64,000 nucleotides of DNA from Protoeuglena noctilucae. Its lineage: Eukaryota. Positions within the stretch are counted from its first letter, which is position 1. Every line of letters starts with the position of its first letter. Below are positions 1-64,000 of this stretch, piece by piece. A model generated the notes under the pieces. It was given only the letters and a program-made list of their open reading frames with translations. It was not told where the DNA came from and ran no database searches. A program made the position numbers and the translations under genes. The stretch is taken from the NCBI GenBank assembly GCA_958009085.1, contig OY253673.1:62001-126000 (forward strand), in the 5' to 3' direction.

Positions 1-12
1 CAACCAGCGAAG

Positions 13-348
13 ATGATGCGGGTGAAGCGCGAAGACATGGCGCGGGCCCTGTCCCTGCCCTGTTGGTACCTGGAGTCGCGGCTCTTCCGCGACGGGCTGT
101 TCCCCCAGATCGAGCGGCTCGACGACGCGAGGGACTTCGACGCCATCCTCGACCTGGTCGGCGGCGACGAGGACAACGCGCTGGCCCTCCGGTACCACAT
201 GGCGGCGACGCAGGGGCTGTACAAGTGGAACATGGCCCAGGAGAGGGTGGTCGTGCCCTTCAAGCTACGCGATCTCGACGACGCCTACGTCGACCTCTAC
301 ATCGCCATGTCCCGCACCACGGCGGGGGGGACGGTCGTCCTCGTGTGA
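13..348 (+). CDS. Hypothetical protein (5' end may lie outside the window)
   Basis: Open from position 1, with GC3-rich codon usage and protein-like composition (…WYLESRLFRDGLFPQIERLDD…). No family recognised. Confidence 0.4.
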   Translation: MMRVKREDMARALSLPCWYLESRLFRDGLFPQIERLDDARDFDAILDLVGGDEDNALALRYHMAATQGLYKWNMAQERVVVPFKLRDLDDAYVDLYIAMSRTTAGGTVVLV

Positions 349-650
349 GCAGGTGACAATTCGACTATTTTTTCGCAGGAAGCCCACAAGGATCTGGGAA
401 CCCGGGGAGTCGGCGAGAATCGCCAGGGTCCAGGCCGCGCGGGCGAGAAACAACCTTGCACCAGGCCCATGTACCCGGATTAATTTTATCCGGGACCCGC
501 GCGCCGGTCTCGAAGCCCGAGAAGCCCCGGCGCTGGATGTCTGACCAGGTTCTAGAACATGGGTAAATACCCTAGCCCTGGCGAAGCGCATAAAAGTTCG
601 CGCGCGCGTGGTTTCGCGGACACTTTCTGCGCTTCCGAGTTCGATCGAAG

Positions 651-1649
651 ATGCCGAAGGCCCCGATCAAGAAAGGCGAGCCCTACGAGGAGCGCGCGCG
701 CGCGCTCCTTGCGCGAGTGAGGCTCGATAGGTGCATCGTGCCCTTCAACAACAAGGGGGTGCCGAAGCGCTGCGGCAACAAGCCGCATATGACCATCGCG
801 AATACGAGGCTGCACCTCAACTGCGTCGAGCTTGCGTGCGAGAGGCACCGCGGGTGAGGGGTCCGGGCGACGAATCCCCCGCAACCTTGCGCGCGCTTCC
901 GGGCCCCACCGGCATCACCCGACGCCCTTGCAGGGTCGTGGAAGAGCTCCTGAGGGAGTACATCATTAACAACGGCGGAAACCCCAGCTGGTGAGGGGCC
1001 TGGACTGGTCCGGACAACGGCGTGTGCTCCCGGAAACCGAGTCTCAGTCTCTGTCGTCTCCGAGTCCACAGGGTCCACCAAACGGACATGCACTTCGAGG
1101 CACTCAAGATCGCCGCGAGGGCCAACCCGGGCGACGACACATACGAGATCCCCCTCTGGCTCCCCGAGAACGCCAAGACAGACTGGAGGAGCCACCTCCA
1201 GGCCGATGACGCGCCCCTGATGAGGTTCAACAACCAGCTGGAGTCCGAGTACTCGGCCGGGGCGATCTTCCCGCGCCTGCTCGACCACGCCCGGCACATC
1301 GAGTTGTACGCGGTGCACCCGACAGTCATCGCGGGCGTCCAGGGCGTGCTCGACAACTTCCTGGACAAGGCCATCGCCCCGGCCGTCACGAGGCTCCGCA
1401 GGGCGCTGTTTCCGGTGAGCTCACGGGGCTCTGCAGCTGCCTGGCTCCCGTGCACTGTCGGGGAGACGACGGCAGGCAGCACCCACGCCCCCGCAGATCA
1501 CCCACAAGCGCCGCAAGGTGGTCTCCGGGACGGGTGCCGCGTCTGGAGCCAGGTGCGTGTGTGTCAGTGCGTCGCTGCACACGGGGTGTCCGGGACGGGC
1601 CGCTGATGACACCTCTCGCCTGGTCCGCAGTAACGAGATGACCGGCTAG
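651..1649 (+). CDS. Spliced hypothetical protein, 5 exons, Cys/His-rich N-terminus and basic HKRRK motif
   Basis: Exons 651-853, 934-990, 1072-1414, 1497-1552 and 1631-1649 join in frame through canonical GTGAG/GTGCG…CAG introns and end at TAG 1647-1649. Confidence 0.6.
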
Positions 1650-1868
1650 AGACGACGCAGGCGGCCGCAGTGTGGACGACACGGCCCCGACCTGGTGCGT
1701 GCCTGCGCCGCGTCACGGGGGGCATTACGCAGGCAGGCCGGGGGGCTGGGCTCAGACCGAGACGCTTGTTCGGTGTGCCCGCAGATCCATCCAAGTAGAC
1801 TTTCGCTGGTCGCTGTCGCTGGTCGCCTGGCGCTGTCGTTGCTCCCCCCCGCTGATCCCCCCCCCCCC

Positions 1869-2020
1869 ACCAGCGCAAGCTGGTGACCCACCCCCGGGTC
1901 GTTAATCTGGGATACGCCCGCCCGGCGTGTAACAAGTGGGTAGCCACTACCAGCGGAGGCTGGTGACCCCACCCTGGGTCGTTAATCTGGGATACGCCTG
2001 CCCGGCGTGTAACAAGTGGG
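1869..2020 (+). repeat. Tandem direct repeat, 80-bp period, ~2 copies
   Basis: ACCAGCG..GCTGGTGACCC..GGGTCGTTAATCTGGGATACGCC.GCCCGGCGTGTAACAAGTGGG at 1869-1940 and 1949-2020. Confidence 0.9.
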
Positions 2021-2121
2021 CATGGCGGCAGCCAACCAAACATGCACTCCCCAGCGGGGGGGCCTTGATCTGTCAGCTCACCCCTGGGCGGGCACCCAGT
2101 TGAAGAAGAACCAGCGAGCCG

Positions 2122-2400
2122 GTGATCAAAGAACCCTCTGGCCGTTCCACCGGTCCAATTTTTTTTTGACAGATTTTGGGGAAATCTTTTTCGGTCTCCC
2201 CGAGCCGGCCATTGTCCGTTGTCCCCCGTTGTGATCAAAGAATCCCCTCGCATGGCCGTTCCACTGGTCCAATTTTTTTTTGACAGATTTTGGGAAATCT
2301 TTTTCGGTCTTCCCGGGCCGGCCGTTGTCCGTTGTCCGTTGTCCGTTGTGGTCAGCCCCCGCATGGCCGGTCCACCGGTCCAGTTTCTGACAGATGGGGG
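2122..2400 (+). repeat. Tandem direct repeat, ~110-120-bp unit, ~2.5 copies, with (CCGTTGT)n sub-repeats
   Basis: GTGATCAAAGAA…TGGCCGTTCCAC.GGTCCAATTTTTTTTTGACAGATTTTGGG.AAATCTTTTTCGGTCT is repeated from ~2122 and ~2230, with a partial copy from ~2360. Confidence 0.85.
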
Positions 2401-2519
2401 AAAACCCTTCGCGTTTCAGAGTGGCCTCCCGCCTGGTCAGGGCCTCTACCCTGACCGCTGTCTGTCACGCGAAGTGTGTCCCCGAAATTCTGGCGTTTTC
2501 GGCGCTGTCAGTTCGCGTT

Positions 2520-3041
2520 TCAAAGGGCTTTTTCGTCAGGCGTCGAAAGTTCGAGTCTCGCCGTTAGCTTTCCAAATGGCCAAAAAAGTTTTGCGCTGGC
2601 GCTGGTCTTACCCCACCACTGCTGCGTCCACGCGGAGTCGCGGTCACACACGATGGTCATCGGCTTCGGGCGTTGACGAGGCAACATGCTTAAGAGTCCC
2701 TTTTTTACAGACTCCTTCGTTTTGTTTTTCAGGGGATACAGGTAGACATATTTAGAAAACACGTCGACCAAAACGAGGATATACTTCACGTCTTTCGTCT
2801 GATTCGGTTTCTCAACGTGCATGATGTCGAGCATAGCAACAGCCCAAGGGGACGTGGTCATGAAGTGACCCCCTTTCGGTTTCTCGTCTCGCGGCTTCAT
2901 GACCATCCTGCGAACGTTCTCTTGCCCGAGAAGGAATTCCTTTACTTGCGACTTGCTGTATCCTTTCGAACGAACTTTGGCATACAACTTATCGATAGAA
3001 GTGTATCCCTGCTTAAAAAATGTATTGAACAGCTCCTCCAT
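2520..3041 (-). pseudogene. Retroviral-type (rve, Polinton/Maverick-like) integrase, C-terminally truncated
   Basis: AMLDIM…KYILVLVDVFSKYVYLYPLKNKT…IVCDRDS supplies the first two catalytic Asp. Integrase-like sequence stops at ~2612, before the catalytic Glu region. Confidence 0.85.
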
Positions 3042-3117
3042 ATATGAGCTTTAAAAAACCTCAACCAAAAGGGGATACGCCCCTTGAGGACTCTTGTCCA
3101 ACCGGCCTTGGCCACCC

Positions 3118-5200
3118 CTAACAAGGGGGTTTTAGGGGGCCACGCCCCCTATTGCATGACAGGCAAGCAATCCCACAGTTTTCTTTCGTGTGACCGAGGT
3201 CGTCATCTGTGCGGTCCAAAGTCCACGTGCCCTCCTGATAGAAGTCAGCGCCGCAGTGCCTGCACCGGAATTTGTCAGCCTTCAAGAGAGCCCAGATATC
3301 TTCGGTCGTGATTGTGGTCTCTTGGTCGCGTGTCTTGTCTTGTCGCGTGTACCCCACAACCTTGTCCCGAATGTATGCCTTCAGGTTCAGGAGAACGGAG
3401 CTGATACCTTGGACAAGATAGACCTTATCGAAATCCCTTGCTCGTGTGATGGCCATGTACAATTCTTCACATCCGACGAACGTGGTGCTTACCCCATGGA
3501 CATATAGGTGTCCGCTCGTACGAGACCCCTGACAGCTATGAATAGTCACCATGTTTGAGGATTCGAAGTTCTTATGAAATTGGTCTACTTTAATTTTCTG
3601 GATCACGCCGTCTTGGCCTTGCAGTTCCACAAAGGACCCGTCGTTAGACACCATGAGATATTCCGCATTTCTAACGAATTTCCCAGATGACCTCCCAGAA
3701 CTCGGTCGATAGGTCCAAGTATCTGGGGCGGCGATATTCGTCCCCAACGATTGAATGCACTTGAACGGACATAGATGTAGTCCATCACGCGGCCGTAGGC
3801 CATCGGGGCTACGCCCCCCAAGTGCCTCGTCTTCGGACAACAAGCGCTTTTGAGACAGGAACCATTCGATGCAAGCTCTCTTGTCCTTGCGCTCCACAAG
3901 CATCTCACGTAATTCTTTGAGTAATGGCTTCTGTGATTCCGGTAGGGTTTTATTTTCACGCAGGTATACCCTATGTTTGAAAATGCTCTGCTTGAGCATC
4001 CCGACTGCATCGCGGGAATATCGTGTGTCCTGGACCGGCTTCAGCTGGTCGATATCGCCGGTCATGATTAGGGTGTACTCCCGGTTCACCGCCTCCGTGG
4101 CCATTTCTCTTAATGCCGAGGTACAGAACATAAACGCTTCCTCGAGGATAACCATATTTGCGTTGGGAGAGACGTTACGTGTGGCCTTGCGGTTGATGAC
4201 CGGGAGCTCCCACCATTTGTGCGAGGTCGTGAAGTGGATATTTAGGGGGGTTGCGTCCCCTCCAAAGTACCCCTGACAGTCCAGCTTGTTCTTATTGTTC
4301 GGGCAAACGACCACGATGCGCTTCTCTTGACAGTACTTTTTGACGTAATCGACCCAGAGGCGTGTTTTTCCGGAACCGGCGTAGTGAGCTTGAATGCTCA
4401 GTCTGTTGTGTTGCTGAAGAATCTCATGGATTTGTCCCGTCATGAACTCCGTGTCATACTCTTGTTCCTTGGTGAACTCGTGGGTGATCCATCTGTTCTT
4501 TTCCTTGAATTCGGGAAGATTCGGAGGACTTAGGTCTATAGGATTCGCTTTGATTTTTCCTCGCTCTGGCAACTTGTATGAGCCCAGTTTTCCGTCATAC
4601 TTGATGTTTGGAGGCAGTCGAAAATACACAGCATCTGTCTTGATGGCCACGGGATGATACTGTAAATTTTTGTGGATGAACGTCGCTACGTTTTCAGCGG
4701 CAAGTTCCTGGAGCACACACCAAACGCTATGTTTCCACCCGTTTAGACAAACCTTACGGTCCTCGTCATACACTATATTCAGGTCAGGGTCTCCTGATAA
4801 TTTAAGTCTTGGGTTATCCTCGATTATTTTGTATGCGCTCATGGGGTCTTTGAACAACACACCTCGTTGTGCCTTCGTTCGCGAACGGCCCGCCATGCCG
4901 ATCGCCATGTTAACGATTTTCTTGACGTCTTTTAATTTCAGTGTCGACCCCTTGAGGGCGTCGCCATACAACCAATCTATGACCTCGGCGACTCCTTGAA
5001 TACGCGCGGTATATGCTGTTCTGAGTTCTCCGATGATTCTGATGGGGCGACCTTCGGCCTCTCTGTCGAATAATTTAGCCATCCTCTTGAGTACGCTACC
5101 GAGACATAGCGATAGTTCCTTTCGATAATACACTTGCTCCGAGAACCAAAATAACTGAGTCTTGTCGAGTTTCACAACGTACCAAGCAAAGTTTGTTGCG
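3118..5200 (-). CDS. Protein-primed PolB C-terminal half fused to SF1 (Pif1/RecD-like) helicase and a C-terminal HNH-type nuclease; N-terminally truncated
   Basis: PolB-like motifs KKIVNMAIG, IKTDAVYF and KLGSYK. Helicase motifs AGSGKT, ILEEAF, GDIDQLKPV, TIHSCQG and LYMAITRAR. HNH-like CRHC…WTLDRTDDDLGHTKENCGIACLSCN. Confidence 0.8.
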
Positions 5201-6004
5201 AAGGACAACCAGCAGTTATTCGGGTACTTTGTGGCCGGCATTGGATGCGGTAAGACGACTTTTCTGCTACAATTGCTCAAGAAGTATTTAAAAACACACT
5301 CGTTCGATTATGTCTTTTGGTGTAGTCCTACGAGTACGCGCGATAAGAAAGTACGATCTGTCCTCGGAAAGGCGCCCGCGGGGGTTCAAATAGTCTACGA
5401 TACCGATTTTCCATTAACCGAAATCGAACAGCTCATCGATGAGAAGCTGGAGGAATATGACCTCACGCTGAAGTACATCCCCGTGTATTGGAAATACCTC
5501 CGTTTGTATAAGTCAGTAAAGTACGACTCCGAAGAAGAAGAAATCCTCGAACTCTTCAGCGATGACGAGCTTGAGCTTCTTAATCACTTCAAATTCGAAC
5601 CTCCGACCAAGTTCCCAAACGGGAAGCCGACTTTCGCGATTGTCGTGGACGACTTCCTAGGAGACAAACACGTATTCTCGACGCATATGAATAGTCAGTT
5701 CAACCGATTTATCACCACGATGCGACACCGCAGGACATCGGTGTTTGTCAGCGTACAATCATGGACTCAGACGATTCCTCCGAGTCTGAGGAGCATGGTT
5801 AATATTTTCGCGCTGTGGAGATGCGCGAATCCCAAAATCAAAAAAGCCATGGCTGAGACGATGTGTGGGCACTACCTGACGCCGGATAAATTCCTCGAAC
5901 TATGGGACACCGCAACCAAGGATGATATTCATGACGCTTTTGTGGGAATCCTTCAGTCTCCAGAAGGCGAACGATTCCGAAAAAACCTAAACGAAAGCTT
6001 TTGA
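5200..6004 (+). CDS. A32/FtsK-HerA-type DNA packaging ATPase (PLV/virophage type); no ATG before Walker A
   Basis: Walker A AGIGCGKTT, Walker B AIVVDD, then RH and Q…IPPSLR motifs typical of viral A32-like packaging ATPases. Confidence 0.85.
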
Positions 6005-6024
6005 AAAAAGCTTGCAAAATGCCC

Positions 6025-6450
6025 TTAAAAGTAGTCTACTAGCTTCCTCGTGTTCCCAGTACGACGAGACTCCTGAATCGCCTCGCGCACCTCGGTCTCG
6101 CGCATTGTGCGTTCCTGGGGTGGAGCTTCTTGGACATATTTCGAGGATGCCGTCTTGATATTGTAAAGACGTTCCAGCAAAGCTTTCTCTTTCAGCTCTA
6201 GCTCCTTTTGCTTGACTTCAAGTTCCAGGTTCTGGAGGTCTTTTTCTTTCTGCTTCACTGACTTCAGTGCAGTCTCATGCTGAAGGCGCTCCTCCTTGCG
6301 TTGGGTTTGAACTTCACGGGCCTTTTTTAGGTCCTCCAATCGCTTAGAAATCGCCACAGGGGGCGCAGGAGCCGTGGTTTCTTGCTCTTGTCCGGGGGTT
6401 GGGGTGGAAAGTTCAGGTTCAGGCTCCGAGACAGGTTTCTTGAGGACCAT
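6025..6450 (-). CDS. Viral-element coiled-coil protein (E/K-rich)
   Basis: 141-aa intact ORF preceded by TATATAA-ATG, with heptad-rich LEDLKKARE…KQKELELKEK. Confidence 0.65.
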   Translation of the reverse strand: MVLKKPVSEPEPELSTPTPGQEQETTAPAPPVAISKRLEDLKKAREVQTQRKEERLQHETALKSVKQKEKDLQNLELEVKQKELELKEKALLERLYNIKTASSKYVQEAPPQERTMRETEVREAIQESRRTGNTRKLVDYF

Positions 6451-6474
6451 TTATATACATGCAAACAAAATAAT

Positions 6475-6891
6475 TCAGATGAGAACGCGGAGAATCACGG
6501 CAAAAGCGGCGTGCGTGGCAGAATACGACGCGCCTGTCATATCTGTAATCGTGAACGTCATGTTCTTGCTTGTGAACGGATATACGGGGATAGGTGCTGT
6601 GGGTTGAGAGGCAGCGCCGGAAATAACGTTGGACATATACCCCGTCAGCGGGTCGAAACTATGGTACAGCTGTAAATCATTTGTGGTTAGCAGGGCGTCG
6701 CTTGGCATATTGCAGGTGTTCTCCACCATAAGTCCAAACGGCTTGCCGCTCACGGATTCCAGGTGAGGGACGTCGAGATGCACTACTGTGGAACTCGAGT
6801 TTGCAGGGAATCGGACGATGATTCGGAGAGTGTGCGAGTGTCTGTCTACTGTAGGCGTTGGAGCTATCGGCTGTTGCTGCATTGCTGACAT
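6475..6891 (-). CDS. Small beta-strand-rich protein, possible minor capsid/penton-like single jelly roll
   Basis: 138-aa intact ORF with alternating hydrophobic strands and a C-terminal FTITDMTG…FAVILRV pattern reminiscent of PLV minor capsid proteins. Sits next to the ATPase. Confidence 0.45.
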   Translation of the reverse strand: MSAMQQQPIAPTPTVDRHSHTLRIIVRFPANSSSTVVHLDVPHLESVSGKPFGLMVENTCNMPSDALLTTNDLQLYHSFDPLTGYMSNVISGAASQPTAPIPVYPFTSKNMTFTITDMTGASYSATHAAFAVILRVLI

Positions 6892-6981
6892 ATATATATA
6901 TGACCTTTAAAAAAGAAGCAGTGCGATTGGCCTACGGCCTCAACCAAAACGGCGCCGTGGGCGCCATGGTGGGCGAAGCGA

Positions 6982-7004
6982 GGAGAAAAACGCTGTAAAG
7001 GATT
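6982..7004 (+). promoter_or_regulatory. Putative element promoter motif GGAGAAAAACGCYGTAAAGGRTTG, copy 1
   Basis: A near-identical copy lies at 7468-7491. Both end ~8-13 nt before an ATG. Confidence 0.5.
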
Positions 7005-7012
7005 GATGAACT

Positions 7013-7399
7013 ATGTTCATGGAGAAAAACATGACAGTCGTCGAAGCCTGGTGCCCTCTCATGAAGGAGTTCGTTCTGGTCCCTGCTACTGATAACGACA
7101 AGTTCGTGAAGTTCACGGACGATAAGTTATACCCCGTGGACTGGGTTCTATTGACCCGGGGTGATAACGATAAGGCGAGGAAAATCGCAAATAAGGAGCT
7201 ACCTGACGTCTTTATTTGCAGCGATTACCACATGAGCTGGGAGCACGACGCTGACCAGGCGATAGACCCGGGGCACCACAGGCGAGCTGGGTGCGGGATG
7301 TGCCAAGCTGCTTACGCCGGTAAGAAGCTTCTCCAGCCCATATTCCCTCCCACTCGTGAGGAGCTTGAGGCGGCGGGAATTGAGGAGGGAGACATGTGA
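7013..7399 (+). CDS. Hypothetical viral-element protein with Cys/His cluster
   Basis: 128-aa intact ORF with CSDYH…HH…CGMC. Shares an upstream motif with the 7505 ORF. Confidence 0.55.
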   Translation: MFMEKNMTVVEAWCPLMKEFVLVPATDNDKFVKFTDDKLYPVDWVLLTRGDNDKARKIANKELPDVFICSDYHMSWEHDADQAIDPGHHRRAGCGMCQAAYAGKKLLQPIFPPTREELEAAGIEEGDM

Positions 7400-7467
7400 A
7401 AGGGGGCTTTTTCCGTATTTTTTAGCGAGGGCTTGTTTACAGGCATCGCTTTTCTTCAATAGGAGGG

Positions 7468-7491
7468 GGAGAAAAACGCCGTAAAGGGTTG
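7468..7491 (+). promoter_or_regulatory. Putative element promoter motif, copy 2
   Basis: GGAGAAAAACGCCGTAAAGGGTTG upstream of ATG 7505. Confidence 0.5.
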
Positions 7492-7504
7492 CCGACGTAG
7501 GGGT

Positions 7505-7798
7505 ATGGTGATGACGACGATTGATAACACAGGCAGCGGCGAAGCCGCGACGCACGTAGTGCTGCAAGGCGAGTGGGTGAAGTGGGTCGCTCTCTGCGAC
7601 CAGCTCCAGTCCACCAGAGACGATATAAGCAAAATGCTGCGCGAGGCAGAGGCCGACGCAGAGGCCTCAGTAGAGGGCTTCACGGCGATGTACCGCAATC
7701 TATACGACCTGAAGGATGCCGAGCGGAAGATCGCGCGGAGAATCAAGCGACTCGGGCGTGCAGTGTTCTGGCGCTGGGAGCCTCCGTACCTCGGGTAG
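7505..7798 (+). CDS. Hypothetical viral-element protein (helical)
   Basis: 97-aa intact ORF. Upstream GGAGAAAAACGCYGTAAAGG motif is shared with the 7013 ORF. Confidence 0.55.
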   Translation: MVMTTIDNTGSGEAATHVVLQGEWVKWVALCDQLQSTRDDISKMLREAEADAEASVEGFTAMYRNLYDLKDAERKIARRIKRLGRAVFWRWEPPYLG

Positions 7799-7804
7799 GG
7801 GCTT

Positions 7805-7947
7805 TTCCAGGCGTCGCATGAGGCGTAGGGCGTCGCGGCGAAGCCGCTGCGTGATGGCTTGTAAAGGGGCTTGTTGACGGGCACAGGGGGGAGGCCTTCG
7901 GCCTCCCCTCCTAAAAGGCTTCCAGGCGTCGCATGAGGCGTAGGGCG
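7805..7947 (+). repeat. 28-bp direct repeat TTCCAGGCGTCGCATGAGGCGTAGGGCG (2 copies, partial third at ~8084) flanking a GC hairpin
   Basis: Copies at ~7805-7832 and ~7920-7947. Hairpin GGGGAGGCC-TTC-GGCCTCCCC at 7888-7908. Confidence 0.8.
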
Positions 7948-8102
7948 CGGCTGAAGACCGCCGGACCGTTGACCGTTGACCGTTGACTTTACAGTAATAT
8001 CGGCGTGCGCGCGCCATTACTATCATATGTAATCCTTAGTAAAGATTCAAACCGCCGATGCGCCGCTCCGCCGATCTGCGGCGTTCCAGGCGTCGCTTAC
8101 AG

Positions 8103-9332
8103 CTAGCTGGGGACCAGGTGGAACACCGCCCGCGCCGAGAGGGCCGGGGCTCGCGCGGCCGCCTTGACCGTCTCCCACACCTCCTGGGCCCTGTCACAGG
8201 CCCAGAAGGCGTGGGCGACCGTGTCGTCGTGGGAGCACTGCTCGCCATCCCTGCGGAGGAGGGGGCACGTGGTGAGGTCGAGCCAGTAGCAGTGCGATGC
8301 GGTGGCACGCGCGTCGGCCAGCGTCAGCCACAGCGCCTCGTGCATCTGCGGAGACAGGGAGAGAGCGTTGATGGTCTTGAGAGCGGCATGCATGCCCGCC
8401 GCCGTGACCCCGTCTGGCCCGTCCTGGGCCTCCCCGAGCGCCCCGGCCCGGGACCACTCCTCCACCTTGCGGGCAAGCCGCGAGGTGATGGAGGCCCGGT
8501 CGAAGGCCGCCCCCACCGCATGTCGAACCGTGTACTGCTGGAGCGGAAGGGGGACGGGCACTTCGTGGGGGCGCCGATGAGGCTCGAGGACCCACTGCGT
8601 GGAGGGGGTGACAAGGGGCAGGTTGAGCTCCGCCCACCACGCGGGCTCGGGGGCCAGGCGGGGGGCGGAGTGCGCAGCGACCGGCGCAGCCTGGGGGCGG
8701 GAAGGACGGGGGAGGAGTTGAGAGTCCTGCTGCGTGCAGTAAGCCGCCAGCGTGTGCTCCGCCCTCGCCAGGTCTGCGGGGGAGGGGATCTGGCCTGCGG
8801 CAAGGGAGCGGAGGTGAGCAGGGAGGGAGCCGCAGGCCGCAGGGGACAGAACCAGGCCCTGCCAAGGGTCCCACGCAACCAGGATACCCACGAGCTGCTC
8901 AGCCACGCCCTCAAGCACCACACGGCTGGCATTGGCACGGGGAGGCACAGGCGCGCCCACAACGCCCAGCCCCTCAAGCGCCTTGCAAACCTGGATTATT
9001 ACCCTTTTGACGGGGTCCTTTGCCGACGTCGTGTCGCCCAGGCGTAGGTGGAGTAGCCGCTCCCAGCGCGTGCCCCACAGCCGCCCGCACCACGACGCCT
9101 CCAGCACCTCCGAGGCCACGGCGCCCGGGGAGTCCCGGGCCATCTTGATCCCTGCGGCCGCGGCTCGCACACGAAGGAGGTGACCCACACACCCCAGGCG
9201 AACCTTGGCCATCTTCCGAGCCTGCGGCGGGAACGAGCCATCAGGGAAGTCTCGGCAGTCCGGGGGAGGCGTGGGCGCGCGTGGCTGAGGGTGAACGCCG
9301 CAGCGATGACCTGCAAGACCGGTTTTTTCCAT
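8103..9332 (-). mobile_element. Non-LTR retrotransposon (L1/Tx1-like) ORF2 remnant, post-RT region with zf-RVT zinc finger; truncated at both ends
   Basis: TCPLL…QCSHDDTVAHAFWACDRAQEVW matches the CxxC…ETxxHxFxxCxxAxxVW zf-RVT pattern. No RT core (YADD) or poly(A) tail seen. Confidence 0.7.
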
Positions 9333-9566
9333 GAAAGCACCCTCCGCGGACCTCGCCCCTTTATTTTGAAAAAAAAAAAAAAAAAAGCCCGCGGCGGGAT
9401 CGGAGCCCCTTTATTTTGACGTAAAAATCAGGCTCCTCCGAAGTTTTGGGGACCTCGGGACCCTCGGATTCGTTCATACTCGGGGGGTGTCAGGACACTG
9501 CGTTGCGTCGGTACTTGTATCATTTCCCGAACATGTTCAAGCAGGACCAACGAGTTCGACCCCGAT

Positions 9567-9654
9567 GGGGATGTAGCTCAGTGGTAGAGCGGCCGACTCC
9601 AGATTCGTCGACGAAGTCATCGGCAGGTCGTGTGTTCGATCCATGCCGTCCTCA
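9567..9654 (+). tRNA. trnW: tRNA-Trp(CCA) with 16-nt intron (9603-9618)
   Basis: Acceptor GGGGATG/CGTCCTC-A, D arm GCTC/GAGC, anticodon stem GCCGA/TCGGC with CT-CCA-G, T arm GTGTG-TTCGATC-CATGC, and a downstream T-run. Confidence 0.9.
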
Positions 9655-9760
9655 CTCAAGGTCGAAATCTTTTGTTGGCAGGTTTTATCATTTTTCGATA
9701 AAGCAAAAGGGGACCCTGGCCGGATTCGACTCCGGGGGATGGAGGAATCCTCCACCTTGA

Positions 9761-9843
9761 TCCTTGAGGGTAGATTCGAACTACCGACCCTGGGATCGCC
9801 GGAAGATTACAGTCCCATGCTCTACCAACTGAGCTACCCAAGG
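9761..9843 (-). tRNA. trnY: tRNA-Tyr(GTA) with 10-nt intron
   Basis: Reverse strand reads CCTTGGG-TA-GCTC-AGTTGGTA-GAGC-A-TGGGA-CT-GTA-A-[TCTTCCGGCG]-A-TCCCA-GGGTC-GGTAG-TTCGAAT-CTACC-CTCAAGG-A. C1:G72 and A73 give eukaryotic Tyr identity. Confidence 0.92.
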
Positions 9844-10107
9844 GGGTCGAACCCGCGACGTGCGCGAGCCCGCTCCCATACAAGTTGATGCTCCTCCGGA
9901 GCGAAAATTATAATATATATAACAAGAACACTGCCTGCAATGCTGAGGTTGGCGACGCGTCAATGCGCGGCCCCCTGATGGGCCCGCCGACCCGCCAGCG
10001 ATTTCACGTCATCGAAAAAACTAGAACGGGCCCCTCCCTCGCCCGGTTTAGGGTGCCGCCGGCGCAGGCCACGGTTATCAGGGCGCGCGGGTGCGCGTGA
10101 GCGGGAG

Positions 10108-10300
10108 GTGGGCCAAGGTCGTCAGCGTAAAAGGGCCAGGGTCGCCACAGCGTCGGTCCAAGGTCGTCAGCGTGGTGGGCCAAGGTCGTCAGCGTGGTGG
10201 GCCAAGGTCGTCAGCGTGATGGGCCAAGGTCGTCAGCGTGGTGGGCCAAGGTCGTCAGCGTGATAGGCCAAGGTCGTTAGCGTGACAGGCCAAGATCATC
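10108..10300 (+). repeat. 22-bp minisatellite (GTGGGCCAAGGTCGTCAGCGTG)n, ~8 copies with degenerate edges
   Basis: Head-to-tail units are directly visible at 10108-10300. Confidence 0.9.
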
Positions 10301-11079
10301 TGGGCGTGTGGGGGCGAGGAGTTGAGGGACGGGCCAAGGCCGACGGGCGCGGGAGAGGACGGGCCAAGGGCCAAGGTCGACGTGCGGGAGCGAGGAGGGA
10401 GCGGGGTCGCGTCGTGGGTCTCTGGGCACACGGCCGAGTGGGTCGTGCCGGCGCACGCACCCGGAGCGGGGCGGTCTGGGGCGGTCCACATGAGAGGCAG
10501 CCGGCCCTCAGGGGCGCAGCGTGGGCGAGCGGGGCGCCCAGGGGCAACGCTGCGCCCCCCAATGAACGCCGTCTGCGTTCGGACCGCCCCCACCGCCCTC
10601 GCGTCCGGGCCAGCGTGGCCGGGTGGGCGAGCCAGCCGGGCCGCCTGAGGAGGATGGGAGGAGGGTAGGGAGCGGGGGATGTCATGATTGGCCGCACATA
10701 AGCTACACAGATCGTCATTAGCCTCGGCCTCACCTTTTGTAATAGACGCCCGGGGGTCTCCACGGAGGGCCCCCGCGGCTGCATCGTCCCACTCTGGGAC
10801 GGCGATTCTGCCTTCGGGCGCAGCGAGGGGGCTAGGGGTGCAAGAACCCAGGGTGGGCGACCCCTTTGCCTTAGGGTGGGGCAACCTAGCGGGGGCGGGC
10901 CACGTGCCATATGCACTGCAACGATGGAAACCCCGGGGTGTCAGCTGCCCCGGGGGACGGCACTTCTGCCGCAAGGCATGGCTCTGAGAGTCATAGCACC
11001 CCTCGACTGTTGAATCGCTCATCATCATCGTCTCCTTCAATCGAGGAGCATAGACAACCCTGCCCTGACTAGGCCAGGG

Positions 11080-13917
11080 TCACAGCCCTTGGGCTCCCCG
11101 GGCCCTCGTCTCGTCCCTCATGGACTTGAGCTTCCTGGTCAGGCGGTCGATGTCGCCCATGTCCAGGTCCTCCCCCAGCTGCGCCCGCGTGAGGATCGCC
11201 GACACGTCCCTCGCGTCCGCGGCGTCCCCCGTCCCTGCCGCCTCCTGATCCCCCTCCTCGGCGCCCCTAGAGGGGCCAGCATCCTCCCGGGGCCGGCTTG
11301 TGGGGGTCGCGGACGCGTCACGGCGCGACTTGCCCGAGCTGGCCTCCGAGTGCTCCCGGCTGCTCCACTTGGACGCGTCCAGCAGAGACTGGAGCCGCGC
11401 CTCGAGCTGCTCGATCGTCTCGCCTGCGGCCGAGATGGGGCAAGCCTCGCCGCGATGCCCCGCAGGGCGGCAACAATCGCACGCAGGGCCGCCCCGCCAC
11501 GCTCGTCACCCGTGCGCCTGTCCAGGTCCGTGAGGCGCTGCAGCGGCACCGACATCCCCGTCGACGTGGGGCTGGCTGTCTCGTGTCTCAGAGACGACCG
11601 CAGCAGCTCCCCCCACCCCTCCCTGGCATGCGCCCGGTCGTCCGCCGGCGTCTGGGCCGGCGAGATGACCTCCTGGATCGCGGGGGCGAGCTCGTACATG
11701 AGCGGGCTCCCCGCCTCCACCACCATGCCGTCGTCCACGTCCCCGCTCCGCTCAGTCCCCCGGTCGTCTCTGGCGTGCGGAGACTGCACCAGCCCAGCCG
11801 GGACTCCCCGCGACCCCAGGTGGGCCGACATGCCCAGCCGCTCGCGGGGCTGAGGCGACGGGGAGAAGGCCGCAGAGGCCGCCTCCGCTCTGCGGGGCGG
11901 GGACGAGTCACGGACTATCTCCCTGCGTCCGACACGCAGGCAGGATACGGGCAGCGGTGTCTGCCTCCTGCTCCGCCGTGCGCGCTCACCCTCGCTCGTG
12001 GGCCCCCCGGATGGAAGACAGGGGCACCGACCCGCTGGGGATGGCGGACTCGGTCGCGAAGGAGATCTCCGGAGCCTCGTCCGCCCCATCCGCGTCCTCC
12101 GCCTCGTCCGGCAGCGAGCTGACGAGGCTCAGTTGCGGGTGCAGCAGCTGCATGATGTGGCTCTGCAGGCGCTCGGCCGCCGCCTGCCCCTGCACGTCTG
12201 GCTCGGCCTCCACCGCCCGGGAGCCCTGCCGGGCATGACGGGGGGATGCACGCCCCGGCCCACTCGTCGCCCACGCGTCCGTGGCCCCGTGAATCTGCCG
12301 CACGACCCCCTCCGGCAGCCCCGTCATCCACGCCTCGTTGTCCAGCCCGTCGTCCCTCGCCCCCGCGCGCCGCGCCGCCTCGAGCCGCTGCACCCGCTTC
12401 GTCAGCGTGGAGACGACCTGGTGGTGCCGCACCACCTCCGCCTCCAGCTTGTTGATGTACTTGTCCCTCTCTTCCAGCTTGCGCCCCTTGGCCGCGTCCG
12501 ATTCCGTCAGGTACTCCAGGCGCCGCACGGCCCCGATGAGCCGGCTCTGCATCTTGCCCGCGTGGGTCTGCGCCACCGACCGGTCCTTGCGCAGGGCCGC
12601 CTCGAGGCGGTCCCGTTGCTCCGTCACCATCCCCAGCTCCCCCCGCAGCTTCTTCAGCTCGCCGTCCTGCAGCTCGAGCCGGCGGCGCAGGGCGGCGTTC
12701 TCCCCCAGCATAAAAGCTACGTCCATTGGAGGCGGACCCACGGGGACGGGGTAGTCCTCTGGCGCGACGGGGAGGGAGGAAAGTACGGTGAGGCAGGTGG
12801 GCCACGCGTGGGCTTCAGGAGAGTCGCAGCGGCGGGGCGGAGCTCACCGGGCGGCTTGGACAGCGCCAGGACCTCTTTGGTGGCAAGACCATCCAAGATG
12901 CGGTCCCGCCGGGCATCGTGCGCCGTGACCGTTCGTCGGTAGTCCTCCAACTGAGCCAAATACATGGTCTGCAGGGACTTGCTGCGCTCCTCGACCGCGG
13001 CCACCTGCTCCTCCAGGAGCGCCTTCTGGTCCCGCAGCGTGGCCACCTCGGTCGACAGGAGGCTGTTGTCGTTGGCCAAGCCCTCCGCCTGCGAGGCCAG
13101 CTCCGCCAGGGCCTCTCGATGCCTCCCGAGCTGCTCCTCCAAATCCGCAATCCGCCCGGCGCTCTCGCGAGCCTGCTTCAGCTGCTGGTGCCGGTTCTCC
13201 ACCATGGCCTGGCTGTGCATCTGTTTCGCCTTTGCCATGTGCTCGGCCAAGCGGCGTGTGTGGCTCCGCAGGGCATCCACCTCCGCCTGCGGGCAGGGGG
13301 CGGCGGAGGTCGACCGCGCGCCTCGTCGAACGAGCCGCACACCTCTTCGGACGAGCCGCACGCCTATTGGCCACGCTGTTGTGCCCGCGTGCGGTGTCGC
13401 CCCACCTTGAGCGCCGAACCCTTCACGCGCAGCCGCGCAGCCTCGTGCACGGCATCCTTCTCGGCCTCCAGGCTCCATTTCTCACGATCCAGCGGCTTGG
13501 CCACCAGGTCCCGGCTCAGCGCGGACGCCGTCGACGAGCTGAGGATGCGGGGGGGCGCGGCGCGCCGTGCGGGGCGGGCGGGCGGGCCTTCCGCGCGTCT
13601 GCGCCACAACATCTCTCACCTACTCGTCGGTGCGCGCTTGCTCCCAGCGGGCCGGGCGTCCGTGCCCCCGCGCGGGGCCGTCTGCATGCCGATGTCGATG
13701 TCCAGCACCTCCTTCAGGGCGTCCAAGCGCCGCACGTGCTCATCGAACGAGCTCGCCTCCGAATCCGGCCCCTTTGCATCTTCGAGAAAGATTTTTGCCC
13801 CCCGGAGAAGCGCATTTCTCTCCGACTCCGTCAGCGACTGGAGGAAGGTCTGCTCCTGCGACGCGGAGGTGAGAGGTCGACCGTCAGAAATCACGTCGCC
13901 GATGCCCCATCGTTGAA
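11080..13917 (-). CDS. Spliced long coiled-coil protein, function unknown (5' end uncertain)
   Basis: Consecutive minus-strand exons with heptad-rich sequence (…ENAALRRRLELQDGELKKLRGEL…, …LADLEEQL-type repeats), GTGAG/CAG introns and a stop at ~11080. Confidence 0.6.
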
Positions 13918-14226
13918 CTGCAGACCACGCCGCACCTTCACAGGCACGGGGCCCGCCTCATCGCCGACCGTCGGGGCCTTGCCCCCGCGAGCCTTCAATG
14001 AGGCACCCGCGGCGAGCACCATCCTCCCCGGCACCGCCACGAATGCCGCCAACTGTTTCACTCGCGGCCTGGCGAGCGCAACGTGCCTGCGGCGCGCGGA
14101 GGCGGAGCGTCGCCTGACGTCAGGGGCCCTGTCACTCCGTGGTCAGGGTCCTTTGGCCGTCCCGCGCGTCCCCTGCGGCCCCGCCTCGGCCCCGGGCAGT
14201 CGCGTTCTTTCTTAAAACCTTCAACC

Positions 14227-16091
14227 ATGCGGATGCCAGTCAACCAGGCGGAGGCGCTCGCCTCGCCGAGCTGCAGCGGGGGGGCAGGGTGCGGGCTCGG
14301 GTCCCGCGCCCAGCCCCGGCGTCACGGCGGGCTCACGCCCGCGCGCACGGAGCGGCGCTATCGCCTCGCATGCCGCAGCGCGCGCTCGTCCGCCGAGCGG
14401 GCCGGGCCGGATCGCTTCGCCCCTGCCCAGGCGGTCGCGGGGCCCGCTGTGCGCGGCGCCACGCCGCGCGCCCCGGCCGAGACGCCCGCGCCGCCATCTA
14501 TGGTTCCCGTCAGTCTCGACGCCATCCGCCTGCCCGTGAAGGTGAGGCCCCGCGAGCTCGGCCCCGGACCCGTCGCGGGGCGCAGCGGTTCGCCTCGCCC
14601 GCGCCCTCACCGGCTCCTTTTGATCGTCTCGCAGCGGGACCTCGAGCAGCTCGACGAGAGACTGCGCAACGTCGTGGGGCAAAGGCACCCGATGCTCATG
14701 GCCGCTGCCGACCAGATTTTCGGCGCCGGGGGGAAGAAGATGCGGCCGATTCTGTGCTTCCTCGTGGCCAGGGCGACGCAGGCGTGCGCGGGAAACAGGT
14801 GCGGGCGCCGGGAGGGCGCGGATGGCCCGCCCCCGAGCTCCTGGCTCCCGCGGTCTGGTGGCCGATCGCGCGCGCGGCGGGGCCCGGGGGCCGGGTGCGC
14901 GGCACGTGCAGGGCCCCTATCTTCGGGTCTTCGGGCGTGACTCGCGCCGGCCCGCGCCGTGGCCCCCGCGAGACGCGCCTGCCCGCGCCGCCCTCGCAGC
15001 GACATCAATGAGAAGCAGCGCCGGCTCGCCGAGATCACGGAGATGATCCACGTGGCGTCGCTGGTTCACGACGACGTGTTGGACGAGTGCAACGTCCGCA
15101 GGGGGGCCGCGGTGAGGGGCGGCGGGGCCGCAAATGCGACGCCACGGCGGGGCGGGGCGCGGAGCCCCATGCGCAGGACCCGCGGCGCCCTCACCCCGCG
15201 CAGACCGTCAACTCCCTCTTCGGCACGCGCGTGGCCGTCCTCGTGGGCGACTTCCTCTTCGCCCAGTCCTCGTGGGGCCTCGCCCAGCTCGAGAACATCG
15301 AGGTCATCAAGCTCATCTCGCAGGTCATCGCCGACTTCGCCGACGGGGAGATCTCGCAGGCGCAGTCCCTGGTGCGTGCGCGCGTGCGTGCGTGCGCCGA
15401 AGCAGGAGGCGCGGGGCGAAGTCCAAGCTTAGATGGTGCGTGCGGCCTGTCACTGCCACCCGTCACACGCCCTGCCCCCGCCTGGCCCCCCGCAGTTCAA
15501 CTGCAGCGTCACCCTGGACAACTACCTGGCCAAGTCCTTCTACAAGACGGCCTCGCTCATCGCCGCGTCCTGCCGCTCCGCGGCCGTCTTCAGCGAGGTC
15601 CCTGAGTCGGTGCGCCAGGCCATGTTCGACTATGGCAAGCACCTGGGCCTGGCCTTCCAGGTGGTGGACGACATCCTCGACTTCACCCAGTCGGCCGAGG
15701 TGCTGGGGAAGCCCCAGGGCCAGGACCTGGCCTCGGGCAACCTCACGGCGCCCGCCATCTTTGCGCTCGAGTCGGACGTGGGCGGGGAGCTGCAGCGGCT
15801 CATTGAGACGGGTGAGGGGGGGCGAGAGGCGGGGTGACTACGGGCACGGGCACAGGCACGGGTAATTTTGCTCACCCGGCTGCCCTCTGCGTCGCTGCAG
15901 AGTTCGAGGAGGAGGGGGCGCTGGGGCGGGCGGTGCAGCTGGTGACGGACCTGGGCGGGGTGGCGGCGGCGCGGCGGCTGGCGCGCGAGGAGGCGGACCG
16001 GGCGCTGGTGGCCCTGGAGTGCCTGCCGGAGAGCGAGTCGAAGCGCAGCATGGCGGCCATGGTGGACTGGGTCCTCGAGCGCCTGCACTAG
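14227..16091 (+). CDS. SPS: Solanesyl diphosphate synthase (plastid trans-prenyltransferase), spliced
   Basis: [22 protein letters not shown] (FARM), [20 protein letters not shown] and [10 protein letters not shown] (SARM), with a transit-peptide-like N-terminus. Confidence 0.92.
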
Positions 16092-16335
16092 GGGCCCGAC
16101 AACAGGGGCCCAGCGGACTCCCCTGCCCCCTTCCCCGCGCGGCACAGCATGCATGGCGCCACTCCACTCCCTGTCCTGTGCTGCCCCCTGGCTCTCTTGT
16201 CTATCCCGCGGTCGAAGGACGGCGCCACGCGGAGCGCGGAGCGGCACGCGTGGCGGGGCCGACGAGTCTCTCTGTAAAACAGCTCCCAGCGACGATGCGT
16301 ACACGATCGCCATGGCAATGCGCCCCTCGTCCCTC

Positions 16336-18446
16336 TCACGTCGCGTGTTTTAAAAGCCCCCATGCCGCCCACCCTAGCGCCGCGCACGCCACACCCAGCA
16401 GCACCCAGCTAGCCATGGCCCCCCACCTGCCCCGGCGGGGTGGCGGCGCTGATACCCCGTCGTCGCCATGTGCGATCGCCTCCCCCTTCCCCTTCCCCTC
16501 GCCCCCCTCGCCCCCCCCGCCCCCCTCGGCCCCCGCCACCGCCCCTGCGCCTGCGCGCCCCCTCGCCCGCACCCGCCCCCTCGCGCGGTCGGCCGCCGCC
16601 CGCACCGCGTCTCCCACCGGCCCCGCCGCCAGGTCGTCGACCGAGTAGCGCGTCCGGTGCGCAGGGCCCACCAGCTTGCGCCCCTTGGAAAGCAGCCGCA
16701 CGGCGCGGCGCAGGAGCCCCGCGCGCCTCCGGGACGCCAGCTCCGCCAGGCGCTCGTGCTTGAGCGCCGCCACGGCCTGCCGCGCAAAGAGCACGGAGCT
16801 GCTCGTCTCCGGGCGCGCCCCCACCTCGCACACCGCCACGGTGCGGAAGTGGGCGGCGAAGTCGTCGAAGTCGATCCAGAACTCCCCGTCGTCCTCCGCC
16901 AGGGCCGGGTCCACGGCCGCCCGCACGTCCGGGTGCGCGTCCCAGGCGCCGCTGCGGTCAGACCACGCCCCGTTCCAGTCGAAGGTGCCCCAGGGGTTGC
17001 GCACGCGCATCAGCCGCGCGGGCGACCGCGGCCCCAGCGTCGCCGCCGCCACCTCCCGGCACTCGATCACCGTGTAGGCGTGGCCGTACACCAGGCCGTC
17101 CGCCCCGCGCGTCTCGGCCCCCGCCGCCACCGCCGCCGTCCCCGCCGCCACCACCCACCCCCGCTCGTCCGCCTCCCGCAGCGTCCCCCAGAACTCCTCC
17201 GGGCCCAGGTCCCGCACCTCGCCCTCCTCCGGCCAGTAGGGCGGCCGCGCGTCCATGGTCGGGAGGCCCTTCTTGGCGCCCCGGAACCCCCGCCACCGCC
17301 CGTCCACCCGCGCGTAGCTCCACGTCACGTCCCCCGTCAGCGTCTCCAGCGCCACCTTGGTCTCGCCCCCGCACCCGATCATGTGGTAGCCCCCCGCCAG
17401 CTTGGCCGCCGCCTTCTCGAGCAGCGACACCCACATCTCGTTCCCGAACGCCTTGGCGAAGCACGGTCGCCCGCTCCACTCGAACACCGGCACCCAGTCG
17501 TCCACCACCACCTCGTGCCACACCCCGGGCGCCCCCGCCCGCCGCGCCGCGCCGTCCGTGTAGGGTTCGAACAGTCGCACCGTGAAGCGCCCCGCCAGGG
17601 GGTCGGTCCCCTCGTCCACCAGCAGGCACCGCACCAGGCTCGGGAACTCTGCCAGGCACGCCAGGCTGGACAGCAGCCAGCAGTCCCCCAGGGCGCCCTG
17701 GCGGATGTCGGAGGCCTCGACGCCGTCAAACACCACGGGCGCCTGGCCCCCGGGGAGGTCCGTCAGCCGCGCCCACGTGGAGGGCTGCTTGGGCGTGCGG
17801 TCGCGCCCCGCGCCCTCCAGCCACCAGGGCCCCGGGGGCCGGTCCGGGTCCACGAACCTCGGCAGCCCCAGGCGCGCGCACACGTCGCTGGCCGTGACGC
17901 GGCGGAAGGGCGCCCATCGCAGGCGCAGCTCCCGGTCGCGCTCGGCCGCGTCGGTGAGGACCAGCTCCAGAGGGAAGGTCACGTGCTCAAAGACGGTCCC
18001 CCTGGGTCGCACCGGCAGCGAGGGTCGGGTCAGCGCCAGGCAGGCGGAGGACGGAGGGCGAGCGGCGAGCCGACGGCGCTCACCTCTGCTCGGCGACGCA
18101 GAGCTCGGCCAGCAGGGCCCCCGCCGGGTGGGTTCGAAAGCGCACGACCCATCCAAGCGTTAACTGCGCTGGCTTGCGCTGCCCGGGCCGCACCCAGAGG
18201 ATGCATCCCTCCTCCTCCTCCCCCTCGTAGGTCACAAAGTGCGCGCCCACCAGCGAGCGCGAGGCATTGACCACGTGCACCTGGGGACAGAGTTAACATG
18301 TATCTCCAGCTTTGGGAGGAAACAGCGGGCGCATGCAACGTGGCACCGGTGTGAACGACAATTACCTCGACTCTCTTGCACTCCGGGACGGGGAGCGACT
18401 TGGCATTCTGCACAGGCTCAAAGACTGCGTCGTTTATTGGGTCCAT
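16336..18446 (-). CDS. Calpain-family cysteine protease (CysPc) with C-terminal hydrophobic anchor, spliced
   Basis: Catalytic triad motifs IRQGALGDCWLL, GHAYTV and VRNPWG, plus GEFWIDFDDF. C-terminal WVLLGVACAALGWAAWGLL. Upstream exons to ATG 18446 are inferred. Confidence 0.88.
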
Positions 18447-18804
18447 CGGGGAAATAAGCGTCGCCGTTCGCAGTCACATGTTACGGTATCCAGGAGAGAT
18501 CAAGAGCTGGCAGTGAGGGAGGCCGGGCCATCACCAGTCTGGCCCAAAGCCCTAAAACGCGTGAGGACTGCCGGCTCTGCGCTTTCTCCGTGGGACAAAC
18601 AGCAATCGGCCTAGTTTCCCGCGTATGTTGGGAGCGGATACGCGCGCACCCGCGTATAGCAAACGTGGCGCCCTGGCGCCGTGGGCTTGCAGAGTGCGCC
18701 AAACTTAGCGAGCACTGCGTGTGCGGGGTGTTGCGTAGCTGGCGCCCCCCTTCAGTTCCGGCGCGTCCTTTTGACGAGGGGTCGAGCGGTCGCATGCGGA
18801 CAAT

Positions 18805-21432
18805 ATGGCCGACGTGACGGAGGCAAAGCGGGGGGTCCGCATTGCCGCGGAGCCTGCGAGTGGACGCCAATCCCACCCGCGGCCCGGCGGTGGCCCGACC
18901 TTCCGCCGCAAACTCCGAGAGGTTGCCGCGAGGCTCGCTCAGCCCGTGGTAACGGGCGTCGCCGGCAGCAAGGCCGATGTCCTCATCACGGGCCTCGCCA
19001 GCGGGTTGGACTGCAACACACCTGCGCGCTCCGCGGTCGTCTACGGCGCCTTGTTGGTCATCCTTGCGTACGTGTGCCTTTACCGGAGCCTCGTCGGATG
19101 GGGCATCGTGGGGCCAGGCCTCGTCACCAACGTCCCAGCGGTCCTCATGCGCGTCTTTTGGTTCAAGATGTTTTGCGTCTGGTGAGCGCCGCGCCCGTCC
19201 CTGTCCCTGAGTAGCTCCTGTCCCTGAGTAGCTCCTGCCGAGCTCCTGCCGGCCTCATGCATCTGCCACTGCTCCAGGCTGCGCGGGTCGGACGGTTTGC
19301 CCAGACACATGCGAGCCCCGCCCGCCCCTCCGCACGCAGTGGCGGCATGCTGCTCTGTGCGGCGTTCCTGGTCGCCGTCGCCGTGCCGTCCCTGCGTCCC
19401 ATCGCCATGCGCTGGAACGGCGCGGTGGCGGGCGCGACGTACCAGCTGGTGCTGGCGCAGGGCGCCCTGTCCTACTTCTGCTATCCATCTTGGGCCATGT
19501 TCGCGACTTACACCAGCGCCTTCACGCAGCCCACCGTCTTCAGCACCGCGTGGGCAATGCTCTTGGCGACTAACCCCACCACGGCCGGGACGCGCTTCCT
19601 GCACCTCGTCTTCGCTGTGCCGCTCATGGGCGTCGCGCAGATGTTCGCCGAGGTGCGGGACGCGGGCTGGACGGGCCAGGGCGTGGCGCGCGCCCTCATC
19701 TCCGCCGCCGTGACGGGGCTCTGGGCGTGGCTGCTCGACGTCCTGCTCAGCTCCCGGGACGCCACCCGCGAGGCCGCGCGCCGCCTCCGCGAGGCCCAGT
19801 TTGACGCCAAGTCCCGCAGCGCGACCCTCGCCCGGGGCGCGCGCGGCGCCGTGACCCGCGCCTGGCTCCGCATGGCGTGGCTCCACGCCCTGGACGACCT
19901 CACCCAGTTCCGTGTCGCGTACGCCTTCTGGATCGTCGTCCTCGCCCTGCTCACCTGCTACTCCATGTACGTCACCGTCCTGGCCGCCTGGCGGATGGGC
20001 GCGCCGTGCCCGATAGTGCTCTACGAGGTCGTTTATCCCCTCGCCGCCCTCCTCTCGGCCCTCCTGAGCTTTACCATGGGCGTGCGCTTTGCACGTGTCA
20101 TGATCGCCAGCCGGGAGGCCATGCTGGCCAAGTTCGTCCCCGCGGACGTCGCCCAGGCGCTGGTGCAGGAGCACCTCGGGCCACGCACCGGGGTGGAGGC
20201 CAGGCTCGGCGGGAGCCGCACGCTCCAGCCCTTGCCCAGTCTGCGCCAGGTGTGGTCGCAGCGCCAGGTGCCGCCCGCAGCTCTGAGCGGGGCTGCTCCC
20301 GCACCCGCGCACGCGCCAGGTGCCGCCCGCAGCTCTGAGCGAGGCTACTCCCGCACCCGCACACGCTCTCGGCCGTTTGGCACCGCAGGGCTCCATGGCC
20401 GACTCCGGCGGGGACGACGTGGTGGTGCTGGGCGGGGAGGGCGCGCTGCTCCGGGAGTATAGCCTGCCTTTGGACGGCAACGGTGGCCCGGACGCCTTGA
20501 TGGGCGCTGTGGAAGTCGCCATCCCGTGGGCGCGCGAGGGCGACGGAGGTGCGGTGTTTGCCAAGAGCCTCCCGTATTACAAGGAGTTCAAGAGCGTGTC
20601 CGTGACGTGTGCGACCATTGTTGGGTTCAAGCAGTTCTCCAAGGTGCGGCGTGACCGCGCGGGGGATCTCTCGAATCCCGGCTGCAGCCGACTGGCAACT
20701 GCTTGCAGCGGCAGGACGCGGACCCTCCTCTGCCTGTCCACAGACCGTGCATCCGAAGACGGCGCTGCAGGCATTGCATAACATCCATTCCATCCTCGAC
20801 CAGGCCATTCGCGCTCTGCGGGGGCACAAGTACGACACCATGGGCGAGCGGTACGTGAGCCTCTTTAACGTGGTCCGGGAGGACCAGAGGCACGCGCTGA
20901 CGGCGCTGACGATGGCGTGCACGATCGTCAAGCTCGCGTCAAGCACGCTCCTGGTGAACCGGGGCCGCGACCCCATCCCGCTGGCCGCGCGCGTGGGCGT
21001 GCACTGCGGGCCGGCGGCAGGGGCGTCGCTGGGGTCCCTGCAGCCCGTACTGCAGCTGATGGGCGAGACGCTGAGCTGGGCCGAGCTCATGGAGTCCGAG
21101 GGCGGGATCAACCAGGTGCAGGTCAGCGAGCAGCTGTACGAGGCCCTGCCCCAGGCCGTGCGCAAGCTCTTCCAGGAGAGCCACATCGAGTCGCGGTCCA
21201 TGGTGAGTGGCGGGGCATCGCGGCTGGGCTAGCGGCTGGCATCTGTGGGGCATCGTGGCTGGGCTGGCATATTTGGTCCAGTTTCAGCAGCGCGTGAGCC
21301 TAGCCAATGTCACGCTGTGCGCAGGGTGTTGTGAAGACCTACCGGCTGGACGTGCTCGAAACGCCGGGGCTCGAGGAACTCGACCTCCTGTCGTCCCAGG
21401 AGTCGTGGTATCGGATCATCAAGACGCTTTGA
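18805..21432 (+). CDS. 8-TM membrane class III cyclase paralogue 1, catalytically degenerate (pseudo-cyclase), spliced
   Basis: The cyclase fold is recognisable (RVGVHCGP), but motifs read CATIVGF, YDTMGERY and GETLSWAELMES. The TM region is homologous to paralogues 2 and 3. Exons join in frame to TGA 21430-21432. Confidence 0.8.
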
Positions 21433-21858
21433 CGTTTTGGAGTTGTTTCTGACAAACCAGCGCCAGTACACACTCGGGCGCGTTCGTGTTCTGCGAGCAC
21501 GATATTTGCGTTCTGTGCGCTATCATCGGTACAGTGAGAATTGTCTTGCATCGTGGCGCTGTTCTCGGACTGATGTGCTCGTGATTTTTGGTCGGACAAA
21601 CCGCAGCATGCGGGTCCATGCGCTCTGGCTGCCGTGAGAGGCACGTTGCTTTGATAGTGAACGAGTCGTGATCAGGCTCGGGGTTGCTTCGCCCCCCGCT
21701 CGCGCGCAGGGCGGGCAAGGTCCGCAATTCTTTCTCTGGGGCGGTCGCAACTCGTTCGCACCCGCTCGCGCTCTGACGTGTGAGAGGACGTCCTCCTTTT
21801 GCGTCCTCCGCGTCCTCCGTTCGCTGTTGTGCCGGAGGGGGCGGGCGCGGAGGGCAAG

Positions 21859-24731
21859 ATGTTGGGGGGTCAAACGAACCATGAATCCTCGCGCTTGTCG
21901 GACAATGCCCGCGTGACGACCGAGGTTTCCATCCTCAAGGACCACGGCAAGATCAGCAATGCGGGGGAGTCCAGCCGCCAGACCGTGGTCGTGCAGGGTT
22001 CTCGCAGCATGCCACAAAGGCTCCTGCGACAAGCCGCGCGGGCAGCTCGCAACGCGGTGGTGGGGCTGGTGGGAAGTCAAGCAGACGCGACGATGGAGGG
22101 ACTTGCTTCGGGACTCAACTGCTTGACGCCGACACGGTCCATCATTATTTACGCGGGCCTGGCATTCGTCCTCATCTACGTGTCCCTGGTGAGGCGGAGC
22201 CGCCTTGTCATTCCGAAGGCGCGTTCCTTGCCGCGTGTGTGTGCGGAGAGATGCGAATGACGCCTCCCACCCGCCTCCCAGGTGCCTACGCTCGACTCGT
22301 GGGGCTTCATAGGCCCTGCAATCGTGACCACGAACTCCGTTCAGAAGGGCGTCCTCTACTTCAAAGTCGCCTGTCTGCTGTTCGCCTGCGCCGGGAGCCT
22401 CACCTTCGTGGCCGTCTGCGCGGTGCCGGCCTCGCGGCCCCTGGCCATGCGCGTGCAGGGGAGGGTCGGGGGGGTCATCTTCCAGGCCACGCTCGCCCAA
22501 GGCACGCTCTCCTACTTCATCTACGAGTATAACTGGAAGCAGCTGGCCACCTGGGTCTCCGCCGTGTGCCAGCCGGCCATCTTTGCGACCGCCTGGGGAT
22601 TCCTGCTCGCAACAAGCCCGCAGACGGAGGGTTGGCGAATCTTCCACGCCGCCTTTGCCACCGTGTATCTCGCCGCCGCCCAGGTGCGCCTGCGTGGGTG
22701 ACAGACGAGGTGCTATGCCCCTCAGGGACACGCCTGACGCCTTGCAAGCACCCCCCGCTCCTCGTGCAGATGTTTGTCGAGGTGAACGCGTACGGGTGGA
22801 TGCCCAGGTCCTGGGCGCGCATGGTGGTGGCGGGGCTGACGAATGTGGTCATCTCATGGCTGTTCGACACGCTGCTGTCGGCCAGGGACGGGGCGAGGGA
22901 CTCCAAGAAGCGCCTGCGTCACGCCGAGTCGGCGCGGATGCAGGCGGTGCGGCGCGCGGGGTCGGGCGGCCGAGCGATGGACGGGGCCCCTGGCGCGCCC
23001 CAGGGGTGGGCGGGCCGCGTGGCCCTCCGCGCCCGGGAGTGGTGGCGGCGGACGGCACCGTGGCTCGCCCATATATCGGACGTCGACCAGTTCCGCGTCA
23101 TCTTCCTCCTCTGGTGGCTCCTCATCGTTGTTCTGGTGCGTGGGAGCGGTCGGGGTGGCGGCCTGTGGCGGCAGTGCGAGGGACCGCGCCGCCCACTTAT
23201 CCCCCCGCCGCAACTGCAGACGTGCTACGGTACATACGCCATGGCTGGGGCCATCTGGACCCCCGAGCCCCACGCGTTTGTCCAGGTCGTGGAGCCCCTT
23301 GCCGCCCTCCTGTCCGCCCTCCTCAGCTTCGGGCTCGGGGTGCGGTTTGCCCGCGTCCTGGTGGCCAACCGCGAGGAAGTGCTGGCCAACATCGTGCCCG
23401 TCGACGTCGCCCAGGCCATCGTGCAGCAGCACAACATGAGGCGAGCCCATCACACGCGCGGCGAGTGCCTTGGGGTCAGGGAAAGTCCTAGCGACCGCGA
23501 CGACATCATCCGCCAGACTCATCGCAACCGCAGGCTGGCGGACCGGGAGGAGGGCAGCAGGGACGGCGCCCGTGGGGGAGGTTTCAAGGGTCGCGACAAG
23601 AAGAGCATGCAGAAGGCGAGGGGCGGCGCAGGCCGCCGCATCGCTGCCCGCTTCGGCGCGCTCGTGTGACGTTCTCTGCTGCCCTCCTCCCAGGCTGACG
23701 TGGCGACCGGGCGTCGGACCAGCGTGTCCCAATTGCCGTCCGCCCTGGCAGGGGGCGACGCCTTCTACGGCGTGGGCGCCCTCCCCGCGCCGAGCGACTG
23801 CCGGGACAACCGAGGCGCCGTGGAGATCGTGATGCCTTGGCAGGGCGTGGCGCGGGACGGCCTGCGCCCGTCGCGGCGGCTGAGCGTGGTGGCGGGGCAC
23901 CCCTTGGAGCCCCCCCCCGATGAGGAGAGCCTGGTGTTCGCGGAGGAGCTGACGTACTACAAGGAGTTCGAGGACATCAGCATGGTGTTCTCGGACCTGG
24001 TGGGGTTCACGACGTTTGCGCAGCGGGTGCACCCGCAGACGGCGCTGATGGCGCTGCACTCGATCTTCTCCGTGCTGGACAAGGTCGTGGGGACGCTGAA
24101 GGGGCACAAGTACGAGACGGTGGGGGACGCGTACATCGGGGCGTTCAACATGGTGCGGAGGGACACCAACCACGCGCTGACGGCCGTCATCATGGGGTGC
24201 ACGCTGGTGCGGGTGGTGTCGAGCACGTTCGTGCACTGCCCGGGGCACGAGTCGATCAACCTGGCGGCGCGCGTGGGCATCCACTGCGGGCCGGCGGCGG
24301 GGGGCGTGCTGGGCACGAAGCGCAGCGTGCTGCAGCTGGTGGGGGACACGCTGAACACGGCGAGCCGCATGGAGTCGCACGGCATCAAGAACCACGTGCA
24401 AGTGACGGAGGTGAGTGGCGGGGGCGGCGTGGGTGGCAGGGGCGTTGTGTGGGTGGCACAGGTGGCAGGGGTGGGGAAGGGCATGTGAGAGGGGCGGGGC
24501 GGACACGGACACCGCTACACGCGTGCTGGCCCGCAGGCGGTGTTCCGGCGGCTGCCGGAGGGCGTGCAGCGGCTGTTCCGTGCGCGGGAGGTGGACGTGA
24601 AGGGCAAGGGCCACATGACGACGTACGTGCTGGACGTTCTGGGGGAGCCGGAGGTGGCGGCGCTGGGGCTGGACCTGCTGGCGTCCCGAGAGTCGTGGGA
24701 ACGAGTCATGAGGGAAGGGGCTGCCATATGA
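21859..24731 (+). CDS. 8-TM membrane adenylate/guanylate (class III) cyclase paralogue 2, spliced
   Basis: FSDLVGFT, KYETVGDAY, RVGIHCGP, GDTLNTASRMESHG and VKGKGHMTTY, with an LANIVPVDVA linker after 8 hydrophobic segments. Confidence 0.9.
23820..24718 (+). repeat. ~0.9-kb near-identical direct duplication (partner 27903-28801)
   Basis: Offset 4083 bp. Only one mismatch was noticed by eye (GAT vs GAG near 23921/28004), and the intron is included. Confidence 0.9.
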
Positions 24732-25607
24732 CCTTGTGGGCTCGTTAGGAGTTCCGTAACAGAGGCGGCTCGTTGGCAGTCAGTCCGTCGGCAGCATTCC
24801 CCTTTTTTTGTTCCTACGCGCCTCCAGGATAGTAACTCAGAGCCATGGCAATAATCTACCCTCGTTCGTTTTTGTACAGGAAAGAGCCGAGTTCCATGGA
24901 GCCCGTCACCACTGTTTCTCCCCTTTCTTGCGCATGTCTGTAGCTTGAGCGTGTCTGCATTTGCTTAGACGCACCTCTGCGCCGAGTGAAGCGTACAGCG
25001 TTTGGGAAAACGTGCTGTTTTCTGACACTGCTTTGACCCGTCGCACGGCGTCCTTATCTGCGCCTTGACGGCCCTCTCCCTGCGTTAATTGCTTTACTTC
25101 GTCTCAGACTCAGGATCCTTGTCGTGTTTGGCCTCGTGGACGAGTGGATTTCCCGAATCGCCGGCGCTGCCGACTGCGAGCAAGCGCGAGTCGCTCTGTG
25201 CGCGTTTCTTGCTTCATTCGCACCAGACCACACGAATCGTTCAGGTTCAAGGTTGCGGCAGGCAGCACGTGCGCCCGTCTCTCCTCACCTGTTCCGTCGA
25301 GCCGCGCTGCGATCACCAGATGTAACTGATGAGCTGATATCACTGCAGCAACTGCGTAGGTGAGGTTGGGGGCCGACGAGATGCGTTCGTGCGTTTGACC
25401 TCGAGTGGTTTAGGTGCCATGGGCCTCTTGGCGCATAATCGAGTAGGAGCGTCATCGTACCAGCCTCCACGTCCTCTGCCTGGCAATGGCCGCGGCGGGG
25501 TCTCCCTGGCGACAAAGGCCTTGGCACCATCACGGAGAGTGTGCCATTGCTGCGCATCACAGGCGGTGAACACTTCATATCCTCATTCCACGCAGTTTGT
25601 TTAGCAA

Positions 25608-28600
25608 ATGGGAGTGATGTCGAGCGACGCGCGTTACGTCACAACCGAGGAAACCCCGGCGACGGCGACTGCCAATCCGGACCGCCAGGCGGGGCAGGAC
25701 ATCGCGCGCCCGCGCGCCCGCAGTGCCGCGTCCGCGATATCCTTCCCCGGCCTGGCGTATGGCGAGGTGGCCATCGCCCGGCCGGCCCTTGTCGGCAAAG
25801 TTGACACCGGCACCGACCCGTCTGTTCGGGCCCGCAGCGACACGCGCTCCACGCAGCCGGTTTCGAGCCTAACGGCGGGCACGGCAGGGGAGGAAGCGCG
25901 GGATGCCCTAGCAGACTCGGCCATGTGGGGCCTCCTGCGGAGGACCGCCGACGCTGTCAGTCGCGTCGGGCAGGCAGCAATGGCGGGGGTGGTCGGCACG
26001 CGAGCAGACGCGACGATGGAGGGCCTGGCCAAGGGCCTGGACTGCCTGACGCCGACCCGCTCGGTCATCATCTACCTGGGCCTCATCTTCGTGCTCACCG
26101 CCACGGCGCTGGTGCGTGGGCCTATCCAGGGCGCCTCTCGTCCACGCGGCCCTCGCGCCCCACCAGCGTGCAGCCACGAAGCCCGCGCGCCTCGCCTTGA
26201 ACGCAGGTGCCCGCGTTGCACCGTCGGAGGGACGTGGAAGCAGCTCACTCGGCCCTGTCTGCCGCAGAGGAGGGGCTGCTCTTCCTCAAGCTCGCCCTGG
26301 TCAGGTGCGTGAACGCGCAGCGCTGTCGGCGCTAGGAGTCGTTCAAGCCACGAGACGATCGACGACAAGCACGTCCTGTTGACACAGACTGCTGAGCTAC
26401 CTGCACACACGCGCCCTCCCCACGCCCGCAGTGCCGCGTGCCTCGGCTCCCTGGGCTTCATCGGCCTGTGCGTCGTGCCGTCGTCCCGGCGCCTGGCCAT
26501 GCGCTTCCAGGGCGTCATCAGCTGCGCGCTGTTCGACGTCTCTCTGGTCCAGGGCGTGCTCAGCTTCTACATCTACAAGGGCCACTACGACCTCGCGACG
26601 TGGTTCACGGCCGTGGGCCAGCCCACCCCCTTCGCCATCGGCTGGACGTTCCTGCTGGCGACCAACCCGTCCCTCGCGCTCGTCCGGCAGCTGCACCTCG
26701 CGTTTGCCGTCGCCGTCCTCGTCGCCACCCAGGTGCGTGCCGGCTGGGGCCCACGCATGGCGCAACTGCCTGCCCGAGGCTACCGGGGCGACCGCGATGC
26801 CCTCTTTCCCGCAGCTGTACGTGGAGGTCATTGCGGGCGGCTGGAGCGCCGTTGGGGTGGGCCGGGCGCTCGTGACAGGCGTGGTCACGGTCGCCCTTTC
26901 GTGGGTCCTTGAGACGCTCGTGTCTGCGCGGGACAGCGCCCTAAGCTCGGTGCAGCGCTTGCAGCAGATCGACGCAAAGGACGGCGCCGAGCGCGCGGGG
27001 CTGCCTCACCCCTTGGGCCGCCCGCCCCCCCGGGGGTCGTGGAGGGCGCGGATGTGGGAGGCGGCGGTGCACATGTGGCGAAGGCGGCCCTGGGTCCACG
27101 TGTCGGACGTCGACCAGTTTCGTGTCATCTTCCTCCTCTGGTGGCTCCTCATCGTCGCCGTGGTGAGCAGCCGCGTGGAGGCGACGTCCCCTGCAGGGCA
27201 GCACAGGGCTGGGAGGGCTGGCATCCCATTCCCTGCCCGGCTTCGTTCGCAGTCGTGCTACAGTATCGACTCGACGGCCAAGGCCATCTGGCACGCGGAC
27301 GGCGACATCATGGACTCCGCCGTGGAGCCCACCATCGCCCTTCTCACGGCCCTCCTGAGCTTCGCCCTGGGGGTGCGGTTTGCCCGCGTCCTGGTGGTCA
27401 ACCGCGAGGAGGTGCTGGCGAACATCGTGCCCGTCGACGTCGCCCAGGCCATCGTGCAGCAGCACAACATGAGGCGAGGTCCGCCGGCGAATTGGCGAGG
27501 TCCGCCGCAGCAGGCGCGCCGCCCTGCGCAGAGGCTCACGTGGCGTTGCTCTCGCCATTCCAGGGGGACGCGCATCTCTGGCGTGCACGAGAAGGATCCG
27601 AGCGTGCGTGGGGGCCGGCTGCCCCGCAAGACGACGGTGAGGGCCAGGCAGCCATGACAAATCGAGCATCGCAGGGGCCCATCTGCCCCGCCCAGGCCCG
27701 CCACATTGCCCTGACTCGGCCCTTTGCACCCTGCGTGCAGATGGAGCAGGCGGAAGGGACGCAGAGGGGGGGCCTGCCCACCAAGACGAGCCTCACGACC
27801 AAGACGAGCATGAAGGGCCCTCAGTCCAAGCGCTTCTCCGCCGGTGCGGTCGAGTCGCGGAGCACCAAGGTGTTGCCGAGCGCCAGGGAGGACCGGGGGC
27901 TGGTGGAGATCGTGATGCCTTGGCAGGGCGTGGCGCGGGACGGCCTGCGCCCGTCGCGGCGGCTGAGCGTGGTGGCGGGGCACCCCTTGGAGCCCCCCCC
28001 CGAGGAGGAGAGCCTGGTGTTCGCGGAGGAGCTGACGTACTACAAGGAGTTCGAGGACATCAGCATGGTGTTCTCGGACCTGGTGGGGTTCACGACGTTT
28101 GCGCAGCGGGTGCACCCGCAGACGGCGCTGATGGCGCTGCACTCGATCTTCTCCGTGCTGGACAAGGTCGTGGGGACGCTGAAGGGGCACAAGTACGAGA
28201 CGGTGGGGGACGCGTACATCGGGGCGTTCAACATGGTGCGGAGGGACACCAACCACGCGCTGACGGCCGTCATCATGGGGTGCACGCTGGTGCGGGTGGT
28301 GTCGAGCACGTTCGTGCACTGCCCGGGGCACGAGTCGATCAACCTGGCGGCGCGCGTGGGCATCCACTGCGGGCCGGCGGCGGGGGGCGTGCTGGGCACG
28401 AAGCGCAGCGTGCTGCAGCTGGTGGGGGACACGCTGAACACGGCGAGCCGCATGGAGTCGCACGGCATCAAGAACCACGTGCAAGTGACGGAGGTGAGTG
28501 GCGGGGGCGGCGTGGGTGGCAGGGGCGTTGTGTGGGTGGCACAGGTGGCAGGGGTGGGGAAGGGCATGTGAGAGGGGCGGGGCGGACACGGACACCGCTA

Positions 28601-28811
28601 CACGCGTGCTGGCCCGCAGGCGGTGTTCCGGCGGCTGCCGGAGGGCGTGCAGCGGCTGTTCCGTGCGCGGGAGGTGGACGTGAAGGGCAAGGGCCACATG
28701 ACGACGTACGTGCTGGACGTTCTGGGGGAGCCGGAGGTGGCGGCGCTGGGGCTGGACCTGCTGGCGTCCCGAGAGTCGTGGGAACGAGTCATGAGGGAAG
28801 GAGACAGTTGA
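25608..28811 (+). CDS. 8-TM membrane adenylate/guanylate (class III) cyclase paralogue 3, spliced
   Basis: Same catalytic motifs as paralogue 2, with a diverged TM region (DATMEGLAKGLDCLTPTRS, VQGVLSF, GQPTPF, DQFRVIFLLWWLLI). Confidence 0.9.
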
Positions 28812-29935
28812 GGGACACGTCTAGGGTCCTACAACACCCCACCCCCTGGTCCCCAAAGGATGAGCGCCGTCCTTCCCCGTCGTCCCTACCCTGCCCGCAA
28901 AGCCCTCCCTGACTTCTTCATGCGCTTCCTCTTCGCGAACCTTTCCAGTTCCAGTTGCCCTTAGACAGGATGAGGAGGACCACCTACCAGCAGTCGGGAG
29001 GCAGTGGTACCCCACTGCCCAGGCGCAGCGCTCACCAACTCTGCGTCCTTTTTTCCGCAACGTTTCTCTTTCGTGTCTCGCCTCGCCGCCTCGCACTCAC
29101 CAGTCACGTGCCCGGCGCGAGCAACAGCCATGCATTCATCCATGCAGTGCCGTCTCGTGCCATGGCGACTCCTGCGCCCCTCGTTTGTGTCTCTCCCGGC
29201 GCTCCCCTTTTCTGCAAGTTGCCTTTGCTTTTCCTCGGTGCCCTCTCCAGCCCCCTGCCTCTCCTAGTCGGCCTTTGCATCCCCTAGCGGGACTGCCACA
29301 ACAACAGACGTCCCAAGAAGCTTTGCTCTGACGGACTACAGGGCAGAACAGACTTTGCTTTTTGGCATCCGTCGGTCAGTGCGCTTTGGCCCCCAGTGTG
29401 GCCACCCTAGGCGTCCCCAGTGGCTTGGTGCGGGCGATTTAGCGCCCAGCCAAAGCACGAGGGGCGCGGCGGTGCCCGCCACTCCTGGGCCTGCAACCCC
29501 CCTCGCTTTCGCTCTCCGCTGTCCGGCATCCCCTCGCCATCTCCCTTTCTCCCCTTTTTCCGTCTCCGCTCCCTGGCGCAACGCCCACGCGCCACCCACA
29601 AAGTGCGCCGTCCTTTCTCGCCAGCGTCGGACAGACGTGGTGATTTGAACGGCAGCTCACATCGTCAACCATTCAGCAAGGACTAATCAGCCATTCGCAA
29701 TCATCCTCACGGCCGGCCCTCGTTGCGTCACACAGCCCCGTCGATGTCATTCAAAGCTGCGGCAGTGCACCGATCCATTGCGCTGAGCCGTTGCTAGGCA
29801 GCCCCCCGTCAAACCACCCAAGCCGCGCGAGTCACTGTATATTAAACTCATCCGGGTCTGGTGCCTCCCACCCGCGCCTGCACCCGCTTCCGCAACACGC
29901 GACCCCCCGCCCCTCCGCTCCCGGCCACGCCACGG

Positions 29936-32430
<2,495 letters not shown>

Positions 32431-33489
32431 GATGGGCGGCGATGCTGTCTCGAGTGAGCAGAGAGCTCAGGTTGTCGAAGATTGGGCCACGTGCGAAGCC
32501 GGGGCGAGGGAGCGGCAAGGATTGCGGAGCTCTCAGGGCTACCGAAGTATGCTGCTGTGGCGGCCACATCGCTTCCGGATGCGCTGTGGTTTGCGTTCGG
32601 GGGAGACCCCGCCCCCCCGCGTCAGGGCGTCTCGATGTTCTCACTGTTCACGGTTCACGCCCTCTTGCCCCCCGCCATTCACAGGAGCTGACATCGAGCT
32701 GACGGCAGGGAGAGCTCGTTTGCCTTGTGAGCATGGCCGGCTACCTTGCCGGGGCGCCTGCGCCGACCCAGCTCTCGCGCCCTCAGCGCCCTCGGCCGAG
32801 CGGATCGGTTGGTCGGACGCAGCGAAGGGTCCAGTGTGCAGCCAGCCTCAAGCTCCAGTCGTTCGAGGGTGAGCGCCAGCTGGCTTTCCGGAAGACGTGC
32901 CCAGAACCTCCTGGGCCCGGCCCGAGCCGCCCCCTCGCAATCTTTGAGGATGCCGTGGCCCGCTTCGGTTACGATCGCTCGTTTTGAGTTCTCCTGAGCC
33001 ACGGTCGGCCTCCCAGGGCGGAAGTCGACCGGAGATTTCGCCGTTGTTGTCCGGCCCGGCTGCGGGGCCCCCCCGACGTGCCCGCTGCGGCGGCCGAGGA
33101 GCCCGATCGCCGGGCGCGGGTATTATCTCGCAAACTCGGTGTCGAGCGACTATATCGGCACGCCTGAGCGGGCGCGGCGAAGGGGCTGGCGCCAAGGCCC
33201 GCGTGGGGGCCCGGACGGGCCTCCTTGGCGCGGCCCAAGTTCCCCTCGCTGCTATTTCGGTGCTCCTGTAGCCCTGTACCGGGCTGCTGTCGGTTGGCAG
33301 GCGCTGTGAGGCGCCCGGCGACAAGGGTGGCTCTTGGCTAGGGAAGGCCGGCCCCCCGCCGCGTCTGGCCGCGCGTCGCCTGCGCGGGGCACGCAGACGC
33401 CAACATGAGGCTGATATCGGCACCTGGGCGCCGTGCATGCCGCCCCGCCGGACCCTGCGGCTGACGAGGCCCCGCCCCCGCGCCCGCAG

Positions 33490-34289
33490 AGCGACCCCGC
33501 GTCGTGCGGGCGCGCGCCGTCCAGGCCGACCCGGTCAAGTCCCCGGCCGCGGCTCCTAAGGTTAGATCGCGCGGGATGCGCCGCCCCGTTTATACGCAGC
33601 GCCCGGGAGCGCCCGGGGACCCATGCGAGTCTCCCCACCCTACTTCCTCCGCCCAGGTCAGCGCCCCCCGCCTCACCATCCGCGGCGTGCACCACGTCGC
33701 GCTCATCTGCGAGAACCTGGAGTGGTCCATGGACTTCTACTGCGGCCTCCTGGGCCTTGAGATCAACCCCGACCGTCCCGATAGCAAACTCCCCTACCGG
33801 TGAGGCTCGCTCGCCCGCCGGACGCGCCGTCACTGCCGAACGACCCTCCTTGTATTTTCCCTGCATTCCATTGCGCCCCGCTCCATGATCGCCGAGTCCT
33901 TTCCCTGCTGTGCTGGACCGGGCCAACGCAACCAACGCGGCTTACTAGCCTTCCCACGTTCTGACCTGCTGAGCTCCCCCGCACCACCGCGCAGGGGCGC
34001 GTGGCTGTGGATCGGCACGGAAATGATTCACCTGATGGAGCTGCCGAACCCGGACCCCCTCGTGGGTCGCCCGGAGCACGGCGGCCGCGACCGCCACTTC
34101 TGCATCGGCCTGGACGACCTGGACGTCCTGGTGAGCGCCCTCGAGGCCGCCGGGGTGCCCTACACGCGGTCCAAGTCGGGCCGTGCTGCTGTCTTCTTCC
34201 GTGACCCCGACTCTAACACGATCGAGGCGGTGGAGACAGATTGGGGCACGTGGCGCAGGGAGGGGCCATCCGCAGAGGACCGGGAGTGA
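33490..34289 (+). CDS. Glyoxalase/VOC-family (lactoylglutathione lyase-like) protein, spliced; 5' exon not resolved
   Basis: GVHHVALICENLE.SMDFYCGLLGL, LPYRGAWLWIG..MIHLMELPNPDP, GGRDRH and AVFFRDPDSNTIE. Confidence 0.88.
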
Positions 34290-35216
34290 GGGACGCGGGG
34301 ACGCCACGTCCTGGCCCTGATTGTCTCCCTCGCCGGGCCAGCTATCGGGGCAGCAGGGGTCGCGAGTGGGGAGGGCACGTGTCGCATGCCGTGCCATGCC
34401 GGCGGGTGTGACTGTGCACCGGCGGAGAGGCACGGCGAGCGGGTCGGTCTTCCCGGTCATCGCTGCCGACGCCTCGTCCTTTTTGGTCCCAATATTGTCC
34501 CTGCACCCCCGTCTGCCACACCCCTTGCGCGCATGCCCGCGCACCAATGCTTGTGTTGGGCGTCTGTGGGGGCCTGCCCTCTCGCCGCCCGCTTTTCCGT
34601 CTCCACCGCCGTTCCACCGCCGTGGTGTGCCATGGCTCGCCCGCCCTGGGCCCCGTCCGCCCCTTCCTGAGCATTCCCCATGGGGCGCGCGTCTGGGCCC
34701 ACAATTGCCACGCTCGCTGCTGCCTGGCTCGCCTTGGCTCTAGTCGCCCTCCCTTTAGGGCTCATGCCGTTCGGCACTTCCCGCATCCCGCGCGCATGGT
34801 CCGCTCTGCCCGCACTCGGCACGCCTTGGCACGCCTCGCTTGCCGGGGGCCGGGCGCACCCATCTGGGCCTCCCTCTGGCGCTCAGCCAGCCCCGTCCTC
34901 GCCGTCTCGTCACAGCAGCATAGTCCAGCATTCGGCCCCACCATCCCGGCAGGGTGTGGGCGCCTTTTGTGTCCGTTCCCAGGCCCACCGCGGCCGCTGT
35001 GCCCCTCCCAGGGCTCTCCACCCGCCGCCGCGCATGGTTGTGTGTTTCATTGTCCCACCAACCCCATCCCTGGACGGATGCCGGTTTGCCCCCTTTGCCT
35101 ACTTGCCGGCACAGCGGACGCTGTCGCCTTCCTTCATGAGAGAGCGGCGGCTTGCATGCAAACTTGAAACAGGCTTGCACGCGACGTCACGCGGACTAAG
35201 GTCATTGCGTGCCTCG

Positions 35217-37964
35217 CTACAGCAGCCCGGCCCGGATGAGCATGGCCCCAGCCGCCGCGCCTGCCGCCGTAAGCGCTGACAGGAGCGCCTGCTGCTCCGT
35301 CACCTGCTCCACCCCCTTGGCCGTCACGCTCGACATGACGGCGTGCGTGGTGCTGTCGGGCTTCACTCTGCGCAACACAGGAGGGGCGCAGACCGCGTCA
35401 GTGCAAAGAACGAAGCTGCACCAGCAGCAGTGTACCCAGCCACCCATCATCGCAGGCCCACGCGTCACCCCTGCCCTCCCTGCCTGCCTCACCCCAGCTC
35501 CCCGCTCCGCATCTCCTGGTACACGTCGACCGCCACGTCGAACAGCGACGCCTCCTCACACGCGCTCAGCAGCGCGTTCCACCCCGCCACCCCCGCCCCC
35601 CACCGCCGGAAGCGCCGCCGGCACCGCATCACCCCCGCCCGCGCCTGCCCCGCCTGCACGTACGCCCGCACCAGGCCGGAGAGGGCGCGGTCAGAGGGGA
35701 CCTGAGGGCGTGGGGATGGACACAGTCTGGTTGGCACACTGACACAACTAACTGTCGGGGCGTCCCCGTCTCGATAGCAGCTGTGAGCATGTGAGCCATA
35801 GCTGTCCATCAATGACAGAAACACCGCGACTCATGGCTGTACGCCTGCGCTGACATCAGAGCACTGCACCATCCGTGCTTCGCCCGTGCTTCCAGTCACC
35901 CCACCCCACCGCACCACACGTATGCAACCATCTCCACGTGCCCCTCAGCCTCACCTTCCCCATAGCCACGATCTCCCCCACGTGCCCCTCCGCCTCCGCC
36001 ACGCGCCCCTCGGCCCCCGCGGCGTTGATGAGCGTCTCGTGGGTCACGCGGTCCCTCAGCCCCGGGCCCAAGGCATCGGCGTAGGCCGCCGCTCGCGCAT
36101 ACGACTCCTGACGCGACACGGCTGCGAGGATGACGTTGTGGTGGACGGCGTTGAGGGCGATCCCGGCCGCCACCGCCCGCGCCGCTGTGGCACCCATGGC
36201 CTCCGCCCCCACGCCCCCGTCCAGCTGCTGCTTTAGCATGGTGCCCAGGACCACCGCTCCGTCGCCGTGGCGGCCCAGCCTCCGCGCTCGGAGGAGGCGC
36301 TCGTAGAGATCGAATGCCAGGGAGGCGTGGGACGGCGTGCGGCACGCGCGGATCACCATGGCGAAGGTGCGGTGGTTGGGCCTGGGGGTCGAGTGGGGAG
36401 GGGAGGGTGGGGCGGACAGCAAAGAGCTAATGCGAAGCAAGGACGGACCTCAAGCGGGGCAGGGACGCAGGTGCCGTACAACCCACCGCACCCAACATAG
36501 TCGACACCTCGCTAGCACGTCCCGTCCTCATTTCTCAGCGTCAGCTCACCTGACCCCGTACTCGTCTTCCATGTTTTCCAGGAACCTCATGAGCCCGTCC
36601 CTGGCGCCGAACTGCGCCATTCCCTGGGCTAAGACTGACAGGGTCACGGCGTTGGGGCGAAGGCCGTGGTCACGCATCCAGTGAAGGAACTGGGAGGCCC
36701 GGGGGAGGTCACCGGCGCCAACGAGGACCTCTGAAGATGTGGGAGAAAGAGCGAAGTCACATTGGACGACCCAAAGAGGGGCAAGAGTAGTGCGATGGGC
36801 GCAGGTGTCGCTGCGCGTGTCTGCGGCGCGCCCCTCACGCATCACGGCTGTGCATGCCACCACGTCCGGCAGGTGCCCCCCGGTGAGGAGGGCCTGGAAG
36901 ATGCGGTCGGCCGTGGCGGGGGAGGTGTTCTCCAGGAGAGGGGCGGCGGAGCGGGGGTTCAGGCGTAGGCCCTGGGGTCACGTGACGGATGAGGAGATTG
37001 GATAAGGAGATCAGATCGAGCCGGAATGGGTACGGGAGGAGACAAGACTGCAGACACTGCATCCGCCTGACGCGATGCTTGTTGCAGGGACGTGTGCGCA
37101 CAGACGCCCGCCGCTGCCGCACCTGTCGCAAGGCCGCCTCAAAGATGCCCTCCCGCACGTCCCCGGGGAGCCCCGCGTCCGTGGTCGCCTTGGCCAGGAC
37201 GGCCACGAGCGGGTTGCTCAGCCGCACGGACCCCTGGCACGCTTCCCTCGCTGCCTCTGCCACGGCGTCCGCCTGCCCACGCGCAGCCGCCAGCTGCACC
37301 CGTGCACCCCACAGATGGGAGTCGGACTCGACACCCGCATCCTGCGCGAGGCGGAGGGCTTTGGCATGTATGAGACACCGTGGCAAGACTCCTCGACGCC
37401 ACAGAGCAGGCTCATGCAGCGTCAGTCAGGGTTGGGCCGAGCGGTGCCATGGTTGCGACGAGCGTTGCCGCGCCGCCACCCGCGCCACCCGTGCACGTGC
37501 CCTGTCGTCCCCGTCACCTTGGCACGCCGCGACGCGTCCTCCGCCGCCTCCAGGTCCCCCCACCACAGCGCGGCCTTGATGGCCTGGGTGGCAAAGTGCG
37601 CGTCCGTGCCGCACTGCGCGTGCGTCCAGGCGATCACCTCCCGCACGCGCGCATACGCGGTGGGGTCCGGGCACGCGTTCCCGCCCTCCCCGTCGTCGTT
37701 GGCCCCGGGCGACGGGTCCCACGCCCCAGCGTCACCCGACCGCGTCCCCGGGCGGTGCTCCCGGGAGAGCGCCGCGACGAACTGGGAGCTCAGTCTGAGA
37801 TCGAATTCGTAGGGCACCGCGCGGAGCCAGCGGTGCAGGGCGTGGAGGCGCGGCGACGCCCCGCGGGCGCGGGAGAGGGCCACGACAACCTTGGCAAGGC
37901 GCCAGGGCTCCACCGATCGTACGGCCGCCGCCAGGGCAGGCGGAGGAGGCGTCGGCAGCTCCAT
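35217..37964 (-). CDS. Pentatricopeptide-repeat (PPR)-like protein, spliced; 5' end may extend to ~38,700
   Basis: PPR-type motifs GWNALLSAC…AVDVYQEMRSGVKPD, PNHRTFAMVIRAC, DRVTHETLINAAGAEGRVAEAE and GLRPNAVTLSVL. Confidence 0.75.
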
Positions 37965-39099
37965 AACGGGGTGATGGAGTAGCCGAAGGATGACGCCGGG
38001 CAGGGGCTGCGGGGCGAGCGGAGGGGGAGGGAAAGTCTGTGTGTGCCATGCTTTGGGCCCGTCCGCGCGGCACGGGGCCGCATGACAAAGGGCGTCGGGC
38101 ACGCCTGCGCATTGAGCAAATGTTGATATGTCTTGTGACTTGAAATCGGAGCGGCCCTCGCCCGAAGTTCGCGGTCCTCTGATGGATCGAGGGTCGTGTC
38201 CCAGGAGGGTGCCCCGGAGCGCGCGGGCCGGCGCGCGCGGGGACCTGAGCTCTCCGGGACGCGCATCTCCGCTGTAGACCATTCGATGGGCTGAGCCGCG
38301 GCGGGCCTCCGTCGCCGGCGGGACAGGGCGAGGCTCGTTGCGGGCTGGAACTGGAGACGCGCCCCCCGGAAGCTGCGGCGACGGTAGCGGGCGCGAGGAT
38401 TCATGAAGTTGACGACATTGCGATCTACTATTCGATCGCTGGAGTCGGGACAGCAAGCGAGAACCGCGGTCCTGCGCACGGTTTGCCGAGCACTCGCTCT
38501 TGGCCGCGCATTGCGATGCCCTCCTCGACTCACCTGTGGCCGCGAAACCTGGCCTTGACCAAGGGGGAAGAAGATATAAGACATCGCGGCGAGTGCGACG
38601 CGGCGCCCGCCGCTGTGCGCGCCTCGGGAGGGTTGGGGACGTGCATGTGCGTGGTTTGGGGCGCGACAGGCCCGAGAGGGAAGGACAATGCACTGGGCCG
38701 GAGCTCGCGCCCTAAACAAGCTTTGCTGTGGCCCGCGGGATCTAAATTACTGCCCCAGCAGGCGAGGTACACACACTTGTGAGCTCAGCCACTCCGCGCC
38801 AAGACTAGGGGCTACAGGCGTCTACGTGCGCGTTGGCTGCACAACTGTCGAGCCCTCTCAGCGCCCTCAGGCATGTGTGGAAAAGCCACGCAAAAGGTTT
38901 AAGACCTGACGCCAGGACCTGACCAAGCGCCAGCCGCACCACAAGAGTGGGCGAGCACGATCGCTGCGGTGCAATCGTCTGCGGCCCGCCGATCTGTGAC
39001 ACCAAGCACAGCAACTGGATTAAGCGATTTGGTGTGGTAAACAGCTAGCTGCAGACTTCGTTTCTTTCTTGACCATTTGACAGCTTCACGGCCGCGAAA

Positions 39100-39889
39100 A
39101 TGGTGCAGACTTCGACGGAGAAGGCCGCAGCTTCCAACCACGACGACGATGGCGGCCGCGCAACCGGGGACGACGGCCTGCAAGGCCGCACCATTCTCAG
39201 GTGGGTTTGCGTGCAGACAGATGGGTTTATTGTCTGCGTGGAGCAGCATCCATCAAACATGCTTCTTTGTTGTGCAGTATGATGCAGGAGCTTTTGCTGG
39301 GAATCGAGAAGGACGCGGGGCAGGCTGACCCCGAAGCGCGGGCGGCACTGGACGAGCTGCGTCTGAGCCTTGCTGGCCTCGAAGACGCGCGCCGGGCTGC
39401 GGGATTGCCCCCACGCGACGCCTCTGATGTCTCGCGGCCCTGGGGAGCTGACGCGGAGGGCGCGGGGCCCGGTCTGCGTGGGGCGGAGGACCTGGCAGCG
39501 GCGCTGCGGCAGCTGGAGAGCATGGAGCGCCAAATGGACGAGGTCGAGAATGCGCTGGACGCGATGGACAGGTGCGGAGAGGCTTTGGCACTTTCAGATG
39601 CTCTCCCGAAGCTTGATGCAAGCGCCGAGTGCTGCTCTGGCCCCGTGCGTGTGTTGCGGTTACGATGATGATGCGCTGGTCTGTTTGCCGCAGGGAGTCG
39701 ATGGCGGTCCTGGCCGCGGCTTTGGGAGGGGAGGGGCGCGAGGCTGGCGAAGCGAAGGAGGGGTCGACGGGGGCGGGGGGTGCGGAGGGGCATGCACCAG
39801 ATGGGAAGACAGGGCGGGGGGCGGGGGCAGCAGGGGATGAGGAGAACGAAGGAGATGGGACCGCGGGCACCGGGAACGGAAATGTATAA
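39100..39889 (+). CDS. Small acidic coiled-coil protein, 3 exons, unknown function
   Basis: Exons join via GTGGGT…TGCAG and GTGCGG…CCGCAG. Contains the LRQLESMERQMDEVENALDAMDRES heptads. Confidence 0.5.
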
Positions 39890-40117
39890 TGTTTCTTGGT
39901 TGCACTTACTGGCTGCTGACGTTGAAACCGGCCCTGGCTGGACTGGCAGTGTGGCACGCAAGGTTCAATGCGCTGGGATCGTGGCGCATTAATGGGATCA
40001 CACCTCACCAACTCTTACCAACTCTTGCTGGCACCCACCCACCCTCTCGCCGCCCCTAGCACCCACCCTCTCTCCCGCAGCCACTTCACCCCTAAGCCCC
40101 TTCACCCCTTCACCCCT

Positions 40118-41795
40118 TCACCGCCCGAGCAAGGATGCCGTGCGTCCCTGGAGGTGGTGTCGCTTGCTGCCCACTTCCTGGTCGTCCTTGTGCATGAGGA
40201 CGGGCACATGGGACCTGCAGCACGGGGCACGCAACGGGCTGAGTGCCACCTCCCATGCCACCCTCATCGCGCCGACAGCACGCGAAGAGACACTTCGCAT
40301 GCCGGCCTTGTGAAAAGACACCTAGCAAGCAAGCCTTGGTGAAGAAACACTTGGCACTCCGGCCTCACCCCTGGTTGAGTATGTCTTCGCACACGCTCCC
40401 GAGCTTGGTGAGGCCGGCGATGCCAAGGACCAGGAAGTCGGCGTTGGCTCTCTCGGCACGCGTCACGATGGATTCGGGCACTGCGGGAGTGGGGGTGAAA
40501 AGTGTGGGTGGGTGCCGTCTAGGTGAGGTCGCGTTGTGGCGAAAGTGGCGAACCCAAGCAAACAGTCTCCGGCCAACGCGCAAGCGCTTACCAGAGTTGG
40601 GGTGCTCGAGCCCGGCGGCCTGATCGGGCATCATGACGAAGAGGGTCTCGAAAGTGAAGCGCCCGTCCTGTTCCAGGGCCGCCCTGAAGGGCTCCAGGCT
40701 CGCCTGTGCATGACAGAGAAAGAACCGAGACTGACGGCGCGAGGGTGGCCCAGGAGGGTGCCTGCCTCGGAGTGCCATGCACCCCGAGAAACACACCTCA
40801 GACGCCTGTTTGAAGTCCGCCATCCAGACGCAGATGGTGTCGCCGGGGTGTGCATAGCTCTTGAGGACGCTCGAGAAGGCTGCAGGCAAGGAGGTGCACA
40901 GAGGTGCAAGGCGCGTCACATCGCTTGCCCGCGGGGGTTACCCCTCCACCCTGCGCGGCGCTGCAGTGCGTGCTGTGTGTCGATGCCGGAGTGGCGCACC
41001 CATCCCACGCCACCCAGGCCTCACCCATGAGGGACGCGCGCCCCCCGTCGACCGCCACAACCCACTTGCGCTTGGACGCGACGTCGTGCGACGTGGGCCG
41101 CTGCGCGAGGCACACGGAGCAGGCGGACTGGCGCATGGCGGCGTTGGCAGTGCTACCGAGGGCCGACTTGGGGCCCTTGCGGCCGTGCGTGCCCATGAAG
41201 AGCAGGTCCAACGCACACTTGTCCGCCAGCTGCACCAGCGCCTCGGCCGTCGTGATGCCGGGGGTCTGGGGTCGGCGGAGGGCAGCAGCCATGAGCAGGT
41301 GGATGCAGCGGGTGCGGTGGGGCGGAGCGGGCTGCCGACGGTAGCGCGCCGGCAGTGCCAGTGTCCCCCTCTCCCCTCGCCTTCTCGCGGGAGACGAACT
41401 GGTGGCGCACGAGGGGCACGAAATGCATCTGGTGCATCTCGTACTGCCGCATCAGGTGCGCGGGGCTCTCGTGGTAGTCGCTGCCGGCCGACCTGGCCGG
41501 GGCGACGTGTAGCACGAAGACGTCCATGTCGGGCGTGCACATCCTGCATGCACGCACGATGGCAGAAGTCCCGCGAAGCTGGGACACCCGGCCAGTGAAA
41601 GCGCAGTGTCGCGGCCTGTGCACCACGTTGAGATAACCTGCACTCTCTCCGTGAAATTCACCTCGCCATGGCCTCATAGGTCTTCTCCGCGGCCGCACTG
41701 CCGTCAATCGCGCATCCCACGCGGAGCCTACGGGGCTTAAACTTGGAGTCCCATTCCTGCACAAACGCCGGGACGTCCGCGACGCTCAGCGGCAT
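40118..41795 (-). CDS. Tandem universal stress protein (USP) domain protein, spliced
   Basis: RVGCAIDGSAAA, DLLFMGTHGRKG..SALGSTA, WVVAVDGGRAS and DFLVLGIAG…LGSV. Confidence 0.85.
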
Positions 41796-42444
41796 CCTGC
41801 GGGTGCAAGCGGGTTGCTCCTGTCGTGTCACGACCCCCCTCGACAAATCAGGCGACGGCTCTGTCATCAGAGAGCGGCCAGGGGGCGGGGGGGGAAAGGT
41901 TGTTATTAGGTGGCACACACCTGGCCGTGGATAGCCAATTTGTCGGCTTTTTCACCAGCAATCAGGAGAGTTTAGACGAAATATGCGGTGGAGAGAGCTT
42001 GATGGGATTTTCCGTTTCGTAGGGCGACACGCGAGGCCTGAGAAGCATGAAAGGGTCAATGGCAAGTCTGAAAAACTGCCAACACTGCGGCAGCCAAAGA
42101 GCCACTGATACGATTGATGAACAAGATACGAATATTCCGGTGGCGACTTGGGGCCGCACGCGCCTCCGTCAGTCGCAGCGGGGCGCTCACAGTTAGCACT
42201 GGTTGACCTCGCAGCCACAAGGCACAAGTATCGCTCGAAATTTCTTCGACAGCGCCAGTAACGCTACGAAATCCTTAGCTCCGAACTATCAGCCTCGCCA
42301 GGCGCCGGGCCAGCCTGAGAAGCCACACATGCATGAAACATCACGGCCCGCAGCCCAGCGACGGCGCATCCTATGTCGTCACGCCGCAGGAGCTACGTCA
42401 AAGCGCGCCGCAGCGCCCTTCCGCGGCGCGCCTCGCGCACAGCG

Positions 42445-45400
42445 TCAAACGGCGCGGGTGAGGATGTCCCTTTCCAGGTCCTCGCTGAGGCGCTTGGTCT
42501 GCTGGAAGTGCCGCATGTGCAGGATGCTGCGGCACCCGGCCTGCGCGATGCTCTTGCCGCCCACCGTCTCCGAGTAGGCGCGCGGCCGGTGCCCCTCGAG
42601 GAGCGCCTCGCCGGGCGTCCCCACCTTGCGGCACTGCAGGTGGCAGGAAACGGACACGTCTCACCTCCGCGATTTGACCTGCGGCGCAGGGGCAGTCGCA
42701 GCGGACGCGGCGCGGCTCCTCACCACGGAGAGCAGTCCCTGGAGATCGTTCATCTTCATGAAAGGGCAAGAGGCGCACCCACCCTCGGGAGAGCAGCCCT
42801 CGCCCCCCGCTGGCCCTGGCACCACCTGCAGCCCCCCGGGCAGGCCCCCGGGCGCGGCCGGCATCGACTCCCCGGGCGCCACGGCGTCGACGCTGACCGG
42901 GAACACGATGTCCACCTGCACATCCCGCGTGTCGGCCGCCCGCAGCATCGCCTGCACCTTGCGCACGATCGACGTCACCATGCCCGTCTCGGTCCCCAGG
43001 ACGAAGCGCTGCGGGCGCGGAAGAAACTTTTAGTTATAACCAAACGAGTCGCATCCTGCAGTTGGACCCGCCGCGCAGCGAGCGCTGTGCCAGCAGCGCC
43101 CTTCATGTCAGGTCCATGAGTGGCCCCTACCCCACCCCGCGGCATGGCGCTTGCTCTTCGCGTCTCGCCCTCACCAGCGTCTCCGGCACTTTCCTCTCCT
43201 GCGCCTCCCCGACCTTCTCGGCGATGAAGTCGAGGATGTTCTGCGTGGACCCCACCACGCCCATGCCACGCGCGCGTGCCTCCATGGCCAGCGTGAACAT
43301 CTCCCCGGGCACCTCGAAGTGGGCCGTCAGGTACGCGTCGCCGTACGCGTCACGCACCGCCTGGCACACCTGGGGACGAGTGGGGACGACATGGGCGTGA
43401 GCGGTGGGGCGTCGTCGGGACGGCACGTGTGGCGCATCGCATGTCGCACAATGCCACTTGCCTGTCCGCCAAACATGTGGTGCACGGCGCACATCCCCTG
43501 GTCGTAGTGCCTCAGCCGGGGCAGGCACTCGCGCACCGTGGCAGCCGTGTGGGCCGGGTGCAGCCGCTGCACCTCCTCGTCTGGCAGCTGCGACAGCATC
43601 TGCGATCGAGATGGAAACGAGGGGATATAACTGGGGGACTAAGGTACCCCAGCTCTCGGTTGCACATCACGACGCCTGTTGTCAGCGAGCGGTCGAGCAC
43701 AGGCGCACCCTGGAACCTCCCACCCCGCCACTGGTCACCTAAGTTAGCATCCCAGCACACCACCTGTCCCCCCCGCCACTCGCCTGGAAGAGCTGCGCGA
43801 CGTTGCGCCCCATGTACGTGTCTGGCCCGTACCACACATGGCAGTCGGGGACCTGGGCAAACGCCTGCAGGATGGTCTGCACCACGTTGGAGGACGTGCA
43901 GGTGATGGTGGGCACGAGGTCGTCCGCCAGTGCCTTGGTGCGCAGGGACGTGTTGATGTACACGACGTGGAGCGACCGGGGGGTCCGGGAGGCCTCGGAA
44001 AGGTACGAGAAGTACTGCGGGGGTGGAGAGGAGCGCCAGGTTGTGTATTAGATAGGGATCTTGCTTTGCTGCTGCTGTTGAGTCATTCTCAGATCATGCG
44101 CAGGCATCAAGCGTTTCCACAGCCGACGCGTGTCCCAACACGCCATGCCTGAGCTCAGTCTTGATCGCTGGCTGTGTCGCCTGCCATCCCTCACCCGGTC
44201 GTCCTCCGCCGCTTCGGCCAGCGTGCACCCGATGGCGTCGGCGGAGAGGCGGTAGACGGGGACGTGGCCGAACCCCGCGTCGTCGAGGATGGCGCGGACG
44301 TTTTCTGACATGAAGTCGACGCCGAGGACGCAGACGGCGTGGCAGCCGGCGCAACACATGGACACGGCCCTGGGGGTGGGGAGGGAGATGGGGCTGACTG
44401 GGAGTGGCACATGGGCACAGCAACGGGGGAGAGGAGAGAACGACTGACAGGGAGTGGGGCATGGAAACATGGACACGGCCCTGGGGTTGGGGAGGGAGAT
44501 GGGGCTGACTGGGAGTGGCACATGGAGACATGCACACGGCCCTGGGGTTGGGGAGAGAGCTGAGACTAACTGAAACTGGGACGGCATGGCCCTCGCTGCT
44601 TGCATTTGGCCCTCGCCTGTCTGCCATGACCAGAGAGTCCGAGATGTGGATGTGGGGCCAGCGCTCCGCGGCACTCGTGAGGACGCCTTGCACCTGCAAG
44701 GCAGGGGCGCAGGGACGGGGGCTCTCCAGTTTATGTCACGAATGGTGTGACAGCCTCCCATGCGTGTCGAGTCTTGTGACGAAAGCAACACACACAGCCA
44801 CCTTTCGCTCGCATCTTTCACCTCTGGATCCATGTAGAAGTGCGCCACCACTCCAATGGCCTTGGACTCGAGCGCCTCGACCAGCGCATCCACCATGTCG
44901 GGAGCGGGCTCCAGGAACTGGGGAGGACACCGAGGGGGTTGAGGGTACTTGCTCACCAAGCGATGGGAGCTACTACTCCCCAGTCACGCCACGTCACGCA
45001 CCATAGACTCGCATGCAAGGCAGTGACCAGCATGGACGGGGCACCCTCACCCACACTGCACTGGCGCCCGCATGCGTGGCTGCCTCGCCCTCACCTTGGC
45101 CTGCGCCTCGGCAAACGCCCCCTGCGCCTCTATGCCGTCCGCCGTCACCCTCAGCGTGGGGAAGACGGGCAGGCGCCGCGACAGCGCCCGGGCCTGCCGC
45201 TTCATCGACTCGAGCATGTTGCGCACGCCGTTGACCCGCGAGGGCGGCAGGGACGCCAAGCCCAGCCCCAGGTCCGCCAGCTGACACGCCAGGTCGTCTG
45301 CCGACGCGGCCTCCACCTCTTCCGGACTCAGGCCTGACAGCGACCGCGTCAGGAGGCTGGCTGCGAGTGGGGGGAAAGGGGGTCGTGTGGGCGGATGCTC

Positions 45401-46195
45401 GGGCCCAAAGCAGGGCACCCTCTCTGTGCGGTCTCTTTCCCTCACCGAGGCCCTTGGTAATCTCCGATTCGGCGTCCGCGACGAAGTAGACCCGGTCCTC
45501 CCGCATCGTCGCGACCACCCACGCCCGCTGGGTGCAGCCCAGCACGCGATGGGCGTCCGTGCGCATTTCCTCGGGGAAAGGCTCCATCTGGCGACCCAGC
45601 TGCACCAGCCGCGCAGCGCGCTCCCTTGGCCCTGCGAAGGAGCGCACGTCGCGCGGGCGTCGCGAGCGTGGCTGGGAGGAAACGGGCGAGGAAACGACCT
45701 CACCGGCCATGCCTCCCTCGCCTGAAGAACTCCCGAGCTCCTTCGCGAAGACGTCGAAGCCGCGAGATACCTCCGTTCCACTGTCGACGCGAGAGGCACG
45801 CAGAAGCCGCGGCGACGCGGCCGGACGGGCCCCCGGGCGCCCCCAAGCGCACCTGCACGTGCCGAGGGTCCGGCGGCGCGTCGCGAGGCCAGAGATGCCT
45901 GCCCGACCGGGTCCTCAAAGACTTCTCAGGCCAAGCTGGCGCAAATGGTCCGCAAGATATACAGAATCTACGCGTGCGCCCTCAGCCACGGCGTCCACAG
46001 ACGGGGCCTGGGCAATCCAGCCGTCGGCGCTGGCTTAGATTCGCACGACCGGAAGCTCGAAAACCACCACATTTATCATCGCTGTCTCGGGCTCCATTAA
46101 CCCCTCGCTCGTCCTCACCCGGTGTGCGGAGCCAGCCGCGGCCACACTGCCCCCCCTTGCGCGGGCGGGGCCGTGAGCCGTAGGCCCTGATGCAT
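42445..46195 (-). CDS. QS: Quinolinate synthase, plant type (SufE-NadA fusion), spliced
   Basis: SufE-like RVLGCTQRAW…ADAESEITKG and SRVNGVRNML. NadA motifs VVAHFYMDPEVQG, LGVDFMSENV, IGCTLAEAA, YINTSL, CAVHHMF, AHFEVP, GTETGM and CPFMKMN. Start codon inferred. Confidence 0.92.
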
Positions 46196-47415
46196 GGGCC
46201 ACTTCTTGTTGAACACCCAGCTGGAACTAGCCGGGCGCATCGTGCCGCGGTCGACTCCCTGCACGGCAGCAAATGGCTAAGGTGCCGATTCGCTCGTCAG
46301 TTGGGCGCAAGAGAGAGCGGATGACCTCAGCTCTCCGATGATGTCGCGCAAGGAGCGGCGGAGGCCCCCCTTGAGTGCGGCCAAGTGCGAGGCCCCTACG
46401 TCTGACAGGGCGTCCCCCGTCGCTCAGGCCGCGCCCCCTTCCGAGCAACCCCGGGCCCTTCCCTCACTCCACTTTCGTCCGCCCGCGCGATGGGACTGTG
46501 AGCACAGTCCACGCCCAGCCTCTAGCCTCGTGACTGGTCTCCAACCCCAGCCGGCCCGAAGCCGGCGTTCCCCCGCCACACCGTCTCGAGAGAGCGGTGC
46601 GGGTGGTGATATCTTCGAGCGCGGACACCAGCCTACGCGATGCAGGTGGGCCGCGCGCCGAGGGCCGTGCGAGTGTGGAGCGTGCGGTGGCCGCGCCTCC
46701 TCCTCCGCCTGCTGGCCGCCCCCGGGCCAATTTCCGCCCAGACGGGGCACATTATGTAGATATCGCGGCGGGCGTCGGCAAATAGGGAGGATCTGCGCCC
46801 CCTGCGCGGCAGTTCCGCGCTTACCAGAGGGCCACTCGCGGGACGCCCTCACCGCGGCCCTCGTCCCCTCTCGCGGCGCGTCGAGGAGCCCCTCGCGTTT
46901 CTCTATTTGCACGGTTGTCTGTCGCGGAGTCGCTGTCCCGAGGGAAAGCTTGCTGGCCTCGCGGTCTTCGCGCCACGTCGTCGGCCGACCCTCGCCGTCG
47001 CTTTTCCAGCCGTCGGCGACCTCTCGATGCCTCCTTTTGGAATGCGCAATTCGGGGCGGGCGCGTAGCCCGTTTCGATGGGTGGCTTGGCCCGGATCGAT
47101 GCCCGCGTCCCTGGGCCGAGCGCGGCGCATGGCATGCACAGCCATCGCTAGTTACGTTTCACCGATGCCGTCGGCTGCCCCGGGGTCCCTCCTCGCGCGT
47201 GTGGTGTTGACGTCGTTTTGTGTTCCGCCCCGGGTCCGCGCCTCGGGCCCCCGCCTCCGTTCTCGCATGTGGCTGGAGATCCCATGAGGTCCATGGGGAG
47301 TCGCAGGCGGGGCGTGACGCCCACACTGCGCCGTGCTGTCCGTGCCCGCAGCGTAGCAGCCGTTCCTGGGTGTGGAACAAGAAGTACGCGGTTATGGTCA
47401 CAGTCCGCTGAGCAA

Positions 47416-47615
47416 NNNNNNNNNNNNNNNNNNNNNNNNNNNNNNNNNNNNNNNNNNNNNNNNNNNNNNNNNNNNNNNNNNNNNNNNNNNNNNNNNNNNN
47501 NNNNNNNNNNNNNNNNNNNNNNNNNNNNNNNNNNNNNNNNNNNNNNNNNNNNNNNNNNNNNNNNNNNNNNNNNNNNNNNNNNNNNNNNNNNNNNNNNNNN
47601 NNNNNNNNNNNNNNN
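47416..47615. other. Assembly gap (200 N)
   Basis: Run of n characters. Confidence 1.
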
Positions 47616-47761
47616 AAAGGCGAGCCCTACAAACACATGGACGCGGCCGGGGCGCGTCTGGTGGCTGGTGGCAGTGCGACCCCCAAGCGTGTGGCACACG
47701 TGCGCACCCCCGGCCCTGAGGGCCTCTACGCCCCACGACGGCCTGCTAACCCAGGCCCCCC

Positions 47762-49012
<1,251 letters not shown>

Positions 49013-49815
49013 TCAACCCGCCCCGGGAGGCCGCGCACCACCACGAAGCATCGCACCGCGGGCCAGGGAGCTGATCGGGCCGAAAAATCAAGAGCACGGG
49101 CCACAGCGTCGGGCCCGGGAGAGGGGCCCAGGCTCCTAACGCGTGACGCTCCCCGGCCAGCGCCCCGTCGGGCGCGAGCGCCGTGCCGGGCCCACCCAGA
49201 ACGACATCGCGCGCGCACAGGGGAGGGAAGGGCGCAATGCAGCGCTTCCTGGCGGTCAACCGGCGCCATGGGGGAGCCAGCGCGCGGAAAGCCCAAGCGC
49301 CCGCCCAGCCGGCCAGATGGGCGCCGGCCGGGAAGGTCCGTCCCCTAAATCGAACCGAAAAGGCCGCGGCGTGGTCCGCCTGCCCCGCCAGGACGCCCCC
49401 GAGCCCCGCGCACCTCTTCCTTCACCGTGACAACAGCGAGCTGATACCCAGGGTCCCGAGGGTCAGTCTCGCGGCTAGATACGGCGGGTTCTCTGCACAG
49501 AGCTGCAGTCGGGCCGCTCCCGAAGGAGCGGGCGCGAGGCAACACTGGCATAGGGTTTTCAACCCAGACGCCCGCCCCGGCCCTATCGGCCCGCCCGGCA
49601 CTATCATCGCACTCAGATCCTCCATGCCTCGCGCCGGCGCGCAGCGTTGGCGCCCAGGCACGCGGGACAGCCAGCACCCTGCCCCCGACGCTGCCGCTCA
49701 AAGGGCCGGCGCGATCGAGGGCTCCTTGGCCTGCGGGGGAGGGGAGCAGGAGGCGTGAGTCATCCTGAAAGCGTTGGCTGCCGCACTGCGTGACAACGCG
49801 CCCTGCAATGCGCAC

Positions 49816-52440
49816 CGTCGCCACGGTGCCCTGCACGGGGGCCCTCCGGCGGACGTAGAGGAAGAGCCCGTTCTTGGTGTGGATGGTGGCGCCCGTGGTG
49901 ATGCCGGGGTCGAACCCGGGCACCAGCTCGAACGTGTACCGCTTGAGGATGACGGCCAGGCCCACCACGGCCTCCATCAAGGCGAATTGGTCCCCGATGC
50001 ACTTGCGGGGACCCCCCGAGAAGGGGATGTACCGGTAGTCTGCGGAAGGAGAGCGGATGCGGTGGTCGCCCGCGCTGCTTGGTGCGCAGCGAGTTGCTGG
50101 CAGCGGCCTCCCAGGCGCCGCACCCGTGTTTTGCTCCGAGGGCATTGGCCCGTCCAGGTCCCAGCGCCCAGGGACGAACTCGTTGGGGCGGTCCCACACG
50201 TCCGGCGACCGGTGGATGTTGTAGATAGACTGCAGGGAGCGCGCGAAGGCCAGAGCATGAGAGGGAGCACTCCCACAACCCTTGGTCCTGCACACCTCCA
50301 AGTCACTCCCCCACTCACCAGCAGCACGTCCTGCCCCTTCCGCACCGCGTACTCCTTCCCCTTGACGGTGATCTTGTCGTCGACCAGAGCGCGGCGGATG
50401 AGCACGGGCGGGTGCGGGTACAGGCGCATCGACTCCACGAGGCATCGTGACAGGAAGCGCAGGTTGCGGTAGTCCTCCAGGGTGGGGGCTTCCCTGGGGC
50501 CAAGTTAAAGAGAAAGAGTGGCGACGATGCCAGCCTCTCGACCTGCCCACACCTCCACACAAGCTCAAGCTTAGCCCCTCGCCATCGCCGCCCCCTCCAC
50601 CGCCACTCGTCCTCACCTGTCCCCCAGCACCGCGTCGATCTCCGCCTGGGCCTTGGCCATCTCTTCCCGGTTCTCCGCCAGCAGCTGCAGCGTCCACGTC
50701 ATGGCGCTGGCCGTCGTCTCGTGCCCCGCCACCAGCATCGACAGCAGGTCGTCCCGCAGCTGCGTCGACGTGGTCTCCTCCCGCGCCGCGATCAAGAAGC
50801 GCAGGATCGAGGGGTCCAAGTCGTTCAGGTACTCCTCCTCGCTGCGAGGGGCAGGCGAGGGGTGGTGAGGACGTGACGGTGCACCACCGGCACGGCCCAC
50901 CACACGGTCACTCTCAGCCACGCCCACGCCCCGCTGTCACCTGGCGGCCCTGGCCATCTCCTCGGCGTCCACCATGGCCTTGCACCGCGCGATGAGCTCC
51001 TCGGTCGTGGACCGGATCACCTCCACAGCCTGCAAGGATGCGACGGGTAGGCAGGTGCGAACTGACACCCACCGACACGGTCGCTGTCTCAACACCTCTG
51101 TTGCTGCGCACAAGATGGTCTCCTCAGCCCGCGTGCTGGTGTGCACCGTCTGCACCCTCAGCGCCCTCACCTCCTTGGCCTTGCGCTGCCGTGGGGACAG
51201 GGCGCACAACAGCTCGCTCTTCCAGTAGGGCACCAGGTCGGTCGACCTCGACTCGGTCTCCTTCAGGGCCGTGTAGACGGCCTGGATGACGGGGCTCTGC
51301 TTGGAGAGGGCGTTGAACTCTGGAAGCGCGAGGCAGGCGACACTGGCTCAGACAGCTCACGAGGGTACGCCACACGTGCAGCCCCAATCGTCAGTCAGTT
51401 CCACTCGCCGTAGTTGAACAGCGCCTTTCCGATCACGTCCAGCGTCATCTGCGAGAACCCTTCCTCCAAATCCACCGGGTCGTCGCCGTCCGCGGCCGCC
51501 TCGAGCTTGTCGGCCAGGCGCACCGCGGAAGGCCCGAAGACGCGCGCCAGCATGGCGTCCAGGTACCGCACGTGCAGCGCTGGGGCCACGACCTTGCGGC
51601 GCACGCGCCACGGCTCCCCCTGCGCCACCGCGAAGCCATCACCGAACAGGAACTGCGACACTTCCGTCACCAGGCCCTTGCCGTAGATGTTGCGCTGGGG
51701 GTTGTCCGAGCTCCGGAGGACGTGCTTGGCGGCCTCGGGGTCGGAAATGACCAGGAAGGACGACACGGGCCCCGTGGGGAGGAGGTAGATGGGCCCCGAC
51801 TGCGGGGAGGGAAGAGGCATGGCCGATGGATGGGTTGAGATGGGAGTGAAGCTCCGTGCGACTGGCACTGGCAGGCTGTGAGCGAGGGAGGGCGGGAGGT
51901 GCGTGCATGTATATCAGGCGCCCATCGTGATGAATGCCGAGCGCTCTGCTCCAAGCAATGCTGAGACTCTGTTCTATCGCACCTCAAGCATCCACTTGTA
52001 CAGCGGCAGGAACAGGGCCCCTCCGAGGAGACTCTCGACGTCCTCGATTTGCGCGTTGGCGACGGGGAAGCCGAACCGCCCGAACAAGAACTTGAGGGCG
52101 CGGGTGACGGCGAGCTGTAACTCCGGGCTCAGAGCCGACTGGCCCGCGCCGTCCGCATCAATCGACTTGGTGAGCTTGCCGGGCTGGGGCGGCGCCTGCG
52201 TGGCGACAGGGACGAAGCGGTCACACACGGCTCAGGTGCCCGCCCATGGCCCCGACGACGGCACGACAGGCGCGGGCGCACCTTGCTGGAGAGCGTCTTG
52301 ACACGGCAGCGGAGGCGCAGGGCCGGGCGCTGCGCGGGGCCCCCGGCCCACCGCGTGCGAGGCCCAGCGAGGAGGTCCGCGGCGGGGGCGCCGCGGGCCG
52401 CCTCCGGGGCTGCTGCCGGGCCATTCCCGGCGGCGATCAT
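49816..52440 (-). CDS. CYP97C: Cytochrome P450 CYP97C (carotene epsilon-ring hydroxylase, LUT1-like), spliced; exact 3' end uncertain
   Basis: [61 protein letters not shown] and the heme motif [10 protein letters not shown]. Confidence 0.9.
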
Positions 52441-53183
52441 CGCGGAGGTTCCAATACGCTATCCTGCGTCGTAGAAGAACGCTTGTCGACTTCGAGAATG
52501 ACGCCGCGCGCGCAGGGGACGCCGCGCAGGGGCGCCACCAACTGCTGGCGGGCACCCGGCGCGGCGGTCCATTGGAAGCGTCTCGCTGGCAAAAGATATT
52601 CCGCTGTCGGTTATGCAAGGGGCGCGTGCAGGATGGCGGGCGTGCCGCGACGCGCGCTCTGTGCCATCGGATATGGACGCGGCGCGGCTCAAAGTCACCT
52701 TAGAAGTGGCCACGGGTTCGAAATGCGCCGCGCCTGCCGAGCAATCGGCGCGAAATGGCGCTCAGAAGACTTGTAGAAGGGCTATATCTCCTCTCAGGGC
52801 TTCAGAAAGGGTGTGGGGCACAAGAGGCCCTGGCCACAGGCAGGCACTGCTGAGGCAGGCACTGCTGTCTGCCCCGCCGACGCAGGGGATGTGGAGACTG
52901 GAAGACGACGTGTGGTCGCTGCTGGTTGGCATACGTACTCTTGTGCAAGCAATGCCACCAGGCGCTGGCAACGACACGCCAGCCCAGTTGGTGTGAACAG
53001 TGCATGCGTACAAGGAGTGACTTTCAAGCGTATTGAGCACATCAGGGGACCTAAAAGATGGCCTGGCAGGCATCTTATATCCCGTCTACCCCCCGAAACC
53101 TCGACATTGAACCTCGACATTGACATCCATATCGTCCGTGCCCCTTACAGCCCTCAGAGGGCACGCATGCACAGCCCTGCCGT

Positions 53184-53979
53184 TCACTGGCTGGGCTCGG
53201 GCAGCTTCTCGTGGTGGTGGCTGTGCCGCTCCTTCTGCTGGTCCTCGTACGTGACGTAAGGGTTTGCGTCGGGCTTCACGTCGTAGTCCGGCAGGGACGG
53301 CCGGTACTGCACCTCCCCCGGCAGCAGCGGGCCGGTGTAGCTGGGCCCGATCATCGGCTCGTAGCCCAGGCGGCCGTAGTTGAGGATGTACTTGACGCGG
53401 TGCGTGGGTGCGGGCGGGTTGCGCATGAACAGGGTGCCCTGGCCCGGCGTGGCGGGAACCTGCGGGAGCGGGACAAGCGTAGGGTGCGCATGACCACCGG
53501 CGGAGAGCGGGAGACTCTGCAACCTCTCAGGGTGACGGCCGCGCCGAGGGCGGGCACGCGTTCGGGCGTCACCTTGTACGTGTCCCACAGCCAGTGCTCC
53601 TCGAGGCGGTCCTCAAAGTTCCGCACGAGACGGCGCCCCTCGGCCAGCGGGCGGTCGCGGTTCTGGGCGATCTGACCCCGCAGCTGCTCGACCTGCGAGA
53701 ATCGACAGCCGTGCGGGGTTCGCGGGGCGAGAGGCGGGGGGCAGACGCACGTCAACGCATCGAAGAAGGCGCGGCGCGAGAGAACGAGGGAGTTCGGCGC
53801 CGCAGGAGCCGCAAGCGAGGCTCGATCGACGCACAGGCGCGCCGGGACGAGCAGGGCGCGCAACTTGCCGTGTCCACCCACGGCTCGCGGTTGCCCTGGT
53901 ACCATGCCTCGATGCACCGCAAGGACCGCCAATATGCCCGCATCAGGCGCCGCCTGTGCTCCACCGCCACTGTCGCCAT
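53184..53979 (-). CDS. Mitochondrial complex I subunit NDUFB9/B22-like (LYR family), divergent, 3 exons
   Basis: The spliced product MATVAVEHRRRLMRAYWRSLRCIEAW…R…VEQLRGQIAQNR…E…DTYKVPATPGQGTLFMRNPP follows the B22 pattern (LYR-like helix, W, PxxPGGS/TxFxRN). Confidence 0.6.
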
Positions 53980-54461
53980 TTGCCTCCCCTTGCCCTCCCG
54001 CACCGACGCACGCCAGTCCCTCCTGCAGCCCCCCTACGCGGCGATCTCCCCTCTGCAACAACAGAAGGGCCGCGTGAGGCTCGCTGGGCTCGCAGGCAAG
54101 CCCGCAGAGGGCGGTAAAGCTCCGATCGCTCTGCCTCTTCAGCAAGCGCAGGCACGCCACGGCGCTTTTCAATCCAGCGCGACTTGCGCGGGCGGACCTT
54201 GTCTCGCGGGTGTCGCAGCTTTTTCGCACACCGCCCGAGCCTTCTGAAACCTCCTCCGCCTGCTGTCAGCGCCTGATGCACGAATGAGCGCAACGCAATG
54301 GCCACAGTGCGACGTGGGACCCGCAACGCCACCCGAAAGAAATGCCCGAGATGCACGAATCCAGTTTCAACAGGTTTTGAGAAGCCAACGCCCGGCCCCT
54401 CGCGAGAGGTTCGAGATTACGAGAACGACGAAGCATCGCCGGAGTCTCCAGCGCGGGGGCG

Positions 54462-56339
54462 TCAAAGGTACAGCTGAATCAGCTCGTCGCTGACCGCCGC
54501 CGGCGTCAGGACGCCCAGGTCCGTGAAGAGGAGAGAGATGAGGTGCGGGGGGGTGTAGTCTCGGCTCGGATTGTCGATCTCCACGTCCAGGGGCAGCGTG
54601 GGCCCCAAGTCCACCGCCTTTGGCTCCGGGGCGAAGTCCCGCTGGCCCAGGGGGTAGATCCGCGTGAACTTGTACGACTCCGCCGCGGAGTAGAAGGGGA
54701 TGTTGAGAGCCTGCAGACATGCCGCGCACCTTATGGTCCCCACGGTCCTGTACCGAACGCCTTTGCACCCGCGCTCAGCTCTGCGCCGCCCACCTTGGCA
54801 AGTAGCGCGGCCTGATAGGTGCCGAGCTTGTTGATAATCCCTCCCGACTCCACCACGCCCTCCGCCCCCACCAGCACCATGCTGCAGTCCCCCAGCTTGT
54901 ACGCCATGGCGCTGTCCAGGATCATCGTCACGGGCACTCCCAGCGCTCGCAGCTCCCGCGCCATCTGCGGGCAGAGACGCCAAGCCCGTCCAGATGGCAA
55001 CGTACGCACGGCGACAGGCGAGCCGACGCAGCGCGGGCCACCCGCGCCACCCGCGCATCCGCCCCTCCGTTCGGTCCGCCTCGCCCTCGCTCACCTGCGC
55101 CCCTGTGCTGTCCGGGCGCCCCTCCGTGCACACGACAGAGAACCTCCGGGCGTCGAGCGCCGCTGCCTTGAGGAGGGTCAGCACCACGCGAGAGTAGCCG
55201 TGCACGAGCACCGTCGCGCCGTCCGTGATGAAGCGCTTGCCGTGCTGCGCGAGAGTGTGCCGCGCGGCGTGCGAGATGTCCGCGAACGCACGGCCACGGG
55301 CGATGAGCCTGCGGAGCGCATCGGGGTTGCCACGTCATGAGGCACAAGGCTGGGCGAGGCAGCCGTGGTGGGGTTGGCATACAGATGACTCTAGCGCCCA
55401 GGCCCTCACTTGACGCGCGTCTTCGACAGGTCCCGAAACTCAAGGGCGGACGTGCGCGCCACGTATCGCAGGAACAGCTCGCAGCCTGCCTTGAGGGAGA
55501 TGGCCGTGGGGTGGCACAGCCGGAGCAGCTCGGCCCCTTGGTTCAGCTCTGTTTGCAGCTCCATGACTGCGGTCACAGCAAGCTGGCGCCCGTGAACAAC
55601 CATCCTCTATTCCCGGTGCTATCCTTCTGTGGGAGCGTGAACATGAGCAGACGTGCGCCGTCGGGGCGAATGCGGACTCACTGGTGCTAGCTTTGGACTT
55701 CTCGATGACGGTGGTGAGCGCCTGGATGGCGGCGACGGCGATCGCACACGAAGGGTCTTTCAGGCTCTCGAAGAAAGCCCGGATGACGGGGCTGTCCGCG
55801 GCAGCTCCGTGCGCCGCAGTCGACGCCACGGGCTGGGAGGGCTGCGAGGCGGAAAAGTTCGCACCCGCAAGGACTTACATACAGAGACATGGCTGAGGTG
55901 GGGCGCGGGCCCGGAGAACGACGCCACCCTCGCGCACCTGGCCCGGCGGGCGGGGCACCACGTCGGATCCCCGCGAGGTCGCCTTCAGGCGGCTCTCCGC
56001 GTTCCCGCCGCCCTCTATCGCCTGTTGCATCAAAGAGGCGCCCTGCGCGCAAGAGAATCGCGGAATGTGGCGTCCGGCGCGCCCGGGGGATGCGCTCTCG
56101 CACCCGCGTTCCCCGCCCACCTTGCCCTCCACGCTCGCGCCGAACGAGCCCACCACCGGTATGCCCGGCGAGCCCTCCAAAATGCCTAAGTGGTGCGCGT
56201 GCGCTGCCGCTATGGCCTGCTTGTCCTGCTGGACAAGCAGCCCGCCCGCCACCAGCCCACCCCCGCTCGGCGAGCGCATCATCGCGGAAAGCCCACCCGA
56301 TGCGGAGGGCGTCCGCTTCGGCTTCGATTGCTGACTCAT
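54462..56339 (-). CDS. EIF2B1: Translation initiation factor eIF2B alpha subunit, spliced
   Basis: AVAAIQAL, SLKAGCELFLRYV, VLVHGYSRVV, TEGRP, VGAEGVVESGGIINKLGTYQ, AAESYKF, DYTPP…LLFTDLGVLTPAAVSDELIQLYL. N-terminal exons inferred. Confidence 0.93.
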
Positions 56340-56852
56340 GGCTGAAAGCGGCCCCCCAACATGCAGCGTGCACCCCGCCCTCCCCCCACCACGCCGGAAG
56401 GAGCGTCAGCCGCGCCGCACGCGAGCAGGCTTGGGCTTCAAGTGCAGGAGAAAGGCCGCCTGTCTGTCGGGGACGTCCGGTCGCCCTCGCAGGGATGCAC
56501 GACGTCTCCACTGCACGGGTTGTGCGCGCCGGACAGGGATGGACCGGGCAACCCCTAGGCCTCGGTGATAGGGCGAGTCTGCTGCTCAGCACCGCAGCCG
56601 CGATCGCGCTCGTAGCCTCGCGCCGCCGAGCCCAGCAGCGTCGGTAGGGTCCCCCCCGCCAGCGCTCGCAGCGCTGGCTTTCCCGTGGCGCTGCGCTCCC
56701 CGTCCAGCGTTAGGGACGAAGGACGACGGGCCACCAGCCATGGCCTTGTGATTTGCGCACTCGAGGCGTCAGGCAGGCTGCGAGAGCGCAGACCTGGTAC
56801 GGGGTCCTTGATCTCGGGGTCCGCGGGGCGGGTTCCGCGGCCGTCGTCCGCT

Positions 56853-59800
56853 ATGGGGTCTAGAGGCAACGGGTACGGGGGCGGGGGCGCCCTGCACTCC
56901 TCCAGCGTCGTCAAGATGAAGGGGCTCCCGTTCAATGCGACCGAGAGGGACGTGCGGGACTTCTTCGCGGACTTGAGGGTCAAGCGCATTGCGTTCGTCA
57001 TGGAAAGCGACAGGCGGCCCTCGGGCATGGTGAGATACGACCCTGCGCTCGCAAATTTCGCCCCCCTGCCCCCCTCGGAGCCCGCCCGCCCGAGCCTCCC
57101 CAGGGCCCCCGGCCGCCCCCCCGTCGGCCCCCCGTGTCGGTCCCCTTTTCTCGCCTCGCCTGCCATGCCTTGCGCGCGGCCTAGGAGGCCCCGACAATAT
57201 CGTTGGGCGTCTGTTGCAGTGGAGCCGGTCCCCCGCCGCGCCTGGTGCGGCAGCGATCCCGCCGATGAGCGCGTTGCTCGCATTGGGGACATTTACCTCG
57301 CCTGTCGCGCGCGGGGGCGGGGGCGAGGCTCCCAGGCGCGGGCCCACGCCTTCGTTTCCCTCTCGGGACCCCCTCGACCCCCGCCTCGCATCCCCGAGCC
57401 GCGCTTCTGGATTTGGGCGGTCCTGGTGATCTCGTCCGACCTGCCGCCAGCTATTTCGCCCCGTCCCCGCACCGAGCGCGGGCGTCCTCGCTCGGGGAGG
57501 GGCCGCGCGGCACCGCAGCGCGCGCGCCCCCCTTGCCCGCCGGGTCCTTGGATTTCGGCATCACACGATGCGTTTCGGGGCTCGCGGACGTCCGGCGCGG
57601 GCGAGGGCGCGGTGCGGGGGGCTTCCTTCGTCCCCCCACCCCCCTCCGCGGCGCGACGCGTGTCCTCCGCCGCACTCTGGGCGCGTGTTGCGCGTGTCTG
57701 GGGACTCGGCGTCCCCGCGGCAGATGCTTTGGTCGACCGATGCGGCCCGGCGACCCTGGCTGCCTGCCCCGGCTGACGCTGTGCTTTCCAGGGGCAGGCG
57801 GGCTTCCGGAGCGCCCCTGCAGTCACTCCCATCGCGCTATCTGCTGCTGCCGCTCCGTCAGTTGTGACGGAGCCGGGCCGCGGCCGTCAGAGCGCGCTGA
57901 TTTCGCGCGGAGGACTTGCCCCGCTGCGACCCACAGCAGCGCCCCTCCCCCCGCCCCCGGGACGGATCCGCGCCCCGCCGTGCGCCCCTGCAGGCGTTCG
58001 TTGACTTTGTCAACACCGAGGAGGCGTCCAAGGCCCTCGCACGCAACGGGGACTACATCGGGTCGCGGTACGTCAAGCTGCTGCGGGTTCCCGTGCAGGA
58101 GGTGAGGGTGCAGCGCCACGGCGGGCCTGGATGTTACTTGAGGACGTCCCGCACCTCGAGCATCGATCACGCGTTGCACCCCGCTCGATCGGAGCGCAGA
58201 TGGAGAGCCAGGTCGGGCCCACGAAGGAAGCGCCCATGCCGGCCGCTGCTCCCGCGGCGAACGGCGGCCACGCGGCTTCGGGACAGGCGCCCGCGCCCGC
58301 GCGGCAGGAGTCCGCGCCGCCGGCGACCAATCCCTGGGCGCGCCCGGCCCCGGCGACCGCGCCCGTCCAAGCATCTGCGCCGGCGCCCCAGCCCACGCCA
58401 GCTCCGGCCACGGCTGCGGCCGCGGCCCCGGTCCCGGCCCCGGAGCCCCAGGTGGCACGCCCGGCGCCCTCGATCATCTCGCAGGGGTTCCGTCCCTCGC
58501 CCGCTTCGGCGCCGGCCCCGGACGCCGACGCGCTGGCCGCGCAGCTGCCCAGCGACCTGGGGCAGGTCTGGTCGGCCTTCGGGGGGCTGGGCCTGGGGCT
58601 GGGGGCGGCCGCGGACGCGCCGCTGCCGGCCCCAGACCTGGGCATGGGCATTGGCTACGGCACCTCCCTGTTCAGCATCAACCCAGGCGACAGCCGCGGG
58701 GGTACCCCCGCGCCCCTCGCGGACGCCGGCAGCCCCTGGCACCACGGCGCGGGGGGCGACGGGGGCGTGGGCAGCCCCACCCACCACGGCCACCCGCACG
58801 GCCACGTGCATGGCCATGACTCGCTGCACGGGGGCGTGTTTGGAGCGGGGCCCTCCCCGCTCCGCAGCGCCGCGGCCGGCCGCGAGCAGGGGCACCTGGC
58901 GTGGGGCGCTCCCCCGCCTCTGCCCGACATGGGCATCCACCCCGAGGCGTCGGCGCCGGGGTCGTTCCTGGGGGCGGCCCCTGGGCCGATGCACGGGGGG
59001 CTGGCGGGGCGCGGGCCTGCCGGGGGGATGAGCGCTGCACTGGGCGGGGTCGGGTTGGGCGTGGGCGTGGGGGGTGGAGGGGCGCCGGGGATGGCGCGGG
59101 GGGACCGGGTGCTGCCCTCGGTAGGGCAGAGCCCTTGGGGGGCGCCGGGGCTGTCGTTGCCGGCGTCGCTGCCTGGGCTGGGCGAGGTGGACGCGGGCGT
59201 GGGGGGCGGGGCGGGCCTGGGCCTGGCGAACGGGGTCGGGCGGGGTGTGGAGGGCGGGCCGCCAGCCGTGTCGGTGGGGAGCCTGTCGCCGGCGCAGGGG
59301 GCGTCGGGCGCGGCGTCCCCGGGCATGGCGGTGCCGGGGGCGGGGGGCGCGGGGCACGCGAGGGGCGCCAGCGCAGACGCGGGGGAAGGCGGGGCGGGGT
59401 CCGGGTCCGGGGCCCCCGCCAAGCCGTCGTCGTGGGCGGCAGTGGCGTCGGCGTCGCCGGCGTGGAAGGACGTGGCGGGGCGGGGGGGTACTGCGGGGGC
59501 CGGGGGGCGCGCGAACGGGCCGCGGGTGGCCACGGAGGGAGGGGCGCGGGAGCGGGAGGGGGCGGGGGGCGACGGGTCGTCGCCGACGAGCAAGGGGTCC
59601 GGGGGGGCGGCGGCGCAGGTGGTGACGGTGGCCACGGGTGAGGCGCTGGCTGGGCATGTTGCTAGCACGCCTCTGCGGGCATTTCAGGGTGCGTGAGCAT
59701 GTGCGTGAGCGTCACCTTTTTGCACCCCCACGCAGTGACGCGGGAGCGTGCCAAGGGCGCCGCGCGGGCAGCGGGCGGGGCCGGAGGGGGCTCCTCGGGA

Positions 59801-60438
59801 GGGGGCGGGGGCGGGGGCGGGGCATCGTCGGCCGGCAGCGGCGGGGCGGCGGGTGGGGGCGCCCCACCCCACAAGGCGGCGGGGGGCAACTCCAAGGCGA
59901 GGGCACAGGTGGAGCGTGTTGTTTGATCGAGTTCATTCACCACGCACAGCTGCCCTCGCCCATCTGCCCTCGCTTATCTGCCTGTCCACCTGTGCATGCC
60001 GCCCGCTCTCCCTGACCCGCTGGTGCCGATCGTGCTACCCCAGGTGGTCCGGGCGGACGGCAGCACGATCAAGATGCGGGGCCTGCCCTTCCGCGCGAGC
60101 ACCGAGGAGGTCGTGAGCTTCTTCAAAGGTTTCCACGTCCTCCCGGACTCGCTGCACTTGGGGGTCGACAACCTGGGGCGTCCGTCGGGGGAGGGGTGGA
60201 TCACGTTTACGAGCCAGGAGGAGGCAAAGGCGAGGGGCGGGCTGTTAGGATAAACTGCTGGGGGTGGCTCCCAGCAGCACGCTTGGGGGTGACGCGTGAC
60301 GGCCACATGGCCACACAGCCGTGGTGGAGTCTCACGACCCCGTCATCGCTGCGTGGTCTCTTTCTTTCGCAGAAGGCGTTTAAGGAAAGGAATCGGCAGT
60401 ACCTGGGGCAGAGGTACATCGAGCTCACGCTGTGCTAG
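56853..60438 (+). CDS. hnRNP F/H-like (quasi-RRM) RNA-binding protein with a long low-complexity linker, spliced
   Basis: Two qRRMs: VVKMKGLPF…FF…RPSG.AFV.F…IGSRYV and IKMRGLPF…FF…GRPSGEGWI.F…LGQRYIEL. Confidence 0.88.
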
Positions 60439-60732
60439 GCCTTTGGTGCGAGGGGGCGTTGCATGGGTCGGGGTTGAGGGATATGTGCAGCGGGAAGGGT
60501 GGAGGAGCTTGCACGCGGGGTGTGCACAGACTTTTGAAAGGGGTTTTTAGACTCGAGGGGCAGAGGAATTCGACAGGTTGGTCCGACATCGGTTGACGAA
60601 TCGCGGTTCAGATGGAGATCCTCTCACTTGCACGCGCGCCCAGTACCGGACACAGCGCTTGTGCCAAAGATCTCTGGGCGAGCCTCGCGCAACGCTGCAC
60701 GGGCGTCAGTGCCGCATCGAGACCCCAGGCGC

Positions 60733-62496
60733 TCAGTGGACGCCCCTCACAATGTCGAGGAGCGTGGCGGCCGCAAAGACCAGGAACAGCGAGCCGCCCA
60801 CGTACGCCACCGCCTTCTCAGAGACGTACTGCGGGGCACGAGATCGCCGGGTTGGGAGTGCTATGGAGCGTCAAGCAAGCGATGCGATTGCGACGGACGC
60901 CCACAATGTGCTCCCAGAGCCGCGTCCCACAGCCGCGCTGGCTACTTCTGCCTTTCTTCCATCCCTCCCCGCGTCGCACCTTGCCCATGGCGTTGCCCCC
61001 CGCGACTGCCAGCGCCGTGGCCACCCCGTGCCCCGCCACAGCCCCGGCCACGACGCCGACTGGGGACGACGCGGCAGCGAGGGCGATGGTGGCGATGAAG
61101 GACTTGTCGCCCCATTCGGCGGCGAAAACGAGCGCAAACGTCGACAGCACCAGAGCGGCAGACTCCTGCGGGGGGCAAGACCACTGGGCCAGCACTTGGC
61201 ATGCCGACCTTGTGCCATCATGTCATGCCAGGTGGGGATGCCACCCTTGCACAACAGCGACGCGACGCATGGCGCACGAATCAGCGCGTGACAACCCTCC
61301 GGTTCACAGAACCATGGACAGCACAATGCGCAAGACGCGGTGGTTGGTCCCAACCCACAGCTCCCCGAGTACGTGTTCCCTCGCCACCCCATTCCTCGCC
61401 TTATCCTTGAACGACCCCTCTTCCAGGACCTCCCCCGCCTCCTCCTTCTCCTCAGCGGCCTTCGTGGTGAAGGACTCGGCTCCCGACAGCGTGCGCACCC
61501 CGAACCACACCAGGAGGGCCACGGACAGGAGGTCGTCCCAGGGGATGCCCGTGTTTGGGAGGAGCTGGGGAGGCAGAGACGAGAGAGGGCGTCGGGCAGG
61601 CAGGCTCGATCAGGACCGTGGGGGCGGTACCCCAATGTGGCCTTCTCTCCCCTTTTTCGGCTGATCCTTATCGCGTCCAGCCACGCTCGTCTTCGCTCCT
61701 CACCTCGTCCACCTCGTGCAGGGCCACCCCCAGGGCCACCGAGATGACCGTCATGACGGCGAGCGCGCCAAACGTCCCCGCAAACACCGCCTCTTTCTTG
61801 GCCTGCAGCGCCAGCAGCAGGGCGATGAAGAACGTCTTGTCCCCCAACTCTGTGAGGCGGAGGGGGGCTTGTTGTCGAGAGAGAGGGGCATAGACACGGA
61901 CACAGGGCAGTGGCTGTCCGTCCCACCCCCACCACGCCCGCCCTACGCCCGGAGGGGGCCGGGAGCCCAACGCGCCTGAGAAGAAGATGAGAATGAATCC
62001 GGAGACGAAACCCTCTCGCAAGGGGTCGTCGCCCACGAGCCCGGGGATGTCGATTGATGGCACGGTCGCCGCCATCGCGGGTGCGCACCCCGCCGCGGCC
62101 GCGACGATGGCCAGAGCCATCGCGACCGCTGGAGAGATGCGGGAGGGATGCGAGAAGAGCTCGTCCAGTCGCTGCGGGGATCCAGGGCGGGGAATCGCGT
62201 GAGGCAAACCTCCTCCACTGATCGCCAGGCCCGCGGGGCCCGCGAAGGCTTACCTTCCCCACGGCGATGACCAGATGGGAGACGTGTGCGTCATTTGTTG
62301 CCGAGGAGGGCGCCTCAGTGCCGGAAAGTTGACGGTCGCGCGCGGGGGTCGGGGCCAGCGGATGCACACGTGACGCGCTCTGGAGCGGGGGAGCGAGCGA
62401 TGGGCGGGCCCGAGCGTGGCAGGAACCGTTTGTTGAAACACGATGGGCGCATCGCGGCCCCGTGTTGCGCGCAACAAACGCCCTGGACGCGCTCAT
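60733..62496 (-). CDS. GDT1/TMEM165/UPF0016 Mn2+/Ca2+ transporter, chloroplast PAM71/CGLD1-like, spliced
   Basis: Two ExGD motifs (FSELGDKTFF and FAAEWGDKSF), AASSPVGV..GAV.GHGVAT, and a transit-like N-terminus. Confidence 0.9.
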
Positions 62497-63331
62497 GGCG
62501 ATGCAGATGTCGATCCACGTCGAGTGCACCAGCTACAGGTCGGGACGGGTCCCTGATGGAGTTACCAGAGCCAGCTGCTGAAAAGCAAAAGCGCCTCAGG
62601 CAGTGCCAGGAAAAAACTCAGTGACGAGCAGTGCCACGTGAGCGAAGCAAGGCCCTTGTCCCACGGGTAAGGCAAGAGGGCGTTCTTGGAAGGCATGCAG
62701 TACGTCCTAAAATAGAACTAAGTCGTTTTCCCCCACGCATTCTCGCATATGTCAAAGAGACGGGGAGGGTGAGGGTTTTCACCTTGTCAGTCCTTGCGAG
62801 GCCCTGGCTGGGACAAAGAGCTTTGTCCCTGACGCCAGTTACTCACCTTTTTGAGTCATTGCGGCGCCGCAAGCAGCTGAGGAAGGCGCTTCCAATTTGC
62901 GCCAAATAGCGCCTGCGCACTGCTGTGACAGGTAACCCCGCCTGCGCGGCTTGTGGAGGGTCAACAAGCGCGTTTGGTCGTTCATGCAAGCAAACAGAGG
63001 TCGTCTTTGACAGCAGAGAGAAGAGAGGCGCAGGTAAGGCCCCTCCACAGCCCCAGGGCACCGACAAGGGCGGCCCTCCTTGCCGGCTCGTCGCCTCGCG
63101 CTGAGCCCTCTCTACGCCCTGGGGCCCTCAGACTCGCAACATTCTGTTACCTGGGTATTCATGACACCGACGAGGGGGGAAACGCGCGACTGGGGGCACC
63201 TGCGGGGCCCGGCTCGCATCAGCTCGCGCAACACGGAATTAGGTGCGTATTTTCCCGTGAAATCGAACGCGGCCGCCGGTAATGGACACGGTAGAACTCA
63301 AAGCTGCGCGGGAGCGTGCTATATTACGAAA

Positions 63332-63447
63332 ACGGCTGAACGTCGCGCCTGCAGGCTACACAAGCCTGACGGACGGCTCCGTCTCGACGGCTGAACGTCG
63401 CGCCTGCAGGCTACACAAGCCTGACGGACGGCTCCGTCTCGACGGCT
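63332..63447 (+). repeat. 55-bp perfect tandem duplication
   Basis: ACGGCTGAACGTCGCGCCTGCAGGCTACACAAGCCTGACGGACGGCTCCGTCTCG at 63332 and 63387. Confidence 0.9.
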
Positions 63448-63516
63448 CACGCGCACCGTAGCTGGCAATGGGAGCTCGGAGTCGACGTCCTCGCGCTGCC
63501 GTGCGAGCTGGATGAG

Positions 63517-63849
63517 ATGGACGTGGTGTCGTGGGAGGGCATCGAGCGCAGCACCAACCCTGCCCACCACGCCTCCGGGCCGTTCCTCCGCCCGCCCGGC
63601 CCCGGGCGCCCTGCTTTCGACGACGCGTCCGCCGCAGACGCGCGGACGTCTCTATGGGAGGACTGGGCCGAGCCTGGCCGCCCGGCCCCGAACGCCGACT
63701 GCGTGTCGGACGCTGAGATGCGCCAGGCGCCACACCGCAAGGCGTCCCGCGGGAGGGACGCGATGGTGACGCACGAGATGTTCGAGGGCCTGCTCGGCGA
63801 CAGTGGGCCGCAGAAGAAAAGAGCGAAGACGCAGCCCCCTCCCATGTGA
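63517..63849 (+). CDS. Hypothetical protein or exon (basic QKKRAK motif)
   Basis: 110-aa ORF with protein-like composition. No family recognised. Confidence 0.35.
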   Translation: MDVVSWEGIERSTNPAHHASGPFLRPPGPGRPAFDDASAADARTSLWEDWAEPGRPAPNADCVSDAEMRQAPHRKASRGRDAMVTHEMFEGLLGDSGPQKKRAKTQPPPM

Positions 63850-64000
63850 CCCCGGGTTCCCTTGTTTCCACCCCTCCGTTCCCTGCCACGTTGCCCCTCC
63901 GTGCCGCCCGCGCGCAGCCCGCTTCTGCGCCTGCCGCAGGGCGCCGGAAGCAACCCCGGTCGCCCCGTCGCCCTCGTTCCCCCCGCCGACTGCATCAGAC

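Follow-up and report, generated by a model that had tools for sequence, protein, structure and literature searches.

A probable defective member of a multi-copy family of endogenous polinton-like viruses forms a low-GC island among intron-containing eukaryotic genes

Results

The stretch of DNA analysed here (the window, 64 kb in length) contains an island with a GC content of ~50%, compared with ~69% in its flanks, which extends from ~2625 to 8030-8108. The island had been recognized in an initial annotation of the sequence, and it is evident from the GC profile, with values of 0.58-0.68 in the bins covering 1-2500, 0.46-0.52 at 2501-7500 and 0.69-0.71 from 8001. All seven ORFs named in that annotation are present. 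The features of the island are as follows:

2625..3041, minus strand: rve integrase remnant (Pfam rve), residues 1-139 of a 309-aa protein
3042..3058, minus strand: upstream motif TTTTTTAAAGCTCATAT, adjoining the ATG of the integrase; repeat family D10
3118..5187, minus strand: C-terminal ~690 residues of a pPolB-S1H-HNH fusion (Tlr1-like helicase), from Pfam, PHROG and sister alignment
~3133 to 3363, minus strand: HNH/endonuclease VII domain, C-terminus of the fusion
~3436 to 4431, minus strand: SF1B helicase, Walker A at 4363-4380
4621-4644, minus strand: stretch read as polymerase motif C, palm remnant of the fusion gene
4885-4923, minus strand: stretch read as polymerase motif B, palm remnant of the fusion gene
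5188..5206, no strand: internal breakpoint, with the 5'-truncated fusion gene and the 5'-truncated ATPase gene head-to-head
5207..6004, plus strand: A32-like (FtsK-HerA superfamily) packaging ATPase (Pox_A32), Walker A at 5237-5260
6025..6450, minus strand: 141-aa ORF, rich in Glu, Lys and Leu
6475..6891, minus strand: 138-aa ORF, cluster of 15 members (102-138 aa)
6898..6914, minus strand: the same upstream motif again (TTTTTTAAAGGTCATAT, second copy), 6 nt ahead of the start codon of the 138-aa ORF
6983-7001, plus strand: upstream motif GAGAAAAACGCTGTAAAGG, ahead of the 128-aa ORF
7013-7399, plus strand: 128-aa ORF, cluster of 9 members (112-128 aa)
7469-7487, plus strand: second copy of the GAGAAAAACGCTGTAAAGG motif, ahead of the 97-aa ORF
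7505-7798, plus strand: 97-aa ORF, cluster of 3 members
7799..8108, no strand: right edge zone of uncertain origin; repeat family D8, loose contig ends

The flanks are eukaryotic and intron-containing, as had been claimed: a spliced RNA contig revealed GT..AG introns of 82, 78 and 90 nt within 1414-1783, and Pfam recognized pieces of calpain, cyclase, Arf, P450 and eIF-2B in seven of the 89 long open frames of the window. The three-intron host RNA contig continues across the left junction at 2625, up to 2979, and a DNA contig piece begins exactly at 2625; the RNA contig and a DNA contig reach the junction from unique host sequence. The junctions had been indicated as the place where the misjoining of a contaminant would reveal itself; the left one is spanned by this spliced RNA and is therefore no misjoin.

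That the island is an assembly chimera, or a contaminant joined to host DNA, appears extremely improbable. The scaffold does contain a 200-N gap, elsewhere than in the island, the element is repeated, and neither the break at 5188-5206 nor the right edge is bridged by any of the 32 contig pieces listed; an assembly collapse between repeat copies may have occurred. Against a chimera stand the two contigs reaching the left junction, the location of sister-copy genes on contigs of 310-503 kb, and the presence of 65-80% of the sampled words of the window stretch in eight runs from two studies (one labelled with an organism, the other a marine metagenome).

The ORF at 2520-3041 (minus strand) matched Pfam rve with an E-value of 5.8e-11 (model positions 7-91 of 102). 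Compared with P0182, one of the full-length sister integrases of 309 aa, it is identical in 139 of 139 residues and then unrelated. The remnant ends past the second catalytic Asp, so that both catalytic Asp residues are kept, while the Asp-Asp-Glu core is left without its Glu and the protein without its C-terminal SH3-like domain. The Glu-containing stretch and the C-terminal domain are found only in the 309-aa sister integrases such as P0182 (rve match, E 5e-11), and the integrase family as a whole possesses the complete core. The remnant is transcribed in antisense, as the tail of the last exon of the neighbouring host gene.

The largest ORF (3118-5280, minus strand, 720 aa) matched AAA_30, an SF1 helicase family, in Pfam (E 6.9e-10) and endonuclease VII/HNH in PHROG (E 2.8e-10); the Pfam match to Endonuclease_7 (E 0.011) fell under its cut-off. 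Its identity of 90.5% to the sister proteins P0011 (1155 aa) and P0006 (1114 aa) starts at 'AWYVVKLD', and a further sister, P0002, contributes 792 N-terminal residues of the fusion protein. The window gene lacks ~550 N-terminal residues and, with these, the terminal-protein region and vOTU protease domain as well as the putative polymerase motif A; it retains only the putative motifs B and C.

A phmmer search of 1.84 billion representatives returned 499 matches (E<=1e-3), many with lengths of 1200-1320 aa. Among 46 aligned members of the fusion family, Cys233, His322, Asp510, Lys643 and Asp738 are invariant (46/46); read against the published description, the last three would be polymerase motifs A, B and C. 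The structure model of P0002 (pLDDT 70.1) found phi29 DNA polymerase in all nine of its Foldseek matches in the PDB at E<=1e-3 (best 6.7e-9). In VIA, it aligned with phi29 polymerase over 352 residues (Z 13.1, rmsd 5.6), as against Z<=7.2 for other family-B polymerases. In BFVD, the 28 matches at E<=1e-3 were mostly protein-primed polymerases. Residues 212-330 of the model resemble OTU proteases with Z 5.1-5.5 over 88-98 aligned residues, a score that is middling if taken alone. The helicase family profile matched bacterial Pif1, RecD2, RecD and Dda (E 7e-20 to 5e-13), and the Cys, His and Asn columns of the C-terminal nuclease are nearly invariant across the family. The family thus combines a pPolB palm with the three putative motifs, a vOTU domain with the invariant Cys233 and His322, an SF1B helicase and a C-terminal HNH nuclease, and the 'pPolB-helicase' originally proposed is upheld by sister proteins that are predicted to fold like the phi29 protein-primed polymerase and carry an SF1B helicase.

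Homology to the polymerase stops at 5187, and homology of the ATPase to P0015 and P0030 starts at ~5207. The ATPase ORF (5162-6004, plus strand) lacks ~20-30 N-terminal residues and a start codon, no ATG occurring from the stop at 5156-5158 up to Walker A; its full-length paralogues measure 299 and 310 aa. The Pfam match to Pox_A32 is short, spanning 31 residues at the P-loop, and passes its cut-off of 22.8 bits with 23.4 (E 4.7e-5). Walker A and Walker B are conserved in the five aligned sequences. In the Atlas feature search, the best match (0.96) was to a Pox_A32 cluster whose commonest phylum is Preplasmiviricota, and all of the 10 best family-bearing matches belong to that family or clan. 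The nearest families are therefore the Pox_A32 types of Preplasmiviricota and not cellular FtsK/HerA, the grouping that would have spoken against a viral origin. We take the head-to-head break to be a deletion rather than an assembly artefact. One sister-copy contig terminates at 5200, which is a weak hint for the internal break.

The 141-aa ORF, which probably forms a coiled coil, as judged from its sequence, had no match in Pfam or PHROG; eight of the 12 members of its cluster are likewise 141 aa long, and the other four 77-104 aa. The 138-aa ORF gave no match in Pfam; it may encode a single-jelly-roll minor capsid (penton) protein, an assignment to be regarded as a lead. Its nearest Atlas feature clusters are all viral (0.96), a cluster at 0.92 has PF21507 V18-19 in 19% of its members, and its structure neighbours in the Atlas include NCLDV-capsid and DJR-like clusters at TM 0.51-0.53. 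The AlphaFold model of this ORF has a pLDDT of 33.8, too low for use.

Two motifs recur upstream of the island's genes. The TTTTTTAAAGCTCATAT-type motif has two matches in the 64 kb at <=3 mismatches, where none is expected (100 shuffles), and the GAGAAAAACGCTGTAAAGG motif likewise has two against an expectation of zero. Within the island, coverage is highest in the segment 6983-7399 (summed depth in X2 ~1000, compared with ~199 in the single-copy flank). The following segment with the 97-aa ORF (7469-7798) is absent from some sister copies, and a joint from 7338 to 7836 in X1 and X9 omits 497 nt.

In the right edge zone, direct repeats of 28 nt lie at 7805-7832 and 7920-7947 (repeat family D8). 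An unrelated high-copy repeat begins at 8109, with loose ends 'before' 8109 in all four of four runs and an X2 depth of 39,113 at 8088-8374. The true termini of the window copy are probably absent, the left end being cut at 2625 and the right edge being ill-defined.

Sister copies with full-length genes had been predicted to exist elsewhere, and the protein clusters bear this out: on other long contigs of the same collection, the integrase (309 aa), the fusion (at least 1155 aa) and the ATPase (310 aa) occur at full length, and contigs of 310,776, 361,847 and 502,807 bp contain members of the cluster of every gene. The window copy itself had been considered a young insertion; that it is an intact one is contradicted by the cut at 2625 and the break at 5188-5206. 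Its ORFs have, literally, no internal stops, as had been stated; however, three of the seven (integrase, polymerase-helicase and ATPase) are truncated.

Discussion

The island is probably a defective copy, truncated at its ends and internally deleted, of a multi-copy endogenous polinton-like virus (PLV, Preplasmiviricota). Two PLV features are found in it, the replication gene, i.e. the pPolB-S1H-HNH fusion, and the A32-like ATPase. As far as the available text of the two sources goes, the pPolB-S1H(-nuclease) architecture is a published signature of PLVs and transpovirons (PMC5499653; PMC11161782). In the same descriptions, PLVs with a Tlr1-like helicase (Tetrahymena Tlr1, Bigelowiella natans PLVs) encode the same fusion protein in the same order, namely an N-terminal region, vOTU with conserved Cys and His, a PolB palm with motifs A, B and C, an SF1B helicase and a C-terminal homing nuclease. 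They likewise have an A32-like ATPase and are multi-copy and integrated in a protist genome; the rve integrase is as in Tlr1, and the HNH nuclease as in B. natans and metagenomic PLVs. Compared with them, the island is distant in sequence and is a fragment of 5.4 kb, in which neither capsid genes nor terminal inverted repeats nor a Tlr6F-like gene were seen.

The endogenous PLV and virophage insertions of protists (Bellas et al., 2023; PMC10120064) offer a second comparison. In the portions of that paper used here, they also have a GC content unlike that of the host, many copies per genome, an rve-type integrase with viral replication genes, and adjoining retroelement-like or other repeats. 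They measure 15-30 kb, were found via the capsid gene, and carry terminal inverted repeats in ~47% of cases, whereas in our 5.4-kb island neither a capsid gene nor terminal inverted repeats were found.

Of the initial assignment to a PLV or virophage, the PLV part stands on the gene set, but a Mavirus-type virophage is a poorer fit. A remnant of a mavirus-type virophage, or of a classical Polinton/Maverick, would share the core of rve integrase, protein-primed polymerase and A32-like ATPase (Mavirus/Maveriviricetes have an ATPase of the FtsK-HerA type), and mavirus polymerase, in which most of the exonuclease domain is missing according to published accounts, was the second-best BFVD fold match of the P0002 model (E 3.3e-9). 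However, the polymerase here is fused to an SF1B helicase and HNH, an arrangement that PMC11161782, in its available text, assigns to PLVs and transpovirons, while for mavirus it describes a stand-alone S3H helicase, along with a cysteine protease and capsid genes of the virophage type, none of which was found in the island. Pfam detected no Ulp1-like or adenain-like protease in the window, and we regard this origin as very improbable. Polintons/Mavericks sensu stricto, which have a stand-alone pPolB and an adenain/Ulp1-like maturation protease, were set aside on the same grounds, the polymerase being fused to an SF1 helicase and no protease family occurring among the island ORFs.

No major capsid gene was detected by Pfam in the seven island ORFs or the 89 long open frames, a search that covered the window; Pfam often misses the capsid proteins of PLVs because of their divergence. 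The repeat search found no terminal inverted repeats or target-site duplication around the island. All three had been suggested as features to look for in full-length copies elsewhere in the assembly; none was found at the window copy. With no major capsid gene found in the window, it is the ATPase and the literature that support the label 'virus'. This leaves room for a capsid-less integrating element, i.e. a transpoviron- or plasmid-like PLV derivative relying on the particles of another virus, which would retain the fusion, the integrase and the ATPase. The pPolB-S1H fusion and the small size are indeed shared with the transpovirons of mimivirids (PMC5499653). Nevertheless, the transpovirons described in the accessible part of that source are ~7 kb long, bounded by inverted repeats, and devoid of packaging ATPase and integrase, unlike the island, which has both genes and no inverted repeats; a transpoviron proper was rejected for this reason. 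Moreover, the 138-aa ORF has viral jelly-roll-like Atlas neighbours, and the deletion in the window copy lies exactly where further genes could have been. We consider a capsid-less element distinctly unlikely, and the PLV family presumably encodes a capsid.

From published work on the protein families concerned, we infer how such a PLV would propagate. The 309-aa rve (DDE) integrase would mediate integration, and a single large fusion protein, ordered as terminal-protein region, vOTU cysteine protease, pPolB palm, SF1B helicase and HNH nuclease, would perform protein-primed replication. The A32-like ATPase would package the DNA, and several small genes may be placed behind two shared upstream motifs. 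The window copy would be carried passively, incapable by itself of integration, replication or packaging, because its integrase lacks the Glu and the C-terminal domain, its fusion gene lacks the terminal-protein region, vOTU and motif A, its ATPase lacks a start, and no capsid gene was found in it.

No relatives were found in IMG/VR and JGI metagenome contigs, nor in GenBank phage records (tblastn), and for this reason no capsid-bearing relative is tied to the lineage; the best relative of the fusion protein outside its own family, P0032, is 32% identical. The locus is a known kind of genomic fossil, a remnant of ~5.4 kb from a lineage for which the virus collections searched contain no close relative.

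Protist genomes are now known to be full of endogenous PLVs, some of which are reactivated by giant viruses and protect the host population. The family might accordingly be imagined as a live, giant-virus-dependent PLV lineage of a GC-rich marine protist, a speculation that we hold to be rather unlikely. The upstream motifs TTTTTTAAAGSTCATAT and GAGAAAAACGCYGTAAAGG would then be promoters read by a co-infecting giant virus, and truncated copies would persist by supplying RNA or protein fragments that interfere with it. A 253-nt piece of the ATPase gene is present without mismatches in one RNA run, its depth resembling that of the host mRNA next to it.

As a probable endogenous PLV of a GC-rich marine eukaryote, the locus represents a further lineage, distant in sequence, in which an rve integrase occurs together with a pPolB-S1H-HNH fusion, and the predicted structures would lend independent support to the published domain plan of terminal protein, vOTU, palm and S1H. 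The window copy is a dead fragment, of value because it points to fuller sister copies and to two candidate promoter motifs.

Composition of the island and its flanks

In a 500-nt scan, the GC content was 0.46-0.52 at 2501-7500, compared with 0.58-0.68 on the left side and 0.69-0.71 from 8001 onward. The remainder of the window has a GC content of 0.60-0.79, with the sole exception of the bin holding a gap of 200 N (47416-47615; the record is thus a scaffold containing one or more gaps). The island contains seven ORFs without internal stops, three of which could be named by Pfam and PHROGs:

2520-3041, minus strand, rve integrase (E 5.8e-11)
3118-5280, minus strand, AAA_30 SF1 helicase with a C-terminal endonuclease VII/HNH domain (AAA_30 E 6.9e-10; PHROG E 2.8e-10)
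5162-6004, plus strand, Pox_A32 ATPase (23.4 bits, cut-off 22.8, over just 31 residues around the P-loop)

The endonuclease VII/HNH domain of the second ORF (Pfam E 0.011) falls under the Pfam cut-off, and the remaining ORFs, of 141, 138, 128 and 97 aa, matched nothing in Pfam or PHROGs. The GC scan and the seven ORFs bear out the low-GC island with named genes described in the initial annotation. The absence of internal stops, taken there as a sign of a young insertion, holds for all seven ORFs; however, the integrase, the polymerase-helicase and the ATPase are all cut short, and the copy in the window is a dead fragment. No inverted repeats bounding the island were found in the window sequence. 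Two GC-rich palindromic stretches, both containing CCTCAACCAAAA and perhaps acting as terminators or regulatory hairpins, occupy intergenic positions: one is at 3060-3090, downstream of the polymerase-helicase gene, the other at 6925-6960, where the 138-aa ORF is separated from the 128-aa ORF.

The flanking DNA is eukaryotic and intron-containing. In the host gene on the left side of the island, an RNA contig reveals introns of 82, 78 and 90 nt within 1414-1783 (1414-1495, 1550-1627 and 1694-1783), all three of the GT..AG type, and Pfam detected eukaryote-type domains, whole or partial, in 7 of the 89 long open frames (calpain, two cyclases, SufE, Arf, P450 and eIF-2B).

Edges of the element

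The integrase ORF belongs to a cluster of 19 members, mostly of 309 aa. Its sequence is identical to the sister integrase P0182 over residues 1-139 and unrelated beyond, which sets the left limit of element-derived sequence at 2625; a DNA contig piece starts at the same position. The part of the integrase that was lost comprises the Glu-containing stretch and the C-terminal domain. A spliced contig from the RNA run X10 continues from the host exons through 1784-2979, i.e. 355 nt into the integrase remnant, in antisense orientation. The left junction is real: the contaminant misjoin against which the initial annotation had warned is answered by this contig, which bridges it. Before reaching the integrase remnant, the last exon or 3' UTR of the host gene crosses 113-nt repeats at 2126-2400.

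On the right side, an unrelated, very high-copy repeat begins sharply at 8109, with loose ends at that position in all four runs; its summed depth in X2, the organism-labelled run, is 39,113 vs about 199 in the single-copy flank. The origin of the stretch 7799-8108 is uncertain. The repeat contains a 435-aa open frame (8106-9410, minus strand), initially suspected to be the tail of a non-LTR retrotransposon, including a zinc-binding domain. Because Pfam gives no match for this frame even at E 0.5, that identification was dropped and the region is called only a high-copy repeat. GC dips locally immediately to the right of the repeat, and there ARAGORN called a tRNA-Trp (CCA) of 89 nt at 9567-9655 (plus strand) and, at 9761-9843 (minus strand), a tRNA-like sequence whose anticodon has an unusual four bases.

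The polymerase-helicase fusion

Searching 5.8 billion proteins with the large ORF returned two relatives, whose cluster contains a 1114-aa form (P0006) and a 1155-aa form (P0011), both sister polymerase-helicases. To both of them the window ORF shows 90.5% identity, but only from the peptide AWYVVKLD (5164-5187) onward; upstream of this peptide, the window frame consists throughout of ATPase gene sequence in reverse complement. The missing N-terminal part is supplied by a further sister protein, P0002 (792 aa).

With P0011 as the query, phmmer retrieved 499 hits at E<=1e-3 from 1.84 billion representatives; 91 of them reached E<=1e-10 and 5 reached E<=1e-30. Many of these relatives are 1200-1320 aa long, with alignments that begin mid-protein and extend to the C-terminal end, and the closest one outside the family has 32% identity. 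When P0011 and 15 relatives were scanned with Pfam, SF1-helicase families were present in 15 of the 16 sequences and HNH alone in one, and no credible Pfam family was found in the first ~700 residues of any of them. The family profile matched the bacterial helicases Pif1, RecD2, RecD and Dda with E-values from 7e-20 to 5e-13. A search of PDB sequences gave no match for P0002 and a single irrelevant hit for the window ORF.

The N-terminal part was modelled in P0002 with AlphaFold on a 46-member family alignment, in which Cys233, His322, Asp510, Lys643, Gly651 and Asp738 (P0002 numbering) are invariant. The model has a pLDDT of 70.1, with values of 80-96 over residues 230-330 and 450-770. All nine Foldseek matches in the PDB with E<=1e-3 are phi29 DNA polymerase (best 6.7e-9), and the next match has E 0.18. 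With VIA-align, model residues 369-770 were superimposed on phi29 residues 5-497 (Z 13.1, 352 residues, rmsd 5.6); other family-B polymerases gave Z<=7.2, and residues 212-330 matched OTU deubiquitinases with Z 5.1-5.5. In BFVD, 28 matches with E<=1e-3 were obtained, mostly protein-primed polymerases: an unnamed entry was first and the mavirus polymerase second, followed by phage, tectivirus, bidnavirus-type and adintovirus polymerases. The predicted N-terminal fold confirms, at the level of the model, the polymerase and protease domains of the sister protein P0002.

It should be noted that for residues 369-455 of P0002, a protein from outside the window, the phi29 alignment begins at phi29 residue 3-6 and so nominally spans the exonuclease region. 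Published descriptions report the exonuclease domain as lost. Small glyoxalase-like folds are also matched by residues 384-438 (Z 4-5). Because the rmsd is 5-5.8 Å, no exonuclease is claimed for P0002.

What remains in the window copy is motif B (4885-4923) and motif C (4621-4644) together with the helicase and HNH domains; ~550 residues are missing from the N-terminus, the vOTU domain and motif A among them. Krupovic et al. (2016; PMC5499653) describe 'Tlr1-like helicases' of 1000-1400 aa in PLVs, Tlr1 and transpovirons, consisting of a pPolB-like domain and an SF1B helicase, with a C-terminal HNH domain as well in PLVs. A 2024 PNAS paper (PMC11161782) resolves the protein into terminal protein, vOTU, palm and S1H, notes that a Cys and a His are conserved, and predicts the polymerase to be active. 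Since the family shows the Tlr1-like helicase architecture described in these two papers, the initial 'pPolB-helicase' call was correct, and the large ORF is the signature replication protein of PLVs, here cut short.

The ATPase and the internal break

The ATPase ORF begins right after a stop codon at 5156-5158, and no ATG precedes its Walker A motif. Two full-length ATPase paralogues, P0015 (299 aa) and P0030 (310 aa), which share 55% identity with it, have ~30 residues before the P-loop; homology of the window ATPase to them begins at about 5207. The ATPase and polymerase-helicase genes, both 5'-truncated and divergent, thus abut head-to-head at 5188-5206. This is most simply explained by an internal deletion, which would have taken ~1.7 kb of the polymerase gene, the start of the ATPase and anything between them. 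A sister-copy contig ending at 5200 agrees weakly with this deletion. None of the 32 contig pieces listed (476 more exist) bridges 5188-5206 or the right edge, which is uninformative either way.

In the Atlas feature search, the nearest clusters of the ATPase are Pox_A32 families, mostly from Preplasmiviricota (best score 0.96), and the best ten family-bearing hits all share that family or clan; the A32-like assignment of the initial annotation is therefore upheld. The sole PHROG match is a marginal one to terminase (E 0.0095), and the ATPase alignment A1 gave four irrelevant matches only (E>0.5) against PDB sequences.

The window ATPase is 99% identical to the sister ATPases P0014 and P0017 and only 55% to P0015 and P0030. 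The window polymerase-helicase is 90.5% identical to P0011 and P0006, whose contigs have the same lengths as those of P0030 and P0015 and are probably the same contigs. Going by such lengths, P0011, P0030 and the sister protein P0183 probably sit on one contig of 361,847 bp, P0006 and P0015 on one of 20,097 bp, P0002 and P0182 on one of 310,776 bp, and two more sister proteins, P0005 and P0191, on one of 502,807 bp. The contrasting identities suggest two sub-lineages or an exchange of modules.

Small ORFs and upstream motifs

Protein clusters of the four small ORFs
141-aa ORF: 12 members, 8 of 141 aa and 4 of 77-104 aa
138-aa ORF: 15 members, 102-138 aa
128-aa ORF: 9 members, 112-128 aa
97-aa ORF: 3 members, 95-97 aa

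Members of these clusters share long contigs with other genes of the element, and the four ORFs are real, conserved genes of the family. No homologue of the 138-aa ORF was found beyond its own near-identical cluster. Its neighbours in the Atlas feature search are exclusively viral (0.96), V18-19, the penton family of Sputnik, is carried by 19% of the members of one cluster at 0.92, and Atlas's own model of the ORF has jelly-roll-type structure neighbours (TM 0.51-0.53); a single-sequence AlphaFold model was unusable (pLDDT 33.8). On the basis of these neighbours, the 138-aa ORF is a candidate minor capsid protein.

The motif TTTTTTAAAGSTCATAT precedes the start codons of the integrase and the 138-aa ORF, and GAGAAAAACGCYGTAAAGG those of the 128- and 97-aa ORFs. 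Each occurs in two copies in the 64 kb and nowhere else, where chance would predict none; they look like promoters of the element itself.

Sister copies and RNA

Eight runs from two studies, one organism-labelled and the other a marine metagenome, contain 65-80% of the sampled words of the island, and six RNA runs contain 5-27%. The summed depth in X2 is 137-652 over the island, ~1000 at the 128-aa ORF and ~199 in the unique left flank, a pattern that fits a low-copy repeat family. Joints in the DNA runs correspond to further deletions in sister copies: one of 175 nt within the ATPase, one of 497 nt that takes out the 97-aa ORF, and two at other places, of 77 and 44 nt.

Coverage of the island by contigs from the RNA library X9 is partial, with depths between 0 and 13. 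In X10, a single 253-nt ATPase contig (5417-5669) was found with zero mismatches and depth 87, similar to the ~91 of the adjacent host mRNA; apart from this piece and the antisense end of the host transcript, the island is uncovered in that run. As DNA carry-over is possible, expression of the element's own genes is not claimed.

Relationship to known elements

No relative of the helicase ORF, the ATPase ORF, A1, P0032, P0034 or the alignment A4 was found in IMG/VR (the alignment A3 was too divergent to yield search patterns), nor of P0011 or A4 in JGI metagenome contigs; tblastn of P0011 against GenBank phage records gave no match.

The gene complement of the island matches PLVs with a Tlr1-like helicase. 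Because of its rve integrase the island is most like Tlr1, and its HNH domain is a likeness shared with the PLVs of B. natans and of metagenomes. Transpovirons are ruled out by the presence of an ATPase and an integrase. A classical Polinton or a mavirus-type virophage fits worse, since the polymerase of the island is fused to an SF1 helicase and both a protease and an S3H helicase are absent from it. The island is probably a fragment of an endogenous PLV, a class assigned from the gene complement; no capsid-family Pfam match was found in its seven ORFs or in the 89 long open frames of the window.

A large-scale description of endogenous PLVs, 15-30 kb long, contrasting in GC with their surroundings and lying beside retroelements, is already given in PMC10120064, and a 2026 preprint catalogues SF1-fusion replication genes combined with rve integrases. 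Endogenous PLVs and such gene combinations are therefore already known, and the family found in P. noctilucae is a new, sequence-distant lineage among them.
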